Shown one piece after another: positions 1 to 28,861 of a stretch of DNA of 28,861 nt; the stretch's first letter is position 1; every line of letters begins with the position of its first letter. Both the position numbers and the translations under genes were made by a program. The notes beneath the pieces are model-generated. The model saw nothing but the letters and a program-made list of their open reading frames with translations, did not search any database and was not told where the DNA came from. The DNA comes from an uncultured Chroococcidiopsis sp. (lineage in GTDB: Bacteria > Cyanobacteriota > Cyanobacteriia > Cyanobacteriales > Chroococcidiopsidaceae): the NCBI GenBank assembly GCA_964248365.1, contig CAXTYC010000052.1, positions 1 to 28,861 of the forward strand, read 5' to 3'.

Positions 1-50
1 TGGCATTTATGTCTGATTTTAGCTCATTCTCAAAGATCCCAAATAGGTTC
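1..50 (-). mobile_element. Probable left end of an IS element (IS5-like terminus GAACCTATTTGGGATCT) inserted into the IS982 transposase; continues beyond the window edge
   Basis: IS982 homology (LYAYLSQQFGECTG) begins abruptly at ~50. The reverse complement of 1-50 reads GAACCTATTTGGGATCT...TAAAAT...ATG CCA: an IS-like terminus, a -10-like hexamer and a start codon running off the window. The partner end is not visible. Confidence 0.4.
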
Positions 51-658
51 TATATGCCTACTTGTCCCAGCAGTTTGGCGAGTGCACGGGCATTAGCTTT
101 CTTGACTCTACCAGCTTCAAGGTTTGTCATAACCGTCGTATTCATCAACACAAAGTCTTTGAAATCTATGCCAAGCGGGGCAAAACCTCAGTTGATTGGT
201 TCTACGGTTTCAAGCTCCATTTGGTAGTCAACGAGCGCGGGGAGTTGCTCAATTTCACCTTGACACTAGGGAACACCGATGACTGTCAACCCGTGCCGCA
301 ATTGCTGCAACGATTAATCGGTAAAGTATTTGCCGACAAAGGGTATATCTCTCAAGCTTTGGCAGAAAAGTTATTGAAGACAACAGGCATCCAACTGATT
401 ACCAAGTTGCGTCGCAATATGAAAAATCGCTTGCTGCCCTTAGCCGACCGATTGCTTTTGCGCTGACGCTTCATTATTGAATCAGTGATTGACCAGTTGA
501 AAAACATTTCGCGTTCTTGAGCATTCTCGTCATCGCAGCCCAGTTAACTTCTTGGTCAATCTAGTTTGTGGGCTGATTGCCTACTGCCATCAACCCAAGA
601 AACCTTCACTAGTTATCAAGCAGAATTTGCTCTACCAGGCTTAACCCGAACTCACGTT
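50..658 (+). pseudogene. IS982-family transposase remnant (5'-truncated, nonsense codon and frameshift)
   Basis: Motifs GISFLDST, GKTSVDWFYGFKLHL, FADKGYIS. TGA at 464-466, then [13 protein letters not shown], a frameshift near 515, then [31 protein letters not shown] to TAA 644. Terminal-like CCCGAACTCACGTT at 645-658. Confidence 0.88.
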
Positions 659-1165
659 TGATTACTAGGTGGCTCAAAATTTACACATTTTCTTGTTGGC
701 ACTTCATTAACTAGTAAAGTCAGTCTAGGTAGAGAGCTGCTGTGCAAGCTATTTAACTTTCATCAAAATTAAGAAAATGTATTTTTCTCTAAAAAGTAAA
801 ATTTTTTATTATTACTTAACACAAACTTCAAGCTTATTAATAAAGTGATTGTAGGCTTAAGAAACTAGATTGAAAAACTGACTTTCCCTCCGGCGTAATC
901 TTTAAGCTGTATTATCTGCGCCTTCCTCCCAAGCTATCCTTAAGCTCTTGGAGTATCACAGAAGGGGAAGCCAATTTTTTCTATTATCCTCCTTAAATAC
1001 TTATTAAAAAGCAAGAAGAACAGTACAAATTTTGGTATTTTTTGTTACTAATCTTTTGGCAGAAAGATAGTAAAATTACGGTTCAGTAGAATTACGTAAA
1101 AAGATATGCTAAGCATAATTTCTACGTATGATCAACTTTATGATCGGTAACAGTATTTTCTCTAA

Positions 1166-2075
1166 GAGGTTGTTTGAAAAGTGTCAGGAGGTATAAAATT
1201 AGGCTAACCGCCTGAGCATGAGTCGAATCATGGAAATGTAAATCATCGCCTCAGAGTTTTCTGGCAAACGTTCGTAATCTTTGCTCAGCCGTCGAGACCA
1301 GTTAAGCCCACCAAATGTCCGTTCCACAATCCAACGTTTTTTGAGTACAGCGAAGCCTTGGGTCACATCAGGGCGCAGCACCACTTGCACCACCCAACGA
1401 AATGCATCCATGACCCACATTAAGAAAGGAGTACCACTGTAACCTCCATCGACCCAAATCCAATAAAGCCGAGAAACGGCTTCTCCCATTTGATGCACCT
1501 TCTGTAACACCCGTTTGTCACCTTCCCGTTCGGGCAGACTCGCAGCAGTAACTATGACTCGTAAAACCAATCCCAATGTATCAACCGCAGTATGGCGTTT
1601 TCGACCTTTAACGTGTTTTGCGTTGTCGAAACCAACTGACATATGCACCATCGTTGCCGTCGCTACACTTTGACTATCGACAATCGCTTCCGTGGGACTA
1701 CCAGGACGGTCGTAGCCTGCTCTGACCCATCTGCGTAAACGATCATGAATCGCTATCCTGGTGTCATCTTTCCGCCAGTTGCGGAAGTAGGTGTATACCG
1801 TTTGCCATGCTGGAAAATCCCCTGGCAAGTCACGCCATTTGCACCCTTGAACTAGTAGATAAAAAATTGCGTTTAACACTGCTGAGATCTCCACGAGTCG
1901 TGGACGACCACCAGGTAAAGCTGGGGGAATGAGAGGTTCAATTAACTCGAATTGAGCTTGGGTTAGGTTACTAGAGTATGCTTTAATCATGCTCTCAACG
2001 GTGCTGTGTCTACGTATTTACAGCTTATGCCCTGAGAGCTTTTTTTACTCAACTGCCAACTTTTCAAACAACCTC
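1166..2075 (-). mobile_element. IS5-family (IS1031 subgroup) insertion sequence, 910 bp
   Basis: Perfect 17-bp TIRs: GAGGTTGTTTGAAAAGT (1166-1182) and ACTTTTCAAACAACCTC (2059-2075). TAA target duplication at 1163-1165 and 2076-2078. Confidence 0.95.
1199..1990 (-). CDS. IS5-family transposase
   Basis: YSSNLT, WRDLPGDFPAWQTVY, IVDSQSV, KGRKRH, DGGY, RWIVERTF, RRLSKDYE motifs. Confidence 0.95.
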   Translation of the reverse strand: MIKAYSSNLTQAQFELIEPLIPPALPGGRPRLVEISAVLNAIFYLLVQGCKWRDLPGDFPAWQTVYTYFRNWRKDDTRIAIHDRLRRWVRAGYDRPGSPTEAIVDSQSVATATMVHMSVGFDNAKHVKGRKRHTAVDTLGLVLRVIVTAASLPEREGDKRVLQKVHQMGEAVSRLYWIWVDGGYSGTPFLMWVMDAFRWVVQVVLRPDVTQGFAVLKKRWIVERTFGGLNWSRRLSKDYERLPENSEAMIYISMIRLMLRRLA

Positions 2076-2164
2076 TAAGAGTTAAAACTTAGAATCTAAA
2101 GGCTAATACAATGCTATTACCCACTGGTGGAATAATTAATTAAATAGAAATCTAGGAGGGCAAG

Positions 2165-2410
2165 GTGCACAAGAAATCCGCACTGGTGCTCTTCTCGACG
2201 GTGGGGGCATTAGCTCTCAATTTCACTTCAGTGTCCCAGGCAATGGCAGACAGGGGAAACACACCTGCCTCTGGAAGTTGGCACCCCTACAGAACCACCA
2301 AGCCCATCACCTCAAGTAAGTCAACTTGGTGGTGTGCATCGAGCGTAGGAGTTGACTATTCATCTTCTGGCTTTTTTGCACTTGGCTATTTTTTCAAATT
2401 GTCCTGCTAG
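2165..2410 (+). CDS. Small putative exported protein (possibly degenerate)
   Basis: AGGAGG RBS before GTG; Sec-like signal peptide MHKKSALVLFSTVGALAL...AMA; hydrophobic C-terminus. Confidence 0.4.
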   Translation: MHKKSALVLFSTVGALALNFTSVSQAMADRGNTPASGSWHPYRTTKPITSSKSTWWCASSVGVDYSSSGFFALGYFFKLSC

Positions 2411-2503
2411 AAAGCCTTTTGGAAAATAGGTGTGTTAACTATAACCCGCTACCAGTAGTAACCTGCTTTCCGATCTAATAAAAACCATTTCTAGGAGATA
2501 CAA

Positions 2504-4198
2504 ATGAGCTTCTTTGAATATGACTCAGTTACTTCAGACGAAGTTATTGATGCGCCGAAATTAGCAAATGCAGCGTACAAGGACAGGCCAGGACCCGAAG
2601 GCTGGACGGCTCTTACTGGAGAGCAGTTGGGGTTTACCGAAGATTTCTTAGGCTTTGGTGGTTCGTATGATGGAACCTACTTCAACTATGGACCAGCATC
2701 TGCTGTCGTCTTTCAGAAAGGCTCCGAGCTTGCCGTAGCTTTTCGCGGCACCGATATGCCTGTCGATTTTGCAACTTATTCAGATATTTTAAACTTACCA
2801 GGACTTGATTACATAGACTTCTTTGATAAGTTGCTAAATACAGTTGAAGAGTATGCTAAATCGCATAATATTACCAAAACCCTTATTACTGGCCACAGCT
2901 TAGGTGCCGCAGCCGTGAATGAGCTTCGAGATAAATCGGCGGACAGTTATGATGGGTTTTTCAATAATGCTGACTATATCAGCTTCGCCACTCCAGAGGT
3001 AGCTAACAGACAAGACATACTTAACGTTGGCTTCACCAATGACCTAATATTCAAGTCTGTCGAGGAAGCTCTCGATACATCTATCCCTAGAAGCAATCAA
3101 AAATACGATTCTACTACTGACAATCTGATATTTTATAATGGTTCATACATTACTGACAGCTTGTTAAATAAGTCTCTTTCCTTACATGGTGCTGATAATT
3201 ACATACAAGCGGTTGAGCGAATCCTCAGCTCCGAGTTCTATCCTGAAATGAACCGCGGCTCGAATGTGGTTCTAGTTGCAACATCGGAACCTGTCGGAAA
3301 TCCAGACGGTAGACCGATTATCAACAATGAGCCGACCTATTTCCTTGGACGTGATGGGGAAGCGGACACGATTTTCGGTGGCCCTGGTAATGACACGATC
3401 GAAGGGTTCGGTGGGGACGATCTTCTATCCGGCGGTGGTGGAGATGATCGAATCGTCGGTGGAGAGGGGATTGACGTAGCTTCCTACGCAGGACCTTCCG
3501 AATCTTTCTATTTGAAGCCGTTACTTGATGGCACGGTAAGAGTAACTGATACGGGAATTAGTGGAGGTGGAGAAGGTGTTGATACGCTGACTGGAATTGA
3601 ATTCATGCGCTTCTCGGACAAAACGGTGAGCCTGGGAGATCTGCCCATTGCTTCGGAATTGCTCTCAAACGGGTCGTTTGAGGAAGGACAGGCGACAAAC
3701 CTGAGTGGCTACACCAGCTTGACCTCCGTTCCCAGCTGGACTACTAACTCGGGCAGCGCCGCTCTAGAGGTGTGTGCAGCGGGCTACCGCGGCGTTTATG
3801 GCGGTGACGGTCACTGGCTCGACACCCAGAGTAGTCCTGGTGGTATCGACATTAGTCAGGCGGTGGATGTTAACGCCGGAGTGGCTGGAAGGGACGTGAC
3901 CTTAAGCGTTGTCGTCGCAGCTGGGAACATGACATCCCAGAACGAGGATCTCCAGTTCTTACTCAACGATAGTGTTGTCGCGGATATCGGACTCTCCGAT
4001 TTTAACGGTAATCTCAACACCTTCAAGGAGTTCTCTTTCAACCTGATAGCACAGGACGGGTTCAATAACCTCCGCATCAGGAGTGTGAGCACAGACGCAA
4101 GCGGTGGCAGCGATTACGGCTTTTCACTCGACAGGGTTTCCCTGACGATCGGCGACCCGCTCGGCGTGCCAGCGAGTACGCTTACGACATTGGCGTAA
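2504..4198 (+). CDS. Secreted-type lipase (alpha/beta hydrolase) with RTX Ca-binding repeats and a C-terminal jelly-roll/carbohydrate-binding-like domain
   Basis: AFRGTD and GHSLG nucleophile elbow; GGxGxD repeats (GGPGNDTI, GFGGDDLL, GGGGDDRI, GGEGID); GVDTLTGIEFMRFSD; NGSFE opening the C-terminal domain; AGGAG RBS. Confidence 0.82.
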   Translation: MSFFEYDSVTSDEVIDAPKLANAAYKDRPGPEGWTALTGEQLGFTEDFLGFGGSYDGTYFNYGPASAVVFQKGSELAVAFRGTDMPVDFATYSDILNLPGLDYIDFFDKLLNTVEEYAKSHNITKTLITGHSLGAAAVNELRDKSADSYDGFFNNADYISFATPEVANRQDILNVGFTNDLIFKSVEEALDTSIPRSNQKYDSTTDNLIFYNGSYITDSLLNKSLSLHGADNYIQAVERILSSEFYPEMNRGSNVVLVATSEPVGNPDGRPIINNEPTYFLGRDGEADTIFGGPGNDTIEGFGGDDLLSGGGGDDRIVGGEGIDVASYAGPSESFYLKPLLDGTVRVTDTGISGGGEGVDTLTGIEFMRFSDKTVSLGDLPIASELLSNGSFEEGQATNLSGYTSLTSVPSWTTNSGSAALEVCAAGYRGVYGGDGHWLDTQSSPGGIDISQAVDVNAGVAGRDVTLSVVVAAGNMTSQNEDLQFLLNDSVVADIGLSDFNGNLNTFKEFSFNLIAQDGFNNLRIRSVSTDASGGSDYGFSLDRVSLTIGDPLGVPASTLTTLA

Positions 4199-5264
4199 TA
4201 GTGGGAGGTGTTAAGTTTGGTATAAATTTAGATACGTTTGCCCTGATGTTTGGTAAGAGTAGGATTTCCCACACCAACCTAGAAGCAGCCATTTTGTTCA
4301 AACTTGACTTAGCCGACTCCACTTTTTGCACCAAACCAATATCGTGGTAGCGATGCCACCAACTGTGTTGAAGGTAGTCAAGCAACCATAGCTGTTGGTG
4401 ATACTCCAACTGTGTGTTCACCGATGCGGCAACTTGCATGGCAATTAAGGCTTTGTTCGGTGGTGATAAAAGTTGTTCTATCAAAGTAGGAGGAATTGAT
4501 TGCAGTTGTTCGTGGTGCGCGATCGCTTGCCCTGGACTTCCCGGTGCCAAAGACATTACTGTTGGGTTACTCAAAACCTCTTGACGCTCCAACTTTTCCA
4601 ATACTGCTAGCATTTGGGTGCAGTTCATTCGATAAAACGGGATAACCTGACAGCGGCTAGCGATCGTTGGTAGTAATTTCTGCGGTTGGGACGATATCAA
4701 AATGATAGTAGCATTGATTGGTTCTTCTAGCGTTTTAAGTAGTGCATTGGCAGCCGCATTCGTCATACAATCAGCGTCTTTTATGATTGCTACTTTATTG
4801 GGCGCAGCCAGGGGCGAACAATTGAGGAACTGAGTAAGTTCTCGAACTTGTTTAATGCGGATCTGCGGTGGGTACTTGCGCTTAACTTCAGCCAATGCTA
4901 ATTCGCTCTTGTTGACTAGTTCCCCCTGGTGTAGAAATGTTGGCTCAACCCACATTAGATCGGGATGGCTGTTGATACTATTAGTGCCAAGTAATTGAGC
5001 GCTGAAGATCTTTGCAGCTAGAGTTTTGCCGATGCCATCAACACCTGCAAATAGGTAAGCTGGTACAACTCGCTGTGTTTTGATCGCACTATTAAGTAAG
5101 TAGGAGGCAATTGATTGACCGACAAGCGAAGAAAACTCAACTCTTTCTTGCCTCAGTGGTTGAACTACTGGGTTATTATTGGAGTTAATTACTGTTGGAG
5201 CGTCGGCAGGCTGTGCGAGTAAACTAAGTTGTGGCATAGCGGTTTTTAGGGTAATAACGTTCAT
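4182..5264 (-). CDS. holB: DNA polymerase III subunit delta-prime (clamp loader); alternative start at 5237
   Basis: PAYLFAGVDGIGKT, HPDLMWVEP, PPQIRIKQVREL, AANALLKTLEEP, LLPTIASRCQ (SRC motif). Confidence 0.92.
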   Translation of the reverse strand: MNVITLKTAMPQLSLLAQPADAPTVINSNNNPVVQPLRQERVEFSSLVGQSIASYLLNSAIKTQRVVPAYLFAGVDGIGKTLAAKIFSAQLLGTNSINSHPDLMWVEPTFLHQGELVNKSELALAEVKRKYPPQIRIKQVRELTQFLNCSPLAAPNKVAIIKDADCMTNAAANALLKTLEEPINATIILISSQPQKLLPTIASRCQVIPFYRMNCTQMLAVLEKLERQEVLSNPTVMSLAPGSPGQAIAHHEQLQSIPPTLIEQLLSPPNKALIAMQVAASVNTQLEYHQQLWLLDYLQHSWWHRYHDIGLVQKVESAKSSLNKMAASRLVWEILLLPNIRANVSKFIPNLTPPTITPMS

Positions 5265-5317
5265 TAAAAAAAGTGTTTTTTAATCAAATAAATGTTGAAA
5301 AAACACTTTTTTTTAAT
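5263..5317. repeat. AT-rich inverted repeat upstream of holB
   Basis: AAAAAAAGTGTTTTTT (5266-5281) and AAAAAACACTTTTTTT (5298-5313): perfect 16-bp arms, 16-nt spacer. Confidence 0.75.
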
Positions 5318-5345
5318 ATTTAAGAGTAAAACAATTGAGCGAAAA

Positions 5346-5531
5346 CTAACGTTTTTTAGTCAATGCTTCTATAACTTGCTGCTCTGAAATCTGTGGGTCG
5401 TGGGAAAGAATTGTAAAATCGTCACGATTATCTGCAAGCTCTTTTACAATCTCACGCATAGCACGTCCTTTTTGTCTTTCGGCTTGAATATAACCTCTGA
5501 TTTCTTCTATTTTCAAGGTTTTAACATTCAT
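5346..5531 (-). CDS. Small hypothetical protein (weakly DUF6887-like)
   Basis: ATGA overlap with the upstream ORF; GGAG RBS; helical charged sequence. Confidence 0.6.
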   Translation of the reverse strand: MNVKTLKIEEIRGYIQAERQKGRAMREIVKELADNRDDFTILSHDPQISEQQVIEALTKKR

Positions 5532-5722
5532 AAAAAATCTCCTTGTGGATCGGTAGTAAAGGTATGTTTTATCAATTCGTCATCACAGCTTTTAGCTTCT
5601 ATGAACAAAAAGCTACCTTCCATATACAAATCATAAACGCAGTATCTAATTTGAGCCAAAGTTCTTATATGATTGCATAAAACAGCCCACTGGATTTCAT
5701 TTGGCATTTCGTTCATATACAA
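5528..5722 (-). CDS. Small hypothetical protein (weakly DUF6888-like)
   Basis: Overlaps the holA stop and the start of the next ORF, consistent with translational coupling. Confidence 0.55.
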   Translation of the reverse strand: MYMNEMPNEIQWAVLCNHIRTLAQIRYCVYDLYMEGSFLFIEAKSCDDELIKHTFTTDPQGDFL

Positions 5723-6678
5723 ATTTTAATGATTTGAGTTTGCATTGCCAACCTTTCGTCCCATCCGGTTTTCAGCATAAGTTCTAGCTGTAACAGTATG
5801 TCCAAGCCATTTTCTAGTCGGCTTATCGGTACACTAGCTATTTCTTGTCTAATGAAATATAGCTGCTTGGGATTTTTGATCTGGGCTAGAGTTGCGATCG
5901 CACCATCGTCTGTCCAACCGTCGATTACACTCAGCTTGACCACAAGCCAGCGGCGGAATGAAGTTGTTAGGGTGGCGACGATCTTTAAAGCTGGCTCATT
6001 GCAGTTAAATAAATTCTCTAATAGTTCCAGTGCCGTAGCAATGTTGCTAGTACGTATAGCGTTAGCTAGTTGCAGGTTATTTGTAGCATTGGGTAATACT
6101 AAAGCTTTAACATCAAGGACGTTGATAGTTCCACCGTTGGCATAGAGCTTCAGTTTCTCTAATTCTGTAAAAAGTAAGCGTGTATTATTACCTACTGATT
6201 CGACTAGCAGTTGACAAGCATCATTTGCCACACACACGCCGATTTGGGCGGCTAGAGTACGAACAAGTTTTTTGAGTGCATTAGTTTGCCAGGGTGGGAT
6301 TAAGGGAAACTCCCTAACGAGGGCGTGTTCTAGCAAAAGTTTAACCGACTTGTTTCTACCATCAGGTTTAGTGGTGCTTGTAATGAGTAGAACGTTAGTC
6401 TTGGGAATATTTGGTAGGATGCTCTCTAATTGTTGCAGCAATTCCTTAGAACAAGCACCCACTAGTGAGCTTGATGGTAAGTACACTAATCTACCACCAT
6501 TTCCTATAGGTGGAGTATTAATATCAGCCAACCCTTACTCGTTGCTAGATTTCGAGTCGGGAGGATATTGGGTGTAGTTGAAATCTTTCCACTGCTCATC
6601 AATAACTTGCGATCGCAAATTCTTGACTGACCGCTCCATTAAAAACTCATCTTCGCCCCAAAACAGGTGTATTGGCAT
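5713..6678 (-). pseudogene. holA: DNA polymerase III subunit delta with an in-frame TAA at codon 48 (6535-6537)
   Basis: ATG at 6678 gives MPIHLFWGEDEFL...WKDFNY...SNE*GLADINTPPIGNGGRLV, in frame with ORF 5713-6531 (KPDGR, EFPLIPPW, ELEKLKLY, EPALKIVATL). This matches cyanobacterial HolA. Confidence 0.9.
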
Positions 6679-6698
6679 AATTTTGTTTGTTTTATTGG

Positions 6699-6731
6699 TA
6701 AAAAACAAACCCGTACAAAAGCAGTACGGGT
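6699..6731 (-). terminator. Intrinsic terminator-like hairpin just upstream of holA
   Basis: Minus strand reads ACCCGTAC-tgctttt-GTACGGGT followed by TTGTTTTTT. Confidence 0.5.
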
Positions 6732-6745
6732 GTTATAGCTAAGCC

Positions 6746-6994
6746 CTAAAGTGCATCAACTACTTGGAAAGCAGCAAAGTGTTCTCGAATTCTTCGTTCA
6801 ACAATCGGGCTACACTGACCCCACCATTCTTCAATTGGTTTACCTCCCAGACAAGTTAAAACTGCACCAAAACCATCACTTTTGTACCTGACTGGGTAAG
6901 ATACTTGACCTCTTTCGGTTTGTCTTGGTTGAGGCTTGATGCCAAAAGAGGTAAGTTTCTTTTCCAGCTTGTTAAGTTGCTGTATTTGAGTCAT
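6746..6994 (-). CDS. Hypothetical protein
   Basis: ATG-start ORF, co-oriented within the operon. Confidence 0.65.
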   Translation of the reverse strand: MTQIQQLNKLEKKLTSFGIKPQPRQTERGQVSYPVRYKSDGFGAVLTCLGGKPIEEWWGQCSPIVERRIREHFAAFQVVDAL

Positions 6995-7060
6995 AATTTT
7001 ACGTGTGTATAATCAGGGATAGATTTGCAGCGACCAAACTGGTCTATCCCTGGTTTTCAC

Positions 7061-7267
7061 CTAGTTCGCGCGAAGCGCCAGCGTGTTTTTGACATAGTTG
7101 AAGATAGTTTTGGCACTTGCCTCTGGTTGGTTTTCAGGAAGATTGCGGCAGAGATATCTGAATGTAGCAACTAGGATCTCTTGCCTAATCCTTAGCTGTC
7201 TTTGATTAGGATAAAATCGACTAACAGCGATCACCGCAGTTTTGATTACACTGGATTTAGTAGTCAT
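7061..7267 (-). CDS. Hypothetical protein
   Basis: ATG-start ORF 16 nt downstream of the methyltransferase, same strand. Confidence 0.6.
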   Translation of the reverse strand: MTTKSSVIKTAVIAVSRFYPNQRQLRIRQEILVATFRYLCRNLPENQPEASAKTIFNYVKNTLALRAN

Positions 7268-7283
7268 ATTTTGCTCTCGTAAA

Positions 7284-7826
7284 TTAGCTTTTATCGATTA
7301 CAACGAGGGAACATTTTACTTGGGTAAAACGTTCGCTATTAACAAATAGCCCCCAAGTCAGCTCTACAACTTGAGCATTGACTGTTGTTAGCCAACAACG
7401 AAATTGCCTGTGGAAACTAGTGTTATAGCACCAAGGGCTGTTGCTCATCAAAGACACAAGCTTCCCACCTTTGCTTAGACACTCATAAGCTTTTTTGACA
7501 TGAGAAATCTGTAGCGAAAAAGGAGGGTTTTGAACAATTCGTTGGGAACGATTGCTTAAATTAGTAGTAAGAAAATCAGAGCCAACAAGTATAAAACCTT
7601 GAACAGTTAAATGGGTTTGTAATGCAGGAAGTATTTCAATCACTTCAACAATTACTCCAGCTTGATGAAGAGAAATTGCTAGATTACCAAAACCTGCTGA
7701 TGGATCTAGACAACGCATACCTGACTCGATTTGTGCAAACTCTAATAATAATTCGACTACCCAAGGCGGCGAAGAAAATAGATCCCAAGACTTTATGATT
7801 GAATCATAATTTATCTGTTTCAACAC
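7284..7826 (-). CDS. Small SAM-dependent amino (N6-adenine-type) methyltransferase
   Basis: Motif I LDPSAGFG, motif IV NPPF, LSKGGKLV. Confidence 0.8.
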   Translation of the reverse strand: MLKQINYDSIIKSWDLFSSPPWVVELLLEFAQIESGMRCLDPSAGFGNLAISLHQAGVIVEVIEILPALQTHLTVQGFILVGSDFLTTNLSNRSQRIVQNPPFSLQISHVKKAYECLSKGGKLVSLMSNSPWCYNTSFHRQFRCWLTTVNAQVVELTWGLFVNSERFTQVKCSLVVIDKS

Positions 7827-8595
7827 TTTTTATAGTTTCGTGTTTTGTAGTGGAAGTTTGACTTAGATGTTTGACCGACTCTGTACCAAAAAAAGTGCGT
7901 AAACTATCCAAGCCTTCCAGATAAGCCATAAGTCCACTAGAACCTGCCACTTGGTATAAAGCTATAGCACTTTCCCACTCTTTTAGGCTAGCTTTTTTAG
8001 CTTGGAGAATTGTAATAATGGCGGATGGCAACTTAATCTCTTTACCAGTTTCTAAATCAAGGTGAGTAACTGTTTCTAGTAATAGCTCTTGTTCGCTTGT
8101 TACTTGATCTCCTTGAGACAAGTTAATTTGATGTAGTTGGTAAGCTACTCCAAACAAAGGTAGCTTTAGCTGTAATGCTCTATGTCGCTTAGGATACTTA
8201 GAGCTACGTTTCCTTGGCTTAAACTTAACTGGTGTTTTGGGATCTGGGATATTAAGAAGCTGCCCAAGTGGAAGTGATATTTGACCGTTGGAAGAGAATT
8301 TAACATTGCAATCAAGTTGGCAATGTGGATAAATAATAGGGTGCTGGTGTTGTGCCTGATGTCTAAGATCTCCAAATAGCCGAAGTTTCACCGTTAAAGT
8401 ATGAAAAATCCAACCATAACCAGTATCAGCAATACCAGGTAGTTGGATTTGTGGTAATTTTTCAGTCCACTCTAAAGTTAAAATGCGATCACCTGAAAGA
8501 CCTTCGTAAAGATTAGTAATTCGAGTACCAGGATGTTGTTCTTTAAATTGTTGTATCCAAGCTCGTTGTTTTTTATTGAGGCGAGGTCTAGCCAT
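7804..8595 (-). CDS. Hypothetical basic protein with repeated beta-clamp-binding-like motifs
   Basis: 263-aa ORF in the operon; QIQLP (49-53), QISLPL (105-110), QLKLPL (142-147). Confidence 0.7.
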   Translation of the reverse strand: MARPRLNKKQRAWIQQFKEQHPGTRITNLYEGLSGDRILTLEWTEKLPQIQLPGIADTGYGWIFHTLTVKLRLFGDLRHQAQHQHPIIYPHCQLDCNVKFSSNGQISLPLGQLLNIPDPKTPVKFKPRKRSSKYPKRHRALQLKLPLFGVAYQLHQINLSQGDQVTSEQELLLETVTHLDLETGKEIKLPSAIITILQAKKASLKEWESAIALYQVAGSSGLMAYLEGLDSLRTFFGTESVKHLSQTSTTKHETIKSVETDKL

Positions 8596-8675
8596 CGGTT
8601 GTAAATTGTTGATGGATTAAAAAAAGACAACTCAAAATAGGTATTATTGCTTTAATTGATATTGCTAGGCTTGTT

Positions 8676-9236
8676 TCAAAGTTTCCAAAACAGTTTAGAG
8701 ATGCTTTTAAGCGATTGCGGCTGTGGTGCTGCCTGGGTGTGAGACAGTGATGAAGATTGGTCTACGATGAGTGTAGGTAATATCAGTTGTTGTAGTAACT
8801 GTATTTGATAATCTACTGCTGCAACATTGCGATAAATAGTGGCAGGATCAATACTCATTCCTAGCGGTGTAGGAATAATAGTGAGATACTCGTTGAGAGC
8901 TTTTAGGTAGTTTGGGTCGTTAAAGCTACGGTGCTGTATGTGCGGTTTAATTTGAGCTAATAACTGTAGGGCGCGAACTGCTTGTAGCTGTTCTGGTGAT
9001 TGTGGTTGGGACTGTTTATAACCCTTTTGTTTTTTTGTAGCAGCTAAAGTTTGGAGCTTGTTGATAGCTTGAATATAAGAAGCACAATTATAAACTTTAG
9101 TTTGTCCAGAGTAACCAACCCTGCCCCAACTCGTTTCGAGTGTACCATCAATGTTTGCTTTTGCACTCCAATATTTGTTGCTGTTAGCTCTAGCATCAGC
9201 AAAAACTAAATAAATTTCTGAGGATATTTGATTCAT
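8676..9236 (-). CDS. WGR-domain protein with a PARP-regulatory-like helical domain, no catalytic domain
   Basis: NSNKYW, SWGRVG, KKQKGY (WGR), then LNEYLTIIPTPLGM...VDYQIQLLQQL. Likely start is ATG 9236. Confidence 0.8.
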   Translation of the reverse strand: MNQISSEIYLVFADARANSNKYWSAKANIDGTLETSWGRVGYSGQTKVYNCASYIQAINKLQTLAATKKQKGYKQSQPQSPEQLQAVRALQLLAQIKPHIQHRSFNDPNYLKALNEYLTIIPTPLGMSIDPATIYRNVAAVDYQIQLLQQLILPTLIVDQSSSLSHTQAAPQPQSLKSISKLFWKL

Positions 9237-9316
9237 GTAAAATACAACATGATTACTAATAAAAACTGTAACCCTCAGTTTCAAACCAAGGGTTCATCTG
9301 CATTTTGTTGAGAAAA

Positions 9317-10951
9317 CTAACCACGCATTTTAGGTGTACGCAAGCTATTCTTACTGGTTTTACTCGATTCGCTACTACTAGCAGGACGAGCCAATTTTGC
9401 CCATTCAAGCATTCTTTCTACTGCTTGCTTATCCCCAATTGCCAGTGGAGTAATTGCAACGCGACAAGTCTCTAAGTCCGCCAAATTAATCTGTTGAGGT
9501 CGTCCGGCATCAAAAGCAAGCGTTGCAGCTTCAGCAGCTAGGTTTTCAAGTTCTGACCCACTGAATTTATCTGACTTATTTGCGATCGCCTCGATGTATT
9601 CATCTGGTACGCAGCAGCCGAACCGTGCTAGATGGATATTTAGGATAGAAGCGCGTTCTTGTGCTGTGGGGAGGTCAACAAAGAAATTTTCATCAAACCT
9701 GCCTTGGCGCTTGAACTCGCTTGGCAATGCTGTCAGATCATTGGCAGTAGCAACCACAAATACGCCGCCCTCTGACTCTGACATAAAAGTGAGGATGGTT
9801 CCTAAGATTCGTTGGGAAACACCAGAAGTGTCGGCGGTCCCACAGAGTGCCTTATCTACCTCATCTAGCCATAGTACACAGGGTTTGATTGCCTGGGCTG
9901 TTTTCAAGGCACGACGAATATTACCCTCTGATTCACCTACCAAAGAACCAAACATACTAGCTACATCTAGTTTCAGCAGCGGCAAATTGAGAATTGAGGC
10001 AACATTTTTCGCCAATAAACTCTTACCAGTCCCAGGTGGACCAGCTAGTAGTACCCCTTTTGGCAGTGGTAGGTTATGTTGCCTTGCCTCTTGGGTGAAC
10101 AATCGACGGCGGCGTAGTAGCCAATCTCGAAATAAGTCTAGTCCACCAAAAGGTGTTGTAGCTGGTTTACCTAGCTCAATGCCTAGCCCAGCCAACTTCC
10201 GTGTCTTATATTCAACTACAGATGGAATAATATTAGGTGGGATCGCAATACTTTTTTTGCATACCTTTGGCTCGACTTGAAGCTTAATATGCAATCGCAG
10301 AAAGTCGGAAATTTCTTCTAAAGTTAGACCTAAACTTGCTCTTGCCAACTCTTCAGTTTGAGTCTTATTAAGTTCGATCTTCCAGTCGATTCCTTGTTCT
10401 AGAGCAGCTTCTTCTAGGAAAGGCAAGTAATCTTCTAGGTGATTGAGAATTTGATTAACGCCAGGTAGAGGCATTTCGCTGACTGGAATTAGTCGCGCTA
10501 GAGCTTCGTGCAGCTCAATTCCTTGCCCGATCAAAACAATCCGCTTATCGGTTGGCTTTAATAGGTGGTACAAATTTTTAACTCGCGTTAGTACTTCCCA
10601 ACTAAGTGTGTTAGAATTCTTGCCAATGAATGGGTGTATGTCACCCAGGATAAACATTCCAGCTTCATTAAAGCTCTGAATATACTCGAAAATGTGTAGC
10701 AGTGGATCGGCATGGGGTGGTCGCTTGTATGCCTCAAAAGAGTCGAACATAAGTCCACCATCGTGTTTGCTGATTCCAACCAGGTCTAGACCGCTTGTTC
10801 CTAAATTCCAAAAGTAGACTGGGATCTCAAGCCGTGCCACAGTCTCGACCTGAATATGGCGGATGATGGTCAATTCTTCTGGAGCGAGTACGTCAATAGC
10901 AACGATTGGGATTTGAGATGCAAGAGTTGGGATGAGGTGTTCTAGTTGCAT
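9317..10951 (-). CDS. Ycf46-type AAA+ ATPase (degenerate N-terminal AAA plus active C-terminal AAA)
   Basis: GGLD, PKGVLLAGPPGTGKS (Walker A), LWLDEVDK (Walker B), VVATAN, RQGRFDENFFVDLP. Confidence 0.92.
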   Translation of the reverse strand: MQLEHLIPTLASQIPIVAIDVLAPEELTIIRHIQVETVARLEIPVYFWNLGTSGLDLVGISKHDGGLMFDSFEAYKRPPHADPLLHIFEYIQSFNEAGMFILGDIHPFIGKNSNTLSWEVLTRVKNLYHLLKPTDKRIVLIGQGIELHEALARLIPVSEMPLPGVNQILNHLEDYLPFLEEAALEQGIDWKIELNKTQTEELARASLGLTLEEISDFLRLHIKLQVEPKVCKKSIAIPPNIIPSVVEYKTRKLAGLGIELGKPATTPFGGLDLFRDWLLRRRRLFTQEARQHNLPLPKGVLLAGPPGTGKSLLAKNVASILNLPLLKLDVASMFGSLVGESEGNIRRALKTAQAIKPCVLWLDEVDKALCGTADTSGVSQRILGTILTFMSESEGGVFVVATANDLTALPSEFKRQGRFDENFFVDLPTAQERASILNIHLARFGCCVPDEYIEAIANKSDKFSGSELENLAAEAATLAFDAGRPQQINLADLETCRVAITPLAIGDKQAVERMLEWAKLARPASSSESSKTSKNSLRTPKMRG

Positions 10952-11026
10952 AATTCTAGGAATAACTCTGCGACGGACTAAAACATTAGGTTTCTGGAGA
11001 AAGGATAATCCCCAGAAACTTAGCTG

Positions 11027-11242
11027 TTACTGACGGGTTCGTTGTTGTTGAGACTGTGTTGTGCGACTGATTTGGCGGATCTGTGCCTCTGGTTTATAAG
11101 CGCGATCGCTTTCTTTGACAACGCCTAACGCCTCTTCAAAGGGTTGAGTTGCTTCCAGGCAAGAGTGTCCCTCAAAACCTTGCGCTTCGATTTCAACCGC
11201 ACCTGTCGTTTTATTGAAATGGATTAAAATAGCTCTTTCCAT
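11027..11242 (-). CDS. DUF2997-family small protein
   Basis: GAVEIEAQGFEGHSCLEATQPFEEALG; GGAG RBS before ATG 11242; lies between DUF1257 and the AAA gene. Confidence 0.82.
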   Translation of the reverse strand: MERAILIHFNKTTGAVEIEAQGFEGHSCLEATQPFEEALGVVKESDRAYKPEAQIRQISRTTQSQQQRTRQ

Positions 11243-11250
11243 TTTTTCTC

Positions 11251-11700
11251 CTATCGACGTTGATATTGCCTCACTTGTTGATGAGCGGCAAAAGTGAGTT
11301 TTAGCGTATGCCCTGTTTCGGTTGGAATCGGCGTGATAGTACAAGCCCCTAGTTTTTCTTCTAGCTGGGTGGCTTTAGCGCGAATGGCGTGTTCGGCGTA
11401 CTTTTCTAACAATCGATGCGTGAAAAAGTTGCTCCCCAACCGAGGTGTCGTTTCGTAACTATCGTGGATTAAATCATATACACCAGTACAATCATTCCAC
11501 CTAAAGCCAATATCGGCGTGGGTGCGGATCGTCCTACCAAAAACTATAATTTCCGCACTGTATTCACCAAGATTACCGTAGTAGCCAGTCAAAGGTTGCG
11601 GTGTATCAAAGACTTTCGGTTGCAGCTCCTCATCTGTTAGTGCCGCTACTAAATATTCTTTATTGCTGAGCTTTGTACTAACTTGTGAAAAGTGAGACAC
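11251..11700 (-). CDS. DUF1257 (Ycf35-like) protein
   Basis: MSHFSQVSTKL...LVAAL, DIGFRWN...YDLIHD; AGGAG RBS before GTG. Confidence 0.88.
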   Translation of the reverse strand: MSHFSQVSTKLSNKEYLVAALTDEELQPKVFDTPQPLTGYYGNLGEYSAEIIVFGRTIRTHADIGFRWNDCTGVYDLIHDSYETTPRLGSNFFTHRLLEKYAEHAIRAKATQLEEKLGACTITPIPTETGHTLKLTFAAHQQVRQYQRR

Positions 11701-11851
11701 AAGACATCTCCTTTGTAATCTGTCTTATTTGATTGGACGCAAGATCGACATTGAGCAGCATAAGTAGCCCCTACATGAAACCTGCTCAAAATTGGTCAGC
11801 CGTTGCATTTTGGTGGCTAGAGAGTACTGGTTTGTTGCAAATATTCTCAAA

Positions 11852-11901
11852 AAGCCACCGCCATTCTCCTGCCGTTTAACGGCAGGAGCGTGTGGCGGCT
11901 T
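11852..11901. repeat. GC-rich palindrome/hairpin
   Basis: CTCCTGCCGTT-T-AACGGCAGGAG (11866-11888) inside outer arms AAGCC...GGCTT. Confidence 0.7.
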
Positions 11902-11996
11902 CGCCAAAATGCATGAGAGATCTGAGGCTGGAATAGTAGATCTTTGGTACGGCTGACCAATTTTGAGTAACTTTTTCGTAACCGCCCTGATTGGAC

Positions 11997-13094
11997 TCAC
12001 GCAGACAAATTCATTCGGGCTAGAGCAGCTCTTGTAATGCCCATATCATCACTGGCTAATAATTTTTGCTGTTCTGCTTCTAGCTCGGCTTTAATCGCAT
12101 CAATTTGAGCTTGCAACTGCGCTCTACCATCAAAACTGAGGCTGTCGTTATTTTGTTCTACAGTGCTTTTAACAGAGTTGAGTTTGTCAAACACCTCGTT
12201 TAATGTTCCATCTACATCAGTTCCTAGTAGTGCTTCTAAGCGCTCCAGATGATTTTGAATTCCAGTTTTGATTCGTTTGCTAGCCTTGCCTGCTTCAAAC
12301 TTAGAAAGTGATTTGAGCAAATTGCCTATCATCTGCTGGCATTCAATCCGAGCGCCATTGACTATTTCTTGTTGTAATTTTTGGATATCTTGGGCGCGTT
12401 GCTCTTGGATTTCGGCAACAATCCTAGCAGCGCGATCGCGGTTGATTGCTTCTTGTTTTTTAGCTTGGGCATCAACTAAAGTGGCTTCAACCGATAGTTG
12501 TGATTCGATACTGGGGATGAGTTCAAACGCGCCTAAAGAAACTTGCAGATAATTTTGCAAATCTGCAATATCTGGAAACTTGTCTAACAAAGCCTCCAAA
12601 TGAGTTTCGACTTGAGTAGCACTTAAACCAAACTTTTGATTGGCAAGTAAGTGACGCACTCTAATGGTAAATTCTTCTTTGCCAGGTTCGTATTGGGCTG
12701 CCAATTCTTGTCGTAATTGTTCTGCGGTTTGCTTCAGTGCTTGAAAATTGTTCCAAACCTCTGGTAGTTTTGTAGCGGTACAGGCAGTGCGCCCTTCAGC
12801 CCGTAGCATTTTATTATAGATGCAAGCGCGATCGCTAGCCAGTTTTTGAGCAGCATCTTTGAGCGCCTTAAATAAAGGGATTGATGAGAGCTTGGCTTCG
12901 CTTGCTTTAATCTCCTCTAGTTCTTGACCACTGAATCCAAGCGTTTCCCATTTAATGGAGGTGGTAGCAGAAGTGCCACTGAGATTGATTTCTAAAATGT
13001 ACAAATCTTGCTTCATGCGGTTTAGGTTTCTTAGCCGCATTACTGGCTGAAAATCGTGTACATCTCTTGATTGAACAGCAGTTATTTGGGTCAT
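11997..13094 (-). CDS. Coiled-coil-rich protein, DUF3150-like
   Basis: 365-aa ORF. N-terminal beta-like segment (LYILEINLSG...WETLG) followed by long heptad helices and a KFP motif; first gene of the DUF1257/DUF2997/AAA cluster. Family call is by resemblance only. Confidence 0.55.
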   Translation of the reverse strand: MTQITAVQSRDVHDFQPVMRLRNLNRMKQDLYILEINLSGTSATTSIKWETLGFSGQELEEIKASEAKLSSIPLFKALKDAAQKLASDRACIYNKMLRAEGRTACTATKLPEVWNNFQALKQTAEQLRQELAAQYEPGKEEFTIRVRHLLANQKFGLSATQVETHLEALLDKFPDIADLQNYLQVSLGAFELIPSIESQLSVEATLVDAQAKKQEAINRDRAARIVAEIQEQRAQDIQKLQQEIVNGARIECQQMIGNLLKSLSKFEAGKASKRIKTGIQNHLERLEALLGTDVDGTLNEVFDKLNSVKSTVEQNNDSLSFDGRAQLQAQIDAIKAELEAEQQKLLASDDMGITRAALARMNLSA

Positions 13095-13228
13095 TGCAAT
13101 TACTTAATTACTTCAAAATTAAGCGGCGCGTCAGCGCCATCATTATTTACTTCAGCACTATAGTTAGGCTTAAACCTACCCAAAATGCGTCAAGGAAAGC
13201 AGTAGCTTGTTCGCAGTGTGCGATCGCT

Positions 13229-13306
13229 TTAAAACGGAACATCTGGGCTATCGCTGCCATCGCCGCCACTGTTAGTAATAGTTAGATTTGTCTTGACTTG
13301 AGTTGG
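13229..13306 (-). pseudogene. 3'-end relic of a paralogue of the 14013-15020 gene
   Basis: Encodes PTQVKTNLTITNSGGDGSDSPDVPF*, versus TNTGGDGSDSPDISF* in the intact gene; shared DNA ATCTGGGCTATCGCTGCCATCGCC. Confidence 0.85.
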
Positions 13307-13354
13307 CATTGTGCCTATTTCATTGCTATTGGCATTGTGCCTATTTCATTGCTA
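13303..13354 (+). repeat. Perfect 26-bp tandem duplication
   Basis: TTGGCATTGTGCCTATTTCATTGCTA twice (13303-13328, 13329-13354). Confidence 0.95.
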
Positions 13355-13461
13355 GTTGTGGAGGTGTTACCGTAGACCAGTTAAAGCAATACGTTCAACA
13401 ACAAGACCCCCCAGCTGACGAAGTTCTTGCCAAGGCTTCATCTGTAAATATTTACACATGA
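13330..13461 (+). pseudogene. tnpA: IS200/IS605 TnpA (Y1 transposase) C-terminal remnant
   Basis: Translates WHCAYFIASCGGVTVDQLKQYVQQQ, matching the TnpA W...YF..S.G...YxxxQ C-terminal motif. Confidence 0.8.
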
Positions 13462-13569
13462 AGTGATCGCACGAGCAATTGAAATTTCTGCCCTAGATGT
13501 AAGTTCTCTAAAATAGATAGGTCGGTTTAGCCAAAAGCTACCTTAGTATCGCTTTTGGTTTGAGGGTAT

Positions 13570-13926
13570 ATGAAACTTACACCTATTCTGATTGGGAGTG
13601 GGCTAGGTATAGCTTGTAGTATATTTAGCATGAACCTATTAGATTCCAGCATTGCTAGTGCCGATTCTCACCCAAATGGTCGCCACAGAGCAAATACTCT
13701 TTCCTACCCAAGAAGTTCCAAGCCTTTGATTGAGAAAGGCCAAATTCGGCATCAAACTCCAACTCCTTATTTGCAACAACAGCAACAGTTGAATCTCAAC
13801 CAAAAAAGATACCAGCAAAACATTAACTCGTTGGAGAACCTGCCCTCGTCACGAGTAGATTGCCGCCCTATATCAACACCGATACCTAATTTCGATCCAG
13901 ATCCGATTTCATGCTCCAAACCTTAA
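13570..13926 (+). CDS. Hypothetical exported protein
   Basis: GAGG RBS; hydrophobic N-terminus ending ASA; Q/P-rich mature part. Confidence 0.55.
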   Translation: MKLTPILIGSGLGIACSIFSMNLLDSSIASADSHPNGRHRANTLSYPRSSKPLIEKGQIRHQTPTPYLQQQQQLNLNQKRYQQNINSLENLPSSRVDCRPISTPIPNFDPDPISCSKP

Positions 13927-14012
13927 ACGCTCAAGTAGTTAGTGCGATTGCAACCGCAAGAGATAAGTATGCGGTTGCGATCGCACTTGAGAGTAATGGC
14001 AGTATTCTAAAC

Positions 14013-15020
14013 TCAGAACGAAATATCTGGGCTATCGCTGCCATCGCCACCAGTATTAGTATTTGTAGTGCGTGTAGTATGCGTGGGAGAGATTGGGGCT
14101 GACACCGCAACTTCGTCAGGCTGGAAAGAGATGGGGGTAGCAGACTTGATTGGCTCAGGCGCAAACAAGCTGGTTCTGGCTGAATCGTTTTCTACATAGT
14201 CATGGGTTTCTTCTCGTATACCAGAGGGTAGAGCAGCCATATCTTCACTCCCCGCAATTGCCCCAACCGACAAAATATCGATCTTCTGCCCAGGTTCGAG
14301 CGCTGCCCAAGTGTAGTCTTTCAAATGCGTATAACCGATGAAATAACTCGTCCAGTTCTCTACAGTGGGTTTTTCATGACTGACAACGCGACAGCACCAG
14401 GACTTATTTTGTTTTTCGCCAACTAATTCGGGTTTTGTGGTAAAACAAAACACTCCTAAACAGTGAAATAAATCGTTCTTTGGTTTAGCCGTAACAGAAT
14501 TAGTCAGAGCGTGACAGGCTTCTAATTCGCCCTTGAAAGCACGTCGTTCGAGTTCAAAAGTTGCTCCATTAACTCCTCTTGCGGCATACTTGAGTGGAGA
14601 CGTATGCAATGGATTGTTATTTTCATCTAAGAAGAAAACCAAGTAAACTCTCTCAGTTTTGATATTAGGATCGTCTTTGAGAAAAGCATCGTACAACCCA
14701 ACAGTCACTCTAGTCCTTTGCTGTTCAGAAGCTTTAACGTCGTACTGATACAAATCTGTTTTGGGGCAGCAGAGAAGACGAGGGTTTTGAATTAAGATGC
14801 CTTGTTCGGTTGCGCCAGAACGAAACGTATGTTCGATTAATGCAGTCTCATCAAACGATACCCATCCGCATCTTGCCATTGTGCTGACAGGAATAAAATA
14901 ACCGCAATGCGCGCGATCGTTCAAAACAATAACTGTGGGTAATGAAGCATTCTTGTCTATGTATTCATCACTGACAAAAGGATCGACTTCAATTGGACTT
15001 GAATCAGTTATATTGCTCAT
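14013..15020 (-). CDS. DUF5895-like protein with an SSB-like acidic C-terminal tail
   Basis: DPFVSDEY, CGYFIP, GILIQNPR, FLDENNNPLH..PL, typical of this cyanobacterial plasmid family; disordered linker ending DGSDSPDISF. Confidence 0.7.
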   Translation of the reverse strand: MSNITDSSPIEVDPFVSDEYIDKNASLPTVIVLNDRAHCGYFIPVSTMARCGWVSFDETALIEHTFRSGATEQGILIQNPRLLCCPKTDLYQYDVKASEQQRTRVTVGLYDAFLKDDPNIKTERVYLVFFLDENNNPLHTSPLKYAARGVNGATFELERRAFKGELEACHALTNSVTAKPKNDLFHCLGVFCFTTKPELVGEKQNKSWCCRVVSHEKPTVENWTSYFIGYTHLKDYTWAALEPGQKIDILSVGAIAGSEDMAALPSGIREETHDYVENDSARTSLFAPEPIKSATPISFQPDEVAVSAPISPTHTTRTTNTNTGGDGSDSPDISF

Positions 15021-15194
15021 TGTTTTTAGTTTGATTTGAATCGAAGGCAGTGTTTTCGATTAGCGCCAAATATTTGTTTTGAACGGTAAATGCGCTGTTT
15101 CTGTGACAAAACAGTTGATCTAGAAAAGAGATCATGTTTCAATTAGCTAGCTCGAACAAAATAATTTCGTTGCAGTTCTACGAAGGCGCTGCTA

Positions 15195-15641
15195 CTACAA
15201 ATTCATCACTAAATCCTGTGGTAGGATTTGAGCTTGTGATGAAATTGCTTGCAGAGTAGCTGTTTTAAGAATGCGATGATGTAGCGGAATTACGCAGGTG
15301 TTCGTGATATCGAATGAATTCTTTTGCATTACCATTAAACCCCGCACTCGGCTAAATCCCATGTTTTCCAATAGACGAACCGCCCGCCACGCCGAAATTT
15401 CAATTGGCGGGAAATAAGGTAGCGTCTCTGCGGCTCGACGATCTACAATCTCAAAGTGAATAGAGCGCGGGTTAATTTCTGGCAAGGCAATGCTGGTGTA
15501 AACTCTATTGAGAATACGCAGATTGGCAATTGCTTCTGCCTCGGTCGCTCCTTGTTCTACTATCCCAAACTCAGGGCAAGCGGCTACGTAAATTGCTCCT
15601 TGCTGTGTGACGATCGCACTTTGGACTTGATTTTCTAGCAT
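15195..15641 (-). CDS. HicB-like domain fused to a degenerate HicA-like domain
   Basis: N-terminal YVAACPEFGIVEQGATEAEAIANL (HicB RNase H-like fold); C-terminal ISAWRAVRLLENMGF...CVIPLH..LKTATLQAISSQA (HicA-like, lacking GSH). Likely start is ATG 15641. Confidence 0.72.
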   Translation of the reverse strand: MLENQVQSAIVTQQGAIYVAACPEFGIVEQGATEAEAIANLRILNRVYTSIALPEINPRSIHFEIVDRRAAETLPYFPPIEISAWRAVRLLENMGFSRVRGLMVMQKNSFDITNTCVIPLHHRILKTATLQAISSQAQILPQDLVMNL

Positions 15642-15755
15642 AGCGATACCTGTTTTATTGCTAATTGGAAAAATGTATCGACTTTGCGTATCTGCGGAAT
15701 TACAAACAGTTAAGCTACAGTTTTTCAAATGCTGTGCAAGCGCTAGAAGCAAACA

Positions 15756-15941
15756 TTATCCAAAGCGGGCTTGCTTAAGAATACGGCGCAGAGTACCGAC
15801 GGGAATATCTTGGGAGCGCTTGCTGGGTAAGGTTACTAAACCAGAGGCAATAGGATGCTTGAACTGACGATGGCTGCCTCTGATTCTGGCTAGGAACCAG
15901 CCGTGGTCCTCTAATTCTCGAATTGCTTCGCAAACTTTCAT
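15756..15941 (-). CDS. hicA: HicA-family toxin (mRNA interferase)
   Basis: GW...RGSHRQFKHP...VTLP...DIPVGTLRRILKQA. Confidence 0.92.
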   Translation of the reverse strand: MKVCEAIRELEDHGWFLARIRGSHRQFKHPIASGLVTLPSKRSQDIPVGTLRRILKQARFG

Positions 15942-16049
15942 GAGGATTAAATGGGTTGCAGAAATACTCGAAAGTGCCTGGCTTTCGGACGCTGCTGGAA
16001 GTAAAGTAATGATGCAACGTCCTAATAAATTCGTGCCTAGCCGTCTACT

Positions 16050-16874
16050 CTACGGCGCAAATGTAGCTAAAACTAATTCTCGATGCGAGCAGCGTAATTC
16101 TTCCGCCGCTTTGTACTTCTGGGCAATTCGTTCCGCCTCCTCGTGGTTTGATGCCCTACCAGCATGAGTTTTACCTACCCAAACCTCGTACCACTGCCAC
16201 TTAGCATTCCAAGTAACTGACCACTGGGGAGGAGCGGCAGTTTCCGGTTGCTCCTTTGAATTGAGAATATCGTTGTATCCAGCCAAATAACCTTGAGAAT
16301 AATGGCAAGTAGCTTCGATGCATATCGGTGGCATTTGGTTAGCTGCGTCGAGTTTACCGTGCGCTAGCCCGCTTTCGTACTTTTCAACTGCCTGCCAATC
16401 CAAGCGAAGTTGGCAACCAGTTGAATCACCAGCCCATCCTACTGGGTGTTGTGCTTGCTTTGTTGCTGATAAGTTGGATTGTGTTTGTTGCGGCTGCGGT
16501 TGTGGTGTTAGTGCGTCCTCCCAGGAGTGCTGCTGAATTTGCAATCGATGAGCGTGGAAGGTTTCGATGTTGATTGGAATGGCGCGGTGCAGCTGGATTT
16601 GATACCACACGGTATCGCCTGCTAGAGCAATGTTGGTGATGTCTGCTGCTGTTAATTGCTCTGGTGTGCCATAGGTGCATTTGTCCCAACTGATGACTGC
16701 TGCTGCTAGAGCGTAGTCTCGCAGGTAAGCTTCGTCTTCAGTAGTAATGCTGCGACTGGGGTTGATGACACTCCGATATTGAGTGGAAGCGACCGCCAAT
16801 ATTTGCTGTTTCTCTTGGCTGGCCCAGGTTTTTGAAGCTTGATCTGGTGAAGTTAGTTTCTGTTGAGTTACCAT
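16050..16874 (-). CDS. Hypothetical protein, first large gene of the leftward block
   Basis: 274-aa ATG-start ORF with an AGGT RBS-like site. Confidence 0.75.
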   Translation of the reverse strand: MVTQQKLTSPDQASKTWASQEKQQILAVASTQYRSVINPSRSITTEDEAYLRDYALAAAVISWDKCTYGTPEQLTAADITNIALAGDTVWYQIQLHRAIPINIETFHAHRLQIQQHSWEDALTPQPQPQQTQSNLSATKQAQHPVGWAGDSTGCQLRLDWQAVEKYESGLAHGKLDAANQMPPICIEATCHYSQGYLAGYNDILNSKEQPETAAPPQWSVTWNAKWQWYEVWVGKTHAGRASNHEEAERIAQKYKAAEELRCSHRELVLATFAP

Positions 16875-16896
16875 TTGAGTACCTAGTAATAGGAAT

Positions 16897-16944
16897 CAAA
16901 GCCTGTGGCGATCGCCCGTCGAAAGTTGACCGCTACAGGCTTTG
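16897..16944. repeat. HIP1-containing hairpin upstream of the 16874 gene
   Basis: CAAAGCCTGTGGCGATC ... GACCGCTACAGGCTTTG: 17-bp arms with 2 mismatches. Confidence 0.7.
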
Positions 16945-17171
16945 TAGTTTTTTTGGAATTTATTTCGGATATTCTGTAGACAGTGGCTGATAAGAAATTC
17001 ACAGCCACTATCTGTTTCATTAGAAAAGCCTTACACCACAGGGCATCTTCAATCAGCGTTCATCCCCTCGCGGGGCAACCTACGGTGTACTCTCGAAGGC
17101 GCGGTATCTTCCAAGGGAAGGTTTTCCAGTTCCGCCGCTGTCAAGCCAGCAGTAACTTTGATGCGCGATGT

Positions 17172-17252
17172 TTAGGTTGTTTTAAGTCTTTGTTTTTGCT
17201 GCAAACTCTGATTTTTGGTCAGGGCGAGGCTGTGAAGCCTTTCCTTATCCAT
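17172..17252 (-). CDS. Putative 26-aa leaderless upstream ORF
   Basis: MDKERLHSLALTKNQSLQQKQRLKTT*; its ATG falls at the predicted transcription start. Confidence 0.3.
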   Translation of the reverse strand: MDKERLHSLALTKNQSLQQKQRLKTT

Positions 17253-17258
17253 GCTTAT

Positions 17259-17287
17259 AGCTTAACTAAGTAAGTCTAACTTGTTAA
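17259..17287 (-). promoter_or_regulatory. Putative leftward sigma70 promoter overlapped by an imperfect palindrome (candidate Xre operator)
   Basis: Minus strand TTAACA-N17-TAAGCT; plus strand CTTAACTAAGTAAGTCTAACTTGTTAAG is near-palindromic; divergent from the Xre gene. Confidence 0.5.
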
Positions 17288-17386
17288 GTATTACTTTATG
17301 AGTTATGTTTAATATGTAGCGCGTGATAATTAATGCGTGTTATTTATAACCACATGATTAAGTAGAGTCAATGGAGGTGTTATTCT

Positions 17387-17656
17387 ATGAACTCTATGCT
17401 TGTCACTTTGTCTGTTGATATTCCTGGTTTAGGCAACCGAATTAGGCAGCTGAGGGAGGCTAAAAATATGTCTCCTACTCAGTTAGCTGCGTTAGCTGGA
17501 ATGAGTTCAGCAAACCTTTACCGAATTGAAAGTGAAACTACAAAATCAATTCCCAGAGAAACATTGAAAGCACTCAGCCAAGCGTTAGAAGTGGATCTTG
17601 ACAAGGAAGTAAAAGCTGCTTTAGCTAAAGCGTTAGCTGAAGATCAGAAAAAATAA
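17387..17656 (+). CDS. Xre/Cro-family HTH transcriptional regulator
   Basis: LGNRIRQLREAKNMSPTQLAALAGMSSANLYRIE; GGAGG RBS. Confidence 0.92.
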   Translation: MNSMLVTLSVDIPGLGNRIRQLREAKNMSPTQLAALAGMSSANLYRIESETTKSIPRETLKALSQALEVDLDKEVKAALAKALAEDQKK

Positions 17657-17801
17657 CAATTTATTGAACTCTTCTTCTAGGGTTTTTTACAGTAGCTTAT
17701 TACTGAAATTCTTAGACCTAAATAGATAGTAGCGCGCGAATTTATGTGTAGATGTAGTTAATTCCAGAAAGCAGTCCGAACAATAATGAGGTTGTACGAC
17801 A

Positions 17802-18017
17802 ATGAATACAAAAAATTTATTAATTCAAGAGATTGAGCAAGCTCCAGAGCCAATACTGGACGAGGTTCTTGACTTTCTTCGATATTTGAAAGCGAAACAC
17901 GAACAGGAAAAGCTAGAAATGCAAACCGATCTGGTGGATGCTCGTGCTGCTCTGTGTGAGGCAAAAGAACAAGGCACTACATCTCTTGCCGCTTTAAAGC
18001 AGGAGCTTGATTTATAA
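17802..18017 (+). CDS. Antitoxin (DUF2281-like)
   Basis: LIQEIEQAPEPILDEVLDFLRYLKAK; C-terminal GTTSLAALKQELDL; 3 nt upstream of a RelE gene. Confidence 0.8.
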   Translation: MNTKNLLIQEIEQAPEPILDEVLDFLRYLKAKHEQEKLEMQTDLVDARAALCEAKEQGTTSLAALKQELDL

Positions 18018-18020
18018 GGT

Positions 18021-18278
18021 ATGACTTATGAAGTTGAAATCACACCTGCTGCCAAACGTCAAATTAAGAAGCTAACCAAATCTATTCAACAGTTAATCGT
18101 TGAACGGCTGGAGGAATTAGTAGACAACCCGCGACCTCCTGGCGTAATCAAGATGGAAGCAGAGGAGAATTTATATCGAGTACGAGTAGGTGACTACCGC
18201 ATTATCTACGAAATTCAAGACAGTGTACTGCTGATTGTTGTAGTCAAAGTCGGACATCGCGCAAACGTCTACCGCTAA
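18021..18278 (+). CDS. relE: RelE/ParE-family toxin
   Basis: YEVEIT..AKRQIKKL, NPRPPG, YRVRVGDYRIIYEI, VGHRANVYR. Confidence 0.93.
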   Translation: MTYEVEITPAAKRQIKKLTKSIQQLIVERLEELVDNPRPPGVIKMEAEENLYRVRVGDYRIIYEIQDSVLLIVVVKVGHRANVYR

Positions 18279-18395
18279 AACTTTTCGAGAAGCAACGCTT
18301 AACTGACACAAAATCAACGCGCGATCGCGTATCCTCACTCCTAAGCTACGCGCGAGCGAACCCTACCACAGCCTAACCAATTAGATGTAGAGGTC

Positions 18396-19361
18396 ATGGT
18401 AATGACAATCATCTCCGCTCTAGTACTAATCGAGTCAAAATCAGCTCGTGATAGTCAGTTAGCGCGTTTCTCGCATGACAGCGCGAAAAGTATTCTTCAT
18501 CGAATCAAGTATTTGTATTTCGCGCTTTGGAAGGGAGTAGGAACTGCCACAACGAATCAAATGGCAGAATTTTATGAAGTACCTACCGATTCTGTACAGA
18601 AGGTTATTCAACGCCATCGGGATGAGCTGGAATCCGATGGAGTGAAAATTGTTAAAGGCAAAGACCTGAAAGCATTATCCAGCTTAGGTATGGACGGCTT
18701 GTCCATACCAAATGCTACGACAATTATCACTGTTTGGACACCCCGCGCTGCACTACGCTTGGGTATGTTGTTGCGGGACTCTACTGTTGCGGCATCAGTA
18801 CGAACAAGTTTGCTGGACGCAATTGAATATGTTATTCCCGCCTCTGCCCAAGAAATTGAACGAATGCGATTAGAGCTTGAGCTAATTCGTGCCAAACAGC
18901 ACTACCAAGATACCGGACACGCGATCGCTCTTTCTGCCAGTCCTGCAACCCTGGCATGGCTACGTGGCGAAAGTCCTCCACCTATAAAAGTAGAGTATAG
19001 AGATCGCTTTGTCGATCCTGCCACTGGTCAGGAAGTTGGTAGTTCGAGTGGCCGAAGTCTTACTCAACTAATTGCTGATGCTGGGTTGAATCCGAAATCA
19101 AAGCGCGATCGCCAATTGATTAAGAAAATTCTAAAAAGCAATGGGTTTGATTATGACAGGGGGCAACGTTGGGTAAGTGCGTCATACCTGCGCGAGTATC
19201 CAGTACTGCAAGATGAAATGTATCAGCAGGCATTGAAAGTAGTGCTGGCAGACCTTGGAGAAAGCAACTCTCAACCAAATCTATTTGTGCATTCCTTACA
19301 GCAAGCTTCCCTCAAAGAAGGCAATACACGGCGTAGTTTACAAGAGGAAGAACCAAACTAA
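18396..19361 (+). CDS. Phage antirepressor-like DNA-binding protein
   Basis: TTNQMAEFYEV...RHRDELESDG...TPRAALRLGMLLRDS.VA..VRT.LLD resembles antirepressor N-terminal domains; followed by a coiled coil. Confidence 0.65.
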   Translation: MVMTIISALVLIESKSARDSQLARFSHDSAKSILHRIKYLYFALWKGVGTATTNQMAEFYEVPTDSVQKVIQRHRDELESDGVKIVKGKDLKALSSLGMDGLSIPNATTIITVWTPRAALRLGMLLRDSTVAASVRTSLLDAIEYVIPASAQEIERMRLELELIRAKQHYQDTGHAIALSASPATLAWLRGESPPPIKVEYRDRFVDPATGQEVGSSSGRSLTQLIADAGLNPKSKRDRQLIKKILKSNGFDYDRGQRWVSASYLREYPVLQDEMYQQALKVVLADLGESNSQPNLFVHSLQQASLKEGNTRRSLQEEEPN

Positions 19362-19571
19362 AGTGCAACGCCTGAAGTATTTTTAGCTGCGGCTGACATA
19401 GTAAGCGTCAAGATGACTGCTAATGCCAGCTGCGCTCAAAGCACTTCCTTTTCCAAATAGCTTGCAGATCCAAACCACTCAAACAGGTTTTAGAACTAAC
19501 GCGATCGCTTTTCATTGCAATGAGTACGCGCACTCCAAACCAGATGGGCTTCGGGTTGCACTCGCTTTGTC

Positions 19572-20517
19572 ATGACTACAAACATAACACTTAGAAAAAT
19601 GTCACAATTTACATCTGCGTTTTTGGGGCAGGTACAGCACCCAATCAATATTCTCCAAGAATATTTGGCAGCATTTGGGAACAAGTGCCAACCTGCAATC
19701 CTATCTTGGTTGGATAACTGGACTAGGAATAAGCGTAAAGAAGCGCAGTCAGATTGGATTTGGCTGGTATTATCTGACGAAAGCTACCGAATTAGGGTAT
19801 TGTAAGGATACTATTTTTCGCCACCTCCACCATTTAGTTGAAATGGGGGTAATTGAGAGACAAAGAGCAAAGCGTTGGGCTACTGACAGGGCTTGGAAGT
19901 ACCGGATTGTTTCCCAGAAGCTAGCCCAATATATTGATTTATGCGAAAATCAGACCATTGATAGCAACGAATCAGAACATGGACAGTCTGAAGTTAGGAC
20001 ATCGACAGTCGAAAATCAGGAGAATAACATAGGTTCTAACTCAAGTTCTTCTTATGCTCAACCACAGGCAGAGCCAGTTGCTGTTGAGTCAGAAGAAGGA
20101 GGGGAAAAAGCAAATGAGCCAACAGATGAAGAAATAAAAAACGTTTGCATACAACTACGCCGTTTGTCTCCTGACATTAGCATTAATCCCCAGGTAAGAA
20201 GTGCAATCCGCTCTTTCTGGCATAATGTTCCGGCGGGGCTGGCTAGAGTTAAAAATGCGCTTGGTAAGGGATGGTGCAAACAACCGAATGGCGTGTTCGT
20301 CCAAACGCTCAAAAATGGTGCGTCAAGAGACGAGGAGGTAGTGGTGGTTGCCAAAGAGTATCCCCGCCCTACATTGGAGCAGTTGAACCAGGTTGGAGAA
20401 ATGGGGGAGTTGGTTTATACGGGGCTGAACGAGCCAGGATACCCAGAAGTTGTGGCTGTTAATACTGGTAGCGGTGTGTTGCCTTGGTGGGTAGTTTTAG
20501 GGGTGGAAGTTGCGTGA
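19572..20517 (+). pseudogene. Winged-HTH replication-initiator-like gene split by a frameshift near 19782
   Basis: ORF 19572-19805 (AILSWLDNW...DWIWLVLSDE) continues in another frame as ATELGYCKDTIFRHLHHLVEMGVIER...WKYRI, a wHTH with wing. Iteron-like repeats follow. Confidence 0.65.
19943..20021 (+). repeat. 3.5 degenerate 22-bp tandem repeats (iteron-like)
   Basis: GCGAAAATCAGACCATTGATAG / CAACGAATCAGAACATGGACAG / TCTGAAGTTAGGACATCGACAG / TCGAAAATCAGGA. Confidence 0.7.
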
Positions 20518-20910
20518 AGTATAGGTAAGAAGGTTTCCACTACCTTTTGCTGTATGGGTTGGAAGTCGAAAAGAATGCTTGTGACGAGTTTGGCACACTC
20601 TGGAACTTCTAGCTACGACCAGGTGGACGCTCGGGAGCGGCGCAATAAAGTGGGGTAAGAAGCGGCAAGCGATCGCGTCTGTGTCTCCTCAAGATCGGTA
20701 CTGCACCTAGTTGGCGGGTTGTACAAGCTGGGAATGGCGAGTGAGGAGGATTTACTAGCTGAAGAAAGAATTTGTTTTGGTGTGGAAATATACCTCTGCT
20801 GATGTGAAGAGTTTACCGCAGTCAAATACTTCAGGCTACGACGAGCAGCTAGAAGCAGTACGATGGACGCGATCGCACTTGGTTGCGAATGACTTAGGCG
20901 TTTTCGCGGG

Positions 20911-20993
20911 AATAAAATACCGGAACCTTAATTATCCCCTCCGACTACGCTGCCATTCCCTACGACATGACGTGAAGGTTCCGGTATTTTATT
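20911..20993. repeat. Perfect 19-bp inverted repeat with 45-bp spacer
   Basis: AATAAAATACCGGAACCTT (20911-20929) and AAGGTTCCGGTATTTTATT (20975-20993). Confidence 0.9.
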
Positions 20994-21038
20994 TCTTAGC
21001 TTCCTCCTAAACCGAGCGTCAGATGGGAGCTACTAACT

Positions 21039-21207
21039 CTCATTTCTCACTTTTCTTGAAAGGAAAATATAGAAACTGTTGTAGCCAAGGGTTTTAGCAA
21101 AATTGCTCCAAATGAAATCACTTGGAGTAGAAATTAAGCATGAAGCCATATATAACAAGCTTTTTCAAGTTTTGGTCATCTTTTTCCCTATTAAAGTGAC
21201 AAATGAG
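21039..21207. mobile_element. MITE-like palindromic element (~170 bp)
   Basis: CTCATTTCTCACTTT ... AAAGTGACAAATGAG (14/15 inverted match); central hairpin CTCCAAATGAAATCACTTGGAG; non-coding. Confidence 0.5.
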
Positions 21208-21270
21208 GGATAAGATACAAAGGGAGTTATTTGTTTAAATTCAACAAAATTATTCCCAATTTTCACGAGA

Positions 21271-22518
21271 ATGAATAACTGGTTTGATACTGCGCGGTTG
21301 GGGATGTTCATTCATTGGGGACATAGTTCTCAACAAGGATGTGAGTTGTCTTGGCCGTTAGTTGGGGGTGTATTTAGCCTTCCTTGTTGTCAAGATATTT
21401 CAGTTGAGAAATATCACAGCACAGCTAATACTTTCAATCCACAAGAATACAATCCTCAACAATGGGCAGATTTAGCAAAAAGTTTAGGAATGAAATATGC
21501 CATATTAACAGCCAAGCATCATGATGGTTTTGCCCTATTTTATACCCAATCATCAGACTTTTCAATTGCATCTACACCTTACAGACAAGACATTGTAGGT
21601 GAATTTGTCATAGCTATGCGCTCTGTTGGATTGCGTATTGGTCTTTATTTTTCACTCAGTGATTGGCATCATCCTGACTATCCTGCATTTACAGAGGCAG
21701 ATAAACCGTATCGCTTTGACCAACTACCTCAACCTACACCGCAACAGTGGGAGCGATATATCCAGTTTCTATTCAATCAGATTCGAGAATTATTGACTAA
21801 CTATGGTCAAATTGACATCATTTGGTTTGACGGAAGTTGGGAACGCACAAAAGAGCAATGGCAGGTTCAAGAATTAGCCAAAATGATTCGTGATTTACAA
21901 CCGGATATTCTCATCAACGATCGTCTACCAGATTGTGGCGACTTTGAAACTTCAGAGCAGTTTATTCCTCCTCATCCACCTGCTCATGCTTGGGAAACCT
22001 GTCTGACTATGAACTCAAGTTGGGGATATAACCGAGACGACCGCAACTTCAAATCCTCACGTCAATTGATTCATACTCTTTGTGAAGTAGCAGGCAAAGG
22101 AGGCAATCTCTTACTCAATATTAGTCCAATGGGTAATGGAACAATCCCCCCAGAGCAGTTAGAACGTCTCAAAGAGATAGCAGATTGGATGTCTTGCCAC
22201 TCTGAAAGTATACTTGATACCACCCCAGGATTAGAATCGTGGCAATTTTATGGACCCTCGACTTGTAAAGGCAATCGCATTTATCTGCACCTATTAATGA
22301 AACCATTAGAAACAATATCAGTTCGGGGTATACCAATCAAACAAGTAAAATCGGTGTTTGTCTTGGCTGATGGCACAGCACTCACCTACACAAGTCGCTG
22401 TGCAATTATGGATTCTCTGCTCAATTCTAATCCGTTAGGAGAATTAACAATTTATGTACCTGAGCCAGTCATTAATCCCTACGTCACAGTGATTTGTATT
22501 AATATTGACCTTGAGTAA
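21271..22518 (+). CDS. Alpha-L-fucosidase (GH29)
   Basis: WF..ARLGMFIHWG, LTAKHHDGF, DWHHPDY, IIWFDG (nucleophile), INDR, WETCLTMNSSWGY, GGNLLLNISP. Confidence 0.95.
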   Translation: MNNWFDTARLGMFIHWGHSSQQGCELSWPLVGGVFSLPCCQDISVEKYHSTANTFNPQEYNPQQWADLAKSLGMKYAILTAKHHDGFALFYTQSSDFSIASTPYRQDIVGEFVIAMRSVGLRIGLYFSLSDWHHPDYPAFTEADKPYRFDQLPQPTPQQWERYIQFLFNQIRELLTNYGQIDIIWFDGSWERTKEQWQVQELAKMIRDLQPDILINDRLPDCGDFETSEQFIPPHPPAHAWETCLTMNSSWGYNRDDRNFKSSRQLIHTLCEVAGKGGNLLLNISPMGNGTIPPEQLERLKEIADWMSCHSESILDTTPGLESWQFYGPSTCKGNRIYLHLLMKPLETISVRGIPIKQVKSVFVLADGTALTYTSRCAIMDSLLNSNPLGELTIYVPEPVINPYVTVICINIDLE

Positions 22519-22762
22519 TTCTTGTTTATTAGGTATTTAAGTTCAAGTCAGCTTTTGGTGAAACTCTTCTGCCTTCACCCCGCTTCCCAAAAAGCGCGAT
22601 CGCTTGATAATGGTGCTACGGCGTGATGGAGAATTCGATTTGTGTGCCGCGCCAGTTCCACAGTAAGCAACGAACGCCGTAAACCATAACACAAATAGGA
22701 ATGTACGCTTAATGCGCGACGTGAAAGTTGTGCATAGGCAAATTAAGTGCTAACTGCTGTCC

Positions 22763-23224
22763 ATGTCAAAAGAAGGAGGGGAAAAACCAAATGAGCCAAC
22801 ACCTGAAGACATAAAAGACGTTTGCATACAACTACGCCGTTTGTCTCCTGACATCAGCATTAATCCCCAGGTAAGAAGCGCAATCCGCTCGTGCTGGCGT
22901 AATGTTCCCTCTGGGCTGGCTAGAGTTAAAAACGCGATGGTCGCGTTGCGAACCGCCGCAGGCATCGCACAGGGTTGGTGCAAGCAACCGACTGGGTTAT
23001 TTGTCCAAACACTCAAAAATGGCGTGTCAAAAGAGCAGCTAGATGCATCAGTTGTGAGTAAAGAATATCCGCGCCCTACGCTTGAACAGTTGAATCAGCT
23101 GGGGGAAATGGGGGAGTTGGTTTATACCAAGCTGAATGAACGTGGATATCCCTCAGTTGTGGCGGTTAATACTGGAAGAGGGGTGTTGCCTTGGTGGGTA
23201 GTGTTAGGGGTGGAAGTGGTGTAG
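22763..23224 (+). pseudogene. Second, 5'-truncated copy of the C-terminal half of the initiator-like gene
   Basis: Near-identical to 20091-20517 (CIQLRRLSPDISINPQVRSAIRS, YPRPTLEQLNQ, GVLPWWVVLGVEV); lacks the wHTH part. Confidence 0.85.
22934..22968. mobile_element. 27-bp small dispersed repeat inserted into a HIP1 site
   Basis: GCGAT-GGTCGCGTTGCGAACCGCCGCAGGC-ATCGC; removing 27 bp restores GCGATCGC; the insert is absent from the paralogous copy near 20256. Confidence 0.75.
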
Positions 23225-23475
23225 TTGTAGGGGGGAATTTTCATGAGTATAGGTTGTATCAATGTGGAAGGCTACCCCTGCTGATGTGAAGAATTTTTCG
23301 CCGTCGCATACTTACTGAGTACGAGCAACCCAAGGCAGTGCGATGGTAATGCGACGGAAAGGAATTGCAGATCTGCTCAATCACGACCAGGCACAGCCGG
23401 AATGATTCATGCAAGAGGTCTATTGCTCTGTTGCTCAAGCTGTATTGCTAGCTTGGAGCAACAGAGCAATAAACC

Positions 23476-23796
23476 TCAAACAACTTCAATTACCTGAGCT
23501 GGGGTAACTTGTGCAAGCGCGTTGCCAACTTTTGGAATCAGTGGGATTAGATCGAGAAGGCGATTGCTAGAAGCAACCATAACTACCACTGCAATCCCCA
23601 CCTGTTGTAAATTTTGCTGGTACTGTAGATTCCGATCTGTTGTTAGTAAAACTGTAAACCCCTCCTCGCTCATCAGTTGTAATAACTCACCGTTCTTTTT
23701 ACCAGACCATCCTATTTCCACGACTGTTCGGACTTGATAATCAGGTAATTCACGTTTTAGAGGTCGTGGCACACATTCATCAAGCAGAACTTGCAT
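23476..23796 (-). CDS. DUF5615 PIN-like toxin (VapC45-like)
   Basis: MQVLLDECVP, GWSGKKNGELL, LLTTDRNL. Confidence 0.9.
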   Translation of the reverse strand: MQVLLDECVPRPLKRELPDYQVRTVVEIGWSGKKNGELLQLMSEEGFTVLLTTDRNLQYQQNLQQVGIAVVVMVASSNRLLDLIPLIPKVGNALAQVTPAQVIEVV

Positions 23797-24004
23797 AAGC
23801 GCTCAGCATTTCCTTGGCAAGTTCCAGGGTGGCGATCGCCTGAGCGCGACTGACGCTGGGGAAATGATCTAGAAACTCATCAAGTGAGTCACCAGCTGCT
23901 AAATAATCAAGTAAAGTCTTAATTGGTACGCGAGTACCGATAAAAACGGGTGTTCCTCCCAAGATATCGGGATCGCTATGAATAACACGTATGACTGAAG
24001 ACAT
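23780..24004 (-). CDS. DUF433 antitoxin (VapB45-like)
   Basis: DPDILGGTPVFIGTRVP, GDSLDEFLDHFP; overlaps the PIN gene. Confidence 0.93.
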   Translation of the reverse strand: MSSVIRVIHSDPDILGGTPVFIGTRVPIKTLLDYLAAGDSLDEFLDHFPSVSRAQAIATLELAKEMLSAYASSA

Positions 24005-24679
24005 AACAGTTTAGCCGAGCATTTCTTGGCAACTCGATCCTATTCCATAATTGTCTTGTTTGACGCTAACTGGTTTAGGGTGAGCTAGTGGTGAGCTAGT
24101 GGTGAAACTGGATGCCTCCGCGCCCGCGAAACAAAAGCGCTCTTCGCCCGATATTGCTGCTGATGCTTGAGTTGAGAATTGAATCTTCGTGCCAGCGCTA
24201 GTTCCGCAGCCAAAACACTTCTGACTACGAGCAACTAGAGGCAGTGCGATCGCACTTGCTGACCAATCACTCAAACCGATGTCGGCGAGAATCTACTAAT
24301 GTTTTAGTATTAGGGGTTTGGAGATAAGAGGTAGGGGTAAAGCGAGTATTTGTAATCAAGTGTAATCACTGCTCAACACCTTGAGCATTAAAGGTTTGGA
24401 CACCAGCAGCCCGTTAGTTATAGTAAAATAGTCAAAGTGTTGTTGAGAGCTTGCCCATTCCAAGCAGCAACGGCACTCTTGATGTATTTAGCTCGCAATA
24501 CGGTTAAGTAAGTGATGAATGACAAAGTTGGAGGTGTCTCAAGCCTTACTCCTGGTATGCTTTTCGTATTCTGATTGAGAATAGTCACGGGCTATCTTTC
24601 GGGAGCTGAACTGTATTGGCTTAGATTACATCCCAAATGGGGAAAACCCCGTATTTCAGATGAAGCGTGGCTTGTGCCA

Positions 24680-25291
24680 ATGACTATTGAATATATCAAT
24701 CGCAAAGGCAAAACATATTACCTGCACCAGGGGCAAACCAAAACGGGCAAACCCAAGTATTTCTTCTCGATGAAATCTGAGGGGATGCTAGTAAGCGCAA
24801 TTCCTGATGGTTATGAAATTTATCAGAACCCCAATGCCCAAGTGTTTTTGCGGAAAATTCCACCCCAAATTATTACGCCGCAAGAGCTTGCCATCGTTAA
24901 ATCAGGGGTGAAACAATACGCCAAACTTGACTACTTTATCGTGGATGTCAAAGACAAACAGATTATCGTCTATCTGTGTGACCAAGATGTTGATGCTTTG
25001 ATGAAATTGGCCTCATTTGGGCAGGGCAAGGATTGGGCTAAGAGGAGAGAATTCTTGGCCCAGTCTCTCTCCTACTCTCCCATGATGCAGTTTGTGCTGG
25101 ATGATGACCAAACCAGAGAATTTATGGTGTCACGCTGGTGTTTTCGGGGTTCAGTGGATGATTGGATATTTTTGGATGGTTCAACCGACCTGAAAGCCCT
25201 AGTCAAAAAATACGCTCGGCATTTAGGTAAAGAGTCCTTCTATGATTTGATCCCATATGGATACAGCAGTTCTCAATTGGCTGAAATATAA
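24680..25291 (+). CDS. Hypothetical protein
   Basis: MTIEYINRKGKTYYLHQGQTKTGKPKYFFS...; likely start ATG 24680; protein-like composition. Confidence 0.75.
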   Translation: MTIEYINRKGKTYYLHQGQTKTGKPKYFFSMKSEGMLVSAIPDGYEIYQNPNAQVFLRKIPPQIITPQELAIVKSGVKQYAKLDYFIVDVKDKQIIVYLCDQDVDALMKLASFGQGKDWAKRREFLAQSLSYSPMMQFVLDDDQTREFMVSRWCFRGSVDDWIFLDGSTDLKALVKKYARHLGKESFYDLIPYGYSSSQLAEI

Positions 25292-25433
25292 CAACAGTAG
25301 TGGGTGAACAAGCCTTTAATGTCCTTAGTCGTTACGGCAGCAAGAGCATTCGTGATGGCAGAGTTAGACCCTGCATATGTTCGTGCTGCTCGTGCGCGAA
25401 GGAACTCCTTTCTAACTTTTTGAAGAGTCAAAG

Positions 25434-25871
25434 TTATGACTTGGATGATGGCGGTGCAAACTGTGCAAATAACTCTGCCCCTGTCATGTTCTTAGTTTCA
25501 TTGGCATTCATAGTAATATTCTGGTTTTTCGTCGATAAAAACTTGATGCTCGAACACAAGGCCTTCATCGTTATCAAAAATCCCCACAGATATGTAGTAT
25601 TGGCTGTTTTGTTTCAATCTGTAAAATAGGTGGCTACCGCATTTTTTACAAAATCCCCGCTCCGCCCCGAACTGAAGATTGATAAATCCCGATATTTTCT
25701 TCACCCTTAAAGCTAACATCACTGCCACAATCAACTACTAACAAAGCTCCTCCACTCCACTTGCGACACATACTACAATGACACGCCGCTACGTGATGAT
25801 TCATACTGGTTGTAGAAAGGCTGACAACAGAGCAAGCTGCAGCTGCCTTTTGCCATAATCTCATTAGACAT
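25434..25871 (-). pseudogene. GFA/CENP-V family Zn-binding protein with multiple frameshifts
   Basis: Fragments MSNEIMAKGSC / CHCSMCRKWSGG / AERGFCKKCGSHLFYR...FIDEKP / ANETKNMTGAELFA, each offset in frame from the next. Confidence 0.88.
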
Positions 25872-26123
25872 ATTCTGCTCGACTTCGGTTATGCATTAAC
25901 CATACTATTTATTCTGCTGCGATCGCGCTTACCAAGAGCGAGCCAATTAGCTGACATAATGCGATTAATTAACCAAAACTCGGTGCGAGCGCTTGCTCTT
26001 GAGTCTACTCGATTGGTCTACCTATTCCAATAACAGATCGGTTTTCTCTCTATGATTTTCCCATCCGCCGGGGTGAGAATAGGGACACAATTGTAAATAG
26101 AGTTAAAGTTTTTGAGGTGGGCT

Positions 26124-26309
26124 ATGTTTCCTTTCTGGGGTAGTAGCTGTTATGGTAACGAACCAATGTCTCGCAAGAACTTTTTAGAGCGCAGGCTTCG
26201 GTTCCTCAAGTGGATGCGGGATGATTTAGAAACGAGGTTAGCCGGTATTAATGCGGCAATTGGTAAAGTCGAACAGCAATTAGGCGACGATGAAGCAGCC
26301 TCTGCTTGA
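26124..26309 (+). CDS. Small coiled-coil hypothetical protein
   Basis: GAGGTGG RBS before ATG 26124; amphipathic helix FLERRLRFLKWMRDDLETRLAG; terminator downstream. Confidence 0.65.
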   Translation: MFPFWGSSCYGNEPMSRKNFLERRLRFLKWMRDDLETRLAGINAAIGKVEQQLGDDEAASA

Positions 26310-26378
26310 AGTTAAAACAGATTCCGCACCAGCGTTTGTTAAAGCTTTCCAAGTTCCGCGTTAAATAGATAGATCCAA

Positions 26379-26408
26379 GCCCCAGTCAAGCAACTGGGGT
26401 TTTTATTT
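26379..26408 (+). terminator. Intrinsic terminator
   Basis: GCCCCAGT-caagca-ACTGGGGT followed by TTTTATTT. Confidence 0.75.
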
Positions 26409-27471
26409 ATGTAATAGTGCGATCGCGTCAGTGTAGGACTAGCCAGAAATAAATCTCCTTTCTCGTTTAAGCAGTGGGATAAATTTTTGAATATGTAGTC
26501 AGGCTGAGGCTGAATCAGAAGTATAGAAGCAATTGCCTATCACTGACCCTTCGGGTCATCACAGGTCTTTGCTAGCAACGCAAGCTGCCGGAATCCGATG
26601 TAGGCTCAACGGCGGCACTACCTTTAAAAGGCAGTGTCCCGATAACTGCTTTTAATCGGGTGAATGGGTAAAGATGTTTGTTGTAACTGGGGCGGCGATG
26701 TTAGCTCAAGTGGTGCTTCTTGTAGTTGCTGCTGTTAAATTTACTTTTGGCTCAACCCCCGTTGCAGTTGCCAAATTCTTCTTTTCCAAGCTTCTTGGTT
26801 GATTTGCCAAGCCAATTGAATCCAAGCTCGTGTCCACAAAACTTGAAAAACTATGCGCTCATATCCTAGCATTGAGCCAGAGTGGAATAGCACGCGCAGT
26901 GTCGCACAAATGAAGTGTTTTCATGTGTTTCAGCACTTTGAAAAAATGGAGAGAACAGAAGTAGCGATTGCTACCTCTGTGCGTTGGGGGCAGGAAGGGC
27001 ATAAAGGAGAGCATAGAAGTAGCGATCGCCTTCTAGGAATTGTAGATTTTCCTGATTCCCGACCCGAACCCAACCTCGAAGCTATTCATTTTCTCAAGTC
27101 CTTATTAGTTCACGATTTTACCTTAACGCCCGTGCCATTCGTTTTACGGTGCTTGATTCTAGAATAAGAGCGATGAAATCTTGAATGAATTACCAGCTTC
27201 ATGCTGTCATTATAAATACTTTATTTTTACTTAACAGGGAACTGTGCATAATCTCCTTTAGCTATACATATTGAATAAACGAAGGGAGATTTGTACTGGT
27301 TTAAACAAATTTATGCATAAAAGTACTGAAGCGGACGTACTGAAGAAATGAAAGTTTTACACCAAATAAAACAATCTCCTGTATAAAACCAACAAGGCAA
27401 ACGTAATGAATTACAGAAAACAACTTCAGCCTTGTGTAAACGAACAACTAGGAATAAAGGAAGTAACTGAC

Positions 27472-27837
27472 ATGACTTTTAACACTATCAAAACAACTGC
27501 TAACGTACTCAAAGCTAGTCTAATCAGTGTAGTAGCAGCAGCAGGCTTCGGATTGCTAACCCTACCTGCTAAAGCTGATGAAATCAACCAGGGTGCTTTC
27601 CAAACCAACCAGCAAGAAGGCACTGATAATACTGGTGTCAACCAAAGCGACCAAAACGCACAAATTCAAAAAAGAGAAACTAGAATTGGCAGCCCTGCTC
27701 GTGAAGCTCGTACCCCAGAGAGAATTAATCAAAACGTAGACAGTTTAAACGATCAATATGGTCATGGCAATACTGGTGTAAACCAGAACCGCCAAAACGG
27801 CAGAATTGAGCGCCATAGCTTTGACATCAGTCGCTAA
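27472..27837 (+). CDS. Secreted Asn/Gln-rich repeat protein
   Basis: Signal peptide ending PAKA; two repeats INQ...Q.G..NTGVNQ...QN; AAGGA RBS before ATG 27472. Confidence 0.75.
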   Translation: MTFNTIKTTANVLKASLISVVAAAGFGLLTLPAKADEINQGAFQTNQQEGTDNTGVNQSDQNAQIQKRETRIGSPAREARTPERINQNVDSLNDQYGHGNTGVNQNRQNGRIERHSFDISR

Positions 27838-27949
27838 TTCAATCGCCCAATCACAAAATTGGGCAATCCTCCTCACAACTTGAGCTAATCTTGTTTTTTG
27901 CAACACTGGTATAGGCAATTCCATAAATTAACGCACGACCAACAGGAAC

Positions 27950-28730
27950 GGCGTTGCTGAAAACCTAATAGGTAAGCGTGGCAAAATAGAGTGATGCAGG
28001 TTTCTTGTATGAACTAAAATGAAGTGTCATAGTTGTGAGGCAATTGAGTGCTTTAAGAACGGTCATCGCCAAGGGAGACAGTGCTACAAGTGCAAGCGCT
28101 GTGGTCGCCAATTTCTGGAGAGCTACCGCCCCTGGCAATATTCGGATGATGTCAAGCAACTGTGCCTGAAAATGTACCTGAATGGCATGGGACTGCGGGG
28201 CATTGAACGAGTTACCGAGATTCACCATACCACTGTCATGCATTGGATTCGCTCTGCTGGGCATCAACTCCCAGATGCGCCGGAGTCGGAAGAAATCCCA
28301 GAGGTAACAGATCTGGATGAATTGCAAACCTTTGTGGGTCGCAAGCGCAACAAGTTGTGGATTTGGACAGCCGTCAATCATAATCAAGCTGGAATTGTAG
28401 CATGGGTGATCGGTGAGCGCAGTGCAGAAACATTCAAGCCCTTGTAGCTAATCGTCAAGTGCTGGCACTGTTTCTTTTATGTTACTGATGGCTTGAAGGT
28501 CTATCCGATGTTCATCGAGTCGGGCGACCAAATTGTCAGCAAGACCTACATGACTCGCGTTGAAGGTGAAAATACTCGATTGCGTCACTATTTGGCACGA
28601 TTGCACCGTAAGACGTTGTGCTACTCCAAGTCAATTGAGATGTTAGAGTGTTCACTACGTTTGCTGCTGCACTATCTGAAAGATGACACCGTCCATATTC
28701 CTGCTTAAATCATTACCTTTCAGCAACGCC
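27950..28730 (+). mobile_element. IS1-family insertion sequence, 781 bp
   Basis: TIRs GGCGTTGCTGAAA and TTTCAGCAACGCC; 8-bp target duplication ACAGGAAC (27942-27949, 28731-28738). Confidence 0.95.
28019..28708 (+). pseudogene. IS1 transposase (fused InsA-InsB frame) with an in-frame TAG at 28445-28447
   Basis: Zn ribbon CHSC...CKRC, HTH, DELQTFVG, then KPL*LIVKCW...TDG, VEGENTRLRHYLARLHRKT in the same frame. Confidence 0.92.
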
Positions 28731-28861
28731 ACAGGAACGGATGTGTTTATTCCTATGTATACGCTTTGTTGTTTATGCAGTCGTGTATTGATTTATGGAT
28801 GCCTTTGGCGTTGCACAATAGACAAATGATTTAGCTTGGAACAGGAACAATTCTATACTTT

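Follow-up and report, generated by a model that had tools for sequence, protein, structure and literature searches.

The window, meaning the whole 28,861-nucleotide stretch of an uncultured Chroococcidiopsis contig analysed here, carries on its reverse strand a run of five genes that closes with P0001, which encodes a derivative of the poly(ADP-ribose) polymerases (PARPs) without their catalytic (ART) domain. The genes of this run and the parts of P0001 are:

11997..13094 (-): DUF3150-like protein of 365 aa, mostly helical, whose gene opens the module; no notable Pfam match
11251..11700 (-): DUF1257 (Ycf35-type) protein, 149 aa; PF06868, E 9e-12
11027..11242 (-): DUF2997 protein, about 71 aa; PF11211, E 7e-13
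9317..10951 (-): Ycf46-like AAA+ ATPase, 544 aa; PF00004, E 5e-30, with UniRef names of relatives and motifs
8676..9236 (-): P0001, catalytic-less PARP derivative, 186 aa; ATG at 9236
9003..9218 (-): WGR domain of P0001, residues 7-78; PF05406, E 2e-14
8781..8993 (-): PARP helical (regulatory) domain, C-terminal half, with helices at residues 82-101, 108-118 and 138-152; Pfam, profiles, model and fold
8721..8780 (-): linker, residues 153-172, disordered (pLDDT <50 at 155-170) and neutrally evolving (dN/dS 0.91)
8676..8720 (-): amphipathic tail motif S-L-K-S-I-S-x-x-F-W, residues 173-186, a candidate docking motif; conservation, helix at 176-183, dN/dS 0.10

Domains of P0001 and the surrounding genes

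The reading frame of P0001 is open upstream of its ATG as far as a TTG at 9284, and the peptide quoted in an earlier, sequence-only reading of this DNA is identical in every letter to residues 85-151. That reading described the protein as a WGR domain and a regulatory helical domain followed by a short tail. Both domains are there: PF05406 scores 53.9 bits, above its cut-off of 22, so the WGR feature of the PARP1/2/3 clade is present, and the three helices that follow presumably correspond to helices D-F of PARP1. However, the helical domain is represented by its C-terminal half only. PF02877 (PARP_reg) matches residues 87-151 at E 0.004 and 17.7 bits, below its curated cut-off of 26.8, and the match covers profile positions 45-109 of 135, so the helical domain is incomplete; relative to full PARPs, as represented by P0041, about 55 residues preceding the retained helices are deleted. 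The tail exists too, but it ends in a conserved motif under purifying selection, described as 13 residues long and mapped to residues 173-186. The stop codon falls 35 residues past the last helix of the helical domain and PF00644 is absent, so no ART with its H-Y-E triad was found in the same chain. NCBIfam returned no match for P0001.

The contig also holds second copies of clamp-loader genes, transposases and toxin-antitoxin genes, and because of these it looks like a piece of a plasmid. At 5713-6708 (-), a plasmid-type DNA polymerase III delta gene (holA) is split by one in-frame stop into two ORFs that share a frame, of 57 aa (6535-6708) and 272 aa (5713-6531); contig C12 carries an intact paralogue. 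Directly after the P0001 gene comes a 263-aa ORF at 7804-8595 (-) with no Pfam, PHROG or NCBIfam match and no copy in 14 related loci. The 180-aa methyltransferase at 7284-7826 (-) matches the methyltransferase part of phage helicase-methyltransferase proteins of 770-3400 aa (PHROG E 1e-38), and looks like a detached piece of a DarB-type protein. On the forward strand, an alpha-L-fucosidase gene (21271-22518, Pfam E 1e-91) is flanked by a replication-initiator-like ORF with weak PHROG matches (19675-20517) and a near copy of the C-terminal half of that ORF (22763-23224), and a 564-aa protein (2504-4198) combines a weak lipase-3 match with RTX calcium-binding repeats.

The catalytic-less family: fold, spread and selection

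Is the weak match to PF02877 a chance one? We conclude that it is not, because matches to PDB chains, a profile comparison and the predicted fold all agree. A family profile built on 38 relatives matches PDB chains of PARP1 and PARP2 across both the WGR and the helical parts, and its comparison with P0041, a 417-residue bacterial PARP, gives a probability of 99.5% (E 1e-22) with one long deletion. The AlphaFold2 model of P0001 (54 sequences; pLDDT 85.7, pTM 0.78) contains a WGR fold, the three helices at 82-101, 108-118 and 138-152, disorder at 155-170 and a last helix at 176-183. Its best Foldseek matches are the chains of 7S81 (E 8e-6, TM 0.58, rmsd 4.0), human PARP1 WGR-HD on DNA, engineered without the catalytic domain; the sequence-only reading had proposed this search and would have been undone by the lack of any structural match. 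VIA-align against PARP1 541-776 gives Z 12.2 and rmsd 4.2 over 153 residues, a Z tied with that of the WGR-only protein 2RA8. In a viral fold library, the uncharacterised protein 101L of Invertebrate iridescent virus 6 (O55722, 234 aa) aligned over 204 columns (E 6e-5, TM 0.57), and the model comparison makes it a possible viral WGR-HD protein without a catalytic domain.

The earlier remark that no H-Y-E transferase ORF lies nearby was borne out for the locus and for the source genome (99.97% complete), in which PF00644 has no match. A profile of the ART alone, made from the last 175 residues of 67 bacterial full PARPs, reaches at most 2.6 bits in this genome, whereas control loci score 130-229 bits; in 33 carrier loci it has no match. 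PF00644 has no match in seven other carrier genomes or two whole plasmids, and is detected in a control genome with a full PARP. Above its cut-off it occurs in none of the 251 genomes of the main carrier family (six have weak matches, two of them carriers) and in 6 of 401 genomes across the phylum, none of these six being a carrier.

How far does this architecture extend? A family search confined to proteins of 102-326 residues gave 149 candidates, 40 of them significant; 38 of these 40, the query counted, have 185-196 residues, at identities of 51-80%. The search for longer forms returned a single protein, P0041 at 26%, among 8000 candidates scored. An index-free profile search yielded 1233 proteins at E <= 0.001; the best 11 matches (E <= 1e-30) are all 102-194 aa long, and the first full-length PARP appears at E 3e-22. 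Three PARP-related kinds occur among the best 150 of these 1233 matches, namely the short form, a form of 245-290 residues and full PARPs of about 420 residues. In the medium, or sister, form the helical domain is whole and the tail has a W-rich double motif, and there is no catalytic domain; its 12 representatives leave out other proteins of 245-290 residues that resemble cut-off full PARPs.

Pooled over 108 non-independent pairs from 32 genes, dN/dS is 0.11 in the WGR domain, 0.11 in the helices, 0.91 in the linker and 0.10 in the tail. The catalytic-less family is thus conserved under purifying selection and is not a recent truncation. The sequence-only reading would have failed had all close homologues been full-length PARPs; the closest relatives all lack the catalytic domain. 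Recent truncation is ruled out by these short relatives, the low dN/dS and a separate clade: in an unrooted tree built on 91 rows and 141 columns, whose bootstraps are not settled, 11 of 12 short forms and all 12 medium forms are split from 67 full PARPs by a branch with support 99/93. Since the tree is of this kind, loss of the ART from a PARP1/2-clade ancestor would be the parsimonious reading rather than a demonstrated one. The catalytic-less proteins form two old clades with divergence of up to 75%. The remaining short-form row, the tail-less P0056 (166 aa, on a 714-base contig), groups among the full-length PARPs, and a scan with it returned two full-length PARPs; a second origin for P0056 was considered and set aside, as its grouping with the other catalytic-less rows is not rejected (p-AU 0.313).

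In PLSDB, 45 records match P0001, 39 of them cyanobacterial; in 33 the match covers 80% or more of the protein. The matches include pCC7120alpha of the laboratory strain Nostoc sp. PCC 7120, where WP_010999608.1 accompanies the module genes WP_010999602-606, WP_010999606.1 being the AAA+ protein. By hand count, 54 of the 251 genomes of the main carrier family match at E <= 1e-30; none of six genomes of the same genus has the gene. A few copies in carrier-family genomes are broken by stops or shortened, and because several copies are such pseudogenes the gene must be dispensable. Scanning viral contigs with a pattern from the family alignment gave 60 stretches, none confirmed; phage records yielded three matches, WGR-only, to PARP-type genes; and ESM Atlas, searched with residues 80-186, gave only leads below 0.8, to 180-aa viral WGR clusters, none confirmed.

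The upstream AAA+ module and the tail

The sequence-only reading proposed a stand-alone sensor. At the level of genes this does not hold, since P0001 closes a conserved module of five genes in the order DUF3150-like, DUF1257, DUF2997, Ycf46-like AAA+ and P0001. DUF1257, DUF2997 and an AAA ATPase with a degenerate N-terminal domain lie in one run, which identifies the module. In the ATPase, the C-terminal AAA domain has intact Walker A, Walker B, sensor 1 and arginine finger; its pore loop lacks the usual aromatic residue, and on this account a classical unfoldase role is questionable. The ATPase matches the CDC48 model at E 4e-29, far below that model's cut-off, and its only NCBIfam match is IteA, also below cut-off. 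The first gene of the module keeps its position across related loci. ESM Atlas links its product at 0.95 to clusters in which 14-25% carry DUF3150, a recognition below the reliable mark and thus a lead; the model of this protein (10 sequences) has pTM 0.45 and fold matches to generic helical bundles only.

Among cyanobacterial plasmid records, the module lies upstream of the gene in 36 of 40, counting a DUF3150-like or DUF1257 match on the same strand within 10 kb upstream and best places only; two of the remaining four have ATPase fragments within about 0.5 kb. Conversely, 37 of 48 plasmid records with module genes have the gene and 11 give no match, and by hand count 33 of the 34 plasmid records holding a close orthologue of the ATPase have it too. 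The ATPase was seen in 24 of 33 genome loci with flanks of 1.5 kb. Modules without a P0001-type gene are widespread in phages, in Bacillus and other plasmids, and as chromosomal paralogues. Identities of sensor and ATPase correlate across 21 loci (Spearman 0.81, with row L037 shortened by the choice of start codon), which shows co-inheritance only. One RNA run gave a 0.06 share of words and 13 contigs of a relative, mostly less than 90% alike, that cover pieces of the module including the WGR part; since contigs cannot show transcription, we do not count them as evidence of expression.

Several other genes recur beside the module or within it. PRTRC genes (ThiF, A, B), a beta clamp, clamp-loader subunits and RecD-like helicases are found in L023, L024, L032 and L039. 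On the Leptolyngbya plasmid pLBX, a macrodomain gene annotated as O-acetyl-ADP-ribose deacetylase (L039:6038-6559) is divergent before the module, so that an ADP-ribose eraser adjoins a PARP derivative without a writer. In L031:10735-13413, an intein sits within Walker A of the Ycf46-like ATPase.

Do the other forms also travel with an ATPase? We surveyed 50 viral and metagenome loci, comprising 19 medium forms, 24 full PARPs and 7 fragments. An ATPase lies upstream of the medium form in 16 of 19 loci, the other three having less than 300 bases upstream, and an ART in none of the 19. This ATPase is 25-32% identical to that of the window and belongs to a distant AAA+ clade. The module is absent from all 24 loci of full-length PARPs, of which 11 have at least 4 kb upstream and some are near-duplicates. 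A tail-less short form follows a vWA gene directly in 6 of 6 loci, all from one genus (4 of 4 genomes; the source of its member P0071 is named Crinalium epipsammum), with a MoxR ATPase in all four loci that have enough flank and DUF6744 in three of these; this pairing counts as one genus and one event. All three catalytic-less forms therefore sit behind an AAA+ system, and the type of tail follows the type of ATPase, across few independent events. In L031, where the short form sits beside a Ycf46-like ATPase, its tail is aberrant. ART and AAA+ do not strictly exclude each other, since about 1 kb upstream of a decayed, frameshifted full-length PARP (L185:8000-10800) lies a weak remnant resembling MoxR.

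Other arrangements were also seen. In L185, by eye, a ParB-like ORF lies upstream of the PARP gene, which adjoins cas-like genes. A 265-aa form occurs in a tandem duplicate (L033:8203-10170), one full PARP has two partial copies of its catalytic end, identical to each other, behind it (L034:9023-11219), and on a Bacillus thuringiensis plasmid a full-length PARP adjoins a SAVED-domain and nucleotidyltransferase pair (L042:9950-14023).

Proposed function and comparison with known systems

Ten residues of PARP2 contact the DNA break, N127, N128, K130, Y132, W151, R153, Q159, K179, K183 and Y201, according to parts of PMC6294510. In P0001, seven are identical, one is an aromatic swap and two are lost. 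Mapped through P0041, N127, K130, W151, R153, Q159 and K183 become N18, K21, W37, R39, Q45 and K68; Y132 becomes W23, and N128 and K179 are lost. The 5'-phosphate sensor Y201 is matched to Y73 only through the end points of the structural alignment, the sequence alignment placing Y73 on W188. N18, N20, K21, R39, K68 and Y73 are invariant in 11 short-form representatives and near-invariant across short, medium and full forms. Because these contact residues are kept, the WGR domain of P0001 probably binds nicks or ends with a 5' phosphate as PARP2 does.

Why would helices be retained without an enzyme to regulate? To our knowledge, the PARP helical domain has been known only as a brake on the catalytic domain. 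Within PARP1, the WGR domain contacts helix E with its loop and helix F; WGR and HD behave nearly as one unit on DNA while the ART moves off; and an HD freed from the ART increases retention on DNA (sections of PMC10038340 and PMC13022067). Self-modification drives the release of PARP1 from DNA (sections of PMC10722394). Since the family keeps exactly the helices that face the WGR domain and has no ART, P0001 may be a tight-binding break clamp without chemical release.

A predicted complex of P0001 with the ATPase scored 0.41, against 0.00 for the best of three controls, and gave no interface; runs agree in at least 63% of contacts and the partner has pLDDT of at least 69. Among solved complexes 116 of 157 reach the mark for such scores, as do 2 of 215 mismatches; of those that reach it, just 18 of the 157 and both mismatches do so with a score of 0.60 or under; passes in this range are more often wrong than right unless the pairing is likely beforehand, so the prediction lends weak support to binding.

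From the observed architecture, fold, selection, lack of an ART and tie to the AAA+ module, we propose with moderate confidence that P0001 is a PARP1/2-clade derivative which gave up its ART long ago and was kept as a DNA-break clamp, wired to an AAA+ remodeller on large cyanobacterial plasmids; its binding to breaks and its coupling to the ATPase are the conjectural parts. The WGR domain would hold nicks or 5'-phosphate ends in the manner of PARP2. The retained helices would pack on it as in active, DNA-retaining PARP1, and with no ART the binding would be tight and without release by self-modification. The tail, on its flexible linker, would then dock on the Ycf46-like ATPase, with the DUF1257, DUF2997 and DUF3150-like proteins as cofactors. 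The docked ATPase could bring ATP-driven remodelling to the break, stripping the clamp or other proteins off nicked or broken plasmid DNA during plasmid DNA transfer, replication or repair. More tentatively, and as a possibility we would not press, this may be a break response in which the catalytic output of PARP is replaced by direct recruitment of an AAA+ protein, through a natural, permanently 'trapped-state' mini-PARP whose tail has been re-fitted to two Ycf46-like clades and lost beside MoxR-vWA. Signalling to the adjacent AAA+ ATPase was already suggested in the sequence-only reading; a link finds support in gene order, in the tail tracking the ATPase and weakly in the predicted complex, while signalling itself stays at the level of conjecture.

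Might P0001 instead act alone, capping or bridging ends and nicks against nucleases or holding them for ligation, and be merely co-transcribed with the module, its tail packing back or self-associating? The WGR domain of PARP2 by itself bridges DNA ends (parts of PMC6294510), the monomer model gives the tail a pLDDT of 71-76, which fits packing back, and genes of DNA metabolism are neighbours (clamp loader subunits, beta clamp, RecD-like and SNF2 helicases). A terminator-like hairpin at 9294-9270 also separates the ATPase from the P0001 gene, in a scan that found 8 terminators against 6.5 by chance, both promoter and terminator scans being at chance level. Yet the sister form with its whole helical domain also has a conserved, different tail, the tail type follows the ATPase type, and the predicted complex weakly favours binding, so we consider solitary action somewhat unlikely. 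The ligand of the WGR domain might have changed to RNA, a specific DNA site or a protein, P0001 then regulating the AAA+ module or serving as its substrate adaptor, and playing no part at breaks. Bacterial WGR domains do occur in many non-PARP proteins and in MolR-like regulators (parts of PMC7824862), and the WGR-only 2RA8 ties for the best Z; as the break-contact residues are conserved as strongly as in full-length PARPs, and the helical part has no known role beyond PARP break sensing, we find such a change unlikely.

The sequence-only reading also offered a decoy or trans-inhibitor of ADP-ribosylating enzymes, which would occupy breaks or offer helix F to the NAD+ site of a host or phage PARP. 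We judge this improbable: the helical domain is indeed the autoinhibitory part of PARP1 (sections of PMC10722394), full-length PARPs are common in phage and metagenome contigs, and regulatory and catalytic parts of PARP complement in trans in vitro (parts of 10.64898/2026.10.17.759577), but the carriers have no PARP catalytic domain above the PF00644 cut-off (0 of 251 main-carrier-family genomes; no carriers among the 6 of 401 across the phylum), and the tail and the tie to an AAA+ gene are left unexplained. Such complementation of separate parts in vitro (same source, in part) would also suit half of a split PARP with its catalytic half encoded elsewhere; neither PF00644 nor the ART-only profile found an ART gene in the same locus, plasmid or genome, none scoring above cut-off in the source genome, 33 loci, 7 carrier genomes, 2 plasmids or 251 genomes, which makes this very improbable and largely refuted. 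Least credible of all is a decaying PARP relic carried on plasmids, to which some copies with stops or shortening could point, given dN/dS near 0.1 across WGR, helices and tail where the linker has 0.9, provided the synonymous distances are right, and two old clades diverged by up to 75%.

The selective retention of WGR together with the helices facing it, without the enzyme, suggests that retention on DNA by WGR-HD is a function in itself. The family offers a natural 186-residue model of the trapped state relevant to PARP inhibitors, and gives a testable handle on the Ycf46/Ycf35/DUF2997 module. If the clamp does dock on the ATPase, this machine would gain its first named client or adaptor, and p97 acting on trapped PARP1 would have a prokaryotic counterpart.

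How does this compare with what is on record? The bacterial PARP architectures that reviews catalogue (parts of PMC5966428, PMC8120803 and PMC4245714) all have the catalytic domain; PMC7824862, in part, mentions phage PARPs, WGR regulators and MoxR-vWA separately; and engineered split PARPs are treated in parts of 10.64898/2026.10.17.759577. The literature searched, supplementary domain tables aside, describes no catalytic-less WGR-PARP_reg family or module containing one. Databases name the protein 'WGR domain-containing', and many members already have PF02877 assigned in precomputed Pfam, so the architecture without the ART is on record there. Against the three-domain PARPs of bacteria and phages (WGR-PARP_reg-PARP_cat; the HaPARP and CdPARP type, P0041), P0001 has a homologous WGR domain and C-terminal helical half with the same invariant WGR motifs; it differs in lacking the catalytic domain and H-Y-E triad, in the deletion of the first helical half (in the short form), in a new conserved tail, in its separate clade and in its tie to AAA+ genes, the module being absent in 24 of 24 full-length loci. 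Human PARP2 WGR and PARP1 delta-ART (PDB 6F5B, 7S81, 7S68) share the fold and the placement of WGR and helices (TM 0.58-0.60, rmsd about 4), but those constructs are engineered, whereas P0001 is natural, has no zinc fingers or basic N-terminal tail, is 19-21% identical and has a trimmed helical domain.

The three upstream genes belong to the families of the Ycf46/Ycf35 (DUF1257)/DUF2997 AAA+ module, which occurs on cyanobacterial chromosomes, in algal plastids and on phages and plasmids, and for which no biochemistry was found described in the literature searched; in the plasmid clade a DUF3150-like gene precedes these three and the PARP derivative, lacking in other instances, follows them. 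As an analogy only, p97/VCP removes trapped PARP1 from chromatin (parts of PMC8760077), again pairing a classical-clade AAA+ protein with a DNA-held PARP; p97 is general and ubiquitin-guided, whereas here sensor and ATPase are co-encoded, and an action of the ATPase on the sensor is a proposal. Other bacterial WGR proteins, such as MolR-like proteins, WGR-ligases and WGR-SMI1/LRR fusions, also have a WGR domain without an ART but do not have the PARP helical domain. P0001 resembles the sensor half of PARP2, and it falls outside the PARPs on two features, a complete helical domain and the ART.
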